Shown here piece after piece: positions 1 through 64,000 of a stretch of DNA of 64,000 bases; positions within the stretch are counted from its first letter, which is position 1, and the number at the start of each line of letters is the position of its first letter. The DNA lies in the NCBI GenBank assembly GCA_963740355.1, contig CAVUDW010000002.1, forward strand, positions 2,048,001-2,112,000, given 5' to 3'. This DNA is from an uncultured Gemmatimonadaceae bacterium (lineage in GTDB: Bacteria > Gemmatimonadota > Gemmatimonadetes > Gemmatimonadales > Gemmatimonadaceae). The notes beneath the pieces are model-generated. The model was given only the letters and a program-made list of their open reading frames with translations. It had not been told where the DNA came from and ran no database searches. Position numbers and translations under genes: made by a program.

Positions 1-1867
1 TGTCGTCGAGCAGCACCAGGTCCGCAGCTTCACGCGCCACGTCGGTTCCGGTGCGGCCCATCGCCACACCGATGTCAGCTTGTGAGAGGGCAGGCGCATC
101 GTTCACGCCGTCGCCGGTCATGGCCACGAACTGCCCCTTTGCCTGCAGGGCGGCCACGATTCGAATCTTCTGCGCCGGATCGACGCGCGCATAGATCCGC
201 GTCTCGAGCACGCGCTCCGCGAGTGCGGCGTCGTCCATCGCCAGCAAGTCGCGCCCCGTCAGCAGGGCGCGCTGGTCGTCGGCGCCGATAATGCCGATCT
301 CCCGCGCGATCGACTCGGCGGTCTCGGCATGATCACCGGTGATCATCACGGTCGCGATCCCCGCCGCATGGCAGGCTGCAATCGCTGGTGCCGACTCGGC
401 ACGGGCCGGGTCCATCAGGCCCACGCAGCCGAGAATCTCGACGTCGGCTGAAATCGTGTCGTCCGGCAACAGGCCAGCCACGGTCCTCCGCGCGAATGCA
501 ATCACGCGCAAGCCGGACCGCGCCATCGCCTCGGCTTCGTGCTGCAACTCGGGGGCGTGCACGAGCAGCAGCTCCGGCGCTCCCTTCGTGTACGCGATGG
601 CGCTGCTGCCATCACCCGCGGCGTGCACGGTGGTCATCCGCTTGCGATCGGAGGTGAACGACAGCGTTGCGGTGCGGGGCGTTTGCAACTCGAGCTCGCG
701 CCGCGCGAATCCGTTGCTTTCCGCGTACATGGCCAGCGCGACTTCCGTCGGCTCGCCCTTCGCACCATCGGCGGCGGTGACATCGACGTCGTTGCAGAGT
801 GCCATCGCCGTCAGCAGTCCGGGAAGATCGACGGCACGCGCGTCCACCACGGTCATGCGGTTCTGCGTCAGCGTCCCCGTCTTGTCGGAGCAGATGTAGG
901 TCACCGATCCGAGTGTCTCAACGGCCGGGAGCCGACGAATCAGAGCCTGGTGCCGCACCATCCGGCGCGCGCCAATCGCCAGCAATACCGTCACGACGGC
1001 CGGCATCGCCTCAGGGATCGCTGCCACGGCGAGGCTGATCGCCGTCATCAGCATCAGCACGGCACGTTCGCCGCGCAACACGCCGGCGGTGAAGACGATG
1101 ACACAGATGGCGATGGCGACCAGCGCGAGCGTGCGGCTGACCCGTGCCAGCCGACGCTGCAACGGTGTTGTGAGTGGCGCCACACCAGAGATCAACCCGG
1201 CGATCTTGCCGATTTCGGTGGCACCGCCAGTCGCGACGACGATGCCGCGCGCTGATCCGCGGGTGGCGATAGTGCCGCTGAACGCCATGTTCAGTTGGTC
1301 CCCGAGTGGTGCGCTGGCGTCACTCACGAGGTCGAGCGTCTTGTGCACCGCGACCGACTCTCCGGTGAGCGCAGATTCGTCCACCTCGAGGTCGCTCAGC
1401 GCGGTCAGCCGAACATCGGCGGCCACGCGCGCGCCACCTTCCAGTCGGATGAGGTCGCCGACGACCAGCTCACGCGCAGGCAGCAGGCGAGTCACAGCAC
1501 CACGGATCACCGTCACCTCGGACGCTGCCATCTTGCGCAGTTCGCCGACGGCGCGTGCTGCTCGGAGCTCCTGCGTAAAGCCGATCAGCGCATTGAGCAC
1601 GACGATCAACGCGATCATCCAGGCATCTGATGCGTCACCGACTGCCACTGAAATTGCCGCGGCCGCCAGCAACAGCAGGATCATGACGTCACGGAATTGC
1701 GCCAACAGCAGTTGCGGCCACGAGGCGACAGCGTGTTCAGCGACTTCGTTCGGTCCGTCCCTGGCGAGTCGAGCGGCGGCTTCGGATTCGGTCAGTCCTG
1801 TCGAAGCATTTGTCTCGATCGTGTTCGCCACGGCATCGGGCGTCAGCGCTGGCCACTGCATTGTCAT
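1..1867 (-). CDS. Cation-transporting P-type ATPase (P2A, Ca2+-type); 3' end runs off the window
   Basis: Absent from the ORF track because it has no stop in the window. Manual translation from ATG 1867 gives MTMQWPALT... with TGES, IPEAMP (PEGL-like), DKTGT phosphorylation site, KGAPE, MITGD and GDGVNDAPAL motifs. Confidence 0.93.
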   Translation of the reverse strand, partial: MTMQWPALTPDAVANTIETNASTGLTESEAAARLARDGPNEVAEHAVASWPQLLLAQFRDVMILLLLAAAAISVAVGDASDAWMIALIVVLNALIGFTQELRAARAVGELRKMAASEVTVIRGAVTRLLPARELVVGDLIRLEGGARVAADVRLTALSDLEVDESALTGESVAVHKTLDLVSDASAPLGDQLNMAFSGTIATRGSARGIVVATGGATEIGKIAGLISGVAPLTTPLQRRLARVSRTLALVAIAICVIVFTAGVLRGERAVLMLMTAISLAVAAIPEAMPAVVTVLLAIGARRMVRHQALIRRLPAVETLGSVTYICSDKTGTLTQNRMTVVDARAVDLPGLLTAMALCNDVDVTAADGAKGEPTEVALAMYAESNGFARRELELQTPRTATLSFTSDRKRMTTVHAAGDGSSAIAYTKGAPELLLVHAPELQHEAEAMARSGLRVIAFARRTVAGLLPDDTISADVEILGCVGLMDPARAESAPAIAACHAAGIATVMITGDHAETAESIAREIGIIGADDQRALLTGRDLLAMDDAALAERVLETRIYARVDPAQKIRIVAALQAKGQFVAMTGDGVNDAPALSQADIGVAMGRTGTDVAREAADLVLLDD

Positions 1868-1918
1868 ACCGCAGGGTAGCGCAACGAGGAGCGCTATGCA
1901 GGAATTCCGCGCACCACG

Positions 1919-3088
1919 CTACGGCTTGCCACCGGTCATCAGCACGCCGTCCACCGACCCGAAATCGTCCGCCGCTGGTGCGAGATTCGTCGGTTGCTGC
2001 CACGCACCGTCGTTCAGTCGTATGGCCACGCGCCAGGTGCCGGCAGCCGGCGCCGCTCCGCAGTAGAAGCTGTGTGAGTCCCTGGGATGGCAGTTGCGTG
2101 GCACCCACTCGGTGAAGTCACCACGTAGCGAGGCGCGCTCGACCGACGTCATGCCAGCATCGAGCAACAGCATTCCGTTGACGACGCGCAGCGTCGGTCC
2201 GGCACGCGAGGATGTCACTGAACGCGAGAAGACGCGCGAGCCACCGATCCGGAGGCCGAGCAGCGCACTCCGCCCCGATGGAATGCCAGAGCGTACATCA
2301 GGAAGCCGCTGTGCCCCGCCGGCGAACAGCGAGATGCCGCGCGCCGTGGTGAATGTGAATGCGAGCTGCGGTCCGGCCCGCGTGCCACTGAGCCCTTGCT
2401 CCATGGCGCGAAGCGCTACGGACGCGTCGGCCCGCAGCCGGCCGCGTTCCCAGATCATGCGTGGCGTCAGGTCCAGTGTGCGAACGGCAAACTTCTCCGT
2501 GGCGTCCGCAGAAATGCCAAGTCGCTCCTGCAATGCCGCAGGCCGCATTGCGTCTGTGTAGCGAGCTTCAACCGCCAGCAACGTTGCGCCGCGATTGTGT
2601 GTGGCACTGGCGCCAACATCCATGTCCCGCCACATCTCGCCGCTGTACCGCAGCTGGCCGATGCGTGCGCTGAGCGTTGCGCCGATGGTCGGTGAACTTG
2701 CGCGCCATTCGGCACCGACGTCGCCATGCCAGGTGGAAAGCAGCCCAGTGGTTTTCAGGACCTGTCCAGTGCCGGTGAAGCGCACACCACGCATTGCTGG
2801 CGATCGCACGAAACCGCTGCCGAGAAATGACTGCCAGACCGGCGAACCGGTGGCGAGCACTGCGTCGCCGCCGATGCTGGCATCCCGTGCGGTGAGTTGC
2901 GCACTCGGGGCGAGGTAGAAGGCGGCACCGGTGCGGACGAGTGGTTGCTCGATGGCGGCTGCACCTGTCTCGACGCTGGCGCTGATGCGAGTTGAACGTA
3001 CCGGCGCCTGTGCCGTGACGGTGCGCGCGATTGCCGTGGCTGTCGCTACCGTGATGATGGCGCGGAGAACCCCTGGCGCGCGGCGCAT
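1919..3088 (-). CDS. Secreted/outer-membrane protein, probable beta-barrel with a C-terminal glycogen-binding (CBM48/AMPK1_CBM-like) domain
   Basis: Signal peptide, amphipathic beta-strand pattern, and C-terminal 'LRGDFTEW...GTWRVAIRLNDGAW..P...DDFG' typical of CBM48-like domains. Confidence 0.7.
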   Translation of the reverse strand: MRRAPGVLRAIITVATATAIARTVTAQAPVRSTRISASVETGAAAIEQPLVRTGAAFYLAPSAQLTARDASIGGDAVLATGSPVWQSFLGSGFVRSPAMRGVRFTGTGQVLKTTGLLSTWHGDVGAEWRASSPTIGATLSARIGQLRYSGEMWRDMDVGASATHNRGATLLAVEARYTDAMRPAALQERLGISADATEKFAVRTLDLTPRMIWERGRLRADASVALRAMEQGLSGTRAGPQLAFTFTTARGISLFAGGAQRLPDVRSGIPSGRSALLGLRIGGSRVFSRSVTSSRAGPTLRVVNGMLLLDAGMTSVERASLRGDFTEWVPRNCHPRDSHSFYCGAAPAAGTWRVAIRLNDGAWQQPTNLAPAADDFGSVDGVLMTGGKP

Positions 3089-3090
3089 CG

Positions 3091-3753
3091 TCAGGGCTTC
3101 GAGCCGAGGCTGCTCACACCCGGCAGGCCGACGCCACTCGTGGCGGCCGTGGGGCCGATGCCACCAATCAATCGCGTCATCCGGTCGTTGAGCGCGGCGT
3201 CGGGTGATGCGCCGCTGGCCACGTCACGCGCCAGGTCATCGGCGATGGCGAGGAGGGTGTTCGACGCCACCTGACGATCGAGTAACGCGCGGGCTGCGCG
3301 CACTGCCTGATCCTGTGTGACGCCGCGTCGTACGAGCCGAATCACGAACAGGAAATACGGTTCGGCGGAGCGTCGACCTGCGGCCACTCGGAGCGTCCGC
3401 AGCGACCTTCCGGATACGCCGGCCGCCAGCGCCTCGGCGCCCGCGTGCAACTCCGGGCTCGTGACGGTGGGTGCGAGCAGGCGCGCGACAGAGTCCACGC
3501 GCGCGGCGAGCAGGGCGACGGCGTCGGCAATGCGTGTTTGCGTGGCGCCCTTGGCCGAACCCTCAGCGATCTTTTCGCGCAGCAGTTCCGTGGGCAGGCC
3601 ACGGCGGTCGAAGTCACGGACCAGGGCATCGATGCGCTGCTGCGCGACGCGGTCAGCCTCGCTGGTGGCCGATTGCGCCCGCAGTTCACGGATGCCGCGG
3701 GTGCCGCTGGCAAGCAGCAACACGCCGACGAGCGCAGCGGCGCGCCAGTTCAC
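3091..3753 (-). CDS. Hypothetical secreted alpha-helical protein
   Basis: 220 aa with an N-terminal signal peptide; overlaps or abuts both operon neighbours. Confidence 0.7.
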   Translation of the reverse strand: MNWRAAALVGVLLLASGTRGIRELRAQSATSEADRVAQQRIDALVRDFDRRGLPTELLREKIAEGSAKGATQTRIADAVALLAARVDSVARLLAPTVTSPELHAGAEALAAGVSGRSLRTLRVAAGRRSAEPYFLFVIRLVRRGVTQDQAVRAARALLDRQVASNTLLAIADDLARDVASGASPDAALNDRMTRLIGGIGPTAATSGVGLPGVSSLGSKP

Positions 3754-4355
3754 GGCGCCTCGCCGACCACGAGCTCCGACCCCGTGACGCCGAAGTCGTG
3801 ATCCTCGACCGCATCGCGCATCGGATCGCGACGGAAGCGTCGACCGTCCACGAGGTAGGCGTAGACGTATCGTCCGGGCGGCAACAGCGTGGTCACGCGC
3901 CAGCGGCCGTCGGCACCGCGTTGCATGAGATTCACGTCGCGTGACCAGTGATTGAAGTCGCCAAGGACCTGCACCGATCGCGCATCCGGCGCGTCGAACT
4001 CGAAGACGATCGGGCGTGCGGCCGTAGCCATCACGGGTGTGACCGTCATGCCGACCGGTGTCACTTCGACAATTCGATTGGCTGCCGCGCCGATGTCCTG
4101 CGACGCGACCGCGACGGACTCCGCGCCAGCGCGGGTGCTCGCCTGTCGAACGAATGCCGCGCCCAGCGCGACGACCGCCACGGCGGCGGCCGCACGCATC
4201 GTCCAGGTGGTGGCGCGGTGGATTGGTGCGTTGGCGAGTACGGCGCGTGCGGCGACGCGTGCCACCGACTCGTTGTCCACCGTCGGCGTCTGTTGCAACG
4301 CGGTCAGCGCGGCAGCTAGGCGTGTCTCCGCACTCGGCATGTCTTCAGGCATCAT
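3750..4355 (-). CDS. Putative anti-sigma factor: short N-terminal domain, one TM helix, C-terminal CBM48/AMPK1_CBM glycogen-binding domain
   Basis: ATG 4355 overlaps the end of the sigma gene. TM 'AAAAVAVVALGAAFV'. CBM motif 'APDARSVQVLGDFNHW...GRWRVTTLLPPGRYVYAYLVDG..RDP'. Confidence 0.8.
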   Translation of the reverse strand: MMPEDMPSAETRLAAALTALQQTPTVDNESVARVAARAVLANAPIHRATTWTMRAAAAVAVVALGAAFVRQASTRAGAESVAVASQDIGAAANRIVEVTPVGMTVTPVMATAARPIVFEFDAPDARSVQVLGDFNHWSRDVNLMQRGADGRWRVTTLLPPGRYVYAYLVDGRRFRRDPMRDAVEDHDFGVTGSELVVGEAP

Positions 4356-4947
4356 TGTCGTCCTCGCGCAGCAGCTCGCGCACCGCATCCATGGCACGTT
4401 TTGCGCGCATCTTGCACGCCGAGACGCCGACGCCGGTGATCACGGCGATTTCGTCGTAGCTGAAGCCTTCCACATGGTGCAGCAGGAAGGTCTCGCGTTG
4501 CATGGCCGGGAGCCGACCCAGGGCACGGAACACGCGCGCGACATCACTGCGCGTGGAGGTGGCTAGCAACGGGTCGATGGTGTCGTCCCGCAGCTGTTCG
4601 TCGAGGGGCTGCACGCGCAGGCTCCAACGGCGGAGCTTCACGCGCAGGCTGCGGCAGCAGTTGGCGAGAATGGTGAAGAACCAGCTTTCGAACGATCGCG
4701 TGTCGTCGTAGCGCGGCAGGGCACGATACGTCCGCACCCACGCATCCTGCACGATGTCCTCGACGTCGTCGCGGCTGGCCCCGGTCATCTGGCTCGCAAA
4801 CCGGATCGCGCGTGGCTGCATGTGCTCGACCAGCGCCGTGAAGGCTCCCGCCTCGCCATCGCGCGCGCGCAGGGCGAGCACGTCGGCGGTCGCCAGCGTT
4901 CCCTCCTGGGCGCGATGATCGAGCTGAAGCGGTCGGGGCAGGGGCAT
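4345..4947 (-). CDS. ECF RNA polymerase sigma-70 factor
   Basis: Region 2 'DVEDIVQDAWVRTYR...FESWFFTILANCC' and region 4 'LPAMQRETFLLHHVEGFSYDEIA..TGVGVSACKMRAKRA'. Start set at ATG 4947, not the track's 5676. Confidence 0.92.
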   Translation of the reverse strand: MPLPRPLQLDHRAQEGTLATADVLALRARDGEAGAFTALVEHMQPRAIRFASQMTGASRDDVEDIVQDAWVRTYRALPRYDDTRSFESWFFTILANCCRSLRVKLRRWSLRVQPLDEQLRDDTIDPLLATSTRSDVARVFRALGRLPAMQRETFLLHHVEGFSYDEIAVITGVGVSACKMRAKRAMDAVRELLREDDNDA

Positions 4948-4998
4948 GCAGCCGTGCGGACGGGATGGGTCGGTGAGGCGGGGGGCAGGACTACAGGG

Positions 4999-5025
4999 AT
5001 ACTCACGGTTTGCGGTGCAGGTCAC
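4999..5025 (-). promoter_or_regulatory. Possible ECF-type (autoregulatory) promoter GTGACC-N16-AGTAT
   Basis: Loose match to the ECF -35 (TGACC/TAACC) and -10 (CGTA/CGTC-like) boxes, about 50 nt upstream of the sigma ATG. Confidence 0.3.
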
Positions 5026-5217
5026 CCCTCGACCCCGGAACTCAGGCAGAACGCCAGGAATCCTCCCGGATTTCCCGACAGCCTTTCCCCGAGACGGGAA
5101 TATGTTCGCATTGCCCGGTCTGGCACTGGAAACTAACCTTGACCGGCTTGACCCCCCGCGGCGATTCGCGCCGCTCTCGACGGGGATCTGCCTGCTCTGT
5201 TCGTCCGGAGGACGTGC

Positions 5218-8200
5218 ATGACTTCTCTTTTTGTTCGCCGCGCGTGGTGCGCTGTGGGGCTGCTGTTGGCAGCGCCCCTGGCACTCAACGCGCAAGCCGC
5301 CACGGGCACCATCCGTGGCAAGGTCACGGAAGCGTCCTCGGGACGCGGCCTGCCCGATGCCCAGATTCAGGTCGTTGGCACGCGCGTTGGCGCGCTCAGC
5401 CAGGCGTCCGGTGACTACGTAATGACCGCCGTCCCGGTCGGGGCGCGCGTCGTCCAGATCCGACGCATCGGCTTCCAGCCGATCAGCCGCACCGTCCAGG
5501 TGTTGGCCGGCGGCAGCGTCACGGTGGATGCCGCCTTGTCGGTGAGCGCCATCAACCTCTCCGAAGTCGTCGTGACGGGCACCGCATCGCCGACGGAAAA
5601 GCGTCGCGTCGGTACCAGCATCGCCACCGTCGATTCCACGGTCGTCTCCAAGGCGCAGGCGGTCACGGTCGACCAAGCGTTGCAGGGCAAGATCGCGGGA
5701 GCCCAGATCTCGCAGAACTCCGGCGGTCCTGGCGGCGGCGGTATCTCCGTTCGTCTCCGCGGCACCAACAGCTTCATCGCCGGCTCCGACCCGCTCTACA
5801 TCATCGATGGCGTGATCGTGGACAATGGCTCGGCGCAGCTGGCCGACCTCGGTGGTCGTTCCAACCCGCAGAATCGTCTCGCTGACATCAACCCGGCCGA
5901 CATCGATCGCATCGAGATCATTCGTGGTGCGGCAGCGGCGGCACTCTACGGCTCACGCGCCAACAACGGCGTGGTGCAGATCTTCACCAAGCGTGGCGTG
6001 ATCGGCAAGCCGCGCGTGACCTTCTCCACCCGCCTCGGTTCCAACGAACTGCGCGAATATCAGCCGTTCAACTTCTACCCGTACGACGTGAATGGCCTGC
6101 CCATTTCACGCTTCGACCTGCAGAAGGAGATCTTCCGCAAGTCGCCATCGTATGAGCAGAACGTGACCGTCGAAGGTGGCAACGATGCGACCCGCTACTT
6201 CATCAGCCTCAACAACTCCGAGGACCAAGGCATCATCCGCAGCACCGAGTCGCGTCGCCAGGGCGCACGGCTCAACCTGCAGCAGCAGCTGTCGCCGACG
6301 CTGATCGCGAACGTGAGCACGAACTTCATCAACACGCGCAATCAGTTCCAGGCCTTTGGCGAGCAGAACGACTACGGCATCATGGGGTCGCTGTTCTTCG
6401 CGCCGACGCAGTACGACTTCCGCCCGGTGAACGGCATCTATCCGCTGCCGCCGGCACTCGGCACGAACCCGCTGCTGGCCATTGCGCGCATCCGCAACCC
6501 GCAGACGATCAACCGCTTCATCGGCTCGGCCAAGCTGACCTGGACGCCGGTGCCGAAGCTGCTGGTGGATTACACCGCCGGTCTCGACAACGCGGCCTTC
6601 GAACAGCGCCAGTTCATTCCGCGTGCCGCAGTCCTTGGCACCGGTCCGCTGTCCACCGGCCAGTCGCAGTCGATCTACCAGAACACCCGCGTGTTGAACC
6701 AGGACCTCGTCGGTTCCTACTCATGGAACCCGGGCCAGACCTTCGAGTGGAAGTCCACCGCAGGCCTCAACTACACGCAGCAGACGATCAACCTCACACA
6801 GGCTGGCGCGAACGGTCTCGCTCCGGTCGGTGAGTTGGTGAACGCCGGTTCGGTGAAGTTCGGCACGCAGGCGCTCACGCAACTGCGCACGCTCGGCTTC
6901 TTCGGGCAGCAGGAACTGGCCGCGTGGAACAAGCTGTTCCTGACTGCCGCCGTGCGATATGACGCATCGTCCACCTTCGCTCCGGCTGAGCGGTGGCAGG
7001 CGTTCCCGAAGTTCTCGGCCTCGTACGTCGTGCTCGAGAATCGTCCGGGATTGCTCAACAGCGTGCGCCTCCGCAGCGCGCTCGGATGGGCCGGCAGCCA
7101 GCCTGGTGCCACGAACGCGTATTCGCAGTACGTGCTCTACGCCAACAGCTCGTTCGGTGGACGCCCTGGTTTCGTGAACGACGTGACCTACGGCAACGAG
7201 CAGCTGAAGAACGAACGTGCGCGCGAGTGGGAACTGGGCACGGAAGTCGGCGGATTCGGCGGCCGCGTCGGCCTCGAAGCGACCTACTACGATCGCCTCG
7301 TCTCCGACCTGCTGTTCTTCAAGCCGCTGCCCACCAGCACCGGCTTCTCGCGCCAGTTCGCGCCGATCGGCCGGATGTCCAACAAGGGCATCGAGCTGCT
7401 CATGCGCACGGTCAACATCGACCGCCAGAACCTGCGTTGGGAATCGACGGTCACGTACACGCGCAACAAGAACCTCGTCGAGAGCCTGTCGATTCTCGAC
7501 TTCCAGTCAGCAGGTGGCTATCCGAACCGTATCCGCGCCGGTGAGCCAGTCGGTGTGTTCTACGGCTCGTACGCGGCGCGCAATTGCGTCACGGGTGCGC
7601 TGCTGGTGGACTCGCTCGGTCGTTATCGCCGCAGCAACCAGACCGCCGACATGGGCGCCACACTGGCCGCTCGTCAGGCACTCAGCGGCGGTACCTGCAA
7701 CGACTCGCTGAACAAGGTGATCGGCGATCCGAACCCGACCTGGCTGGGCTCGATCCTCAACGAAGTCACGATTGGCAAGAAGCTTCGCCTGCGCGCGCTG
7801 TTCGACGGCAGCTTCGGCAACGACATCCTCAACCTGTCCACCCGTGCGCAGAACGCCGGTGTGGCCAGCAACTCGAAGGAATACGAGCGCGAACTGCTGC
7901 CGTACGGTGACCCGCGCAAGCTGGCCCCGAACTTCAACGGTCGCACGCAGGGCATCTTCGAGTACTGGATCGAAGACGGCAGCTTCGTGAAGCTGCGCGA
8001 ACTCTCGGCCAGCTACACGGTCGACTGGGCGCCGGTGAAAAAGGTGTTCCGCGAAGGCGTGGACCTGACAGTCTCGGGTCGCAACCTGTGGGTGTGGACG
8101 AAGTACTCCGGCTACGATCCCGAAGTGACCGCGTTCGGCACCAATGCCGGCGGCCTGGGCTCGGTGCAGACGACTGCCGCCGATCGCGGCATCGACTTCG

Positions 8201-8253
8201 GCGCCTATCCGATTCCGCGGGTCTGGTCTGTCAGTGCCCGGTTCACCTACTAA
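5218..8253 (+). CDS. susC: SusC/RagA family TonB-linked outer membrane protein
   Basis: Signal peptide, CarboxypepD_reg-like N-domain, plug 'DPLYIIDGV...INPADIDRIEIIRGAAAAALYGSRANNGVVQIFTK', 'EDGSFVKLRELS', C-terminal 'YPIPR...FTY'. Confidence 0.95.
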   Translation: MTSLFVRRAWCAVGLLLAAPLALNAQAATGTIRGKVTEASSGRGLPDAQIQVVGTRVGALSQASGDYVMTAVPVGARVVQIRRIGFQPISRTVQVLAGGSVTVDAALSVSAINLSEVVVTGTASPTEKRRVGTSIATVDSTVVSKAQAVTVDQALQGKIAGAQISQNSGGPGGGGISVRLRGTNSFIAGSDPLYIIDGVIVDNGSAQLADLGGRSNPQNRLADINPADIDRIEIIRGAAAAALYGSRANNGVVQIFTKRGVIGKPRVTFSTRLGSNELREYQPFNFYPYDVNGLPISRFDLQKEIFRKSPSYEQNVTVEGGNDATRYFISLNNSEDQGIIRSTESRRQGARLNLQQQLSPTLIANVSTNFINTRNQFQAFGEQNDYGIMGSLFFAPTQYDFRPVNGIYPLPPALGTNPLLAIARIRNPQTINRFIGSAKLTWTPVPKLLVDYTAGLDNAAFEQRQFIPRAAVLGTGPLSTGQSQSIYQNTRVLNQDLVGSYSWNPGQTFEWKSTAGLNYTQQTINLTQAGANGLAPVGELVNAGSVKFGTQALTQLRTLGFFGQQELAAWNKLFLTAAVRYDASSTFAPAERWQAFPKFSASYVVLENRPGLLNSVRLRSALGWAGSQPGATNAYSQYVLYANSSFGGRPGFVNDVTYGNEQLKNERAREWELGTEVGGFGGRVGLEATYYDRLVSDLLFFKPLPTSTGFSRQFAPIGRMSNKGIELLMRTVNIDRQNLRWESTVTYTRNKNLVESLSILDFQSAGGYPNRIRAGEPVGVFYGSYAARNCVTGALLVDSLGRYRRSNQTADMGATLAARQALSGGTCNDSLNKVIGDPNPTWLGSILNEVTIGKKLRLRALFDGSFGNDILNLSTRAQNAGVASNSKEYERELLPYGDPRKLAPNFNGRTQGIFEYWIEDGSFVKLRELSASYTVDWAPVKKVFREGVDLTVSGRNLWVWTKYSGYDPEVTAFGTNAGGLGSVQTTAADRGIDFGAYPIPRVWSVSARFTY

Positions 8254-8272
8254 TCAGCGGAGACGCTCACCC

Positions 8273-9625
8273 ATGCGCATGATCAAGCGATGCGTGGTGG
8301 CTCTCGCCGCCACCTCACTCGGCGCCTGCAGTCTCGACTTGCAGAGCCCGAACGCACCAACGGAAAGTCAGGTCACATCGTCTCCGGAAGGTGTGATTGC
8401 CCTGGCGACCGGCCTTCAGGGGCGGTTCGCCACCTCGTATTTCAACTATGCCTACATGGCGGGGCTCGTCACCGACGAGTTTGCCGCCACCAGCGCCGCG
8501 CTGATTTCGATCAGCGATGCGGAGCAGGGACTTGCCGCTCCTGGCACGGGTATCGCCGACAACGTCTTCAACTCGATCTATCGGACCGTGCGTACGGCTG
8601 ATGAGTTGCTGGCCGGCGCCGACCGGTTGTCTGGTTCCTTCGAGGCGGGCACACGCAGTGGCCTGAAGGCACTCGCCTATACCATGAAGGCGGAAGCGTT
8701 GGGCGAAGCGCTGCAGTCCTACCAGAAGATTCCGATCAACACATACAACATCACGGCGCCGACGTACGTGTCGCGTGCCGAGGCGTTGCCGGTGGTGCGT
8801 GCGCTGCTCGACTCGGCGGCGGCGACGCTGGCTGGTACGCCGGCCAGCGCGTTCTTCACGGCGAATATCCTCACGCCGGGTGTGAGCTTGCCCAACATGA
8901 TCCAGATCTACCGAGCGCGGTATGCGCGGATGGCTGGTGATGATGCGACCGCGCTGGCGGCGGCGAATCTCGTGGCACGCACCGGTACAGCGGCCATTTC
9001 GGTCCTGACGTATCCGGCACCGGGTGTGAACCCGTGGTCAGCGGTCACGGGTGGTACGAACGGCATCGCAGTGCGCCGCAGCTATCGCACCTCGATGTTG
9101 CCGCAGGATCAGCGCTTCAATTTCTTCGTCATTCCGTCCACCACGCTCGTTGGCCGCGTTGGCGCATTGCTGGATCCATTCAGCAATCGTTTCGCGGTGG
9201 CTTCTGCCACCCAGCCGGTGTATTTCCCCGACGAAGCGCTGCTGATCAAGGCTGAAGTGCTCACCACGCAGGGCAACCTGGCTGGTGCTCAAGCGGTGCT
9301 CGATTCGGTGCGGACGGATTGCACTGGCGGCCGTGGCATCGATGATCCGAAGGCCTGCCTGCCGGCGCTCGTCGGCTCGCTGACTGCGCCGCAACTGCTG
9401 GCCGAGATCTACACGCAGCGTCGGTACGAGCTGCTCGGTACCGGATTGCGCTGGGAAGATGCCCGTCGACGCAATGCGATCCGCGGTCCGGTTGCGGCGC
9501 CGAGTGTGCCGGTCGACGGCCAGCGCTGCTGGTTGCCGTACGCGATTGGTGATCGCAATGCGAACGCCAACGTGCCTGCCGATCCCTCTGAACCGGCGGC
9601 ATTCCCCGCTGGTTGTGCATTGTGA
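8273..9625 (+). CDS. susD: RagB/SusD family nutrient-uptake lipoprotein
   Basis: Lipobox LGAC, 'EALLIKAE' and 'RRYELLGTGLRWEDARR' SusD motifs; directly follows susC. Confidence 0.88.
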   Translation: MRMIKRCVVALAATSLGACSLDLQSPNAPTESQVTSSPEGVIALATGLQGRFATSYFNYAYMAGLVTDEFAATSAALISISDAEQGLAAPGTGIADNVFNSIYRTVRTADELLAGADRLSGSFEAGTRSGLKALAYTMKAEALGEALQSYQKIPINTYNITAPTYVSRAEALPVVRALLDSAAATLAGTPASAFFTANILTPGVSLPNMIQIYRARYARMAGDDATALAAANLVARTGTAAISVLTYPAPGVNPWSAVTGGTNGIAVRRSYRTSMLPQDQRFNFFVIPSTTLVGRVGALLDPFSNRFAVASATQPVYFPDEALLIKAEVLTTQGNLAGAQAVLDSVRTDCTGGRGIDDPKACLPALVGSLTAPQLLAEIYTQRRYELLGTGLRWEDARRRNAIRGPVAAPSVPVDGQRCWLPYAIGDRNANANVPADPSEPAAFPAGCAL

Positions 9626-9636
9626 GGATCGCTGAC

Positions 9637-10422
9637 ATGACCATTCTTTCAGCCGGAGTCTTGCGCGTGGCGCATCGTTTCAGTTTCACCGTGCTTGGTG
9701 TGGCTGCATTGCTCGCCGGATGCGGCACCAAGGACGCCACCGATCCGCTCATCCCGGGTTCGACCGGTCGCCTCCGTTTCGTGAACCTCATCACCGACAC
9801 GACGCGTGGTCGCGTGAACGCGATTCTCGAGTCGGTGCCGTTCGGCGTGAACCTCACCTACGGTGGCACCACGCCATCATCGCTGCCGTCGCCGGCGACC
9901 GCGATCTACTCGTCGATCCTGACGGGGTCGCGTTCGCTGGTGCTGAAGCGCACGATCGACACCACCGCCACCGTGGCAACATTCGCGCTGACGGTGGACA
10001 ACGCGGTGGATTACACCGTCTACGCGCTCGGTGGCGCATCCGCGTCGGCCATCACGTCGTTCGTGACGCCGGACACCAACACGGCGCCGGCCCTTGGCGC
10101 AGTGCGTGTGCGCGCGGTGCATCTGGCGCCGAGCGCGGGTAACGTCGATCTGTTCGTGACGGCGGTTGGTGCTGATCTCGCCGCTGCGACACCGGCGCTG
10201 GCGAACGTACCGTTCAAGGCCGCGGCCTACCTGTCGGTGCCGGCGGGGACGTATCAGGTGCGGGCGGTGCCGGCAGGCACGGCTCCCGCGCTTCGGTCGG
10301 CGAACGTGGCCATCAACCTCGCGTCGGTTGCGTTGCCAGCGAACGGCGCGCGGACGTTGATCGCCGCCGACAACGCTACGGGCGGCGCCCCGTACCGCTT
10401 CATCGCGCTGGTCGATCGCTGA
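9637..10422 (+). CDS. DUF4397-domain lipoprotein
   Basis: Lipobox LAGC; repeated 'RLRFVN' and 'RVRAVHLAPSAGNVDLFV...YLSVPAGTYQVRAVPAG' DUF4397-like motifs. Confidence 0.78.
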   Translation: MTILSAGVLRVAHRFSFTVLGVAALLAGCGTKDATDPLIPGSTGRLRFVNLITDTTRGRVNAILESVPFGVNLTYGGTTPSSLPSPATAIYSSILTGSRSLVLKRTIDTTATVATFALTVDNAVDYTVYALGGASASAITSFVTPDTNTAPALGAVRVRAVHLAPSAGNVDLFVTAVGADLAAATPALANVPFKAAAYLSVPAGTYQVRAVPAGTAPALRSANVAINLASVALPANGARTLIAADNATGGAPYRFIALVDR

Positions 10423-10446
10423 TCACTGCGCACCGGGTGTAGTACA

Positions 10447-10475
10447 AAGGGCCGTCCGACGTCTGGGCGGCCCTT
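10447..10475 (+). terminator. Hairpin terminator after the susC-susD-DUF4397 operon
   Basis: aagggccgtcc...gggcggccctt inverted repeat. Confidence 0.6.
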
Positions 10476-10618
10476 CGTGCGTGCACTGCTCCGGCGTTCC
10501 GACCCGCGTGACGGTGGCGGGACCTGTATCGTGCACCACCATGATGTGCATGCTTTCTGGGCGATCCGCGCCGAAAGATGCGGGGGCCGCAGTTCCATCC
10601 AGTGGTTAGGATTACGTC

Positions 10619-12283
10619 ATGCGACTCTCGTTGTTGATGGTTCTTTCATGCGTGGTGGCGACGCCTGGTCGTGCACATGGGCAGAGTCCTTCGGACTCGA
10701 CCATCGTCACCGGCACCGTGATTGGCGCCGACGGACGGGCGCCACGCCGCGCCGATGTGATGCTGATCCCTGTGCGTGCCACCGAGCGCGCGGTGCAGGC
10801 CCGCGTGGCGGCGAACGGCAGCTTCCGCCTTGCAATCGCCGGCGGTGGTCCATTCCGGTTGCGGGCCGCTGGTGTGGGCTATCTCGCCTTCCAGCGTTCG
10901 CTTCCCATCACCTCCGCCACCACCCTCAACGTCTCGGTGACGCTGGCTGGTTTTCCGACCGGTCTGGCCAAGGGGCCGCTGGCCGGTGTGTCGAGCGAGC
11001 GGGATGCCGAGAAGCCACGAGAGGGCATGCCACCCGCGGTGCTGCTCGCGCGGAGCGAGGGCGGACGCCGGGTTGGGGTACTCCGCGCCAAGCGCGATAC
11101 GGTTGCCTACCGCGTCGTGGACATCACCGCCCGCCTCTACCTCCCGCCTGCAGGTGCCGCCGACTTTCGCTGGGCTGAGGACGGTGAGTACGACGGGCTT
11201 GCGATTGGAAAGGCGGGACAGGATGTGCAACTCGTCTACGACTCGACTGGTGTCGCGTTCGGCGGCGAGTCTGGCTTGCGTGTGCTCGATGGCCACCCGA
11301 TCGCGCCACTGGTCGCGCAGCTGGATTCGATCTTCGCCTACGAACCCACGAGGCGATGTGTGTTGTCGATCCAGGCACCACCGGTCAATGCATCCGACGC
11401 AGTCCTGCGTGATACCACGCTGGTCGCGCGCCTCGAACTGATCCGACGATTCCTGCGGGCAGAAGGGGAATGCCAGTCGAATCCCGCCCTGGGCGCAGCG
11501 GTGGTCGCACAGTTCACGCCCGGTTCGCCGCTCTGGCATCTCGACGATGTGATGCGTCGGCGCGTGTTGCTGAACGCAGCGCGACAGGCCGCAGGACAGC
11601 CGCGCTTCAACACACCGGAAGCCACTGCCACGGTGCGGGCCTTGTTCGACGCCAGTATCGCAGCGGCGCGCGACACGTCCGATCGCTTCGACCTGTACGT
11701 CGCGGCAGCCGAGACCTTCATGCCGGCGGACACGGTCAGCGCACAGGCGTACACGGCTCGTTTCGTGGCCGAGTCGTATGCGCACCCGCGTGTGCTGCCG
11801 CTGCTCCAGCTGACGGGCTACAACCGCGTGTTGCAGCCCGGTCGACGTGTGCCCGCCTTCCGGGTGCCGTCGCTGGAGAACGCCTCCGTGATGATCAGTG
11901 ACGTCTCGATGCGCGGAAAGGTCTACCTGCTGGATGTGTGGGCCACCTGGTGCGGAGACTGCATCGTCGAGCTGCCAGCACTTCGTGCACTGCACGAGAA
12001 ATACGGCAAGCGTGGCCTGACCGTGCTCTCGGTGTCGACGGACGAAGAGAAGGGAACTGTTGACCAGTTCCGGCGGATACGTGAGCCGATGCCCTGGACA
12101 CACGCGTGGGCCGGCGTCTCGCCGCAGGGAACGGGGCCGATTGCAGGCCTCGAGGTGACGTGGTTGCCGACGACGATCCTCGTCGGCAGGGATGGTCGCA
12201 TCCTGGCGCTCGCCCCCAAGCTCGAGTCGCCGGAATTCAGCGCGCTGGTCGAACAGGCGCTGCGCGCCACCGCGTCACGATGA
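10619..12283 (+). CDS. Secreted protein with a C-terminal TlpA/redoxin (thioredoxin-like) domain
   Basis: Signal peptide; carboxypeptidase-regulatory-like N-domain; 'RGKVYLLDVWATWCGDCIVELP' (CxxC) and cis-Pro 'LPTTILVGRDG'. Confidence 0.85.
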   Translation: MRLSLLMVLSCVVATPGRAHGQSPSDSTIVTGTVIGADGRAPRRADVMLIPVRATERAVQARVAANGSFRLAIAGGGPFRLRAAGVGYLAFQRSLPITSATTLNVSVTLAGFPTGLAKGPLAGVSSERDAEKPREGMPPAVLLARSEGGRRVGVLRAKRDTVAYRVVDITARLYLPPAGAADFRWAEDGEYDGLAIGKAGQDVQLVYDSTGVAFGGESGLRVLDGHPIAPLVAQLDSIFAYEPTRRCVLSIQAPPVNASDAVLRDTTLVARLELIRRFLRAEGECQSNPALGAAVVAQFTPGSPLWHLDDVMRRRVLLNAARQAAGQPRFNTPEATATVRALFDASIAAARDTSDRFDLYVAAAETFMPADTVSAQAYTARFVAESYAHPRVLPLLQLTGYNRVLQPGRRVPAFRVPSLENASVMISDVSMRGKVYLLDVWATWCGDCIVELPALRALHEKYGKRGLTVLSVSTDEEKGTVDQFRRIREPMPWTHAWAGVSPQGTGPIAGLEVTWLPTTILVGRDGRILALAPKLESPEFSALVEQALRATASR

Positions 12284-13116
12284 TCCGGCGACGGCTCGCG
12301 CTCGGGCTGGCCTGCAGCTTGGCAGTGTGCAGCATGTCTGCACCGGCGCTCGACGCACAGCCACGTGCACTGATCGGGAATGGCACCAAGCACGCGCGGG
12401 CGACGATCGAGGCGCTTGGCGGGTCGGGTGGCACTGCGCAGGTACTGCTGACGCTGAGCGTTGACGCAGGGTGGCATGTGTCGTGGCGCAATCCCGGTGA
12501 GACTGGCCTCCCGACACGATTCGCGTGGAGCCTGCCGACTGGTGTGTCGGTCGCAAGCGTGACGTGGCCTGTGCCAGTCGTCGCGTTCACGCCGGTGGGC
12601 ACGACACACACCCTGGAAGGTGAAGTGCCCTGGTTGGTCACTTTTCGGGTCGATAGTGCGAGCGCCGTGGATCGGTTGTTGGGTTTGACTCTGCGCTATG
12701 GTGTCTGCCGGGATGTTTGCATCCCCGAACAGCTGACCGTGCAGGGCGTGTTGCCGGCGCGTGGCACTGCGCAGCGCGGGCCGGTCGCGCCAGCACTCCA
12801 GGCACGGCTGGTGCGAGATGCTGGGACGATCGCCGCTCGTCGAATCTCACCGACGGCGCTCTGCCTCGTTGGCGCGGCACTCGCGTTGCGTGATTCGTTG
12901 CCCGTCATCGTGGCGGACTCCGGCAGTGGTGCCGACGCCGCCCAGCGTCTGCAACGTCGCGGCGACTTGCAAAGTCATGTATTTGTCATGAATATTCCGA
13001 AAGAGGCCACCTTCGCGACTGGGGCCATGCTGCTGGCGGTGCGTGGTGAATCGGGTGCCAACCTGCGACTCGATTTTCATCGAGCCGCGCCCGGCTGTCG
13101 GACGGCGTCGCGGTAG
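12280..13116 (+). CDS. DsbD N-terminal (DsbD-alpha-like) domain protein
   Basis: 'GWHVSWRNPGETGLPT...WP.P...YGVCRDVCIPE'; ATGA overlap with the TlpA gene. Confidence 0.8.
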   Translation: MIRRRLALGLACSLAVCSMSAPALDAQPRALIGNGTKHARATIEALGGSGGTAQVLLTLSVDAGWHVSWRNPGETGLPTRFAWSLPTGVSVASVTWPVPVVAFTPVGTTHTLEGEVPWLVTFRVDSASAVDRLLGLTLRYGVCRDVCIPEQLTVQGVLPARGTAQRGPVAPALQARLVRDAGTIAARRISPTALCLVGAALALRDSLPVIVADSGSGADAAQRLQRRGDLQSHVFVMNIPKEATFATGAMLLAVRGESGANLRLDFHRAAPGCRTASR

Positions 13117-13233
13117 GATGACGGTGCAGTGACCTGAGGCGCCAACCGATCTGTGGTGTGGCGCGTATTCTTGTGTTGCGGTGCCCAGTGAGCTGGGTAC
13201 TTCGCCTGCCTTCACCAAGACTCGGGAATCGCC

Positions 13234-16200
13234 ATGCGATCTGTTGTCCGTCTGTCTCTTCTGATTGGTGCCATGGGTACGGCGCTCGGCGCACAAGCGC
13301 CGATCGCGTCCCCGGGCGCGATCGATTCGGTGACCCTCGCTGCCATGCGCTGGCGAGCCATCGGCCCCGCCAACATGGGCGGACGCATCGCGGACGTCGA
13401 AGGCATCCCGTCGCCGTCGAAGACGTTCTACGTCGCCGCTGCCGGCGGTGGCATCTGGAAGACGACGAATGCCGGCACGACCTTCAAGCCGATCTTCGAG
13501 AATCAGCGCTGCATGTCGATGGGCGACATGGCGATTGCGCCGTCCGACACCAACACGATCTACGTCGGCACTGGTGAGCAGAATTCGCGCAACTCGATCT
13601 CGCCTGGCTGCGGCATCTTCAAGAGCACCGACGGCGGTCGCACCTGGAATTTCCTCGGCCTCAGCGAGACCGAGCATGTGGGACGCATTCAGGTGCATCC
13701 CCGCGACCCGAACACGGTCTACATGGCCGTCCTTGGTTCGGCCTGGAAGCCGAGCAAGGCGCGTGGCCTCTACAAGAGCACCGACGGCGGCAAGTCCTGG
13801 ACGATCGTGAAGTTCATCAGCGATCGCGCCGGCTTCATCGACGTGCAGCTCGATCCGACGAATCCCGACATCATCTGGGCTTCCAGCTACGAACGCATGC
13901 GCGGTCCGTACTTCCTGCAGAGCGGCGGCCCTGGCTCGGCGCTCTGGAAGTCCACCGACGCAGGCGCGACATGGACGAAAGTGACGGGCGGCGGATTCCC
14001 GGCCTCGAACCTCGGCCGCATCGAGATCGCGATCGCACGCTCGAATCCGAAGATCATGTACACGCAGGTCGAAGCCGACACGCTGCCGAATGCCGTCAAG
14101 GACGCGACCAAGAAGCCGCAGGCGAAGCTCAGTGGTCTCTATCGCAGCGAAGATGGGGGCGCGACGTGGGTGCGCACCAACACGGAAAACACGCGACCGT
14201 TCTACTACTCGCAGGTTCGCGTCGATCCGCGGAACGCCGATCGTGTGTATTGGTCGTCCACACCGGTGAAGGTGTCGGATGACGGCGGCAAGACGGCGCG
14301 CGACGCCACCGTTGGCATTCACGTCGATCACCACGCGATGTGGATCGACCCCAACGATCCCGAGCACTTCGTGGTCGGTGATGATGGTGGCGTGGCGCAG
14401 ACGTGGGACAAGGGCGGCAGCTACGATGTGATGAACACCATCAACATCGGCCAGTTCTACGCCGTCAGCTTCGACATGGCCCTCCCGTACAATGTCTGTG
14501 GCGGCTTGCAGGACAACGGCAGCTGGTGCGGTCCGAGCCGGCGTCCGCGCGGGCAGATCAGCAACGAAAGCTGGGTCTACATCAGTGGTGGCGATGGCTT
14601 CTACACGGCCAACGATCCCACCGATCCGAACATCGTCTACAGCGAGAGCCAGGGTGGCAACATCGGTCGCCTCAACATGGCCACCGGTGAGCGCACCAGC
14701 CTCGTGAAGCCGACCTGGCGTCCGCGGTACATGCAGTTCGAGGATTCCATCATCATCGAGCGCGGTGACACCACCAAGCCGGAGACGCCGGCACAGAAGC
14801 GTCGCATTGCGGCGCTCCGTGCGCAGCAGGTCTCCGACTCCACTGCATTCGACATGCGCTGGAACTGGAACACGCCGTTCTTCCTCTCACCGCACAACCC
14901 GTCGGTGTTCTATGCCGGCGCCAATCGTGTGGTGAAGTCCACCGAGCGCGGCGACGACCTCCGGGTGATCTCCCCCGACCTCACGGTGCGTGACACGATG
15001 AAGATCCGTGTCAGCACGAAGACCACCGGCGGCATCACGCTCGACGCGACCGGAGCCGAGACCTTCGGCACGATCACCGCGCTCAACGAGTCACCGATTC
15101 GTCCCGGCCTGCTGTACGCCGGCACCGATGACGGCAACGTCTGGCTGACGCGCAACGATGGCGCCACCTGGGAGAAGATTCCGGGCACGCGCTTCGCCGG
15201 CCTGCCGGCCGAGTCGTATGTCAGCCGCATCGAGCCGTCGCACCACGACTCGGCGACGTTCTACATCACGTTCGATGATCACCGTCGCGGCAACTTTACA
15301 CCCTACGTCTACGCCACGCGTGACTTTGGTGCGTCGTTCACCAGTCTCGCGGCCACGCTGCCCACGGGTGGCCCGGACTTCGTGCACGTGATCCGCGAGG
15401 ATCTCGAAAATCCTGACCTGCTCTTCCTCGGCACGGATGTGGGTGCCTTCGTCTCCACGAACCGTGGCCAGAGCTGGCAGAAGTTCATGACCGGCCTGGC
15501 GACCGTGCCGGTGCATGACCTGCAGATTCACCCGCGGGATCACGAGCTGATCGCCGCGACGCATGGTCGCGCCATCTACATCGTGGACATCGCGCCGCTG
15601 CAGCAGCTGACGCCGGCCACGCTGGCGAAGAAGGTGCACCTGTTCGCACCGCGCACGACGTACGCCATGGGGCAGGCACCTGATGCCGCCGGCAGCGCAG
15701 GTGGCGGCAATGGCCACAAGCGATTCGTCGCCAACTCACCGCAGTACGGCGCCGAGATCGCGTACCGCATCGCCGAGGCACAGCCTGGCAAGCGCGCGCA
15801 GATCGTGATCACGGATGCGGCCGGTGACACCATGCGGACGCTCAATGGCCCAGGGTCGGTCGGTGTGCACCGCGTGATCTGGGACATGCGCGGCAAGCGT
15901 CCGGCGGCCAAGCCGCTCTCGCCGGCCGAAAAGCGCGACAGCGTGAAGTCGATGGTTCGCATCGCGCAGATCTTCGACTCGCTGCAGGTATCTGGGATGG
16001 ACAGCAGTGTCGTTCGATTCGCGCGCAACGCGATGATGTCGGGTCGGACGGCAGAGTTGCTCGAACAGTTCGGTGGTGGTGGTGGTGGCGGCGGTGGTGC
16101 CGGCGCGGCGCAGGCTGCGGGCATCCCGCGGTTCGTCGACCGGCCGGGTGAAGGGGCCGCGGCCGGCGCGGGTGCTGGTCGGGGGCCAGGCGGTCGTGCC

Positions 16201-16509
16201 GGCGGGGCGGGTGCGCCGACTGGGGAAGGGGCACCCGCCGGGGCCGGCGGACCTCCGAATGCGGGCGCAATGCAGCAGATTTTTGCCGCGTTCCGGGGCA
16301 TGCAGGACGGTCCGCTGGGACGGGGCGCGCGCGGTGGCGCCGGTGGGCCGCTGGTGAAGACGGGCGAGTACCTCGTCACCTTCACCTACGGCGACGAGAA
16401 GCAGAAGCAGGTGCTGCGGGTCGAGCGCGTCGGTGGGATCACCGGTGTGCAGGGCTTCGGCGGCGAGGAAGGCGATGACGACCGCGAAGACGATGGGCAC
16501 GCTCGCTGA
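13234..16509 (+). CDS. VPS10/BNR (Asp-box) repeat beta-propeller protein, glycosyl-hydrolase-like
   Basis: 'WRAIGPANMGGRI', many 'KSTDGG.TW' Asp-boxes, 'GGLQDNGSW', 'GGDGF', 'ATHGR'; Gly-rich C-terminal region. Confidence 0.88.
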   Translation: MRSVVRLSLLIGAMGTALGAQAPIASPGAIDSVTLAAMRWRAIGPANMGGRIADVEGIPSPSKTFYVAAAGGGIWKTTNAGTTFKPIFENQRCMSMGDMAIAPSDTNTIYVGTGEQNSRNSISPGCGIFKSTDGGRTWNFLGLSETEHVGRIQVHPRDPNTVYMAVLGSAWKPSKARGLYKSTDGGKSWTIVKFISDRAGFIDVQLDPTNPDIIWASSYERMRGPYFLQSGGPGSALWKSTDAGATWTKVTGGGFPASNLGRIEIAIARSNPKIMYTQVEADTLPNAVKDATKKPQAKLSGLYRSEDGGATWVRTNTENTRPFYYSQVRVDPRNADRVYWSSTPVKVSDDGGKTARDATVGIHVDHHAMWIDPNDPEHFVVGDDGGVAQTWDKGGSYDVMNTINIGQFYAVSFDMALPYNVCGGLQDNGSWCGPSRRPRGQISNESWVYISGGDGFYTANDPTDPNIVYSESQGGNIGRLNMATGERTSLVKPTWRPRYMQFEDSIIIERGDTTKPETPAQKRRIAALRAQQVSDSTAFDMRWNWNTPFFLSPHNPSVFYAGANRVVKSTERGDDLRVISPDLTVRDTMKIRVSTKTTGGITLDATGAETFGTITALNESPIRPGLLYAGTDDGNVWLTRNDGATWEKIPGTRFAGLPAESYVSRIEPSHHDSATFYITFDDHRRGNFTPYVYATRDFGASFTSLAATLPTGGPDFVHVIREDLENPDLLFLGTDVGAFVSTNRGQSWQKFMTGLATVPVHDLQIHPRDHELIAATHGRAIYIVDIAPLQQLTPATLAKKVHLFAPRTTYAMGQAPDAAGSAGGGNGHKRFVANSPQYGAEIAYRIAEAQPGKRAQIVITDAAGDTMRTLNGPGSVGVHRVIWDMRGKRPAAKPLSPAEKRDSVKSMVRIAQIFDSLQVSGMDSSVVRFARNAMMSGRTAELLEQFGGGGGGGGGAGAAQAAGIPRFVDRPGEGAAAGAGAGRGPGGRAGGAGAPTGEGAPAGAGGPPNAGAMQQIFAAFRGMQDGPLGRGARGGAGGPLVKTGEYLVTFTYGDEKQKQVLRVERVGGITGVQGFGGEEGDDDREDDGHAR

Positions 16510-16543
16510 GCGGCGCCCAGCCTACACAGCCACAGGGGTATGA

Positions 16544-17953
16544 ATGAGTGAACGACTGGTAGCCTCACCGTTGCAGGCAGGTGCATTGGCAGGCGCAGGT
16601 GGGGCACCAGAGATCGTGGATGTGAAGACCATTCGACAGGTGGTGATCGCCTCGTCGGCCGGGACCGTGATCGAGTGGTACGACTTCTTTGTGTTCGGGA
16701 CTCTGGCGCCGATCCTGGCGCCATTGTTCTTCCCGAGTTCGAGCGAGACGGCGGCATTTCTCAACACACTGGCCACGTTCGGCGCAGGCTTCGCGGTTCG
16801 ACCGCTCGGTGCCCTCGTCTTCGGGCGCATCGGCGACATGGTGGGCCGCAAGTATGCGTTCATGGTCACGCTGCTGATCATGGGGGCCGCGACCGCGGCG
16901 ATCGGCTTGTTGCCGACAGTGGCGTCGGTCGGCATCGCGGCGCCGATCATGCTGGTTGCCCTTCGGTTGATGCAGGGGCTCGCACTCGGCGGCGAATACG
17001 GGGGCGCGGCGATCTATGTCGCGGAGCACTCGCCGCCGCATCGGCGCGGGTACTTCACATCGTTCGTACAAGCGACGGCGACGCTCGGGTTACTCGTATC
17101 GCTGGTGGTGATCCTCGGCGTGCGTGCGGCGATGAGCGAGGCGGCGTTCAAGGAGTGGGGCTGGCGCATCCCGTTCCTGCTCTCGGCGTTGCTGGTGGTG
17201 ATGTCGTACTACATCCGCCGACGCATGCAGGAGTCGCCCGTCTTCCAGAAGATGAAGGCGGAAGGCACGGTGAGCCGGATGCCGATTCGCGAGGCGTTCG
17301 GCACCTGGGAGCGCTGGAAGATCTTCCTGTCGGTGCTCTTCGGTGTGGTGGCAGGGCAGGCGGTCGTGTTCTACACCGGCCAATTCTTCGCCCTCTTCTT
17401 CATCCAGAAGGTCCTCAAGCTGTCGTTGACGCAGTCGTACGTCGCGGTGGCCCTGGGGATCGTGATCGGTACACCGTTCTATCTGGTGAGTGGCGCGCTG
17501 TCGGATCGCATTGGCCGCAAGCGCATCATCATCGGCGGCCTGTTCCTCACAGCGCTGACGCTGTATCCGATCTATCGCGGGATGATGTGGGCGGGCGGTC
17601 CGATCACGGGCGTGGGTGCGGCAGCGACGGCGTTGCACCCGAACATCCCGGTGCTGGCCTTGCTGGTGGCAGCGCAGGTGTTTCTGGTGACGCTGTCGTA
17701 CGGCCCGATGGCGGCGTTCCTCGTCGAGAGTTATCCGGCGCGGATTCGCTACACCTCGATGTCCTTGCCGTACCATCTTGGCAATGGATGGTTTGGTGGC
17801 TTTACGCCACTTATTGCCGCCTCGATGGTGGCTGCCTACACCAGCCCGTATGCCGGCCTGGTGTACCCGATTGCGGTGTGCACGATCGGTGGCATCATTG
17901 GACTGATCTTCGTCCGAGAGCCGGACCCGCACCGCGCCAACGACACCGACTGA
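16544..17953 (+). CDS. MFS transporter, metabolite:H+ symporter (MHS) family
   Basis: 'GTVIEWYDF', 'RPLGALVFGRIGDMVGRK', 'RLMQGLALGGEYGGA', 'WGWRIPFL', 'ESPVF'. Confidence 0.93.
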   Translation: MSERLVASPLQAGALAGAGGAPEIVDVKTIRQVVIASSAGTVIEWYDFFVFGTLAPILAPLFFPSSSETAAFLNTLATFGAGFAVRPLGALVFGRIGDMVGRKYAFMVTLLIMGAATAAIGLLPTVASVGIAAPIMLVALRLMQGLALGGEYGGAAIYVAEHSPPHRRGYFTSFVQATATLGLLVSLVVILGVRAAMSEAAFKEWGWRIPFLLSALLVVMSYYIRRRMQESPVFQKMKAEGTVSRMPIREAFGTWERWKIFLSVLFGVVAGQAVVFYTGQFFALFFIQKVLKLSLTQSYVAVALGIVIGTPFYLVSGALSDRIGRKRIIIGGLFLTALTLYPIYRGMMWAGGPITGVGAAATALHPNIPVLALLVAAQVFLVTLSYGPMAAFLVESYPARIRYTSMSLPYHLGNGWFGGFTPLIAASMVAAYTSPYAGLVYPIAVCTIGGIIGLIFVREPDPHRANDTD

Positions 17954-18109
17954 GCGCGCCGAAGCGGGCGCTGGCCGCAGGATAGGGGTTCCGGCGGCGC
18001 TGCGTGTCCAGTGCGCAGGGAAGAGGCGTCGTCACCGGCTACGTGCCGGGAGACTCGTCGCATTTGGCGCATTTTCGATTCACGAACTCAGCGTGAACTG
18101 AACAGCGCG

Positions 18110-18127
18110 TCGAGTTCATGAACTCGA
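18110..18127. promoter_or_regulatory. Perfect 18-bp palindrome TCGAGTTCATGAACTCGA, candidate activator binding site
   Basis: Exact palindrome surrounded by further TGAAC/GTTCA half-sites. The core GTTCATGAACTC recurs at 20673-20684. Confidence 0.55.
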
Positions 18128-18279
18128 TGGCGTTCACGGTCGGTTCATAAAGCGTGACTATATCACCATGCGGGCTTGCAGTTTCGCGTGGCAGGTTTGG
18201 TGGATGGTGCGCGTGTCGATGTGACCGCACACGTCTCCGTCCGTCCAGTAGGGAGACGTTAGGAATTGCTGATATTTCA

Positions 18280-18294
18280 TGGCCCGCAGTTTGC
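18280..18294 (+). promoter_or_regulatory. Sigma-54 (-24/-12) promoter candidate TGGCCCG-N4-TTGC
   Basis: GG and GC are 12 nt apart, matching TGGCACG-N4-TTGC; 80 nt upstream of ATG 18374. Confidence 0.6.
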
Positions 18295-18373
18295 GTAGCG
18301 CTGTGCGCGTATCGATCAGGCCGTGTATTGGATCGCTGCTCGAAGGAATACTTCACCACCTCGGGAGTTGTAC

Positions 18374-19051
18374 ATGATTGCAGGAGTGCTGGCGCTGATG
18401 CTGGTGACTGCGGATACGACGACGCGATATACGCCCGTCGATCTGGACACACTGTCGAGTGTCGTCGTCGCGGTCGAGAGCCTGCCGGCCGTTGCGCCGA
18501 TCGTGCTGGACGCCCCGCTGGTGCAGCACGCGCTGCCCGCCTACGACGCCACCCTGTACCAGCCCCGGCTCACCTGGGCGCAGCCTGACACCACGGTCAA
18601 GAAGAAGAAGCGGGTCCTGGTCGAGTACTCGGACTGGTATGGTCGCCGCCTCGCGATCCACCGCACGCTGACCTGGGCGATGATCCCGCTCTTCGCCGTG
18701 TCGTATTACACCGGCGAGCGCCTTGCCCGCGACGGTCGTGTCAACTCCCCGTATGCCGTCCGCGCACTGCATCCGTACGCGGCGACGGGTGCGGCGGCCG
18801 TCTTCGGCGTCAACACCGTCACCGGGGTCTGGAACCTCTGGGCGGGTCGGCACGATCCCGAGGGCCGGAAGCGGCGCTTCCTCCACTCGATCCTCTTCAT
18901 GGTGGCCGATGCAGGATTCGCCTACGCCGGCTCGATCGGTGAGCAGGCGCGCGACAACAGCGAGATCCGCGACAAGCACCGCACCATCGCCCTGTCGTCG
19001 ATGGGCGTCAGCTACGTCAGCATGATGATCATGCTCCTGGGGGGCAAGTAA
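18374..19051 (+). CDS. Membrane protein with four His-bearing hydrophobic helices (possible b-type cytochrome)
   Basis: GGGAG RBS before ATG 18374. Helices begin with LAIHRT, RALHPY, RFLHSI and RDKHRT. Confidence 0.65.
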   Translation: MIAGVLALMLVTADTTTRYTPVDLDTLSSVVVAVESLPAVAPIVLDAPLVQHALPAYDATLYQPRLTWAQPDTTVKKKKRVLVEYSDWYGRRLAIHRTLTWAMIPLFAVSYYTGERLARDGRVNSPYAVRALHPYAATGAAAVFGVNTVTGVWNLWAGRHDPEGRKRRFLHSILFMVADAGFAYAGSIGEQARDNSEIRDKHRTIALSSMGVSYVSMMIMLLGGK

Positions 19052-19548
19052 TGCCGGTTCTTGAGACACTGGTCACCCTGCTCGAGCCCTGGAACACGAT
19101 GTACGGCGACTCGACCGCCCTCTCGGTGACCCTCACGTTCGCGCATCTGGGGTCGATGATGGTAGGCGGTGGACTTGCCCTGGCCGCGGATCGCACGGTC
19201 CTCAAGGCGGGTACTCCCGCAACAGCCGAGGCGCGCCTCGCGCTCGCCGACGCCGTCGGTGACGTGCACCGCCCGGTCGTGATCGCCCTCGCCGTCTCGG
19301 CCATCAGCGGCTCCCTGCAGCTGGCGGCCGATCTCGAGGCGCTGGCCGTGAACAAGGTGATGTGGGTGAAGTTCGGGCTGCTGCTGATTCTGGCCATCAA
19401 CGGCGCCCTGATGTTACGGGATGAGAAGGCTGTTCGTCGTGAGGCAGGCGGAGCGAAGGCGTTCGGCGCCCTCCGGGTGCGTGCCATCACGAGTGTGGTA
19501 CTCTGGCTGGCAATTACGCTGGCCGGAGTCGGACTCATGCAAGGATGA
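19051..19548 (+). CDS. Four-TM membrane protein (DUF2214/CopD-like fold)
   Basis: TAATG overlap with the upstream gene; 'FAHLG', 'DVHRP', 'SAISG', 'WVKFGLL..L..NG' pattern. Confidence 0.7.
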   Translation: MPVLETLVTLLEPWNTMYGDSTALSVTLTFAHLGSMMVGGGLALAADRTVLKAGTPATAEARLALADAVGDVHRPVVIALAVSAISGSLQLAADLEALAVNKVMWVKFGLLLILAINGALMLRDEKAVRREAGGAKAFGALRVRAITSVVLWLAITLAGVGLMQG

Positions 19549-19559
19549 GGAGCACGAAG

Positions 19560-20081
19560 ATGAGCGCATCAGAACGCGACGCCGCGGACGACTGCAACAG
19601 CTGCACCCTGCACGATCGCCGTTCATTCCTGACCAAGACCCTCGCCGCGATCGCCGCCGCCAGCGTCCTGCTGCCAGGTGTCGTGAAGGCTGAGGAAATG
19701 GCAGGGTACGTGCTCTATCGTGCGGCGCGCCGGACCGATGGCACCGCCAAGTATCCGATCCCGGCCGCCGATGGCGCCACGATCGATGCCGAAAACGAAG
19801 TGATCATCGTGCGCACGGGCGGCAAGTGCATGGCATTTGCCCTCAGCTGCCCGCATCAGCGCGCGATGCTGAAGGTGAAGGGTGGCGACACCGCATTCCT
19901 CTGCCCGAAGCACAAGTCCGAGTACAAGATCGACGGCGAATACATTCGCGGCCGCGCCACGCGCAACATGGACCGTCGCGCGATCACGAAGGAAGGCGCC
20001 GAGCTGGTCGTCGATCTCGACTCGGTGATCAAGAGCGATGATGAAGCCGCAGCCTGGGCCGCGGCAGTCGTCAACGCCTGA
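19560..20081 (+). CDS. Tat-exported Rieske [2Fe-2S] domain protein (#1)
   Basis: GAGGAG RBS; DRRSFL Tat motif; CPHQ and CPKH ligand boxes. Confidence 0.9.
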   Translation: MSASERDAADDCNSCTLHDRRSFLTKTLAAIAAASVLLPGVVKAEEMAGYVLYRAARRTDGTAKYPIPAADGATIDAENEVIIVRTGGKCMAFALSCPHQRAMLKVKGGDTAFLCPKHKSEYKIDGEYIRGRATRNMDRRAITKEGAELVVDLDSVIKSDDEAAAWAAAVVNA

Positions 20082-20094
20082 CGCTGGCTGTACG

Positions 20095-20128
20095 ACGTCA
20101 CCGGCGCAGGGGCCGGTGACGTTCTTTC
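20095..20128 (+). terminator. Intrinsic terminator after Rieske #1
   Basis: acgtcaccggc/gccggtgacgt stem followed by TCTTT. Confidence 0.65.
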
Positions 20129-20144
20129 TCTTAGCAGGTGATGC

Positions 20145-20615
20145 ATGACACCAGACACGACGAAGTGTTCGGGATGCGCAGTACGAGAGAACGCCGTCTC
20201 GCGGCGTGATTTCGTATCGATGGCGACCATGAGCGCGGTCGCGCTCACGCTTGCCGCCTGTGGCGGTGGCGCTGAAGACGGTGCCACTGGTCCCGGACCC
20301 GGCGGTACGGGTGAAATCGTCGTCAAGGTGGGCGACTATCCCGCTCTTGCCGCGGTCGGCGGTGTCGCGAAGGTGAAGAGTTCTCCACCGGTCGCGCTGT
20401 CACGTACCGCGTCTAGCTACGTCGCGTTCTCGTTGTCCTGCACGCACCAAGGCACGACCACAGTCCTGAATAACGACGGTACGATTTTCTGCCCGAATCA
20501 TGGTGCGGAGTTCTCCTCGACTGGTGTCTGGACCGGCGGTGAACCGACACGCAATCTGGTGAGATTGCCGGTCACCGTCGATTCGTCAGGAAACGCTACT
20601 ATCACGCTCGGCTGA
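20145..20615 (+). CDS. Tat-exported Rieske [2Fe-2S] lipoprotein (#2)
   Basis: SRRDFV, lipobox LAAC, CTHQ and CPNH. Confidence 0.9.
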   Translation: MTPDTTKCSGCAVRENAVSRRDFVSMATMSAVALTLAACGGGAEDGATGPGPGGTGEIVVKVGDYPALAAVGGVAKVKSSPPVALSRTASSYVAFSLSCTHQGTTTVLNNDGTIFCPNHGAEFSSTGVWTGGEPTRNLVRLPVTVDSSGNATITLG

Positions 20616-20629
20616 TCATGCCGCAGACC

Positions 20630-20667
20630 AAGGCGCCCCGCGACACGTACTGTCGCGGGGCGCCTTT
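20630..20667 (+). terminator. Intrinsic terminator after Rieske #2
   Basis: 16-bp stem aaggcgccccgcgaca/tgtcgcggggcgcctt. Confidence 0.7.
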
Positions 20668-20692
20668 CGCGTGTTCATGAACTCTGCCGCAA

Positions 20693-20708
20693 TGGCATGC
20701 TCGTTGCA
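20693..20708 (+). promoter_or_regulatory. Sigma-54 promoter candidate TGGCATG-N4-TTGCA
   Basis: Near-consensus -24/-12 element upstream of Rieske #3; GTTCATGAACTC lies just upstream at 20673. Confidence 0.65.
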
Positions 20709-20890
20709 CTGGTATATCAACGCAGTTGGCCTCCCATTGGGCTGACTTCGCCGAAGAAAAGTAACTTGGCAGTTCTACCGATTGACCGTTCGATAGCACG
20801 AAAATTCGCGGGCGACGGCGATGATGCCGGCGTACAAGCTGGTGGTTCAGGTCCTCGCGTTTTGCCCCCTTCATTCCATGAGGAGTCCAA

Positions 20891-21782
<892 letters not shown>

Positions 21783-21809
21783 TGGCGGTGTAGGGGATTG
21801 AGAAGTGCC

Positions 21810-21845
21810 GACGGCCGCGTCTCTCACCGACGCGGCCGTCTTTTC
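21810..21845 (+). terminator. Intrinsic terminator after Rieske #3
   Basis: gacggccgcgtc/gacgcggccgtc stem followed by TTTT. Confidence 0.75.
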
Positions 21846-22002
21846 GTATGGGGGATGGGGCCAGCATCGGTGTCTTCTGCAGTAGCACAAGCCCTGTCGC
21901 TTCCTGGCCGGTGTAGGCTTCGATGAGAAGGTCGCGATGCCGCGACCTGTGAGGCCACCGCTCGCATGGCCAGTTTCTCGTGTATTAACGGTGGTGGAAT
22001 TC

Positions 22003-22584
22003 ATGACCTCAGATCACAGTGCACCGCACGAGCCCGACTGCGGCACCTGTCCGCTGGTGAAGCCTGATCCGGCAGCGAGTCACCTGGCTGAGGTATCGCG
22101 CCGGGACTTCGTGTCGGTCGCCTTGTTGTCGGCTATCGCCGCCACGCTCAGTGCCTGCGGTGGCGGTGATCTGTCCGCCGCTGACAAGCTGCTGGCGCCA
22201 GGCAACCCGGACACAACCAGCACACCCACCACGCCAACGACGCCCACGACCACCGGGAATCCAACGGTCGGTGCGAACCAGATCGGCGTCACGATCGCGA
22301 GCTACGCGGCGCTCGCCAACGTCGGGGGGATTGCACGCGTCAACAACTCGCCGCCGATCGCACTCGCGCGCACGGCCACGGGTTTCGTCGCCTATTCGTT
22401 GCGCTGCCCCCATGAAGGCACGACGGTGAGCGTGATCTCGGGGAGTTCGCTGCGATGCCCGAATCATGGTGCACTCTTCGCGTCCAGCGGCGGATGGAGC
22501 GGTGGCTATCGCACGTCGAGTCTCAGTGCGAGAGGTGTGACGTCGAATGCCGACAAGACGTTCGTGGTCGTGAGCCTGACCTGA
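22003..22584 (+). CDS. Tat-exported Rieske [2Fe-2S] lipoprotein (#4)
   Basis: SRRDFV, lipobox LSAC, short T/P linker, CPHE and CPNH; clear paralogue of #3. Confidence 0.9.
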   Translation: MTSDHSAPHEPDCGTCPLVKPDPAASHLAEVSRRDFVSVALLSAIAATLSACGGGDLSAADKLLAPGNPDTTSTPTTPTTPTTTGNPTVGANQIGVTIASYAALANVGGIARVNNSPPIALARTATGFVAYSLRCPHEGTTVSVISGSSLRCPNHGALFASSGGWSGGYRTSSLSARGVTSNADKTFVVVSLT

Positions 22585-22609
22585 GCGGCCTGGCTCTCAC
22601 CAGGTCGGC

Positions 22610-23377
22610 TCAGTCGACGGTTCGCCCTGATGTGCGCAAGCGCCGCTGCAGTCGCTCCCGCAGGCCGTCGTGCGTACATGCCGCGGCGCAGAGTCGTTCG
22701 ACATCCTCTCGTCGAACGGTTCGCTGCTCGAGGAGGTGAAACACCTTATCGAGCGTCCACACGTCCTGCATCCGATCGACCAGGGTCGCGCTGTCGCCAG
22801 CTGCAACCTCGCCCGGCTGTTCCACCGCGTTGTACCACCCCGCGGCAGCTGACTCCTTGACTTCGTCGAGCAACGTTGGCCGCATCCACCGGCGCGTCAG
22901 CGTCGCACATGGGCCGCGTGGCTCGGTGATCCGCAGCCTGCACCCGCCGATCTGCCACAGGTCGCCGAGGCACACACGCTGCTCCGTCAGCCCACTGATG
23001 GCGAGATTTTCACCGAACGCGCCCAGACCGTACACACTGGCGTCGACCTGCGCGGACATCGTCCGAAGCGCCGCCGCATGTTCGATGGCGTGAGGTTGCA
23101 GCCGCTGATTCCAGATCGCCGAATAGTGTCCGGCTCCATAAATCAGGACCGCCTTCGTCGGACCGCCGTGATGCTTCTTTTCCTTCTGCGCATCTCCTGT
23201 GAGACCGAGCGGTCCAACGAAAATCGCGTCACGGATTGGTGCCTTGAGAATGGCGGAGCGCCAGGCTGTGTCGTTGCCGCCGGGCGCGCGCGCCGATCGA
23301 AGGGCACGGATCGGGCCGGCGAAGACACCGAGTACGGTGCCACCTGTGGCCAGGCCTGATTCGTCGTCGGTCGTCAT
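22610..23377 (-). CDS. MOSC domain protein (YiiM-like)
   Basis: 'GLTGDAQ..KHHGGPTKAV', 'GAFGENL', 'ITEPRGPC', 'GWYNAVEQPGEV'. Confidence 0.88.
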   Translation of the reverse strand: MTTDDESGLATGGTVLGVFAGPIRALRSARAPGGNDTAWRSAILKAPIRDAIFVGPLGLTGDAQKEKKHHGGPTKAVLIYGAGHYSAIWNQRLQPHAIEHAAALRTMSAQVDASVYGLGAFGENLAISGLTEQRVCLGDLWQIGGCRLRITEPRGPCATLTRRWMRPTLLDEVKESAAAGWYNAVEQPGEVAAGDSATLVDRMQDVWTLDKVFHLLEQRTVRREDVERLCAAACTHDGLRERLQRRLRTSGRTVD

Positions 23378-23445
23378 GTCGATGAAACGTAGTGGGGCAC
23401 CGATGGCTTGCGGGAACGCAGCACTGCGGTGATCGTCCGGTCGCC

Positions 23446-24399
23446 ATGACATCTCCACTGAGCAAGTTCGCCGCGACGCACGTTCTGATGGTCGAGCCGG
23501 TCCGCTTTCGATACAACGAAGAGACGGGCGAATCCAACACGTTTCAGTCGGTGCCCGCATCCGGTGAAGCACAGGCCATCGCCGCCGAGGCGGTGCAGGA
23601 ACATCGGGCGCTCCGGGACTTGCTCGTCAGCCACGGCGTGCATGTCACGGTCGTTCGCTGCGATGAGCGTACGCCGGATGCGCCGTTCTGCAACAACTGG
23701 TTCTCGACCCACCCTGCAGCGGCGATCAGCGAGGCCGGCGGCACTCGGCACGCACCCGCAACGCTTGTCCTCTACCCGTTGCTGGCGCCGAATCGTCGGC
23801 TCGAGCGTCGGACGGACCTGATCCGGATGTTGCGCACCAAGTACCCGCGCATCGTGGATCTGTCCGGCTACGAGCGCGAGGCACGATTTCTCGAGAGCAC
23901 GGGTTCACTCTGCCTCGACGATGCGAATCGCGTCGCGTATGCAGCGCTGTCACCACGCACCGATCGCAACCTGGTCGAACATTTCGGGCGCGAGCTCGGG
24001 TACCGCATCGAGGCGTTCACTGCGACCGATGCCGCCGGTGTGCCGTACTATCACACCAATGTGATGATGTTCATCGGCCATGGACTGGCCGGCATCACGC
24101 TGGAAGCGATCGACTCACCCGATGAACGCCGACGCATCGAGCGTTCGCTGGTGGCGGGTGGCCTTGAAATTCTCGACCTCACTCGCGCGCAGGCGGCCCA
24201 GTTCTGCGGCAACGTGCTGTCGCTGACCAACGACACGGGCGAGGCACTGTTCATCATGTCTGCCGCCGCCCACCGCGCCTTCACCTCCGAGCAGCTCGCG
24301 CGCCTCGCCGCCCACGGCCGAGTGCTCTCCAGCGAACTCTCCGCATTCGAGCGCGTCGGCGGCGGGTCGGCGCGTTGCTTGATCGCTGAGCTCTTTTGA
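23446..24399 (+). CDS. Amidinotransferase / arginine deiminase-related hydrolase (CtlX-like)
   Basis: 'TPDAPFCNNWFSTH', 'FLESTGS', 'YHTNVMM', C-terminal 'GGGSARC'. Confidence 0.88.
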   Translation: MTSPLSKFAATHVLMVEPVRFRYNEETGESNTFQSVPASGEAQAIAAEAVQEHRALRDLLVSHGVHVTVVRCDERTPDAPFCNNWFSTHPAAAISEAGGTRHAPATLVLYPLLAPNRRLERRTDLIRMLRTKYPRIVDLSGYEREARFLESTGSLCLDDANRVAYAALSPRTDRNLVEHFGRELGYRIEAFTATDAAGVPYYHTNVMMFIGHGLAGITLEAIDSPDERRRIERSLVAGGLEILDLTRAQAAQFCGNVLSLTNDTGEALFIMSAAAHRAFTSEQLARLAAHGRVLSSELSAFERVGGGSARCLIAELF

Positions 24400-24468
24400 T
24401 TCGATCGTGAAGGATTGGCGCGCAAATCGAGATTCCGTGTTGTGCACCGCTCCTAAAAAATCTGTGGA

Positions 24469-24755
24469 GGGGAGCGCACGGAGCTCACGGAGTGCTCCAG
24501 TAGCCGGCGAATTCTGATTCGCGACCAACTGAGAAGGGTTTGTTGGATGCAGAATTTCTACCGGTAATCCCTTGCTTCGTTTACAGTCGTTCTTGGCGCT
24601 GCACGGCTGGTTGCACCCGGCGCACTCCGTGAGCTCCGTGGCCTCCCCCTCACAAGTTGTTAACGTGGCGCGACGCCGATGCCGGCCACTGGCGCATTGC
24701 GTCAGCTCCGGCTCTCTCCCTCACCAGCTATTAACGGGGCGCGACGCCGATGCCG
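24469..24755 (-). mobile_element. Non-coding element carrying the same ends as the GxxExxY element (MITE/REP-like derivative)
   Basis: 24469-24499 and 24601-24649 match the right and left flanks of the GxxExxY gene. A degenerate tandem copy of the left end spans 24619-24755 (period about 72 nt). Confidence 0.6.
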
Positions 24756-24948
24756 ACGCTTGGCGGCGAACCGTGCCTGCAGTCGAGGCCGGCAGGCTCC
24801 CCAAACTGCAGAGTCGCTGGTCCCGGGCCGACCATCAGAGTGGTGACGAGGTGGGTGGTGCCGCGATTGCGCCAGTGCTGGCGCTTCCCTGTGACACGCG
24901 CGCACCTTCTCCGCACTTCGCCCGACCTAATTCCTCAAGACACTGCCC

Positions 24949-26361
24949 ATGTCTGAACAAAGCTTCCTCGGCCAGGTGCATCGAGCCTTCGATGCGGCCG
25001 CGACTTTCACCAACCATCCGCAGGCGCTGCTCAACCAGATCAAGGAGTGCAACGCCGTCTATCGCGTCACTTTTCCGATCCTTCGCGACGATGGCACGAT
25101 CAAGACGATCGTCGGCTGGCGCGCTGAGCACAGTCATCACAAGCTGCCCACCAAGGGTGGCATTCGCTATGCCATCAATGTGAACGAAGACGAGGTGATG
25201 GCCCTCGCCTCGCTGATGACGTACAAGTGCGCCGTGGTCGATGTGCCATTCGGTGGCGCGAAGGGCGGCATCAAGATCAACCGCAAGGAGTTCAGTGAAC
25301 ACGAGTTGGAGCGCATCACGCGGCGATACACCTTCGAGCTGTGGAAGAAAAATTTCATCGGCCCCGGTGTCGACGTGCCGGCGCCGGACTACGGCACCAG
25401 CAGCAAGGAGATGGCGTGGATTGCCGACACCTATGCGCAACTCGCCGTCGGTGACCTGAACGCACTGGGGTGCGTCACCGCCAAGCCGATCGCACAGGGT
25501 GGCATTCGCGGTCGCACGGAAGCCACCGGCCGCGGTGTCTACTTCGGTGTGCGTGAAGCGTGCGACAATGCGGCAGACATGGCAGCCATCGGCTTGACGC
25601 CGGGCCTCGAGGGAAAGCGCTTCATCGTGCAGGGTCTTGGCAACGTGGGGTATCACGCCGCGAAGTTCCTGCAGGAGGGCGGCGGCGTGCTGGTCGCCGT
25701 CGCAGAGGCCGATGGCGCGCTCTACAACGAAAAGGGACTCGACCTGCAGGCGATCATGGCGCACCGCAAGGAAAGCGGCGGGCTGAAGGGCTTCGCGGGC
25801 GCGACCTACATGGCGGAATCGAAGGCTGCGCTCGAACTTCCATGCGACATTCTCGTCCCGGCTGCACTCGAGGGTGTGATCACCGCCGAGAATGCCTCGC
25901 GGATTCAGGCCAAGATCGTGGCAGAGGGGGCGAACGGTCCCACCACCTTCGAGGCCGATGGCATTCTCCATCAGCGTGGTGTGATGGTGCTGGCGGACAT
26001 GTTCCTCAACGCCGGCGGCGTGACGGTGAGCTACTTCGAGTGGCTCAAGAACCTGTCACACGTGCGTTTCGGCCGCATGGAAAAGCGGTTCGAGGAAACG
26101 GCGTTCAAAAATGTCCTGCGCGCCGTCGAGGACCTGACGGGAAAGACACTCGGCGAGGAGCGCATGGCGCGACTGTCGCACGGTGCCGACGAAGAAGACC
26201 TCGTCAACTCAGGACTCGAGGACACGATGATCTCTGCCTGGCACCAGGTGCGTGAGACCTGGCTTCGACACGACCGGAAGACGGATATCCGCACTGCCGC
26301 CTTCATCAGCGCCATCAACAAGGTGGCCGTCAGCTATCAGGACCTCGGCATCTTCCCCTGA
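24949..26361 (+). CDS. gdhA: Glutamate dehydrogenase (Glu/Leu/Phe/Val dehydrogenase family)
   Basis: 'KGGIRY', 'VPFGGAKGG', 'DVPAPD', 'GRTEATGRG', 'QGLGNVG', 'NAGGVTVSYFEW'. Confidence 0.95.
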   Translation: MSEQSFLGQVHRAFDAAATFTNHPQALLNQIKECNAVYRVTFPILRDDGTIKTIVGWRAEHSHHKLPTKGGIRYAINVNEDEVMALASLMTYKCAVVDVPFGGAKGGIKINRKEFSEHELERITRRYTFELWKKNFIGPGVDVPAPDYGTSSKEMAWIADTYAQLAVGDLNALGCVTAKPIAQGGIRGRTEATGRGVYFGVREACDNAADMAAIGLTPGLEGKRFIVQGLGNVGYHAAKFLQEGGGVLVAVAEADGALYNEKGLDLQAIMAHRKESGGLKGFAGATYMAESKAALELPCDILVPAALEGVITAENASRIQAKIVAEGANGPTTFEADGILHQRGVMVLADMFLNAGGVTVSYFEWLKNLSHVRFGRMEKRFEETAFKNVLRAVEDLTGKTLGEERMARLSHGADEEDLVNSGLEDTMISAWHQVRETWLRHDRKTDIRTAAFISAINKVAVSYQDLGIFP

Positions 26362-26390
26362 TTGCCGCCGGGCCGACCATGCTGGAAGCA

Positions 26391-26427
26391 GAACGGCGCC
26401 GCCAGGAGAATCCTGGCGGCGCCGTTT
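26391..26427. terminator. Hairpin between convergent gdhA and the DUF4920 gene
   Basis: aacggcgccgccagga/tcctggcggcgccgtt stem. Confidence 0.7.
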
Positions 26428-26445
26428 CTGCGTGATGGTGAAACG

Positions 26446-26916
26446 CTACTTGAACAGCTCCACACCGTTTGCAACGAACTGCACTTCCGTGGCGGTACCG
26501 TCCGCATTTCGCGCCAGCTGTGCGCCCTCGCCGATCAGATGATCCGCAGCGGCCTTGGAGTGCGTGGTGACCTTGGTCACACCTTCCATGCGCGCGCGAC
26601 GACCGACCATCGACTGAGGAATGAAGAAGCCATAGTCCTTGAATGTGACCCGCATGCCCTTCGCGTCAGCGCTTGGTGCCACCTGCATCCAGCAGCCTTT
26701 CTCGGTGCACTCATTCGTGATCACGCCTTCCACGACTACGGCCGTTGCCGTGTACGTGCGGGCCGAGGCCACCAGCTGCGTGACGGCAATGGCACGACCG
26801 GCCGAAACCGGAGCGCCGCGCTTCACTACGGCGGAATCGGTGACGGATTGGGCGGCGAGCGGAAGGGAAGCGATGCAGGCGGCAACCGCCGCGGTGGCAA
26901 GTCGTGTCAGGCGCAT
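26446..26916 (-). CDS. DUF4920 domain secreted protein
   Basis: Signal peptide; 'ECTEKGCWM', 'RVTFKDYGFFIP'. Confidence 0.85.
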   Translation of the reverse strand: MRLTRLATAAVAACIASLPLAAQSVTDSAVVKRGAPVSAGRAIAVTQLVASARTYTATAVVVEGVITNECTEKGCWMQVAPSADAKGMRVTFKDYGFFIPQSMVGRRARMEGVTKVTTHSKAAADHLIGEGAQLARNADGTATEVQFVANGVELFK

Positions 26917-27045
26917 GTGTGCAGTGGTTGAGGTCGGTAGGCCGGTGCTCAGGCAACAGGGAAAAGGTAGCATCCGGCCGTGGATCGCACATGGCGTGGG
27001 CACGTGCCCTGTCGACCTGACCTGCCACGGCGATAATATCAGGGC

Positions 27046-27459
27046 GTGAAGCGCCCCCCTTTCTTCTATCGCGAGTCGCACGGCATTCGTGTCAGTGTGC
27101 GACCGGTCTTCCTGCCTGCACAATCGCAGCCGGCGCACTCGCAATTTGTGTTCGCGTATTTCGTGCGCCTCGAAAACGTCGGTGAGCAGGCGGCGCAGCT
27201 TCTCTCGCGCAAGTGGTTGATCCACGACTCGGTCGGCGATGGCGAGGATACCGAAGTCGAGGGTGAGGGTGTCGTCGGTGAGCTTCCCGTGATCGCGCCG
27301 GGACACATTCACGAGTACCAGAGCTTCTGTGTCCTGAAGTCGCCGAGTGGCTACATGGAAGGGCAGTACTTCTTCCGGCGTGCCGACAAGTCGCGGTTCG
27401 CGTCGGATATTCCGCGCTTCGTCCTCGACGCAGAAAACGCGCTCGGTCCGACGTCGTAG
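27046..27459 (+). CDS. apaG: ApaG protein
   Basis: 'FAYFVRLEN...QLLSRKWLIHD...VEGEGVVGELPVI...Y.SFC.L..PSGYMEGQY'. Confidence 0.93.
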   Translation: MKRPPFFYRESHGIRVSVRPVFLPAQSQPAHSQFVFAYFVRLENVGEQAAQLLSRKWLIHDSVGDGEDTEVEGEGVVGELPVIAPGHIHEYQSFCVLKSPSGYMEGQYFFRRADKSRFASDIPRFVLDAENALGPTS

Positions 27460-27541
27460 CAGCAAGGGCTCGCGTGGCGAGTAGCGTGCGCCACGAACGA
27501 ATGCGCGGAGCGACGCTTCGTTTCGGTCATCCTGAATACAC

Positions 27542-27576
27542 AACGGCCCGTCACCGCTGAGCAGTGACGGGCCGTT
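27542..27576 (-). terminator. Strong hairpin between apaG and the convergent small ORF
   Basis: aacggcccgtcac/gtgacgggccgtt stem; extends through a G-U pair on the minus strand. Confidence 0.6.
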
Positions 27577-27633
27577 CTGCCTTCGACGCCGACTCGACAC
27601 GATCCCGAGCCGACGACCTGGACAACTACTTCG

Positions 27634-27696
27634 TCAGGCGACGGTCTGGTGACCGTTTGCCCAGGTCGAGCCGGCGGAAGGACTGCGACTGGCCAT
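27634..27696 (-). CDS. Putative 20-aa small protein MASRSPSAGSTWANGHQTVA
   Basis: Preceded by GAGGAGGTGATCCC, which contains an 11-nt exact complement of the 16S 3' end. Confidence 0.5.
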   Translation of the reverse strand: MASRSPSAGSTWANGHQTVA

Positions 27697-27868
27697 GGGA
27701 TCACCTCCTCGATAAACGTTGAACAGTGGGCAGATCTGCGCCCTGCACGCGGCGGAGCGCCCATAACAATTAGCGAAGCGACCGACTTCGCGCTATCCCT
27801 TCCCGAGCACTCCGCGGCGGACAAATGCGGAGCTCGTTTCATCCACCTTCGTACCCTCGATTCGTACC

Positions 27869-28261
27869 ATGTCAGAGCGTTCCTGGTCCCCGGTGTTCCT
27901 GCCTGCTGATATTCCACTGCCCGTCGGCGCGTACAGCCCGGCGGTGCGCGCCGGTGACTTCCTGTACGTCTCGGGGCAGGTGCCACGCGACCCACGCTCG
28001 GGCCTCGTCATCGGTGCCACCGTCGAGGAGCAGGCGCAGCAGGTGATCACCAACATTCGTGGAGCCCTGGCCGCTGGCGGCGCGACACTGCACGACATCG
28101 TGTCGGCCACCATCTACCTCGAGAACGAGCAGGACTGGCCGGCGGTGAACGACATCTGGAAATCCACGTTCACCGCGCCGTACCCGTCACGGACCACCGT
28201 CGGGGCCAGCCTGCGCGGAATCCTCATCGAGGTCAGCGTGGTCGCATACCTGCCTCGGTAA
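27869..28261 (+). CDS. RidA/YjgF family protein
   Basis: 'PVGAYSPAVRAGDFLYVSGQVP', 'PYPSRTTVG', 'IEV'. Confidence 0.92.
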   Translation: MSERSWSPVFLPADIPLPVGAYSPAVRAGDFLYVSGQVPRDPRSGLVIGATVEEQAQQVITNIRGALAAGGATLHDIVSATIYLENEQDWPAVNDIWKSTFTAPYPSRTTVGASLRGILIEVSVVAYLPR

Positions 28262-28307
28262 CACAGATCCGCGCTGTCGCAGCGATGACGGACAGCGCGC
28301 GAGTCTC

Positions 28308-28835
28308 TCAGGGCTTGGCCGGCGGGTGGTGCATGTTGTGCTGGCTGCTGTCCATGCCACCGGCGCGGTGATCGTCCCGCTGGAATCGGATGAACTCGCC
28401 CAGCGCGCGCAGGGCGGCCGTGTCGCGCGTGGTGATGATCACCTCGCCGCCGTGCGGCAGCTCCTGCATGCGATACGTGATCGCCCGCCGGCGCGCCTTC
28501 ATGGTGGCGGTACCGGGCACCGTGCGCGCATGCACGAGCGCTGGTGAGCTGAAGTCGCCCTTCGCGAACGCCGCCGCGATCTGTCGCAGGTGCGTGCGAA
28601 TGGTCAGTGTGCCAGCGCTATCGGCGTCATCAGCCTGCAGCTGGATGCGCGCGCCCATGGGAATCAGGTCGAAGCGATGTTTCGACATGTACTGGTCGAC
28701 GCCCATCACCTTGGCGCCGCGCTCCTGCACGCCCTTGAACGCGGAATCGCTGCCCGGACGGTCGCCAGTCTGTGCGGCGCCCGTGGACGCCAGCAGTACC
28801 TGCGCGGCGGCCGTGATCACGAGTCCTCGCAGCAT
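28308..28835 (-). CDS. Hypothetical secreted protein with a His/Met-rich C-terminus
   Basis: Signal peptide; 'RGAKVMGVDQ...HRF', 'GDFSSPALVH', 'FQRDDH...HNMHH'; TAATG coupling to the upstream gene. Confidence 0.75.
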   Translation of the reverse strand: MLRGLVITAAAQVLLASTGAAQTGDRPGSDSAFKGVQERGAKVMGVDQYMSKHRFDLIPMGARIQLQADDADSAGTLTIRTHLRQIAAAFAKGDFSSPALVHARTVPGTATMKARRRAITYRMQELPHGGEVIITTRDTAALRALGEFIRFQRDDHRAGGMDSSQHNMHHPPAKP

Positions 28836-29308
28836 TACTTCGCCTCCCACTTCTTTCGGAGCCCTTCGACTCGTTTCCGATTGACGCCCAGATCGCTGCG
28901 GCCGAGCCGCGACGCGGAGCGAACATGAATCACGCTCGCGGCCGAGTCGAACCGGAACTCGACGTCGTCCACGAAGCGCAGGATCAGACTGGTCGACTCG
29001 GCGTGCAGGTAGGTGCCGCTGTCACTGACGACGGCGGTGCGCGGCCACGCCTCGAGGATGGTCCGCAGCCGCGTCATGTCCGCCTTCCCGCCCGGAGCCG
29101 GGAAGGAGGCGACCTGCTTGTCCGCTGGCGTTCCGGGCTCGGAGCTGACGCAGTTCGGCGTGTCCGGGCAGGGGCGCAGCCGACCGGCTCTAAGGGCGAG
29201 GTCCTTGGGGCGTGCACCGGAACAGCCGAGCATCACACCTCCAAGAAGACCGAAACGAAGCAAGGTGAACCGAACTGCAGACACGGTGGTGTCTCCCGGA
29301 GAGGACAC
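28835..29308 (-). CDS. DUF1499 domain protein (start uncertain)
   Basis: 'LRPCPDTPNCVSS', 'FVDDVEF', 'RSASRLGRSDLGVNRKRVE'. Confidence 0.88.
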   Translation of the reverse strand: MSSPGDTTVSAVRFTLLRFGLLGGVMLGCSGARPKDLALRAGRLRPCPDTPNCVSSEPGTPADKQVASFPAPGGKADMTRLRTILEAWPRTAVVSDSGTYLHAESTSLILRFVDDVEFRFDSAASVIHVRSASRLGRSDLGVNRKRVEGLRKKWEAK

Positions 29309-29463
29309 CGCCCCTCGTCAGAAAGTTGTAACTCGTTGCTCCTCAATTCGTTATACAAGCTGATGTGACGGCGTACACCATGCAATGACAGTGTTCCGAG
29401 GCGCCGACACACGCACTTCCGCGTGACCTCGATTTCGACCGTTCGCCCCATTTGGAGCACGCC

Positions 29464-30084
29464 ATGACCTTTTCCACGACAGTCGCCATCCGCCGCGCCG
29501 CGGTCCTTGGGCTGGCCGCCGTCACGCTCGCCGCCTGCAACAACAAGCGTGTGAGCCGCGTCGACCCAGCCAGCGTCACCGACCTCTCCGGTCGCTGGAA
29601 TGACGTCGATTCGAAGCTGGTCGCCAACGCCCTCATCGATCAGAGCTTCAGCGGGCCGTGGAGCGGGCAGTTCGCATCGTCGCATGGCGGCAACCCACCG
29701 ACGGTGATCGTCGGCTCGTTCCGCAATCGCACCCTCGAACATGTGCCGATCGGCACGTTCGTGAAGGATCTCGAGCGCGCCTACGTGAACAGCGGCCGCG
29801 TGCGACTGGTGGCGAGCCGCGACGAGCGGAGCGAGGTGCGCGACGAACGTGACGACCAGCAGACCAACGCCAGCGCCGAGACACGTGCACGAATCGGCAA
29901 GGAGAGCGGCGCGAACTACATGCTGCAGGGTGACGTGCAGTCGATCGAGGATGCGGAGGGCCGCGAGAAGGTCGTGTTCTACCAGATCGATGCCTTCCTG
30001 GTAGACCTCGAAAGCAACCAGAAGGTCTGGATCGGGCAGCACAAGATCAAGAAGTACATCGATCGTCGTCGCGTCGGCTGGTAA
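29464..30084 (+). CDS. lpoB: LpoB-like (penicillin-binding protein activator family) lipoprotein
   Basis: Lipobox LAAC; 'DLSGRWNDVD', 'NRTLEH', 'GANYMLQG', 'LVDLESNQKVW'. Confidence 0.8.
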   Translation: MTFSTTVAIRRAAVLGLAAVTLAACNNKRVSRVDPASVTDLSGRWNDVDSKLVANALIDQSFSGPWSGQFASSHGGNPPTVIVGSFRNRTLEHVPIGTFVKDLERAYVNSGRVRLVASRDERSEVRDERDDQQTNASAETRARIGKESGANYMLQGDVQSIEDAEGREKVVFYQIDAFLVDLESNQKVWIGQHKIKKYIDRRRVGW

Positions 30085-30093
30085 CCCGGAGCC

Positions 30094-30966
30094 ATGAGCA
30101 TGCATACGACCATGAACACAACCATGAACGCCACGCTGAAATCGAGCCTGCTGATCGGTGCCGGCGTGTTGCTGGCCGCCTGCAATGGTCCGCGTCGGAT
30201 CCACGAGCGGCCGATGATCAGCAACGGCGATCGCACGCCGTCGCAGGAGCGCCTCATCGCGAACGCCGCCGCTGACGGATACAGCGACAATGCGATGCTG
30301 ACCCAGGCACGAGACAGCGTCTATGCGAAGGCTGTGGCGACCTGCCGCGGCACGATCTGCGCATCGGTGGTGAAGGGCGAGATCTCGCTCGGCATGACAC
30401 CGGCGCAGGCGATGGCTGCGACCCGCACGGCGCCGGCCGCCTGGACGCTGCGTGAGAGCGGCGCGGCAACCGTGATGGTGCCGCGTGTGCTGGGCCTCTC
30501 GCCCCGCGACGCCACCGGTGAGGTGGTGATGGTGCAGTTCGACGACGATCGCGTGAATGCCGTCAGCTACCGCGAGACGACCGGCATTCGCGTCGTGAGC
30601 TCGGCGGCCGATACCACCACCGATGGCCGTGCGACGGCGATGGCTGACGCACTGATCCGCGAAGGTGATCAGTTCAATGCCGCTGGCGATCGCGTGCGGG
30701 CCCTCGATCGATACGACCGCGCACTGGCCTTGAAGCGCGCCGACCCGATGCTCGAGTACAAGGTGGCGACCATGCTGGACCTGCAGATGCGCCCCGTCGA
30801 GGCACAGATCCGCTACAAGCGGTTCCTGCAGTCGCTGGAGATCGAGCGGATTCGTGCGCAGGGCGATGCGAACGCACAGCTGGCTGACGCGATCGCACGG
30901 GCTCAGCAGCGCCTGATCGTGCTCGAGCGCCAGGCACCAACACCGCCGCCCTCCCCCGACCGCTGA
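30094..30966 (+). CDS. Lipoprotein with a C-terminal TPR-like region
   Basis: Lipobox LAAC; 'GMTPAQ' SmpA-like turn; 'ALDRYDRALALK' TPR-like helix. Start may be a downstream Met. Confidence 0.75.
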   Translation: MSMHTTMNTTMNATLKSSLLIGAGVLLAACNGPRRIHERPMISNGDRTPSQERLIANAAADGYSDNAMLTQARDSVYAKAVATCRGTICASVVKGEISLGMTPAQAMAATRTAPAAWTLRESGAATVMVPRVLGLSPRDATGEVVMVQFDDDRVNAVSYRETTGIRVVSSAADTTTDGRATAMADALIREGDQFNAAGDRVRALDRYDRALALKRADPMLEYKVATMLDLQMRPVEAQIRYKRFLQSLEIERIRAQGDANAQLADAIARAQQRLIVLERQAPTPPPSPDR

Positions 30967-30977
30967 GACTCCCCGTC

Positions 30978-32477
30978 ATGTGGCGCTCCCTCCTGCTGGT
31001 TGTCGTGCTGGCTCCGTTGACGGCGTGTGCAACGCTGTCGAACACGGCGCGCAGCTACCTGACGGCGCCGAATGGATTGCAGGTCGACGATGACCGTGTG
31101 CGGTCGCTGCTGCAGCGTGGTCGTGCTGACTCGGCACTGCGCGCGGTCGGGAACCGGAAGTCGTCACTGAGCCCGGATGACCGCTTGCTGCGGCTGCTCT
31201 ATCAGGGCACCGCAGCGCGGTATGCCGGCAAGCATCGGGAATCGGGCGCTTTTTTCGACCAGGCGTATGCTGTCAGCGAGGATCGCTACACGAAGAGCGT
31301 CAGCCGCACCGCTGCGTCGATGGTCACCAATGACTATGCGCTGCCGTACACGGCGGGGCGTAACGAACGGTTGCTGCTGCACTACAATGCGCTGCTGGCG
31401 TGGAGCGCCGCGGGAGATGCGGACGCTGCGACTGTCGAGGCGCGCCGACTGGTGGCGTTGCTGGCGAGTTTCGGAGAGCCAGATGCCGATGAACGTCCGA
31501 TGCGCGCGACGATGCATGCCGTGGCGGCCGCGGCATTCGAACAATCGCATGACTGGACCGATGCCGATGTCGCGCGCCGGAATGCCATCAGGCTTGGTGC
31601 AGTGCTCGACAGTGCCTGGCAGGCGCCGGCCGACTCGGAAGGGGATGTCGTGATCGTCGTGGAACGAGGCGACGTGGCGCACAAGGTTGCGGTGGGCCTC
31701 ACGGTGCCGATCTACACCGGCGACAATGCGAACCCGAACAGCAGTGGCTTCGCTGCGCAGCGCATGATGGCCGACTTCGGCGCGCTCCGGAACGGTGGGA
31801 TCTGGTGGGACGATACTCCATCGTGGCGCTTCACCGAGACGCGGTACGCGCCATGGCAGGGCGCGCGTGCGAGTTATCTGCTCGACATGAGCTGGCCGGT
31901 GCTGCGGCGCGCGCCGACGCTTGGTGTTGGCGCGGTGCACGTGTTGTCGGATGCGGGGACCCCGGACCAGGCGGTCGTGAGTGCCAGCGTGAGTGATGCG
32001 CTCGCGGCCGACTATCGTCGTGATCGCGGCGCCATCCTGTCGCGCACCGTCACGCGCGCGGCGAGCAAGTATCTCGCGGCACGCGCGCTGGAAGCGGCGG
32101 CGGAAGCCGCAGCGTCGAAGGGCGACGACTCGGGCGACAAGAAGAAGAAGTCGAAGAAGGACGACGACGCGAAACGCGCCGCGGGCATGATGGCGCGCCT
32201 GTTTGCGAATGCGACCACCACGTTGCTGGAGCGCGCTGACACGCGCGGCTGGACGCTGCTGCCTGGGTCGGTGTCGGTGGTGCGTATGCGAATCCCCGCC
32301 GGCACGCACGAATTGCTCGTGGATGCGGCGGGGACGCGTCAACTCAGCCTGCCGGGTGTCGTCGTTCGCGGTGGCGGGACGACGGTGGTTTCAGCACGGC
32401 TCTGGCGTGAGCCCGGCGAGGGAGTCCGCTCGATGGTAGAGCGCACCGCCACCCACGAGCCCGCGCCACAGCGCTGA
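30978..32477 (+). CDS. COG3014-like lipoprotein
   Basis: Lipobox LTAC; 'YTAGRNERLLLHY', 'DAATVEARR', 'ERADTRGWTLLP'; operonic with lpoB. Confidence 0.8.
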   Translation: MWRSLLLVVVLAPLTACATLSNTARSYLTAPNGLQVDDDRVRSLLQRGRADSALRAVGNRKSSLSPDDRLLRLLYQGTAARYAGKHRESGAFFDQAYAVSEDRYTKSVSRTAASMVTNDYALPYTAGRNERLLLHYNALLAWSAAGDADAATVEARRLVALLASFGEPDADERPMRATMHAVAAAAFEQSHDWTDADVARRNAIRLGAVLDSAWQAPADSEGDVVIVVERGDVAHKVAVGLTVPIYTGDNANPNSSGFAAQRMMADFGALRNGGIWWDDTPSWRFTETRYAPWQGARASYLLDMSWPVLRRAPTLGVGAVHVLSDAGTPDQAVVSASVSDALAADYRRDRGAILSRTVTRAASKYLAARALEAAAEAAASKGDDSGDKKKKSKKDDDAKRAAGMMARLFANATTTLLERADTRGWTLLPGSVSVVRMRIPAGTHELLVDAAGTRQLSLPGVVVRGGGTTVVSARLWREPGEGVRSMVERTATHEPAPQR

Positions 32478-32595
32478 CTTGAAGGCCGGCAGCGCCGGCT
32501 CGACGTCGATCAGCGCACGGAACAACGCCGCCGGCCCATCCAGCACCACGCCTTCGTCGGCGCAGTCGGCGCAGGCGTCGTCATCCACGGGAAGG

Positions 32596-32724
32596 TCAGC
32601 GAGCATAGCGACCTCTGGCACGGGACGTGCTTGGATAGCTGATGCGGGCCGGTTTCGGTCGACGCCAATGCTGCATGAGAACTGCGGGGGCCATCATCGT
32701 GACCAGCAGAACCACTGCAATCAT
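32596..32724 (-). CDS. Possible 42-aa single-TM small protein
   Basis: AGAGG upstream; hydrophobic N-half (MIAVVLLVTMMAPAVLM) and Arg-rich tail. Confidence 0.35.
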   Translation of the reverse strand: MIAVVLLVTMMAPAVLMQHWRRPKPARISYPSTSRARGRYAR

Positions 32725-32806
32725 CTGAGCCTCTGACGCAAAGAGTCTGGACGAGCCGGCACATCGGCGTGCCGGCACATCCCACTCCGCGCAAGTCTCG
32801 GTCGCT

Positions 32807-32961
32807 GTCAGCCGGGCTTGAGCCCTCCTGTCGCGTCCGCTCCCTGCCGGGGCGCCGTACCCCCATCAGACGCCCCGATCCGCGGGAGGTAATGCGGTTC
32901 GGTTCTCAGCCCACTCCGCTCCCTCGGGGCCACATCTCCCGTCCGCTGACGGCTGGCTGAC
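32807..32961 (-). ncRNA. Candidate structured RNA, family not recognised
   Basis: Closing helix GUCAGCC/GGCUGAC, three internal stems, G-U pairs that favour the minus strand, and many GGA motifs. Confidence 0.45.
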
Positions 32962-32987
32962 GTCCGTTTGCATCGTGACGGAAGGGC

Positions 32988-33652
32988 AACAGCAATGGGG
33001 GGGAGGCCACGGAGCTCACTGAGTGCGACCAGCGCTACCAGCCGTGCTTCGCCGCCATCGCTACGGCGGAGAAATCCATCATGGGGAGGCGGCGCCAATG
33101 AGAGGTCTGTTCCGGTCACCAGAGGACGAGTTGGTCGAAACCGTGATTGGCTGTGCGATCGAGGTGCACCGGCACCTCGGACCTGGCCTTCTGGAGTCGA
33201 CATACGCCGCATGTCTTGCGTATGAGCTGCGACTGAAGGGGATTCCGTTTCAGACCGAGGTTCCGCTTCCCGTTCGATACAAGGACATGCAGCTCGAATG
33301 CGGTTATCGCACCGACATGATCGTCGACTCCCGCCTGATCATTGAGATCAAAAGCGTCGAGCGCCTGATTCGATTGCATTCCTCACAACTCATGACGTAC
33401 CTGCGCCTCTCCGGCATCCGCCTCGGATTTCTTTTCAACTTCAACGCCCCGCGTCTCGTCGACGGCATTCGTCGCATCAAGCTCTGGTTCTAACAGCTGT
33501 AGTTGTCCTGCGGTGCACGATCGGCTGCCAATGGAGCACTCCGTGAGCTCCGTGTGCTCCCCCCCCCAATGCAGTTTGCGAAAGCACGCGATGCACGATC
33601 GGCTGCCAATGGAGCACTCCGTGAGCTCCGTGTGCTCCCCCCCAATGCTGTT
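32988..33652 (+). mobile_element. GxxExxY cassette bounded by 39-bp imperfect inverted repeats
   Basis: 32988-33026 matches the reverse complement of 33614-33652 at 35/39 positions. No target-site duplication seen. Confidence 0.6.
33098..33493 (+). CDS. GxxExxY protein (PD-(D/E)XK nuclease superfamily)
   Basis: 'IGCAIEVHRHLGPGLLESTY', 'YRTDMIVD..IIEIKSVE', 'QLMTYL...GFLFNF'. Confidence 0.93.
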   Translation: MRGLFRSPEDELVETVIGCAIEVHRHLGPGLLESTYAACLAYELRLKGIPFQTEVPLPVRYKDMQLECGYRTDMIVDSRLIIEIKSVERLIRLHSSQLMTYLRLSGIRLGFLFNFNAPRLVDGIRRIKLWF

Positions 33653-33674
33653 TGCGAAGGCACGCGCTGCACGA
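33514..33674 (+). repeat. Tandem duplication (78 and 76 nt units) containing GCACTCCGTGAGCTCCGTG
   Basis: Near-identical units starting at 33514 and 33592; they differ mainly in a C9 versus C7 tract. Confidence 0.92.
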
Positions 33675-33730
33675 ACGCTGCGACTGGCACGCACTCCGGC
33701 TAGCTTGCTCGAGCCCTCACCGACTCGATC

Positions 33731-34024
33731 GTGCTCTCCTTTCTGCTGCTGACACTGATTGTCGCGATTCTCGCCGGCGCCCGAGCGACGGGGCCGGGGT
33801 GGGCGGCACGCCTCGGACGCGCGCTGCGGTGGGGCGGAATGGTGGGACTGGTGGGATTCCTCGGCGGATTTTTCGGGCCGATGCTCTTCGCCCCCAGCGC
33901 CAACCAGGGGCCGATGGTCGGGATCTTCCTCACGGGACCGCTCGGCTTCGTGCTGGGCTTCATCATCGGTGCCGTACGCGAGATCCGCGACAGCCGAAAG
34001 CCTCACGACCCGCTCGCACTGTGA
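33731..34024 (+). CDS. Small membrane protein
   Basis: Three hydrophobic segments; 'GFFGPMLFAPSANQGPMVGIFLTGPLG'; GTGA overlap with the next gene. Confidence 0.72.
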   Translation: MLSFLLLTLIVAILAGARATGPGWAARLGRALRWGGMVGLVGFLGGFFGPMLFAPSANQGPMVGIFLTGPLGFVLGFIIGAVREIRDSRKPHDPLAL

Positions 34025-35256
34025 AAGACGTCATCATCATCGGCGCCGGCGCCGCCGGCACCATGGCCGCCATCTTCGCCGCCCGCAGCGGCGCGAGGGT
34101 GCGCCTGCTCGAACGCACCAGGGACGGCGGGCGAAAGATCCTCATCAGTGGCGGTGGGCGATGCAATGTGCTGCCGTCGCGGGTCGATGAAGCGCGCTTC
34201 GTCACCGACTCGTCGCCGAATATCCTCCGCAAGATCATCCGCTCCTGGCCGCTCGCCGAGCAGATCGCATTCTTCGAGCAGGACCTCGGTATTCCACTCG
34301 AACACGAGGAAGAGTCGCTCAAGCTCTTTCCCGCCTCGCACAAGGCGCGCGATGTCCGAGATGGTCTCATCGACTGCGCCGTGCGCAACGGCGTGCAATT
34401 CCTGACCGAGGTCGCGGTCAACGACATCGTGCCAGATGGCGCACGCTGGCACGTGCACTGCGACGATGGTCGCGTACTCGATGCCGACGCCGTGATCGTG
34501 GCGACCGGTGGGTACTCGGTGCCGAACACCGGGAGCGATGGTCGCGGCCTGGCGATCCTGCGCAAGCTGGGCCACACCATACACCCCACCTATGCCGCGC
34601 TGACGCCGGTCACCGTGGAGCCCAACGCCTTCACGGAGCTCTCCGGCATCTCGCTGCCGGTCACGATCACCGCGAAGTCCGGCAAGGAATCGGCGCGTGC
34701 CACCGGCGGCTTCCTGTTCACGCACCGTGGATACAGCGGTCCATCGGTCCTGAACGTGTCGCACGTCGCCGTCCGATCGAAGGCGAGCCATGTCGAACGG
34801 GCCGCACTGTCGGTCAAATGGACGCCGCTCGATGACGACGCCTGGAACCAGCGGTTGGCCCCGCATGGCGCACGGACCGTCTCTGGTGCCGTCCGCGCCG
34901 AGCTACCGGAACGACTGGCCAGCGTGCTCATCGACAGGGCAGGGGTCGACCCGCTGCGCACGCTGAGCGAATTGCGGCGCGACGAACGGCTGCGCCTGAT
35001 CGAGACACTCGTGCGCGGCGACCTCCCGTGGGCGGGGGATGAGGGCTACAAGAAGGCGGAGGTCACTGGCGGCGGAGTGAGTCTCTCCGAGATCGACCAT
35101 CGGACGATGGAGAGTCGCCTGCACCCAGGCCTCTTCCTGTGTGGCGAGATTCTCGACGCCTTCGGCCCGATCGGCGGCTACAACTTCCTCTGGGCGTGGT
35201 GCACGGGACGTGCGGCCGGCATTGCGGCCGCTGTTCCGGCGGGCATGGACAAGTGA
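34021..35256 (+). CDS. HI0933/YhiN (BaiN) family NAD(P)/FAD-dependent oxidoreductase
   Basis: 'IIGAGAAG', 'GRKILISGGGRCN', 'ATGGYS.P.TGSDG', 'FTHRGYSGP', 'GGYNF'. Confidence 0.93.
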   Translation: MKDVIIIGAGAAGTMAAIFAARSGARVRLLERTRDGGRKILISGGGRCNVLPSRVDEARFVTDSSPNILRKIIRSWPLAEQIAFFEQDLGIPLEHEEESLKLFPASHKARDVRDGLIDCAVRNGVQFLTEVAVNDIVPDGARWHVHCDDGRVLDADAVIVATGGYSVPNTGSDGRGLAILRKLGHTIHPTYAALTPVTVEPNAFTELSGISLPVTITAKSGKESARATGGFLFTHRGYSGPSVLNVSHVAVRSKASHVERAALSVKWTPLDDDAWNQRLAPHGARTVSGAVRAELPERLASVLIDRAGVDPLRTLSELRRDERLRLIETLVRGDLPWAGDEGYKKAEVTGGGVSLSEIDHRTMESRLHPGLFLCGEILDAFGPIGGYNFLWAWCTGRAAGIAAAVPAGMDK

Positions 35257-35510
35257 ACGGGACTCTGGTGTCTCTTGGTGTGTGAGCCGATGTTGTGCCG
35301 GTCGACACGAGCCGAAACTGCATCTGCAGCGGTCAGGGCAGGACACGGGAAGTAGCTGTCTGGGACCCTTGATCGTCTTCGAACACGCTGTGTGCAACAC
35401 CGGGACGGCGTCACCCGAGTGGGTGATGGCCCCCCATCAGTTCTTGCGGTAGAGTACGGTGTGACTTGCACCGACTAATTCGTCAGCAACACTCTCTCCC
35501 AGAGGTAGTA

Positions 35511-35954
35511 ATGTCCGTCATGCGCTCGCTCCGGTGGTTCGCAGTTGCCGCCGTGGCACTCGTGCTCGCAGGCCCAGTATCCGCTCAGTCGATGCGTGAG
35601 CGAATCACTGCCGAGCAGCTCACTGGCCTGCTCCGTGACAAGGGCATGGAAGGTCAGGTCAACGAACGCGGCAACGTCGTGGTGCAGGCCAACAACAGCA
35701 AGATCGTGTTCTTCATCTCCGGCCAGACGCTGCAGGCCTACTTCGGCCTTCGCGGCACCTCGGCGAACGTGAACACGATCAACGAGTGGAACAAGACGAA
35801 GCGCTTCGGCCGCGCCTACATCGATGCCGAAGGCGATCCGTGTGTGGAACTCGACTACGACCTCGAAGGTGGCGTGAGCGATGACTCGATCAAGGTCTGG
35901 TTCGACACCGTGACGGCGATCGTTCGCTCCTTCCGGACCCACGTGAGCAAGTAG
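35511..35954 (+). CDS. YbjN-domain protein with a signal peptide
   Basis: GAGG RBS; 'INEWNKTKRFGRAYIDAEGDPCVELDYDLEGGVS'. Confidence 0.8.
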   Translation: MSVMRSLRWFAVAAVALVLAGPVSAQSMRERITAEQLTGLLRDKGMEGQVNERGNVVVQANNSKIVFFISGQTLQAYFGLRGTSANVNTINEWNKTKRFGRAYIDAEGDPCVELDYDLEGGVSDDSIKVWFDTVTAIVRSFRTHVSK

Positions 35955-35979
35955 CTGCTCGCGACGTTGCAAGACACAT

Positions 35980-36022
35980 GACGGGCCGCGCACTCTCCCC
36001 AGTGCGCGGCCCGTCGTCTTTT
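35980..36022 (+). terminator. Intrinsic terminator
   Basis: gacgggccgcgcact/agtgcgcggcccgtc stem followed by a T-rich tail. Confidence 0.7.
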
Positions 36023-36110
36023 CCAGTGCGTCACACAGCACACATCGCGCCACGTACCGCGCCACAGATCGCGCGCGCGTCGAGCACTCCCTGCATCGCG
36101 CCAGGCGCCG

Positions 36111-39008
36111 CTAGGGACGCCACCCGATCATGAGATAGGCAGATCCCTTGTCCTGCAGCGGCCCGCGGATGATGCGCGCCACGCCGGCCAGAGCGCGCAG
36201 CCGCGGCAACCCCACCAATCCCAGGTAGTCGATGTCGAACCCCTGCTCGAGCCCAACGACCGCCGAATGCCGATCGACGTTCCAGGTCGTGCCAACGGAG
36301 TGCGCGTACACGGTCCCCGGGAGGAACGGCGTCGGTCGTTCGATGCGCAACTCATAGAGCGACGGACCGCGTGCGATTCCCACCGGCAACGCCGGAATCG
36401 ACACGCGCTGGGCGAGCGTCGCATTGTCGCTCAGCGGCGGCGCAAAGCCGCCGGCACTGAACTGCTCGAAGAGCGGCGTGGTGTTGGTGGACCGATGCAT
36501 CCGCGCATCGAGCCGGATGCGACGCGCGCTCAGATAAGCGCCAAGACTTCCGCGCACCGTCTCGCCGTCACCGAGCTTGCCCGCGGCGCCGCGCGCAGAG
36601 AGGCCAGCGCTGGCGCGCCAGCCGATCACGCCACCGATCGCATATTGCGCGCTGATCAACGTGCGCAGGAGACGATCGCGATCGCGCTCCTCGACGCCGC
36701 CGACGAACGCGCTCACGGAGAGGCGTCGTGACAGCGACGAACCCTGCATCGGCAATTCGATCGCCGCAGAAGCGCCAGCCAGGCGGACGTCCGTTGCTGA
36801 CACGTCAGCCGCATTGCGCTGGGCCGTGGCGCGTTGCTCGAGCCAGAACGTCTCGCCGCGCAGGCTCGGTCGGGAGCCGTACCACGCCGCACTGGCCGTA
36901 CCGCCCCGCCAGGCGGCCGTCGTGCCTCCCATCGCGGCGAGCGTCCAGACGAGGCGATTGGCGGGATCGGCGCTGGCGATCACACCGCTGTGCATCAGCC
37001 CATCGCGCGCCATCGCTGTCTGGGCCACGAACCGATAGGTGCGTGGACCGATGCCGTAATTGTGCGGCGCTGGTAGAGCCGCTGTGGCCAACGGAATCCC
37101 TGCCTCACGCGCGCGAGGCATGGCGGGGATCAACTGCGATGCGACACCCGCGAGGGGATCGGCGCCGGCATTCGTGCCGGCGTCGATTCGATGCAGGTCC
37201 ATGCCGCCAGCGTATTCGACGAGGAACAGCACGCCGCCGTCGGGCGTCGGCGCCGGTTCGTACACACTGCCGGTGACGCGTGTGCGCGTCGTCCGCGTGC
37301 CATCGCGCAGCAGCAGTGATTCGACATTCGGAATGCCACCCGCTTCGCTCACGTACACGAGTTGCGTGCCGGTGGCGTCGAAGCTCGCGGAGTGACGGTT
37401 CACATCATCGTCGGGCGTCACCAGTTGCTGCGCGCCCGTCGCCGGATCGACCAGCGCCAGTCGCCATAAACCATCCTGATCCTGCACCCCAGCCACGATG
37501 CGGCTGCCATCGGGCGACCAGCGCGGGTGACTGAACACCCTGGTCGGTGTTCCGTGCGCGAGCGTCGTCACCGCGCCAGTGGAGAGAGTGACGAGCACCA
37601 GGTCACACACCCCTCCAACACATCGCACGCCTGCAGCCCGTGACGCATCGGGTGACGGATCCGCATCCTGCACCGCGGCGCCATCGGTGAGGTATCGCAG
37701 TTCATCGGTGACGGTGTTCCAGACGGCAAGATCGGGGCGCTGCGTGCCATCGCTGCGCACGCTCCACGACTCGAACAGGACCCGGGTGCCTGCGCGATCG
37801 ATGAATCGTGGATTGGCGACGAATCGGCCGCGACGCGGTCGCAGCGTCGCCACTGGCTTCGCGAGGCGCGGGTACACTCGAATGGCCGGCACATCCTGCG
37901 GATCGCGCTTCAGCAGCCGCTCGACCTGTTGCCGCTCGAGCGTCGAGGTGGGCTGTGTGTCGGCGGCGCTGACGACGACGCGCGGCGGCGCGCCGCCAAG
38001 GCCGGGGAGCAGCATCGCCAGCCGCTTGCCATCAGCGCTCAACGCGGGGCCACCCACGGTCCCCGAGAAATGCGCGAGGCGCGTGCCGACCACCAATCCG
38101 GCCTGCCGCAACGCGGTGTCCGCCGCAAACGATTTCGCCGTCAGTTCGGCAGTGAATCGGCCGTACAGCACGGCGGGCGAATCGCCGTACACGCCGCGAA
38201 AGGCTTCGTCGAACGAGCGCGCCACGCGGGCCGTTTGCCGACGGAACACCAGCGTCATCGAAGTGTCGCCACGCTGGGCGGCCAGCCACTCCCAGAACGC
38301 GGAGCCGGCGAGGTAGGCCATGCTGCCGCCCTTGTAGCCGCCACCGCCGCTCATGGCGCCGTAAGTCGGAAGTCTGCCCTCCAGTGCCAGTTCACGGAGC
38401 AGGGCGGGGCGCCAGGCGCCGTGGGGCCGTCCGCTGCCGGTGACCTTGCCCTCGATCCACGTGGCGTACCCCTCGAGTGCCCAGCGCGGCGTCGTAGCCG
38501 CCAGTGGACTCACCTGCGCCGGTGCGAGGTGCCAGTACCACTGCGACCGGCGCGCCGGTCGCGAGAGGTGCGCGATGTGGCCGAATTCGTGCGCGGCGAG
38601 CTTGATGCCCCAGCCGCGATGGTTGGCGATCTGGTCGGTCGGTCCCGGCGGGGTGACCCACAGATGCACCAATGGGGCGCCGATCAGCGGCAGGGCCTTG
38701 CCGTTGGCCACGTTGTATGGGTCGTCGATCAGGATCGCCGTCCTGCCGGGCGGCGCATAGCCCACCAGGGCGGCCACCGCGTCGTGCATGGCGTCCAGCC
38801 GTGGTGCGAGGTCGAGGGCCCATGCGGCGTTGTCGAGGGGGTAGTGCACGTCGAACCACTTCGTGCTCAAGCTGCGCCACGGGCCGCTGCTCCGAACGAT
38901 GTCCTGTGCGCCGCCGGACTCCGGAACGCCAGTCAGGAGAACCAGAAGGAGGGAAAGCGCCAGAAGCCGTGCCGGTTTCGCGCCGTTGACGAAGTGAAAT
39001 GATCGCAT
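36111..39008 (-). CDS. Secreted multidomain protein: HExxH zinc-peptidase-like domain, TolB/PD40 beta-propeller, C-terminal beta-barrel-like region
   Basis: Signal peptide; 'AHEFGHIAHL', 'WALEGYATW'; 'PRWSPDG', 'DPSPDA', 'PAPTPDG' repeats. Confidence 0.78.
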   Translation of the reverse strand: MRSFHFVNGAKPARLLALSLLLVLLTGVPESGGAQDIVRSSGPWRSLSTKWFDVHYPLDNAAWALDLAPRLDAMHDAVAALVGYAPPGRTAILIDDPYNVANGKALPLIGAPLVHLWVTPPGPTDQIANHRGWGIKLAAHEFGHIAHLSRPARRSQWYWHLAPAQVSPLAATTPRWALEGYATWIEGKVTGSGRPHGAWRPALLRELALEGRLPTYGAMSGGGGYKGGSMAYLAGSAFWEWLAAQRGDTSMTLVFRRQTARVARSFDEAFRGVYGDSPAVLYGRFTAELTAKSFAADTALRQAGLVVGTRLAHFSGTVGGPALSADGKRLAMLLPGLGGAPPRVVVSAADTQPTSTLERQQVERLLKRDPQDVPAIRVYPRLAKPVATLRPRRGRFVANPRFIDRAGTRVLFESWSVRSDGTQRPDLAVWNTVTDELRYLTDGAAVQDADPSPDASRAAGVRCVGGVCDLVLVTLSTGAVTTLAHGTPTRVFSHPRWSPDGSRIVAGVQDQDGLWRLALVDPATGAQQLVTPDDDVNRHSASFDATGTQLVYVSEAGGIPNVESLLLRDGTRTTRTRVTGSVYEPAPTPDGGVLFLVEYAGGMDLHRIDAGTNAGADPLAGVASQLIPAMPRAREAGIPLATAALPAPHNYGIGPRTYRFVAQTAMARDGLMHSGVIASADPANRLVWTLAAMGGTTAAWRGGTASAAWYGSRPSLRGETFWLEQRATAQRNAADVSATDVRLAGASAAIELPMQGSSLSRRLSVSAFVGGVEERDRDRLLRTLISAQYAIGGVIGWRASAGLSARGAAGKLGDGETVRGSLGAYLSARRIRLDARMHRSTNTTPLFEQFSAGGFAPPLSDNATLAQRVSIPALPVGIARGPSLYELRIERPTPFLPGTVYAHSVGTTWNVDRHSAVVGLEQGFDIDYLGLVGLPRLRALAGVARIIRGPLQDKGSAYLMIGWRP

Positions 39009-39261
39009 GCAATCAGTAGAAGAAGCCGTCGAGGCCGGGGAGCCGGCGCTGGTCGACAAGGATAGTCGCTCCGGCCGACCCCCTCGCCCTGCGGCCGCTG
39101 GTGCGGGAACTGCCGTTTTCCGTTCGGCGTCCTTCATCAGGGCTTCATCCGGCTCGCATAGCATTCCGAACCGGATATCGCCATCATGCGAGTGACCGCC
39201 GCCGACGAAGCCGGCCGACCCACGTCACCCTCATCCAGCGTCCAGGGGAACTGCGCCGACC

Positions 39262-39654
39262 ATGAAATTGATCACTGCGATCATTCGACCTGAGTGTCTA
39301 GCCGACGTGAAAGCTGCGCTGTTTCGCGCCGGCGTCACCGGCGTGACGTTTTCCCGTGTCTCTGGACATGGCGGCGAGCGCGAAGTGGTGCAGCAGTATC
39401 GCGCTGAGACTGTCGTGCTCGAGTTCCACGAGAAGGTGAAGGTCGAGATGGCGGTGTCGGAGCACTATGTCGAGCCGACGATCGCTGCGATCCTCGCCTC
39501 TGCGCGCACGGGCAACGTTGGTGACGGCAAGATCTTCGTGCAGCACCTCGATCGGGTGGTGCGCATCCGCACCGGTGAGGAAGACACCGCTGCGCTCACG
39601 CCGGTGACTGCGGATGCCGTGCAGCGATTGGCGCAACGTCAGGTGGCGTCATGA
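39262..39654 (+). CDS. glnK: P-II family nitrogen regulator
   Basis: 'MKLITAIIRP', 'ARTGNVGDGKIFV', 'RIRTGE'; coupled to amtB. Confidence 0.93.
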   Translation: MKLITAIIRPECLADVKAALFRAGVTGVTFSRVSGHGGEREVVQQYRAETVVLEFHEKVKVEMAVSEHYVEPTIAAILASARTGNVGDGKIFVQHLDRVVRIRTGEEDTAALTPVTADAVQRLAQRQVAS

Positions 39655-40985
39655 CACCAGAATCGACGCTGGTGGCGGGCGACACGGCATGGGTGCTGAT
39701 GTCGACGGCCCTCGTGCTGATGATGGTGCCCGGCCTCGCCTGTTTCTACGGCGGGCTGACGCGCAATCGTGCGGTGCTGAACACGATGCTGATGAGTTTT
39801 GGCGCGCTCGCCGCGATGTCGGTGTTCTGGGTGGTGGCCGGCTACTCGCTCGCCTTTTCGCATGGTACGGCATGGCTGGGTGATCTGGCCTGGGTGGGAC
39901 TCAAGGGTGTGGACGGCTCACCGAATCCGACCTACAGCGCCGGGATTCCGCACGTCCTGTATGCGGCGTACCAGATGATGTTCGCGGGCATCACGGTGGC
40001 CTTGATCAGCGGTGCCGTCGTTGAGCGCATGCGCTTTCCGGCCTTCCTGTTGTTCGCGCTGTTCTGGGGCGCCCTGGTCTACGTGCCACTGGCACACTGG
40101 GTGTGGGCCGATGGTGGCTGGCTGCGTTCACTCGGTGCGCTCGACTTTGCCGGTGGCACCGTGGTGCACATCAGCGCAGGTGTTGCGGCGCTGATTCTGG
40201 CTCGGATGCTGGGCCGCCGACATGATGCGGGACGCACGGCGATTCTTCCGCACAACGTGCCGCTCACGTTGCTCGGTGCCGGCATCCTGTGGTTCGGTTG
40301 GTTCGGCTTCAATGCCGGATCTGCGCTGGCCGCCAATGGCCTGGCCGCCAATGCCGCGATCACCACGCACACAGCGGCCGCCGCTGGGCTGCTGGCGTGG
40401 ATCGGAGTCGAGTTCATTCGCACGCGGCACGCGACGGCCGTTGGTGCGGCCACTGGTGCCGTGGCGGGCCTCGTGGCCATCACGCCGGCCGCCGGTTTCG
40501 TGTCGCCGATGTCTGCGGTGGCGGTGGGTGCATTGGGCGCGGCATGTGCGTACGCGGCCATCCAGCTTCGCGCCAAGACGGCGATCGACGACGCCCTCGA
40601 CGTGTTTGCCTGTCACGGCGTCGCGGGTATCGTCGGCGCACTGGCCACCGGCGTGTTTGCCACCAAGGTGATCAACAAGGATGGTGGCGATGGCCTCATC
40701 ACCGGCAATCTGCACCTGCTCGGAGTGCAGGCGATCGCCGTGCTGGCCACGATCGCGTTCGTCGCGATCATGACGCCCGCCGTGGTGCTGCTGGTCAACG
40801 CCATCACCAAGATCCGCCTGACGCTTGCCGACGAACTCTCAGGGGTGGACACGAAGGAACACCGCGAAGAGGCCTATCATGCAGGCGGTCTCGCCGAGTT
40901 CGCGGGGCAGGCCTTCACACTCGGCCAGCGCGTCGTGTTGCCGGCACACGAGGTGTATGGTCAGGCACTCTCAGGCGGCGATTGA
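39651..40985 (+). CDS. amtB: Ammonium transporter
   Basis: 'GDTAWVL', 'DFAGGTVVH', 'LWFGWFGFNAGS', 'DDALDVFACHG'. Confidence 0.95.
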   Translation: MTPESTLVAGDTAWVLMSTALVLMMVPGLACFYGGLTRNRAVLNTMLMSFGALAAMSVFWVVAGYSLAFSHGTAWLGDLAWVGLKGVDGSPNPTYSAGIPHVLYAAYQMMFAGITVALISGAVVERMRFPAFLLFALFWGALVYVPLAHWVWADGGWLRSLGALDFAGGTVVHISAGVAALILARMLGRRHDAGRTAILPHNVPLTLLGAGILWFGWFGFNAGSALAANGLAANAAITTHTAAAAGLLAWIGVEFIRTRHATAVGAATGAVAGLVAITPAAGFVSPMSAVAVGALGAACAYAAIQLRAKTAIDDALDVFACHGVAGIVGALATGVFATKVINKDGGDGLITGNLHLLGVQAIAVLATIAFVAIMTPAVVLLVNAITKIRLTLADELSGVDTKEHREEAYHAGGLAEFAGQAFTLGQRVVLPAHEVYGQALSGGD

Positions 40986-41016
40986 CGCCTGAGAGTGGCT
41001 CGGGGTGGAACGGAAA

Positions 41017-41047
41017 CGGGGCGCTCTTCTACATGAAGAGCGCCCCG
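41017..41047. terminator. Hairpin between convergent amtB and a small ORF
   Basis: cggggcgctcttc/gaagagcgccccg stem. Confidence 0.65.
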
Positions 41048-41077
41048 CGATGTTTCCTTCAGCCTGCGCGTGGCAGG

Positions 41078-41251
41078 TCAGCTGCGCTGATTGGGCTTGG
41101 CCACGATCTTGTCCTGCAGCCACGTCATCGGCACGATGAAGAGTGGGCTGAGGAATGAACCGAGCAGCACGTTGATCCAGGTCAGTGCCAGGAAGTACGC
41201 GCCAAGGCCGATTCCCATCCAAAGAGTGCCGAGAATGCCGTTCGTTTCCAC
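41078..41251 (-). CDS. 57-aa small membrane protein (below the ORF-track cutoff)
   Basis: GGAG-N5-GTG start; METNGILGTLWMGIGLGAYFLALTWINVLLGSFLSPLFIVPMTWLQDKIVAKPNQRS; host-like GC3 codon use. Confidence 0.65.
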   Translation of the reverse strand: METNGILGTLWMGIGLGAYFLALTWINVLLGSFLSPLFIVPMTWLQDKIVAKPNQRS

Positions 41252-41288
41252 GCCAACTCCACCGGTTGAAGGTCAGGGCGGAATGGTA

Positions 41289-42305
41289 ATGACGACGTCG
41301 CCTCGATGGGAGGGGTTGTCCGTGACGCTGGACCGCCGCGTGGTGCTCGCGGTGTCCGGTGGTGCCGATTCGATGGTGATGGCGTCGCTGCTCTGTGACA
41401 TGGCGCCGGCGCGTGTGGCGGCCGTGGCAACCTTCGATCATGGCACCGGGAGCGCGTCACGCGACGCGGCAGCGCTGGTGCGCGACTGGGCCACCGCAGT
41501 CGGTGTGCCGGTGCGAGTCGGTCAGGCGAGCGACCTGCCGCGGACCGAATCGGCATGGCGCCAGGCACGCTGGCGCTTCTTGCGGACGGTAGCGGCAGAA
41601 TTCGAGTCGCCGGTCGCGACCGCGCATACCGAGGACGACCAGGTCGAAACGGTGTTCATGCGTTTGCTGCGACACTCCGGCGTGCGCGGCCTCGCGGGGC
41701 TGCTGGCGCCGGGCCCGGTACTGCGACCGATGCTCGGCCTTACTCGCGAGCAGGTTCGGGCGGCGGCGGCCAGGGCGGGCGTCCCGTTTCTCGATGACCC
41801 GTCGAACACCGATGTGCGGCATCTGCGGAACAGGGTGCGGCGCGAGCTCCTGCCACGCCTCGAGCGCGAGTCGCCAGGGTTCCGCGCCTGGCTGCTCTCG
41901 CTCGGCGCTGCAGCCGCGACGTGGCGACGCGAGGTGTCGGAGGCCGTCGATACACATTGGGCCCCTATCCTGCAGGACGAGGGGATGGTGCTGGTGCCGC
42001 GGCCCCGCGGGCGAGTGCCGTCGGAGAGCGAGGCCGCACTGTTCTGGCCGGAAGTCGCGGGACGGGTGGGCGTGGCGCTCGACTGGCGAGGAACCGCCCG
42101 GCTGGCGTCGTTTACAACGAAGCGGATCAGCGGGAAGAAAATGCCGCTTTCGGGGGGCGTTCAGGTGAGCAGCAGCAGGGAAGGATGGCTTCTTGGACCC
42201 GGCCGGGTAGCGGCCGCGGCAGCGGCCCCCCCAAACGGCTGGCACCGCGGAACACCTGATCGAGCTTTATCTTCTGCAGAGAGCGGGAAGAGGACCGGTG
42301 GCTGA
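41289..42305 (+). CDS. tilS: tRNA(Ile)-lysidine synthase (short form; start approximate)
   Basis: PP-loop 'AVSGGADS', 'TAHTEDDQVET', 'DPSN', 'RNRVR'. Confidence 0.9.
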   Translation: MTTSPRWEGLSVTLDRRVVLAVSGGADSMVMASLLCDMAPARVAAVATFDHGTGSASRDAAALVRDWATAVGVPVRVGQASDLPRTESAWRQARWRFLRTVAAEFESPVATAHTEDDQVETVFMRLLRHSGVRGLAGLLAPGPVLRPMLGLTREQVRAAAARAGVPFLDDPSNTDVRHLRNRVRRELLPRLERESPGFRAWLLSLGAAAATWRREVSEAVDTHWAPILQDEGMVLVPRPRGRVPSESEAALFWPEVAGRVGVALDWRGTARLASFTTKRISGKKMPLSGGVQVSSSREGWLLGPGRVAAAAAAPPNGWHRGTPDRALSSAESGKRTGG

Positions 42306-42319
42306 CTGGCGCTTTCCCC

Positions 42320-42345
42320 GTAGCACTGGCAAGTAGCACTGGCAA
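42320..42345 (+). repeat. 13-bp tandem direct repeat GTAGCACTGGCAA x2
   Basis: Exact duplication in the tilS-hpt intergenic region. Confidence 0.8.
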
Positions 42346-42423
42346 AGTGATCGTCTGGGTACAGGGTGTGCCGCAACGACGCGCAACACGATGACCGGGT
42401 GTCATCGGGAGACGACTGACGCA

Positions 42424-42978
42424 GTGAGCGACGTGTCGACGGCGGACCCACGGTTGGAAGGACGCGCGGTGAAGCGCGTGGTGTACGATGAAGGGACGCT
42501 GGCAGCGAAGTGCAAGCAGCTTGGCGCGGAGATCACGGCCGCCTATCCGGACGGCGATCTCCTTGTGCTTGGCCTGCTGAAGGGCAGCTTCATCTTTGTG
42601 AGTGATCTGGTGCGGCAGGTGCACCGGCCGCTCGCGGTCGACTTTCTGGTTGCCTCGAGCTATGGCGATGCCACGGTCTCGAGCGGTGTCGTGCGCCTGC
42701 TGTATGATCCGGAGACGACGCTGGAAGGGAAGCACATCCTGCTGGTCGAGGATATCGTGGACTCGGGGCGCACGCTGGAGCGTCTCGTCACATTGCTGCG
42801 CGAGCGAAACCCGGCGTCGCTCGAGATCTGTGCCCTGTTGCACAAGCACATCGCGACCGAGTTGTCGCACCCGGTGCGGTTCGTTGGTTTTGATGCGCCG
42901 AACGAGTTCCTGGTCGGGTACGGCCTGGATCACGCTGAGCGCTTCCGTCACGTTCCTTACATTGCGAGTCTGCTGTAA
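42424..42978 (+). CDS. hpt: Hypoxanthine phosphoribosyltransferase (start approximate)
   Basis: 'LKGSFIF', 'SSYG', '[13 protein letters not shown]', 'FLVGYGLD'. Confidence 0.95.
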
Positions 42979-44981
42979 TGCCCGTCATGCCGAACAACCC
43001 GAGCCCCAACAAGGGCGGTGGTTTCAACTGGGGCAAGTTCTCGAAGACGCTTGCCTTCTGGGTGCTGATCATCCTGATCCCCGTCACCTTCGTCACGTTG
43101 ACGTCGCGCGGGAACTCTGACGCGCCCGTCCTCACGTGGACGCAATACGACCGTGAATTGACGAAGGGCAACCTGAAGAAGGTCGTCGTCGTCGAGGGTC
43201 GTGAAGTCCAGGTGGAGACGAAGAACCCGATTTCCGTCGACGGCAAGGAAGTCACGCGCTTCTCGGCCGCGCTGGTCGGTGACATCACCGAAGAGGACAA
43301 GAAGGCGCTGCGCAATGCCGGCGTGGATGTCAGTGCCAAGCAGGCGCGCACCTCGATCGCCTCGGTGTTGATCAACATCCTGCCGTACGTGCTGCTGTTC
43401 GGCTTCTGGCTGTTCCTCTTCCGGCAGATGCAGGCCGGTGGCGCGAAGGCGTTCTCGTTCGGCAAGAGCAAGGCGAAGCTGCTCACCGGTGACACGCCGA
43501 AGGTCACCTTCGCCGATGTCGCAGGTGCCGATGAAGCGAAGGTCGAGTTGCAGGAAATCATCGAGTTCCTGAAGGACCCGCAGAAGTTCACCAAGCTCGG
43601 TGGCCGCCTGCCGAAGGGCGCGCTGCTGGTGGGACCGCCGGGCACCGGCAAGACGCTGCTGGCGCGCGCCGTTGCTGGTGAGGCCGGTCGTCCGTTCTTC
43701 AGCATGTCAGGCTCCGACTTCGTCGAGATGTTCGTCGGCGTTGGCGCCAGCCGCGTGCGCGACCTGTTCGAGCAGGGCAAGGCGAGCGCACCGTGCATCA
43801 TCTTCATCGACGAAATCGATGCCGTCGGCCGCCATCGCGGCTCGGGCATGGGCGGTGGGCATGATGAGCGTGAACAGACGCTCAACCAGCTGCTGGTCGA
43901 GATGGATGGTTTCGAGTCGAATGAAGGCGTGATCCTGATCGCCGCCACGAACCGTCCTGACGTGCTCGACCCGGCGTTGCTGCGTCCCGGCCGTTTCGAC
44001 CGCCAGATCGTGGTCGATGCGCCGGACCTGCGCGGTCGCGAAGGCATCCTGCGCGTGCACATCCGCAACAAGCCGATCGCCGATGATGTGGACGTCACCT
44101 CGCTGGCGAAGGGAACGCCGGGTATGGCCGGTGCCGACCTCGCCAACCTGGTCAACGAAGGCGCGCTGCTGGCGGCGCGTCGCGGGCACGACAAGATCTA
44201 CATGGTCGATCTCGAAGAGGCGAAGGACAAGGTGCAGCTTGGCGCAGAGCGGAAGTCGCTCGTAATGCGTGAGGAAGAGCGTCGCCTGACCGCCTACCAC
44301 GAGGCTGGCCACGCCGTCTGCGCGATCAAGATCAAGGGCAACGATCCGCTGCACAAAGTGACGATCGTGCCGCGCGGGCGCGCACTGGGTGTCGCCTTCA
44401 CGCTGCCGGAAGACGATCGCGTCAGCGTCACGCGCGAGCAGATCGAGGCACGCCTCGTCATGGCGTACGGTGGTCGGACGGCGGAAGAGCTGATCTTCGG
44501 CCGCGATCATGTGACCACGGGTGCCAGCAGCGACATCCAGCAGGCCACTGGCATTGCGCGACGCTATGTGTCGCAGTGGGGCTTGTCGGACGCCGTCGGC
44601 CCGATCCTCGTCGGTGACAACGAGCAGGAGATGTTCCTTGGGCGCGAACTGACCAGCCGTCGCGAAGTGAGCGAAAAGACGGCGCAGCTGGTGGACGCTG
44701 AAGTCAGCCGCGTGATCAAGGAAGCGTACAACCGTGCGCGCATGGCGCTGGAAGAGAACATCGACCTGCTGCACTCGCTTGCCAAGAACCTCCTCGAGCG
44801 CGAGACGTTGACGCGCGAGGACATCGGCATGCTGGTGCAGGGCATGATCCTGCCGCCGCGGGTCGATCCGCCGTCGAACCTCACGCCACCTGTGGTCACG
44901 CCACCCGTCGTGGCCGCGGTGCCGGAGCCGCGTCGCGTGTCGCCGCCACTGCTTGGCGGACCTGGCATCCAGCCGGCGTGA
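42978..44981 (+). CDS. ftsH: ATP-dependent zinc metalloprotease FtsH
   Basis: Two TM helices, Walker A GPPGTGKT, 'FIDEID', SRH '[10 protein letters not shown]', HEAGH. Confidence 0.97.
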
Positions 44982-45012
44982 GTGCTGTACACCTGACCGT
45001 AGCGCGCGCCTG

Positions 45013-45900
45013 ATGGCGCTCGATGATCCACGTACGACGCAGACGCCACCGGCCGCCAACGCGGCGCGGTGGCGTTTGCGTGAGGGGTCACTCGATCTCG
45101 CAGTTCCGCACATCATGGCGATCTGCAACGTCACCCCTGACTCGTTCAGCGATGGCGGGCAGCACTACTCGGTCGACCTTGCGCTGCGGTTCGCTGAGTC
45201 GGCGCTGCGTGATGGCGCGACGATCCTGGATATCGGCGGCGAGTCGACTCGGCCGGGTGCGCAGCCAGTACCCGTCGAGCGCGAACTGGCACGGGTCATC
45301 CCGGTGGTCGTGGCGGTACGCGAACGCCTTCCCGAGCTGATCGTCTCGGTCGACACGGTGAAGGCGACAGTCGCGCAGGCAGCCCTCGACGCTGGCGCGC
45401 ACCTGGTCAACGATGTGTCAGGCGGCCGCCTCGATGACCGGATGTTCGATGTCGTGGCGCGCACCGGGGCAGGGATGGTGTTGATGCATTCGCGCGGTGG
45501 CGTGCCTGACATGGCATCGTACGCGATGGCGAGCTACGGTGCCGACGTCACCGGGGAAGTCTGCAAAACGTTGCAGGAGCGCGTCGTCGCGGCTCGTGCG
45601 GCCGGGATTTCCGACGATGCGCTGGTGCTCGATCCAGGGCTCGGGTTCTCCAAGACCTCAGAGCAATCCATCATCGTGTTGCACGAATTGGCACGCATCG
45701 TGGCACTTGGATTTCCGGTGCTGGTTGGCGCCTCGAGAAAGCGCTTCATCGGTGAGCTCACCGGTGTACAGGAGCCCTCGGCGCGAGCGCTTGGCAGTGC
45801 CGTGGCGCATGCGCTGGCGGTGATGCGCGGTGCGCGCATCGTGCGCACCCATGACGTTCGGCAAACGCGAGAGGCACTCGCCGTCGCCGCACGGTGCTGA
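45013..45900 (+). CDS. folP: Dihydropteroate synthase
   Basis: 'NVTPDSFSDGG', 'DIGGESTRPG', 'DPGLGF', 'SRKRFIG', 'RTHDV'. Confidence 0.96.
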   Translation: MALDDPRTTQTPPAANAARWRLREGSLDLAVPHIMAICNVTPDSFSDGGQHYSVDLALRFAESALRDGATILDIGGESTRPGAQPVPVERELARVIPVVVAVRERLPELIVSVDTVKATVAQAALDAGAHLVNDVSGGRLDDRMFDVVARTGAGMVLMHSRGGVPDMASYAMASYGADVTGEVCKTLQERVVAARAAGISDDALVLDPGLGFSKTSEQSIIVLHELARIVALGFPVLVGASRKRFIGELTGVQEPSARALGSAVAHALAVMRGARIVRTHDVRQTREALAVAARC

Positions 45901-45909
45901 GCCCCCTCG

Positions 45910-48204
45910 CTAGGCGAGCACCTTTCCAAGCACTTCCGCCAGTGCGGCCACGCTGATCGGCTTCTGCAGCACGGCGAGCACGTTGCGACCGCGCGGGCCG
46001 TCGGGTTGCACCTCTTCGCTGAAGCCCGTCATCAGCACGACCGGCAGGTCTGGATGCAGCACCTCGAGATCGCGTGCCATGCGATCGCCAGTGATGCCCG
46101 GCATCGCCACGTCGCTCAGCACCACATCGGGGCGCACTCGACCGGCCGCGATCAGTCGCAATGCCTCGGTGGCTGTGGCGCAGCTGGTGACGTTGTATCC
46201 GGCCTGTTCCAGCGCACGGGTGAGCGCCGTGGCGAGTTGCGGCTCGTCCTCGACCAGCAGGACCGTCCCCGTACCCGGTCCGCTGATCGCTGCGTGTGGC
46301 GCCGTGATCACGGTCGAGGCGCAGACCGGAAGGGTGATCACGAAGGTGGTTCCCGAACCCGGCGCCGTATCGACGTTGATGGTTCCGCCATGCGCCAGCA
46401 CGGTGCCATGCACCACGGCCAGCCCCATGCCCGTTCCGCCGCCGACCTGTCGGGTGGTGAAGAACGGCTCGAAGATGCGGTCCGCGATCGCGGGCGTCAT
46501 CCCGTGACCGTTGTCTCGAATCGTCAGTCGCGCCGTGGGAACACCCGCGTGCACTTCGTGGCGCAGGTCGATCTGGATCGCCGGCGCTTCGGTGTCACGC
46601 AACGCATGTTCTGCATTCACGCAGAGATTGACGATCACCTGCTGCAGGGCGGAGGCGTTGCCGAGTACGGTGATGGCCTTGTCGGGCGCGCGGACGTCGA
46701 GCGCGACATGCGCCGATACCGTCGCTCGAAGCAGCCGACCACTTTCCCGCGCCAGCGCGGCGAGGTCGACAGGAACATGCTCACCTTCCGTATGTCGACT
46801 GAACGTCAAAATCTGGCGGACGAGATCACGCGCGCGCAGGCTTGCAGTGCGAATCTCGTTGAGGTCAGTGCGCACCATCCCCGGCAGCGACTTGTCGGCC
46901 AGGCCGAGTTCCGCGTACCCGAGCACGATGCCAAGCATGTTGTTGAAATCGTGCGCGATACCGCCGGCGAGTGTGCCCAGTGATTCGAGGCGTTCGCGCT
47001 GCTTCGTGCGCTGTGCCATGGCCCGAGGCTCGGTTGCATCCTCCACACTGCCGACGTAGCCGGTGACACGGTCGCCCGATCGCAGGCACGACACCCAGGT
47101 GCGGATATGCCGAATTTCGTCATCTGCGAGCAGCAGGCGGAACTCGAGATAGAGGTCGCGCTGCTCATGCACGCCGCCGAACCACTCGGCCATCACGCGT
47201 GCCTTGTCTTCGGGATGAATGACCGTGGACGTGCCGAGTCCGAGCATCGCCTCGGTCGGCATCTGATAGATCGACCGCATGCGTTCGTTTACATAGACCA
47301 CATCGCCGTTGGCGTCGGCGAGGAAGATGCCGAGCGGCGATCCGGACGCGAGCGTGCGAAATCGGGTCTCGCTGGTGCGCAGTGCGTCTTCGGCGGCAAG
47401 TCGTTCGGTGACGTCGTGTGCTGTCACCGTCACGCCGAAGATGTGCCCCGACGAATCACGCATCGGCGTCAGGACATGATCATGGCGATGGGTGTGGCCG
47501 TCGGATGCATCCTCGGTGCTGACCGTGACTCGTTCTCCAGCGAACGCGCGCGAGTACAGCGCATCCCACCATTGCCGCGCCGCTTCGGGAAACTCCGGTG
47601 CCAGCACCGACTCGCCGATGTCGAGTCGGCGACCGCTGACGCGCCGCTGCGCGCGTTGGAATGCCTTGTTGCCGGCGATCAACGTGCGATGTTGATTCAC
47701 GGCCCACATCGGCGAACCGGTCGCGTCCAGCATCTCGCTCAAGCGCGCCCGTTCACTCACCAGTTGTCCCACCAGGCGCCGATAGAAATCTTCCGGCAGC
47801 GGCGTGGTGAAAGCGGTCGGTGCCTCGACCGGCGCCATGCGGCCGGCGATCGAGGTGAGTGAGAGATCCACCACGTAGCCCATCCAGTGATCCGGCTGGT
47901 CCGGCAGGATCGCACAGACCAGCAGGACGGGCACACGTGTGCCATCCTTTCGAATGAACTCCTTCTGGTACGGCTGCGTGAAGCCACCGGATTCGATGGC
48001 CTGGCGAATGCCCGCCTCGTCCAAATGCACCTGTTCCGGTGGCGTCATGTCGCGCCAATTGATGCGACCCGCTTCGAGATCCTCTCGCGTGTAGCGGAGG
48101 ATCGTCAGGTACGCATCATCGGCCATCGTGACGATGTCGCCAACCCCCCACATCACGCCGATCGATGTCGGTGCGGGGTATGGCGACGCGGCAGGGTGTG
48201 GCAT
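45910..48204 (-). CDS. Cytoplasmic multi-PAS hybrid sensor histidine kinase/response regulator (start approximate)
   Basis: Three PAS-like domains, H-box 'GGIAHDFNNML', 'DNGHGM', 'FEPFFTT', 'GTGMGL', receiver 'VLSDVAMP'. Confidence 0.92.
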   Translation of the reverse strand: MPHPAASPYPAPTSIGVMWGVGDIVTMADDAYLTILRYTREDLEAGRINWRDMTPPEQVHLDEAGIRQAIESGGFTQPYQKEFIRKDGTRVPVLLVCAILPDQPDHWMGYVVDLSLTSIAGRMAPVEAPTAFTTPLPEDFYRRLVGQLVSERARLSEMLDATGSPMWAVNQHRTLIAGNKAFQRAQRRVSGRRLDIGESVLAPEFPEAARQWWDALYSRAFAGERVTVSTEDASDGHTHRHDHVLTPMRDSSGHIFGVTVTAHDVTERLAAEDALRTSETRFRTLASGSPLGIFLADANGDVVYVNERMRSIYQMPTEAMLGLGTSTVIHPEDKARVMAEWFGGVHEQRDLYLEFRLLLADDEIRHIRTWVSCLRSGDRVTGYVGSVEDATEPRAMAQRTKQRERLESLGTLAGGIAHDFNNMLGIVLGYAELGLADKSLPGMVRTDLNEIRTASLRARDLVRQILTFSRHTEGEHVPVDLAALARESGRLLRATVSAHVALDVRAPDKAITVLGNASALQQVIVNLCVNAEHALRDTEAPAIQIDLRHEVHAGVPTARLTIRDNGHGMTPAIADRIFEPFFTTRQVGGGTGMGLAVVHGTVLAHGGTINVDTAPGSGTTFVITLPVCASTVITAPHAAISGPGTGTVLLVEDEPQLATALTRALEQAGYNVTSCATATEALRLIAAGRVRPDVVLSDVAMPGITGDRMARDLEVLHPDLPVVLMTGFSEEVQPDGPRGRNVLAVLQKPISVAALAEVLGKVLA

Positions 48205-48407
48205 CGTGGAGGAGTCCAGAGATCGTGACGCAGTCCGGGGGACCGGCACACGAGTGTCGGCGCGAACGCCGCGCTCCTCAACGTTTGCTACGGCAACGCC
48301 TGCAACCTTCTATGCACCAGCTCGAGGCCCCGGCTTCACATGCGTCGAGTCGACGCTGATCGAACTCGAGTATTCCTCCTCTCGCCTCGAGCTGGCGAAG
48401 TCCAGCG

Positions 48408-48899
48408 TCAGGGCTTTCTGGCGGCCGCGGCGCTGGGAGCGTTCACGGTTGCCGTGATCACCTGATACATGCCTTTCGCGACGTGCGACCGACCGTCCGC
48501 CGCAGGAATCAGGCACGACAGGATATAGCGACCCGGCGGCATGCGGAACGCAATGAAGGCTTCGCCACCGCTGGGAATTGCCGATGTCTGCGCCACGTTG
48601 CGACTCCAGGCCGGCGCGCGGCCCGTCGCGCGCGTGGCATCGAAGAAGTCCTTCACTGACTTTCCGTCGGGAAGCTCCTGCACCGTGACGTGGTGGATGT
48701 CCACGCCCTGGTTGATCAGGTGAATCGTGGCGATCCCTGACTGAACGTTGGCGGGAGCGTCATAGACGTAGTCGCGAGCGACGACGCGAATGAACTGGGG
48801 CCGGTCGACGGTGCTGGCACCGGCTTGCGCGGCGAGCGGAAGGGCGAGCAGGGTCGTCGCCAGAAGTCCTGCAAATGCCGCGCGTGCTGTGGAGATCAT
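48408..48899 (-). CDS. Secreted cupredoxin-like protein
   Basis: GGAGG RBS, signal peptide, 'DIHHV' and 'PGRYILSCLIP...SHVAKGM' (His/Cys/His/Met type-1 Cu pattern). Confidence 0.7.
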   Translation of the reverse strand: MISTARAAFAGLLATTLLALPLAAQAGASTVDRPQFIRVVARDYVYDAPANVQSGIATIHLINQGVDIHHVTVQELPDGKSVKDFFDATRATGRAPAWSRNVAQTSAIPSGGEAFIAFRMPPGRYILSCLIPAADGRSHVAKGMYQVITATVNAPSAAAARKP

Positions 48900-49104
48900 G
48901 TAATGCCTCCCATCGGGTGACGCTGAGCTTCAGGTGTTGGAAGAGAGACTGCGCCGCGGTACACGCCTCGTCAATGCGCTACTGCCCGGCGCGGCGAATT
49001 AGAGTCGTATTGCGGCAGGCTCGTCCGGGTTTTGACTGGCCCCGGAGGCAGCGCACCGACACTTTCCGGTTGAGTACGTTGGATCTGCCTCATCCGGAGC
49101 CCGC

Positions 49105-50823
49105 ATGGCCGCCGTTCGTCCTTCCGTTCATTCCGTGGCCATTGGTGCCGCCGCCCGCTCAGTGTGGACGCCCGTTCGCTGGCTGGGCTGTGGTCTGCTC
49201 GTCATCGGCTGCAGTCGCGGCCCTGGGGCCACGGCGCCATCGCCGCGGCCGCTGACCAGCGCGTCGGTGGAGCAACGATCGATGGGCACGGGTGACGCGC
49301 CCGTGCTGGTCGCGTCGTTTGACGGCCTTGGCAATGGATTTACCGGACCGCAGGGCCGCGCGGCGCTGCGCAATCCGTCCGACAACACCCTCGCCGTCGG
49401 CCGCGACCACATTGTGCAGATCGTGAACACGCGTCTGGCGATCTTCAGTCGGCAGGGCGCGCAGTTCGACAGCACCGGGCGCACTCTGTACGGGCCGGTG
49501 CCAACCAACACCGTGTTTCGTGGGGCCGGTGGCGCGTGCGAATCGCGCAACAGCGGGGATGCCGTGGTGCGATACGATCAACTCGCTGATCGCTGGCTGA
49601 TCGTGATGCCGGTGTTCCAGCGGAGCGCATGGCATGCTGACGATCCGCCACCGTTGCGTGCCGGTGCACCTGCCGTGGCGAGTCGCCCCTTCCGCGCCGC
49701 GCAGCCAGGGCCGGCCGTTACGCTCTATGTCCCACCACCGGTCCGCGACTCGGTCGCGCTCCGTCCGCCCGCGACGCGTGACTCGGGGATGTACGCGATG
49801 TGTTATGCGGTCAGCGCCTCCGAGGATCCACTCGGTGGATGGTATCGCTACGAATTCATCCGGCCGCTCTTTCCCGACTATCCGCGTCCTGCGGTCTGGC
49901 CTGACGGGTATTACATCCCGACCAGCACGGGTGACGACGTGATCGAGAAACACGCCTGCGTCGCCGATCGCACGCGGATGCTGCGTGGTGAGGCCGCGAC
50001 CGAGCAATGTGTGGTGATCGCGGACGTGAACTTCCTCAACAACGTCGATCTCGATGGCACCACGCTACCGCCCCCGGGAGCGCCCAACATCATGCTCGCC
50101 GCAGGTGGCACACAGCTGCGCGAGAAGCTGGCCGACAGCGTGTTGCTGGCGTGGTCGTTTCACGTCGATTGGGAGAACATTGCACTGACCCGCGTCGATG
50201 GCCCGACGTACATCCCGGTGGCACCGTACGCCTACATGTGTGGTGGACAACTCACCAACTGCGTCTCGCAACCTGGTACCGACCGCAAGCTCGACTCGCA
50301 GGGCGACAAGCTGATGCCGCGGGTGGTGTATCGCCGGATCGGTAACCGTGAGTCGATCGTGGCCGTTCACGCGATCAACGGTGCGATGTCCGGTGGCGGC
50401 ATTCGATGGTACGAGCTGCAGCCCGCTCGTGATCGTGCGCTCCGTGTGATCCAGCAAGGCACCTACCTGCCAGACAGCAGCTATCGCTGGCTCGGCAGCC
50501 CGGCCATGGATCGCTTCGGCAACATCGGCATCGGCTATTCGTTCGGCGGTGCGCCTGCCTACCCGGGGCAGCGTTTCGCGGGCCGACGACCGAAGGATCC
50601 GCCAGGGACACTTGGGCTGCGCGAGCAGGTGCTGGTCGAAGGCGCGGCCGCGCAGAGCACCACCCTCCGCTGGGAGGATTACACGCAGACCGCCGTCGAC
50701 CCGCGGGACGATTGCACCATCTGGTATGTGGGTGACTATCTGCAGGCCGGGGCCACGGCATATTCCACGAAGATCGGGGCGTTTCGCATGCCGGGCTGCA
50801 CTGGCCGGCAGGTACGTCGCTAG
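49105..50823 (+). CDS. Hypothetical secreted/lipoprotein, beta-rich
   Basis: 572-aa ORF with host-like codon use; conserved-looking 'PSDNTLAVG', 'YDQLADRW', 'FPDYPR', 'RWEDY' motifs. Function not recognised. Confidence 0.7.
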   Translation: MAAVRPSVHSVAIGAAARSVWTPVRWLGCGLLVIGCSRGPGATAPSPRPLTSASVEQRSMGTGDAPVLVASFDGLGNGFTGPQGRAALRNPSDNTLAVGRDHIVQIVNTRLAIFSRQGAQFDSTGRTLYGPVPTNTVFRGAGGACESRNSGDAVVRYDQLADRWLIVMPVFQRSAWHADDPPPLRAGAPAVASRPFRAAQPGPAVTLYVPPPVRDSVALRPPATRDSGMYAMCYAVSASEDPLGGWYRYEFIRPLFPDYPRPAVWPDGYYIPTSTGDDVIEKHACVADRTRMLRGEAATEQCVVIADVNFLNNVDLDGTTLPPPGAPNIMLAAGGTQLREKLADSVLLAWSFHVDWENIALTRVDGPTYIPVAPYAYMCGGQLTNCVSQPGTDRKLDSQGDKLMPRVVYRRIGNRESIVAVHAINGAMSGGGIRWYELQPARDRALRVIQQGTYLPDSSYRWLGSPAMDRFGNIGIGYSFGGAPAYPGQRFAGRRPKDPPGTLGLREQVLVEGAAAQSTTLRWEDYTQTAVDPRDDCTIWYVGDYLQAGATAYSTKIGAFRMPGCTGRQVRR

Positions 50824-50917
50824 CGGTACTCGTTCCATGCCCGCTGCGAGCAGCAGAGGCAGCGGGTCACATCCTCTGTTCCACACGTTTCACCGCTCAC
50901 ACCTCCTCAGTCTTTCG

Positions 50918-52234
50918 ATGCGAATTCGCCGCGTTGTACCAGCCGTTCTGGTGACACTCGTCGCCACATTGGCCGCGTTGCCGTTGACGGCACTGCCGTT
51001 GATGGCGCAGACGACCTACCCGACTTCATGGGATGCTGCGCTGCTGCGCCGTCCTGATGTGCGCGCGGCCCTGGCGTATGTCGAGCAGGGCATGCCGAAG
51101 CATGTGGACGAGTGGGTGACGATCGCCGAGATGCCGGGGAAGTCGCGCAGTGAGGCACAGCGCGGCGCGTACGTGAAAGGGGTGATGGAGGCGGAAGGAC
51201 TGCGCGTCAGCGTCGACTCCATCGGCAACGTGACCGGCGTACGGGCAGGAACGGGTGGTGGGCCGACGGTCGTCTTCGCTGCCCATCTCGACATCGTGCA
51301 CGCATTGGAAACGAACCTCAAGGTGCGGCGCGCAGGTGATTCGCTGCACGGGCCCGGCATCTTCGACAACAGCGCCAGCGTCGCCAACATGCTGGCCACG
51401 ATTCGTGCGTTGAATGCGGCAAAGATCCGCACGAAGGGCAACCTGGTCTTCGTCGCGACGGTGCAGGAAGAGCTCGGCCTTCGCGGCATGAATTACTGGT
51501 TCGAGCACAACCCCAAGCCAGACCTGCTGATCTCGATGGACGGTGGATTGGGCCCGATCAACTACGGCGCGCTCGGCATCTACTGGACGAAATACGTGTT
51601 CACCAGTCCAGGGTCGCACACCGTCACCTCGCGCGGCAAGCCGACTCCAGTGAAGGCGCTGGCCGATGCGATCCAGCGCATCTACGAGCTGCGCTATCCC
51701 GCGTTGCCCGAGGGCGCGGTGATCAACGTGGGGCAGGTCCACGGCGGCGTGATCTACAACGGCGTGCCGCAGGAGCTTTTCTTCACCGTCGACTTGCGGT
51801 CACCTGATCCGATTCTCCTCGATTCGCTGGATCGCACCATCGGTCGCATCGTGCAGGACGCCGCGACGAAGGAGAAGGTCGGCCTGCGGGTCGAGGTGGA
51901 GCAGAAGAATCAGGCTGGCGGCACCACCGCACAGCTGGAACCAGCGCGACGTCATCCGCTGGTGCAGACGGCGATCGACATCCAGACGCAGCTTGGGATC
52001 GTCGGCCTTCCCGGTGCGCCTGAAGCAATCGCCACAGGCAGCACCGATGGCAACGTCGGCGTCGTGCGCGGTGTGCCGAGCATTGCGATCGGCCGGTCAT
52101 ACGGCGGCAACCAGCATACGCTCACCGAGTGGGCCGATGCTCCGAGCGCCTTGCCAGCCACCAAACTCGTCCTGCTGCTGGCGGTCACGTTCGGCGATGG
52201 GATCAAGACCGTCACCCAGCATCCAATTCCATGA
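50918..52234 (+). CDS. M20/M25/M40 family metallohydrolase
   Basis: 'AHLDIV', 'GPGIFDN', 'QEELG', 'STDGN', 'HTLTEW'. Confidence 0.9.
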   Translation: MRIRRVVPAVLVTLVATLAALPLTALPLMAQTTYPTSWDAALLRRPDVRAALAYVEQGMPKHVDEWVTIAEMPGKSRSEAQRGAYVKGVMEAEGLRVSVDSIGNVTGVRAGTGGGPTVVFAAHLDIVHALETNLKVRRAGDSLHGPGIFDNSASVANMLATIRALNAAKIRTKGNLVFVATVQEELGLRGMNYWFEHNPKPDLLISMDGGLGPINYGALGIYWTKYVFTSPGSHTVTSRGKPTPVKALADAIQRIYELRYPALPEGAVINVGQVHGGVIYNGVPQELFFTVDLRSPDPILLDSLDRTIGRIVQDAATKEKVGLRVEVEQKNQAGGTTAQLEPARRHPLVQTAIDIQTQLGIVGLPGAPEAIATGSTDGNVGVVRGVPSIAIGRSYGGNQHTLTEWADAPSALPATKLVLLLAVTFGDGIKTVTQHPIP

Positions 52235-52309
52235 CCAATGTCATCACGCGCGGATCATCATCGATGACCCGCGCGTGATTGCGTTCGAGCAGCGGGTTTG
52301 GTGCCGCTG

Positions 52310-53800
52310 TCAGAAGCTGACGATGGTACGCAGCGTCGTCACAGTGCCGCGGTGCATGCCTAGATCGGCCGTGCGCCGCGAGACGTGTTGCAGGTCCGCC
52401 ACCAACGAGAAGTGTGTGCTGAGCGGGAGCTGATAGAAGCTTTCGTGAATCAGCTCATGGCCGTCCAGCCAACGTGCCCGCGTTACGCCAAGGCCAAGTA
52501 CGTCGCCGGTACGATGGGGCAGGAGGCCTGCGAACGTGAGCCCGCCGCCGTCGTGCGATTGGATCGATTGCACATGCGGGTCGGAGCGACCGAGCTGCGC
52601 AAATCCCGCAATCGTCGGTCGCACCTCATCCGCCCCTGCGGCACCCTGCCACAGTGTCTGGTCGAGCGTCGCGTACCAGCCGTGGGTGCCCGCGACGGCT
52701 GGCTCCGCGTCCGCTGCGGCATCGGCGGCGAGGAAGATGCCGTTATGACGCCAGGCACCCACACCCAGCTTGCCGGCCAACTGTGCGCCGCCAAGTGACC
52801 ACTCCTGCCGGAGTTGGCCAATGTGAAAGAGCGACGCGTGCCCCACCTGGGCAGGCGCGCCATCGAGGCCGTCAAAGACACCGAAACTGACCGACGTCGA
52901 GCCGCGTGGGCTGACGACCAGGTTCGCGCCATTGCTCGGCAGCGGGAACGTTGGTGCGGCGGTGATGCTGGGTGAAAACCCCATCGACGCATTGAGGAAG
53001 CTCGCGCCGTTGTCGGTGCCGGCAAACTCGGTGTTGAAGTCGAGACGCCCGGCCTTGATGCGCACACGATCGGAGAACAGCCGCTGCTCGAGCCAGGCTT
53101 CCCCGAAGGCGCTGAAGTCGTCTGCATCGATGTTCGAGAAGTTCTGCGAGAACGACGCGGCTCCGGACCCGTTGCGACCGGTCTTGCTCTTGTATTGCGC
53201 GAAGCCCGACAAGCCGCGTACGCCAGCGATCGAATCGAAGTCCATCGCGATGGATGCCATGCTGTGGGTACGCAAGGCCCGTGCGGCCGACATCGCACCG
53301 GTGCCACCAGAGGCATCGGAGATCTCTGAGAACGACAAGCTCACGCCGGGATGCGAAATGATCGCGCGCCAATCGGCCATCGGTGCGCCGACCGCGACGC
53401 CGCCAATCGCACCAGCGATCGGGTTCGCCGTCAGCGGGTGGAGGCGGGCATGATTGGTTCGTAGAGCGACTGGCGCGGCGTCGACGTGTGAGATCGGCGG
53501 CAGTTCAGGAGTCGCAGTAATCGTGACTTCGCTGGCCATGTCGAGCGATGTCGTCGCGCTCGACCCGGTGCTGATCGACAACGGGCCATTCTGTGCCACG
53601 GTCGTGGCGGCAACTGCGCTCTTTTGCGCGCGCACCTCCTGCGGCAACACTTTCGACGACGGCGTTGGCGTCACGGCGTCTGCGACAAGGTTGGTATCTT
53701 CGAGATCACGCGTCGATGCCAGCGCAACGCGTGTGGCCGTGAATGTCAGGACACCGACACCGCTCACGAGGAGCAGCTTCAGTCGGTGCACGACGGACAT
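52310..53800 (-). CDS. OprB family carbohydrate porin with a long N-terminal extension (start uncertain)
   Basis: 'FSNIDA', 'EAWLEQ', 'KAGRLDFNTEF', 'FLNAS', 'DVLGLG', 'ESFYQL...DLQHV', terminal Phe. Confidence 0.82.
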   Translation of the reverse strand: MSVVHRLKLLLVSGVGVLTFTATRVALASTRDLEDTNLVADAVTPTPSSKVLPQEVRAQKSAVAATTVAQNGPLSISTGSSATTSLDMASEVTITATPELPPISHVDAAPVALRTNHARLHPLTANPIAGAIGGVAVGAPMADWRAIISHPGVSLSFSEISDASGGTGAMSAARALRTHSMASIAMDFDSIAGVRGLSGFAQYKSKTGRNGSGAASFSQNFSNIDADDFSAFGEAWLEQRLFSDRVRIKAGRLDFNTEFAGTDNGASFLNASMGFSPSITAAPTFPLPSNGANLVVSPRGSTSVSFGVFDGLDGAPAQVGHASLFHIGQLRQEWSLGGAQLAGKLGVGAWRHNGIFLAADAAADAEPAVAGTHGWYATLDQTLWQGAAGADEVRPTIAGFAQLGRSDPHVQSIQSHDGGGLTFAGLLPHRTGDVLGLGVTRARWLDGHELIHESFYQLPLSTHFSLVADLQHVSRRTADLGMHRGTVTTLRTIVSF

Positions 53801-54077
53801 GGCTGGGCGGCGCGTCGAATGCTGAGCTGAGCGATGGTCCATCGAAACGGGGAGCAGGGGTGGTGAGAGCGTGTCAGGCGACACACGACACCTCTACTCG
53901 AGCCCGGTGCCTGACAAGCAGTCTCGGCCATTCACTCCCACTTCATGAACCCCGGATATATCTGTCTCGCACACATCTGTTTTTTATCGCCACGCCGTCG
54001 ACAAGTGAACGTTTGGCGCCGCCATGCAAACGCTCGGGCGAAGCGTCGAGTGGGGGCCGTAAGCGATCGTCGTGGCG

Positions 54078-56798
54078 CTACTTCCCGATCCAGCGCGTGA
54101 ACTTCACCAGGAACACGTGCCGGCCAGGATCCGCGAAGGTGCGTGCTGCCTGACCCGCGATGCCGTCACGCACCTCGGCAAAATCCTGCTCGCGCTGCTG
54201 CGACCAGACGAGGAAGAGCGCGGAGCCCGGACGGTATTCCCAGCGCAGCACGGCATTGCCGCGCAGCGCACGCACGGTGAAATCCTGGTTCGGAATGTCG
54301 AAGGCTGCGGCCGGCCCGCTGCCATCGGGATCGACGTTGATCGCACCGCCGCCGAGCGGCGTGACCGTGCCTCGATCCACACCGTATTCTGCGAATTCGA
54401 AGCGGCGCGGCGTCGTGAACTCCTTGAAGCGAGAAAACTGTCCCGACGCGGCAAACGGCTGGAGGAAGAGTTGCAGCGACAGCCATGGCGAGAACGTCCA
54501 GTCGAGTCGTGTGTCGAGTCGCACGGAGCGCTGCTGCACATTGGCAAACACGTAGCGCGCACTCGCGAACGTTGCCAGCGCCAGCGGATCCAACACCGCC
54601 TGGATGTACTGCCCGGTCGTTCGCTGCGTTTCGTAGGATGGTCCAACACGAATTCGCGCTTGCGGGGCAGGGCGCCAATCGAGCGAGACGCTGGCGCCCG
54701 TCATCGACATGCCGGAGGCGTCGGTGCTGCGCACCAATTCCGTCTCCATGATCACCGACTTCCGACCGTCGCTGCTGAGACTGAAACGATTGACCAGGGC
54801 ACTCGGGCGCATTGCCATCGGTCCGCCACGCAGCAGTCGATCATTCTGCGTCTTTGGAGAGAACGACCCGAAGAATTCGACGCTCCAGAAATTCAGGAAC
54901 TGGGTCCCGACGGTCCATGCCATGCGCTCCTCGACGCGCTCACCGCCGAAGTTGTCGCTGATCGTGCTGAACACCCCGAGCTCGTATTCGCGGGCGAGCC
55001 TCGACTGCAGCGGATTCCGATAGGTGAGTGATGTCGAGACGGTGCGGAAGTCGGAGCGAAACTGGAACCCGACGTCATTGACCTCGAAGCCCGGACTCGT
55101 CTGCTCGTACGTGACCGAACCAAGCACCCGTTCCCCGCCACTCTTCGCGATGGTCAGCGCGCCGTAGTGGCCACCGAGCGAGGTGCGCGTGGGGTCGTAG
55201 GTGAGATGCGTCGCATCTGGACGCTGCAGGCTGCGATAGTTGGCGCGCTGCAGGCGCGTGATCGCGGCCTGATCACCCCGCACCGTGCTTCCGGCCAGCA
55301 CACCACTCACCGTCCACGTGCGTCGCTGCCAGGCCGATTCCCAATCCATGCCGAGGATGGTGGCGGACGAAGGCAAGCGAACGGCCAATGAGGTGTCCGC
55401 GATGTCGCGGCGTACATCAGAGATGAATCCGCCGATGCCCGCGTTGCCACCGCGGAGCAGCTTCCGGACGCGCGTCACGTGGTAGTTGGTCAGCGGTTCG
55501 GCTGACTCCTTTCGAATTCGACCAAGTGTGTCCAGCACATCGGCGTTCTCGCGCGCCGTGATCGCGTTCAGTGACCCGACCTGCCATCCGGAGGGTGTGG
55601 TGCCCGAAAGCTTCAGGGCGCCAAGAATGGGTGTCTGCGCGCCCACCCCAACGGCATCGATGTCGCCGCCGCCTGGGACTCGCTGCGGCGGCCGGCCGAT
55701 ACGGCGGGTGTAGAAGAATTTCGGCGCGTCGTTGTCGTTGAACGTCCGTGTGGCGCCGAACGCGAACCCGTCCGCATTCTCGAGGAAGAATGGTCGGCGC
55801 TCGGGAAAGAACAGCTCGAATGCGGACAGGTTGACGACCGCCGGGTCAGCCTCGACCTGCCCGAAGTCCGGATTGACCGACGCCGTGAGCGTGAGTGACT
55901 GCGGCAGCTTGAGGCGGATGTCGCCCCCGACGGCGACCGCCACGTCACGCGCAGGAACGAAGCGGTTTCGCGCGACCGTCGGTTGTGTCTCGAGTTGCGT
56001 GCGGATGTACGGGACCAACTCGATGCGCGACGCCGGTAGCAGCGAATCGAGCCCGACGAGATCGCCGAATCGCGACACGATACCTGGCGCATCCGGCGGT
56101 GTCGGCGACCAGTATGATTCCTCGCCGTGGCGCGCCAGTTCACGCGAAAAATTGATGCCCCAACGCCGCGTCGCGCCGCCAGCGTCGCTGGCGTTGTACC
56201 GGAGCTGCGACAGGGGGATGCGGAACTCGGCGGTCCAGCCACTGCTATCGGTCTTGGCGGCCACGTTCCACACGGCATCCCAGAGCGGGTCTTCCTGGTC
56301 GTCGTTGTAGAGGTAGCTATCGCGAAGGACGCCGCGTGGATTGACGCCGAACACGAATGCCGTGCGGCGATCGCCATAGCTGTCGAATCCGATGTTGAAC
56401 CAGTCCGAAAAGATGTCACTCGCGTCGCGCCGCCCGAGCTGCTGGGCGATCGAGTCGGGCGCGGTGTCGAAGTTTCGCACGCCGACATAGATCGCATCGC
56501 GGTCGTACGCGACGCGCACTTCCGAGCGCTGCGATCCTGCTGCGCCACCGCGTGGTGCCCGTTGTACGAACCCGCTTACGGGTGTCGCAGTGCGCCAGAT
56601 CGCTTCGTCCAACCGTCCATCGATGACTGGCGCGGACGCCACCCAGACGGCGGTCACCGTCTGACGTCCCGCTGCCGGCGCAGTGCGCGGTTCCGGAGCC
56701 GATGGTTGAGCGAACGCAGGCGAGAAAGGAACTCCAAGGACTGCAGCGAGCGCAGGAGCAGCGCACCGCGAAATTGCCGAACGAATACAGAAGGTCAT
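54078..56798 (-). CDS. DUF5916 protein with an N-terminal CBM9-like domain
   Basis: 'PVIDGRLDEAIW', 'WTAEFRIPLSQLRY', 'NPDFGQVEADP', 'FFPERRPFFLE', 'LRWEYRPGS'. Confidence 0.88.
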   Translation of the reverse strand: MTFCIRSAISRCAAPALAAVLGVPFSPAFAQPSAPEPRTAPAAGRQTVTAVWVASAPVIDGRLDEAIWRTATPVSGFVQRAPRGGAAGSQRSEVRVAYDRDAIYVGVRNFDTAPDSIAQQLGRRDASDIFSDWFNIGFDSYGDRRTAFVFGVNPRGVLRDSYLYNDDQEDPLWDAVWNVAAKTDSSGWTAEFRIPLSQLRYNASDAGGATRRWGINFSRELARHGEESYWSPTPPDAPGIVSRFGDLVGLDSLLPASRIELVPYIRTQLETQPTVARNRFVPARDVAVAVGGDIRLKLPQSLTLTASVNPDFGQVEADPAVVNLSAFELFFPERRPFFLENADGFAFGATRTFNDNDAPKFFYTRRIGRPPQRVPGGGDIDAVGVGAQTPILGALKLSGTTPSGWQVGSLNAITARENADVLDTLGRIRKESAEPLTNYHVTRVRKLLRGGNAGIGGFISDVRRDIADTSLAVRLPSSATILGMDWESAWQRRTWTVSGVLAGSTVRGDQAAITRLQRANYRSLQRPDATHLTYDPTRTSLGGHYGALTIAKSGGERVLGSVTYEQTSPGFEVNDVGFQFRSDFRTVSTSLTYRNPLQSRLAREYELGVFSTISDNFGGERVEERMAWTVGTQFLNFWSVEFFGSFSPKTQNDRLLRGGPMAMRPSALVNRFSLSSDGRKSVIMETELVRSTDASGMSMTGASVSLDWRPAPQARIRVGPSYETQRTTGQYIQAVLDPLALATFASARYVFANVQQRSVRLDTRLDWTFSPWLSLQLFLQPFAASGQFSRFKEFTTPRRFEFAEYGVDRGTVTPLGGGAINVDPDGSGPAAAFDIPNQDFTVRALRGNAVLRWEYRPGSALFLVWSQQREQDFAEVRDGIAGQAARTFADPGRHVFLVKFTRWIGK

Positions 56799-56930
56799 GA
56801 TGGGAAAGTTATCGACCGCTGGAACTGGATCTCGTCCGCGCTTTACTTCCCGTCGACAGCAAACGTTGGCCGCGTGTCGTTGAATTCGATCGGCGTCCGG
56901 CACTTTTCACCTCGCACCGAAAGCCACCAC

Positions 56931-57392
56931 ATGTTGAGCGACTCTGCCCTCAGGGCGCTGAAGGTGCTGCATGTGTTAGCCGCAATCCTTTTCGTCGGCA
57001 ATGTGATCGTGACCGGCGTCTGGAGCGCGCTGATGTATCGCGAACGGCGGCACGCCGACTTTCGCCTCGCCGCGCGTGCAATCGTCGTCACCGACTGGGT
57101 CTTCACGCTTGGCGGTGCGATCCTGCTCGTATCGACCGGCGTTGTGCTGGCAGTCGGGCGCGGCTTTCCGATGTGGGAAACCCGCTGGATTCGCGAAGCG
57201 ATGATCGGGTTGTTGCTCTCCACGGCGGTCTGGTTGGTGGTGCTGGTGCCGGCTCAGCGCCAGCTGCTGCGCATCGCCCCGGAGCAGGAGGTGCTGCTGC
57301 AGCGCACCTACCAGCGCTGGAATGGCGCCGGCTGGCTGGCGGCGGTGCCGCTGCTCTGGTCGCTCTGGTGCATGGTGTACAAGCCGGCCTGA
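56931..57392 (+). CDS. DUF2269 family membrane protein
   Basis: 'LKVLHVLAAILFVG', 'DWVFT', 'MVYKP' C-terminus. Confidence 0.85.
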   Translation: MLSDSALRALKVLHVLAAILFVGNVIVTGVWSALMYRERRHADFRLAARAIVVTDWVFTLGGAILLVSTGVVLAVGRGFPMWETRWIREAMIGLLLSTAVWLVVLVPAQRQLLRIAPEQEVLLQRTYQRWNGAGWLAAVPLLWSLWCMVYKPA

Positions 57393-57512
57393 CGCCGCGG
57401 CAGGCACAACGAAGCAGTCGCCGGGAGCGTTCTCCGGGCACAATCGCCGTGGCGCGTGGGCCGTCGGCCCGCCCCTGCGGGATGCCCGACCTCTTTCCCC
57501 ACGGATTTCCCC

Positions 57513-59654
57513 ATGAAGCACACCTGGTTGGCTGGTGTGGCATTGGCCGCAGCGGCCAGCGCCTCACTGCATGCGCAGGAGCGCGAGGACCGTACGCTCC
57601 TCACGCAGGCCGAGATGACCGCGATCATCAACGAAGTCTCCGGCGAGCGCGCCATGCATCACCTGCTCGAACTCGTTCCCTATCAGCGCGTGCGGCCGCC
57701 AGAGGAGTACAGCGGACCGTTTCGCGAGAGCCGCGTGATCGCTGACTTCGCGAAGGCCTACGGGTTCAGCAACGTCAAGACCGTCGTGTATCAACAGGGC
57801 CAGTCTGCGCCGCAGCCCTCACAGGGCGAGCTCTGGATGACCACACCGAAGAGTGTGAAGCTCTTCGACATCCATGACATCCCTCTCGCGCTTGTGTCCT
57901 TGAACGCCAATGGCGACATCAGCGGCGACTTGATCGACGTCGGGCCGGGCCGCCCGGCAGACTTCGAGGGCAAGGATGTGAAGGGCAAGTTCGTGCTCAC
58001 TTCGGGCGCCACCGCCTCCGTCTTCCAGACGGCGACGCAGCAGGGTGCACTCGGCGTGCTCGGCGTGAGCGCGATCGGCTACCAGCGCAGCGTCGACTTC
58101 CCGAACCAGATCGTGTCGTCCACCGCACTGGCACAGCCCGGAACCGTGGCCTGGTCGGTCACGCCCGAGGTTCGCAGCAATCTCTCGGCGCTGCTCGTGC
58201 GCGGCGAGAAGATCACGATCCGCTCGATCACCAAGAGCGCGATGGTGCCGACCAAGGCGGAGTATGTCGTGGCCGAAATTCCCGGCGACGGCAGCACCAC
58301 GCAGGAAGTGGCGATCAGCGGCCATCTGTACGAGGGGCTGATCAAGCAGGGCGCCAACGACGACAACTCCGGCTGCGCACTGATCCTCGAAATCGGCCGC
58401 GCCTACATCAAGTTGATCGCGGAGGGCAAGCTGCCGCGTCCGAAGCGCACCATCAACTTCCTCTTCGTGCCAGAGATTGCGGGTACCAGCGCGTACCTGG
58501 CGGCGAACCCGGACAAGAAGGCGAAGATCATCGGCACGCTGAACTTCGACATGGAAGGCATTCGCGTGTCGCAGAGCCGCTCGTTCTGGGTCCTGCAGCG
58601 CACGCCGGACACCTTCCCGAGTTACCTCAACGACATCGCGCAGAGCATGATGGAGTACGTCGCCGACATCTCGCGTGAGCGGGTGCGGTTCCGTCGTTCG
58701 CTGAGCGGCTATGCGCCGACGCAGCCAGTCGAGTCACCGCGCGGCAGCAAGGATGCTTTCTACATCAAGATCGACAAGCACTACGGGTCGAGCGATCACG
58801 TGGTGTACCTGGCCAATGGCATCCCGGCCGTGATGTTCATCACCTGGCCGGACATGTGGTACCACTCGTCGGAGGACACCCCGGACAAGCAGGACCCGAC
58901 GCAATACAAGCGTGCGGCCGCCGTCGGGCTGGGCAGCCTGGCCGTGATCTCGCGCGGCACCGACGACGTCGCGGCACGTGTCGTGAACGACAACCTGGGT
59001 CGCGGACTCTCGCGCATGGGTGAGTCGCACACGAAAGGACTCGGCTACATGGCGGATGCCTCCGATGCCACCTCGCTGATGACCGCGTACAAGGAAGCGC
59101 GCAATGCCATCCGTCATCAGGCGGAGATCGAGAAGGCGGTCGTGCGATCTGCCGGCGTGCTCTGGACCGATACGGCGCTTGGCCGACGTCGCACGGTGGC
59201 GTTCGAGCCGCTGATCGACTCGCGGGCCGGCGCGCTGGTGAACGAAGTGCGTGCGGCGTACCAGTTGCAGGCGATGCAGCGAAACATTCCGGCGGCCGAG
59301 CCGGTGGTGACGGCCGAGGAGCGTGAGGCCGCCACGCTGGTCGTCGAGCAGGTGGGCAGCACGGCACCTGCAGGTGTTCCAGGTGCGGGCGGCGGCGGCG
59401 GTGGCGGTGGTGGTCAGCGTCCGCCGGCACCGGCAGCCACGCCAGCGGGTGGTCGCGCCGCCGCGCCGGCTGGCTTCCCTGATGAGTTCAACGCTGAATT
59501 CACGATCCTGCTGCGCAAGAACATGACGGTGGCGCAGATCCGGGATTTCCTCTCCGGTGAATTCACGCCGCTGCCGCTGGCCGATGTTTTGGCCGTGCTG
59601 CGCAACCGCGAAGCTCGCGGTCAGATCAAGTTGGTCCCCAAGGCCAAGCGCTGA
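57513..59654 (+). CDS. Secreted M28 family peptidase with a PA domain
   Basis: 'SGHLYE', 'GANDDNSG', 'VPEIAG', 'NFDM', 'SSDH', 'YHSSEDTPD'. Confidence 0.88.
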   Translation: MKHTWLAGVALAAAASASLHAQEREDRTLLTQAEMTAIINEVSGERAMHHLLELVPYQRVRPPEEYSGPFRESRVIADFAKAYGFSNVKTVVYQQGQSAPQPSQGELWMTTPKSVKLFDIHDIPLALVSLNANGDISGDLIDVGPGRPADFEGKDVKGKFVLTSGATASVFQTATQQGALGVLGVSAIGYQRSVDFPNQIVSSTALAQPGTVAWSVTPEVRSNLSALLVRGEKITIRSITKSAMVPTKAEYVVAEIPGDGSTTQEVAISGHLYEGLIKQGANDDNSGCALILEIGRAYIKLIAEGKLPRPKRTINFLFVPEIAGTSAYLAANPDKKAKIIGTLNFDMEGIRVSQSRSFWVLQRTPDTFPSYLNDIAQSMMEYVADISRERVRFRRSLSGYAPTQPVESPRGSKDAFYIKIDKHYGSSDHVVYLANGIPAVMFITWPDMWYHSSEDTPDKQDPTQYKRAAAVGLGSLAVISRGTDDVAARVVNDNLGRGLSRMGESHTKGLGYMADASDATSLMTAYKEARNAIRHQAEIEKAVVRSAGVLWTDTALGRRRTVAFEPLIDSRAGALVNEVRAAYQLQAMQRNIPAAEPVVTAEEREAATLVVEQVGSTAPAGVPGAGGGGGGGGGQRPPAPAATPAGGRAAAPAGFPDEFNAEFTILLRKNMTVAQIRDFLSGEFTPLPLADVLAVLRNREARGQIKLVPKAKR

Positions 59655-59714
59655 GAAACGCCCGCGGCAGTGGGATGGGCCACGGCTCGTCCCACTGCTG
59701 CAGGCAAGTCTCGA

Positions 59715-61349
59715 TCAGTCCAGTTTCGCCCGGGTGTGGAGCGCTACGGCGCTCCGCCTCGTGAGCGAAATGCTGGCGGTGCCATCCGAGCCGACCACGA
59801 TCGCAGCACCTGTGCAACTGGCCGCCGTTCCCCCCGATGCTGGTGTGAACTGGAACTGTGCAACATTGCAGTAGCGACCAGCGGGCAGCCGCGTTGGCAG
59901 CACCGTCGTGCCCGCGGTGGCACTGGTGCTCATGGCAAGAAAGCCAGCACCGTCGCGGCATAGTGCAATGCGATCGGCGTCGGAGTCGATCTTCCAGTCA
60001 CCACGACCACAATCGGTGGTCGGCGTTCCCGCCGCGGCCTTCCTGAACGTCACCATGTTCGCGACCGCCGGTCGGCGGTGTTCGCAAATCCACTCTGCCA
60101 GCTGTTGCGCGCCGTAGGTCACGGTGCACTTGCTCGATCCATCAGGATTGAAGCTGCTGAGCGTCGTGCCGTTGGCGTCGGACGGTGGTCCGGCATCCTT
60201 CGCCAGCTGTGCCGATCGATCGAAGCCGTAGCTCGACATGAGGCTCGGATACCCCTGCCCAATGGCAAGCATCAGGATCTGCGCCAGTTCGTACGTCGAG
60301 TCGGCATAGAACAGGGCCGAAGAACGCTGGGTGTCGTGATTGTCAATGAACACCACACTCTTGTCCGACGGCAGCAACTGCGTCGCGATTGCATTGACGG
60401 CGCCCCACAACGTGAAGCTGTTGCGGCCGTAGAACGCGTCGCTGACCCGATTGCCGTACGTGAAATCGGTGATGTCGGTCGATCCGCCCGACGCATATCC
60501 GACACCGTAGTACTGCTGTGGTGTCACGGCATCACCGCTGCCCGCGATGATCTCGAGGAAGACATACGGCTTGGCCCGACCCGCCGCCGCGGCGGCGTTG
60601 TTCACGCGGGTGAAGATCGCCTCGAGGTCTGCGGGGGCGACGTGCTTGGCGGCATCGACACGAAATCCACGGATGCCGATCTCATTGAGCGAGATCAGGT
60701 ATCGAGCGATGCGCCCGCGTACGGTGTCCGACGATGTCTCGAGGTCGGCGAGCCCGACCAGCTCGCAATTCTGTACCTGCGAAGCCACCGCGTACGAGTC
60801 GATGTTGCAGGGCGCGTGAAAATCCAGCTGCGTGTAGGGCACCGAGGGATAGCTGTACTTCGTATAGACCGTGCCGGCGCTCCCGGTACCACTGCCGGCC
60901 GTCATGTGGTTGATCACGACGTCGGCGTAGATGTCCACTCCCACCGCCTTGCAACGGGCGACCATGTCGGACAGTTCAGCCGCCGTGCCGGAGCGCGACT
61001 GATCGAGCTTGTAGCTGACCGTCTGGTAGCGCTGCCACCACGGGAAGAAGGCGCCCGCGTTGCGGACGATTGCATGCTCCGACGGCGGCGAAATCTGGAC
61101 GCCCTTGAAGCCCTTGGGCCCGAGATACACCTCGCATTCCTTCGCAATGTCGGCCCATCGCCATTCGAAGAGGTGCACGAAGACATCGCCGGCTGCCGCC
61201 CTCCCGCTCGACACATAGGTCTGGCCGAGCACCGGCGGTTGCACCACCGGCGGGATTGGCGTTGGGACGATTGTCGGCTCGGAGCTGCCACCACAGGCGG
61301 CCAGCAGGACCATCAGGGCGACCAGGCCGCCGGAAGACACACGATTCAT
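59715..61349 (-). CDS. GH13 alpha-amylase lipoprotein (animal/actinomycete-like)
   Basis: Lipobox LAAC; 'VHLFEW', 'QISPP', 'WWQRYQ', 'DVVINHM', 'GFRVDAAKH', 'FLE', 'FIDNHD', 'WICEHR'. Confidence 0.92.
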   Translation of the reverse strand: MNRVSSGGLVALMVLLAACGGSSEPTIVPTPIPPVVQPPVLGQTYVSSGRAAAGDVFVHLFEWRWADIAKECEVYLGPKGFKGVQISPPSEHAIVRNAGAFFPWWQRYQTVSYKLDQSRSGTAAELSDMVARCKAVGVDIYADVVINHMTAGSGTGSAGTVYTKYSYPSVPYTQLDFHAPCNIDSYAVASQVQNCELVGLADLETSSDTVRGRIARYLISLNEIGIRGFRVDAAKHVAPADLEAIFTRVNNAAAAAGRAKPYVFLEIIAGSGDAVTPQQYYGVGYASGGSTDITDFTYGNRVSDAFYGRNSFTLWGAVNAIATQLLPSDKSVVFIDNHDTQRSSALFYADSTYELAQILMLAIGQGYPSLMSSYGFDRSAQLAKDAGPPSDANGTTLSSFNPDGSSKCTVTYGAQQLAEWICEHRRPAVANMVTFRKAAAGTPTTDCGRGDWKIDSDADRIALCRDGAGFLAMSTSATAGTTVLPTRLPAGRYCNVAQFQFTPASGGTAASCTGAAIVVGSDGTASISLTRRSAVALHTRAKLD

Positions 61350-61436
61350 GACGCGAACGAACATCGTCCGCGCAGCGGGCGTCAAGGCAAGCCCGTCCAC
61401 TGGCGCGACCACCGCGGTGCTCGGTAGCCTTCTGGC

Positions 61437-62252
61437 ATGACGACGCTTGCGGCAATCCAGATGGTCTCGACCGGCGATGTGGCGGAGAACCTGGCCACGG
61501 CCGGTCGGCTGATCGGCGACGCCGCTGCTGCCGGCGCGGATTTTGTATCGCTCCCGGAATATTTCTGCCTGATCGGAAACGGCGACGCCGACCGCCTGCG
61601 CATCGGCGAAGCCGCGGGCGACGGGCCGATCCAGCAGTTCCTGTCGGATGCCGCACGTCAGCACGGGCTCTGGCTCCTCGGCGGCACGGTGCCGATTCGC
61701 ACGCCCTCCGGCACACGTGTCAGGAATGCGAGCTGTGTGTTTGCGCCGGATGGGTCGCTCGCGGCGCGATACGACAAGATCCATCTCTTCGCGTTCGACA
61801 ACGGCCGCGAGGCGTATGATGAAGGCACGGTCCTCGAGGCGGGTGATAGCCCCGTCTCCGTGCGCGCCGCAGGCCTGCGGGTCGGATTGAGTGTGTGCTA
61901 CGACATCCGGTTCCCGGAGCTGTATCGGGCGCTCACTTTCGAAGCCGGGGAAGCGCCGCTCGACCTGATCTGTGCGCCGTCGGCGTTCACGCACTCCACG
62001 GGTTCGAAGCACTGGGAACTCCTGTTGCGGGCGCGCGCGGTCGAGAACCAGTGTTACCTGATGGCGTCGGCCCAGGGCGGTGTGCACCCGAACGGCAAGC
62101 GCACGTGGGGCCACTCCATGGTGATCGATCCCTGGGGAGAAATCCTCGCCTGTGTGGATGAAGGGGAGGGCATTGCCATGGCCACCCTCGATGCTGACCG
62201 CCTCGCCGCCGTCCGGGCACAGCTCCCGGCCCTCGGCCACCGGAAGCTCTGA
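61437..62252 (+). CDS. Carbon-nitrogen hydrolase (Nit1-like)
   Basis: Catalytic Glu-Lys-Cys in 'LPEYF', 'YDKIHLF', 'VCYDIRFPE'; 'RARAVENQ'. Confidence 0.93.
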   Translation: MTTLAAIQMVSTGDVAENLATAGRLIGDAAAAGADFVSLPEYFCLIGNGDADRLRIGEAAGDGPIQQFLSDAARQHGLWLLGGTVPIRTPSGTRVRNASCVFAPDGSLAARYDKIHLFAFDNGREAYDEGTVLEAGDSPVSVRAAGLRVGLSVCYDIRFPELYRALTFEAGEAPLDLICAPSAFTHSTGSKHWELLLRARAVENQCYLMASAQGGVHPNGKRTWGHSMVIDPWGEILACVDEGEGIAMATLDADRLAAVRAQLPALGHRKL

Positions 62253-62315
62253 GCGCCTCCTGATGTTTCTGCGCCAGCCGCAGGTGCCGTTCAACTGGCC
62301 GCGTAGATTTGTCGG

Positions 62316-63890
62316 ATGCAGTCAAAGCTGAATTTCGACAACCGATTCGTCCGTGAGCTCCCCGGCGATCCCGACACCACTGATTCGCGCCGGCAAGTGC
62401 TGCACGCCTGTTGGAGCTGCGCCAGCCCGACGCCTGTAGCAGCACCACGGCTCATTGCACACGCCCGTGAAGTTGCGGCGCTGCTCGGCCTCTCCGATGA
62501 TGACGTGCGGTCGCCGGCCTTCGCGGAGGTGTTCGGGGGCAATGGCCTGATGGATGGCATGCAGCCCTACGCGGCCTGCTACGGCGGCCATCAGTTCGGA
62601 CACTGGGCGGGCCAGCTGGGTGACGGGCGCGCGATCACACTTGGCGAGACGGTGAACGCTGCCGGAGAGCGGTGGGAGTTGCAGCTGAAGGGCGCTGGCC
62701 CCACGCCGTATTCGCGCACGGCTGACGGGCGTGCGGTGCTGCGCTCCTCCATTCGCGAGTTTCTCTGCAGCGAAGCGATGTATCATCTCGGCGTGCCGAC
62801 CACACGAGCGCTGTCGCTGGTGGCCACGGGTGATGCGGTGCTTCGCGACATGTTCTACAACGGTGATGCGAAGCTCGAGCCAGGAGCCGTCGTCTGTCGC
62901 GTCGCACCGAGCTTTGTGCGTTTCGGGAACTTCGAGATCCTCACCGCCCGTGACGACAAGCCACTGCTCGAGAGGCTGGTGGACTTCACCATTGCGCGTG
63001 ACTTTCCGCACCTCGATGGACCACCGGCAGAACGGCGTACGCGGTGGTTCCACGAGGTATGCGAACGCACCGCGGTGATGATCGTCCACTGGATGCGCGT
63101 CGGCTTCGTGCATGGCGTGATGAATACCGACAACATGTCGATTCTCGGCCTCACGATCGACTACGGTCCGTACGGGTGGCTGGACAACTACGATCCGGAG
63201 TGGACTCCGAATACGACCGATGCTGGCGGACGCCGCTATCGATATGGACAACAGCCAGCCGTGGCGCAGTGGAACCTGGTGCAGCTCGCGACGGCGATCG
63301 CGCCGCTCTTCGACGGCACCGAGGAACTGCAGCAGGGGCTGAATCACTATGTCGCGGTCTACCGCCGTGAATTCGAGGCGATGACCTGCGCCAAGTTCGG
63401 ATTCGTGGCCAGCAATGACGCCGTGCAGGAACTGATGGCCGAGGCCTACGCCTTGCTGGTCGAATGTGAGTTGGACTACACGCGATTTTTCCGCGCACTC
63501 GGTGACTTGCCCGACTCACTGCCTGCCGATTCGCCGGTCGTGCCGCTCCTCGGTGACATCTACTACGATGACGCGCGCCTCGCGCTGCATGGCGCAGCAT
63601 TGGACGCGTGGATCCGTCGCTGGCATGCCTCGCTCGACCCCGCGACCGATACACATGCCGCCCGACGCGCGCGCATGCACGCCGTCAATCCGCGCTACGT
63701 CTTCCGCAACTATCTCGCGCAGCAGGCCATCGATCTGGCAGAGTCGGGCGACGACTCGATGATCCACGAACTGCTCGACGTCCTGCGCCGGCCGTACGAC
63801 GAACAACCTGGCCGCGATGCCTTTGCGGAACGCCGACCCGACTGGGCGCGCAACAAGGCCGGCTGCTCGATGCTGTCATGCAGCTCGTGA
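62316..63890 (+). CDS. selO: Protein adenylyltransferase SelO (YdiU)
   Basis: '[17 protein letters not shown]', '[12 protein letters not shown]', 'HGVMNTDN', 'IDYGPYG', C-terminal 'GCSMLSCSS'. Confidence 0.95.
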
Positions 63891-63925
63891 CATTCGACTG
63901 ACGACCAGAGCGCTCGCCAGAAGCC

Positions 63926-63960
63926 AGAAGGGGCGCCACATCACTGCGGCGCCCCTTCTG
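63926..63960 (+). terminator. Hairpin terminator after selO
   Basis: cagaaggggcgcc/ggcgccccttctg stem. Confidence 0.6.
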
Positions 63961-64000
63961 ACTTCGTACGGATGCGTCGTGGTCAGAGCTCGGCGTCGGC

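Follow-up and report, generated by a model that had tools for sequence, protein, structure and literature searches.

The window analysed here is a stretch of 64,000 nucleotides (G000:C2:2048001-2112000) from an assembly of 5.45 Mb, with 65% G+C and 5 contigs, which we call G000. It contains a small gene of the GxxExxY kind lying between inverted arms, together with a gene-less element of the same repeat family. The features are as follows (coordinates are those of the window).

32988..33026, plus strand: left arm, outer part, comprising AACAGCAATG as its terminal motif, a run of G and two 7-mers at a distance of 9 nt (CACGGAG CT CACTGAG)
33027..33062, plus strand: left arm, inner part, weakly complementary to the inner right arms (65-nt arms, 75% complementary)
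33083..33089, plus strand: GGGGAGG, Shine-Dalgarno-like as read from the sequence, 8 nt upstream of the ATG
33098..33493, plus strand: GxxExxY / PDDEXK_3 gene, 131 aa
33510..33577, minus strand: proximal right arm, with its inner part, core (33536-33554), C-run and CAATGCAGTT end
33588..33655, minus strand: distal right arm, repeating the proximal one in tandem at a distance of 78 nt, with its core at 33614-33632
33656..33690, minus strand: first portion of a further, third unit of the right arm, made of the inner segment without a core (33630-33677 repeats the unit at 85%)
24455..24665, no strand assigned: gene-less copy of the same family, one long hairpin with cores at 24477-24495 (left) and 24622-24640 (right), 126 nt apart
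24684..24755, minus strand: a further right arm in tandem in the gene-less copy, degenerate, with 5 mismatches in its core at 24694

A preliminary description of this DNA had placed the gene inside inverted arms of 39 nt that agree at 35 positions, and this is indeed what is obtained when the left arm (32988-33026) is compared with the distal right arm (33614-33652); against the proximal right arm the ungapped figure is 27/39, and a repeat search returns 30 nt at 90%. The tandem duplication of the right end was also correctly described, with one pair of repeats at a spacing of 78 nt (33510-33565 and 33588-33643, 98% alike) and a second at 76 nt (33554-33601 and 33630-33677, 85% alike). Of the six core copies then counted in the window, five stand at three mismatches or fewer (starts 24477(+), 24622(-), 33008(+), 33536(-) and 33614(-)), for 0.11 expected and with none of 100 shuffles reaching five, and the sixth is the degenerate one at 24694. 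The gene-less copy at 24455..24665 folds as DNA at -51.5 kcal/mol (z -5.75). Segments resembling the inner left arm (33027..33062) are also present in gene-less copies, as judged by eye.

The GxxExxY gene is the sole ORF between the arms. Its neighbours encode a protein without Pfam match, a 97-aa protein without Pfam match and an HI0933-like flavoprotein; no transposase was found between or beside the arms, and Rfam, searched over the whole window, gave no family at gathering score. No sequencing run listed contains more than 0.17 of the sampled words, and none listed is of RNA. Contigs built from four of the runs were short and of low depth; none bridges the cassette and no joints were seen in them, so that they bear on neither excision nor expression.

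The protein matches PF13366 PDDEXK_3 (E 2e-41, 141.5 bits for a cut-off of 22, profile positions 2-117 of 117) and the full profile of TIGR04256 GxxExxY (E 5e-42, 142.9 bits for a cut-off of 35). PF13366 is its only Pfam match at E<=0.01, a threshold at which neither a GIY-YIG domain nor an HUH Y1 transposase domain is recovered. It displays G30-x-x-E33-x-x-Y36, D73 and E83-x-K85; among 49 sequences, G28, G30, E33, Y36, L44, D73, K85 and R126 are invariant, and E83 is kept in at least 90%. An AlphaFold (AF2) model (pLDDT 93.1) arranges the secondary structure elements in the order H-H-E-E-E-H-E, which is that of the PD-(D/E)XK core, and the D...(D/E)-x-K residues and helix-1 glutamate of this superfamily are in place. 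Profiles and model together bear out the fold given for GxxExxY proteins in the preliminary description, and the PD-(D/E)XK site is intact. The closest structural neighbours are all PD-(D/E)XK nucleases (3ijm, Z 8.0; BpuSI, 7.8; Cas4 SSO0001, 7.5; Hjc, 6.2), with middling scores among which no single one stands out, and the top E-value of Foldseek on the model is 2.9e-3. Sequence searches of the PDB returned nothing for the protein at E<=1, nor for the profile of 49 sequences at E<=10; PADLOC had no match for it, what it gave for the second GxxExxY gene of the genome being limited to weak rows of the Cas4-like or PD-(D/E)XK kind, and no PHROGs family was matched. The dN/dS ratio of the gene between two relatives, G011 and G017, is 0.022, which points to strong purifying selection. 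In its treatment of PDDEXK_3, the 2012 survey of the PD-(D/E)XK superfamily gives the function as unknown (PMC3424549).

Repeat families of the genome

We call the repeat family of the window family D. With a 16-nt core as seed, and at most 2 mismatches, 114 copies are found in G000, grouped in 42 clusters of which 32 are multi-copy. A gene is present between the arms in one cluster only, that of the window, where the distance from core to core is 531 nt, versus 80-148 nt at the other loci; all the rest are gene-less, and no other gene was seen between family D arms in this genome. The typical unit can be written L(n)-centre-R(m), with arms of about 75 nt and a centre of 20-60 nt. From the outer end inwards (the terminal consensus was drawn from 48 element ends), an arm consists of AAC(T/A)GCAATG and a G-run, then CACGGAG-CT-CACGGAG, the 7-mers being 9 nt apart, then a looser inner segment, and arms are often multiplied in tandem with a period of 74-78 nt.

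Several subfamilies can be recognised in which the left and right arm variants are matched and the centres conserved at unrelated sites, and it follows that whole elements have been copied. In the 24 simple gene-less left-right elements, no TSD with a length of 3-8 nt was found, whichever of the tested boundary offsets was used; in this respect, as in the lack of a transposase, the preliminary description was right. None of 34 family D loci falls inside crude gene calls, which cover 39% of the genome and are used to tell inside from outside of genes only, not for orientation classes.

G000 carries four families of this 7-mer design, family D with its 114 copies and the following three.

Family C: ACGCGGAGCCGCGGGG, 199 copies
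Family E: GAACAGCCGCAGAAC, 95 copies
Family F: CGCAGAGACGCAGAG, 103 copies

The clusters of the four families together number roughly 200 in the 5.4-Mb genome (at most 2 mismatches, single matches counted), for exactly two GxxExxY genes. The second of these genes (G000:C2:2026788, locus L002) lies next to a family C element of the form L3-centre-R, some 80 nt away from the right arm; it stands beside this element and not inside it. No third GxxExxY gene or pseudogene remnant that could belong to families E and F was found in G000 at E<0.01, and these two are orphan repeat families with no resident gene. Exact matches to the seed make up 95/114 copies in family D and 80/199 in family C, both with a resident gene, versus 17/95 in family E and 15/103 in family F; families D and C are the more uniform.

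The most abundant other repeats of the genome are palindromic REPs, family A (about 150 copies) and family B (about 119 copies), and there are two Y1_Tnp (PF01797) genes, both away from the window gene, for which the top NCBIfam model is 'REP-associated tyrosine transposase' (79.7 and 60.8 bits, with a cut-off of 80). One could imagine that these two RAYT-like transposases mobilise the 7-mer hairpins and that the nuclease gene was simply captured by one copy, the more so as REPIN-like hairpin doublets without TSD are what RAYTs are thought to move, according to the reports on them (PMC3116915, PMC3337134). However, each RAYT-like gene is flanked by a palindromic family of its own, the first by family A three times per side and the second by family B twice per side, inverted and in tandem. 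The closest copies of families D or C lie 57-450 kb off, no copy of a 7-mer family being present within 57 kb of either gene, and this scenario would also leave unexplained the arms that surround GxxExxY genes in 16 phyla (see below), so that we regard it as very improbable. From the layouts of families A, B, D and C, it is clear that each of the four commonest repeat families has a gene in or beside one of its copies, RAYT-like in two cases and GxxExxY in the two others. The RAYT-like genes, bracketed in this manner by REPs of their own, act as a positive control within the genome. With two GxxExxY systems, two classical RAYT-REP systems and two orphan families side by side, this genome is a good test bed.

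Gene and repeat in other genomes

For each GxxExxY gene, the 500 nt before it were compared with the 500 nt after it in search of inverted repeats (400-nt flanks in the multi-phylum set). The enrichment of repeats at such flanks, which the preliminary description had suggested looking for, is pronounced. At E<0.01, an inverted repeat brackets 18/29 loci in a first set of relatives (41 genomes), 14/20 in a further set of relatives and 43/77 in a set that spans 16 named phyla and includes two archaeal loci; at E<1e-4, the figures are 13/29 for the first set and 31/77 for the phyla. Among 400 random stretches of G000 built to the same plan (500+380+500), 7 reach E<0.01 and 1 reaches E<1e-4. This control is lenient towards the finding, because random stretches are mostly coding; the gap is large even so.

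The arms found elsewhere have other sequences and one design, in which a 7-mer is repeated 2-4 times with a period of 8-9 nt and a short motif resembling AAC..GTT stands on the outer side. Examples of the 7-mers are CACGGAG, CACAGAG, CACGAAG, CGCGGAG, CGCAAAG, CGCGGAA and CGCAACG. With a strict pattern, an array is present within 300 nt of 92/129 genes and lacking at 37/129, and arrays in the canonical orientation occur on both sides of 46/129 genes, the median distance to the gene being 35 nt on the upstream side and 25 nt on the downstream side. When the arm type (CAC versus CGC 7-mers) is placed on a tree of the 129 proteins, 90 of them labelled, 11 changes are required, versus 24.4 +/- 1.8 (minimum 17) in 300 shuffles of the labels; in the order-level subset alone the clustering is weak (5 changes versus a shuffled mean of 7.9, minimum 4). 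Proteins at least 48% identical to that of the window have CAC arms in 56 cases, CGC arms in 8, none in 19 and a tie in 1, and proteins less than 40% identical to it have CAC arms in 2 cases, CGC arms in 14 and none in 10. Since gene and arms are physically linked, the agreement of arm type with the protein tree shows co-inheritance of the cassette, not function.

In a phylum sample of 201 genomes (G000 included), we counted the pattern CRCRRAG-N(1-2)-CRCRRAG and, as a control, the reversed pattern. The 72 genomes with a PF13366 match have a median of 35 arrays (control median 17), and the 129 genomes without a match a median of 14 (control median 14). An excess of at least 30 arrays over the control is seen in 33/72 genomes with the gene versus 1/129 without it (the exception being G202), or in 32/70 versus 1/127 when four unpublished genomes are left out, and the Spearman correlation between gene matches and arrays is 0.58 in this sample; in these genome-level tests related genomes are counted as if they were independent, and in fragmented assemblies repeats may go missing along with the small genes that they flank.

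A finer comparison was made within the genus, over 20 genomes and 3 repeat types, the type of a gene being assigned by the same pattern within 300 nt and those matches then subtracted. In those cells of this table where a gene has like arms (n=21), the median number of copies elsewhere in the genome is 64, and in those where no gene does (n=39) it is 13; at least 40 copies are present in 16/21 versus 5/39 cells, and at least 80 in 10/21 versus 2/39. The two exceptions with at least 80 copies (G009, type A, and G011, type C) hold genes with near-cognate arms, CGCAAGG and CGCGGAA. From the arms of locus L037 in G017 one would predict CGCAACG arrays in that genome, and there are 110 of them, whereas none of the 19 other genomes has more than 7 (the sister genome G011 has 7). 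From the arms of locus L013 in G009 one would predict CGCGGAA arrays, of which G009 has 54 and no other genome of the genus set more than 3. Both predictions were made beforehand, from the arms alone, and both held. Counter-examples exist in either direction: G001 (65 C-type arrays) and G202 (118 arrays) have no GxxExxY match even at E<=1, and G005 and G018 possess a like-armed gene with few copies (21 and 10, respectively). The arms at the G011 and G017 orthologues of the window gene read CACCGAG; among the G011 rows listed, CACGGAG looks, by eye, the commoner form in dispersed copies.

We conclude that gene and repeat type form a specific pair, both within and between genomes. Co-variation of protein and repeat, which had been proposed as a test, is seen at two levels: the repeat that abounds in a genome tends to be of the type carried by the arms of its resident gene, and the arm type tracks the protein tree. 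Of the broader idea in the preliminary description, a protein-repeat pair like RAYT-REP with a different nuclease, the specific pairing and the RAYT-REP-like build stand, and families E and F show that not every family has a gene.

These data also bear on a quite different view, in which the hairpin cassette would be an all-purpose insertable vehicle that host factors or some other enzyme move, with GxxExxY genes as its commonest cargo. The model for such a vehicle would be the intervening sequences of 23S rRNA, in which an S23p / PF05635 ORF occupies the loop of a long inverted-repeat stem; the likeness lies in the small ORF carried in the loop of a long stem. The existence of repeat families without any gene is in keeping with this view, and so is the 97-aa gene without Pfam match that co-occurs with the cassette in G000, G011 and G017. 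On the other hand, a vehicle indifferent to its cargo does not lead one to expect that 128/129 genomes of the phylum sample without the gene also lack excess arrays, nor that, in the two prospective cases as elsewhere, the type of repeat goes with the arms of whichever gene is resident, and the family D arms of G000 enclose no gene other than the nuclease gene. The present elements further differ from the rRNA insertions in being intergenic, in a window without Rfam match, and the PF05635 gene is absent from G000. We therefore consider this view quite unlikely.

History of the cassette and a possible mechanism

The genes on either side of the cassette (30978-32477, and the HI0933-like flavoprotein at 34024-35256) are adjacent throughout the genus. 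The GxxExxY cassette is present between them in 4 of 18 informative genus genomes (G000, G011, G017 and G006, where the GxxExxY gene is frameshifted), and the 14 others are empty at the site, with 35-110 nt between conserved anchors, 2 of the 20 genomes being uninformative because of contig ends; empty sites are read here as presence or absence between anchors, as intergenic DNA in the genus is too diverged for a nucleotide-exact boundary. In the tree of the flavoprotein gene, the four carriers fall within one clade of 11 genomes (support 89/90) and are interleaved with non-carriers, which requires at least three gains or losses of the cassette. The nuclease proteins of three carriers, G000, G011 and G017, are monophyletic (SH-aLRT 97), and the genes are syntenic in G011 and G017. 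As the three carrier proteins form one clade, the simplest reading is one old insertion followed by losses, and the gene-bearing copy is a long-term, vertically inherited resident. The 97-aa gene without Pfam match accompanies the cassette at this site in the same three genomes.

The preliminary description would have counted a fixed and syntenic locus against a mobile system, and the actual situation is mixed, as the locus is syntenic in some relatives and empty in 14/18 informative ones. Synteny is in any case no argument against the analogy with RAYTs, because RAYT genes are vertically inherited too, as stated in PMC5581495. On a larger scale, GxxExxY genes are found in the genus at 14 chromosomal sites, with 49 loci in all; the two largest clusters comprise 14 and 11 loci, and eight sites are singletons. 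The nuclease diverges faster than its neighbour (59.5% identity versus 80-82% for the flavoprotein), and its closest relatives outside the G000/G011/G017 clade belong to other phyla (58-61% identity). The 'multiple transfers' that the superfamily survey (PMC3424549) records for PDDEXK_3 are in line with this.

The explanation that we favour is as follows. The GxxExxY protein would be a small PD-(D/E)XK nuclease specific for repeats of its own kind, each a hairpin-forming element each arm of which has 2-4 copies of a 7-mer spaced by 8-9 nt (here CACGGAG), and the nuclease gene in the loop of one such element would mark the resident, or master, copy. The approximately 30 gene-less family D hairpins would depend on the protein for their spread and upkeep, in the way that REPINs depend on RAYT. 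The protein presumably binds the 7-mer arrays, different paralogues reading different 7-mers, and may cut at or near the arms, probably when these are extruded as a hairpin or single-stranded, after which the hairpin would be copied to new intergenic sites by host replication or repair. A PD-(D/E)XK hydrolase alone is not known to carry out strand transfer or to rejoin DNA. Since this fold only hydrolyses DNA, host enzymes would have to finish any insertion. That the nuclease itself spreads the repeats is what we infer from the sequences. For a partnership that includes nuclease-dependent spread of the repeats, as with RAYT, we would give a probability of about 55%.

One may think instead of a partnership without mobilisation, in which the nuclease cuts or binds the repeats for some purpose of the cell (recombination, DNA uptake, chromosome handling) or for its own regulation, the repeats themselves spreading in other ways, for instance by recombination or slippage. 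There is a precedent for this in Ssn, a GIY-YIG nuclease whose gene is flanked by a dispersed hairpin repeat (NTS) and which modulates transformation. The figures published for it are close to ours, 71% of genes having one repeat nearby and 42% having repeats on both sides, versus 92/129 and 46/129 here (PMC11893778). The age and vertical inheritance of the gene-bearing copy, with the strong purifying selection on it, would fit such a cellular role, and arms do multiply locally through tandem duplication. However, this reading does not by itself explain bursts restricted to one lineage, such as the 110 CGCAACG arrays of G017 versus 7 in its sister G011, nor the subfamilies of whole elements with matched arms and conserved centres at unrelated sites, and no competence or recombination gene is linked to the gene at the window locus. 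We consider it rather unlikely, and keep nuclease-dependent spread as our working explanation.

If the link between gene and repeat is functional, it would tell where the hairpin repeats so abundant between genes in many phyla come from, a third enzyme fold would join the short list of nuclease-repeat partnerships, and one would have at hand small nucleases with targets predictable from sequence. PDDEXK_3 is a very common family, and its DNA partner can be read from the flanks of the gene, which makes this a testable system. More tentatively, and with somewhat less than even confidence, we suggest that GxxExxY proteins may be the enzymes of a class of nuclease-plus-repeat replicators that extends across phyla and would be the third, after RAYT/REPIN and Ssn/SRM. 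A given paralogue would then read its own 7-mer in a phased array on the hairpin arm, so that the family would amount to a library of nucleases of about 130 aa with distinct, predictable specificities, and would be the source of much structured intergenic repeat DNA in many bacteria and some archaea.

Comparison with known systems

Partnerships between a nuclease and a repeat are already known; for the pairing of GxxExxY / PDDEXK_3 / TIGR04256 with inverted repeats, no published description was found in the main texts of the freely accessible papers searched.

MITEs and their parent IS resemble the present system in their terminal inverted repeats, in the many short gene-less copies that exist beside a gene-bearing one and in subfamilies that are copied whole. 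They differ from it in that there is here neither a DDE nor any other known transposase, nor a TSD, and in that the gene-bearing copy is single and syntenic.

The Ssn system with its NTS/SRM repeats (Chenal et al. 2025, PMC11893778) is another close one. A small nuclease gene is tied there, spatially and phylogenetically, to its own dispersed hairpin repeat, with a similar degree of association, and repeat variants go with protein variants. Ssn has a GIY-YIG fold, in contrast to PD-(D/E)XK here, and the repeats are of another design; single-strand cutting near the repeat and an effect on transformation have been measured for Ssn (PMC11893778).

REP/REPIN-RAYT is likewise a close known system. 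The enzymes are different, a 131-aa PD-(D/E)XK hydrolase here and an HUH Y1 (IS200/IS605-like) transposase there. So are the repeats, with arms of about 75 nt made of 7-mer arrays (8-9 nt period) and a terminal motif in place of a single short palindrome, the whole element here forming one long hairpin. The organisation is nevertheless the same in many respects. In both cases, a low-copy gene is flanked by inverted, often tandem repeats, and the same repeat is dispersed as intergenic hairpin doublets; there is no TSD, the gene is vertically inherited and each family has a gene of its own (PMC3116915, PMC3337134, PMC5581495). Finally, as with REPINs and RAYTs, the gene and its repeat family co-occur across genomes (these being related, not independent, genomes).

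Surroundings and copies of the nuclease cassette

Next to the cassette (the GxxExxY/PDDEXK_3 nuclease gene between its inverted repeat arms) lies a small hydrophobic reading frame, and upstream of it a stretch conserved across the genus:

window 33731-34024, plus strand: 97-aa hydrophobic ORF
window 32700-32900: conserved intergenic stretch

The ORF has no Pfam match and, at the cassette site, is confined to the three genomes whose cassette is intact (the window's genome G000 and its relatives G011 and G017; 50% identity), being missing both at empty sites and in G006, where the nuclease gene is frameshifted. The intergenic stretch, for which Rfam gave no match, reads …gagcctctgacgcaaag…ggcacatcggcgtgcc…ccactccgcgcaagt.tcgg…cagacgc…gaggtaatg.

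In another relative, G012, two cassettes lie on the same contig in opposite orientations, with about 7 kb between them:

G012:C309:13581-13928: cassette L044
G012:C309:20825-21172: cassette L045

Because their 200-nt flanks are identical, as are their detected arms, the sequences suggest a recent inverted duplication.

Hairpin repeat families with and without a gene

Two further hairpin families of G000, E (GAACAGCCGCAGAAC) and F (CGCAGAGACGCAGAG), share the design of family D, the dispersed hairpin repeat of the window, and have about 100 copies each across the genome. We found no GxxExxY gene or remnant for either of them in the G000 assembly; genes with arms of the GAACAGCCGCAGAAC type occur in relatives at loci L017 and L041, and genes with arms of the CGCAGAGACGCAGAG type, also in relatives, at L018, L020 and L025.

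Some copies of family D are "inside-out", the right arm being followed, after about 50 nt, by the left arm, so that the outer ends face each other:

G000:C2:713475-713995
G000:C2:1891917-1892436
G000:C2:362725
G000:C2:1120940
G000:C2:1695860
G000:C3:826233
G000:C3:1069189

They are flanked on the outside by conserved inner-arm sequences, and at some sites the unit recurs in tandem about every 261 nt. The arrangement resembles a circular permutation of the element or a junction made end to end.

Family-D termini are also adjoined by GCAACT/AGTTGC hexamer runs of variable length (for example G000:C3:2511585-2511650, C2:1764504-1764570 and C3:1732470-1732500), a pattern resembling microsatellite expansion of the terminal AACTGC motif.

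RAYT-like genes and REP hairpins

G000 also carries two RAYT-like genes:

L031 (G000:C2:1529113-1532439), ORF at 1156-1866 of the locus, minus strand
L032 (G000:C3:373281-376601), ORF at 1186-1860 of the locus, minus strand

With the NCBIfam model for REP-associated tyrosine transposases, one protein scores just under the cut-off and the other under it. Each gene lies between inverted copies, arranged in tandem, of a palindromic REP family of its own, the families being A (GATCAAGGGGTCAGAGATCTTGATC, about 150 copies) and B (CCGGTGACAGTGCAC, about 119 copies). Palindromic family-B REP hairpins are also inserted within family-D elements (G000:C2:1358790-1358870 and C2:1360235-1360310) that border an ordinary gene on each side; the exact boundaries of the REP insertions would be readable from the uninterrupted neighbours.
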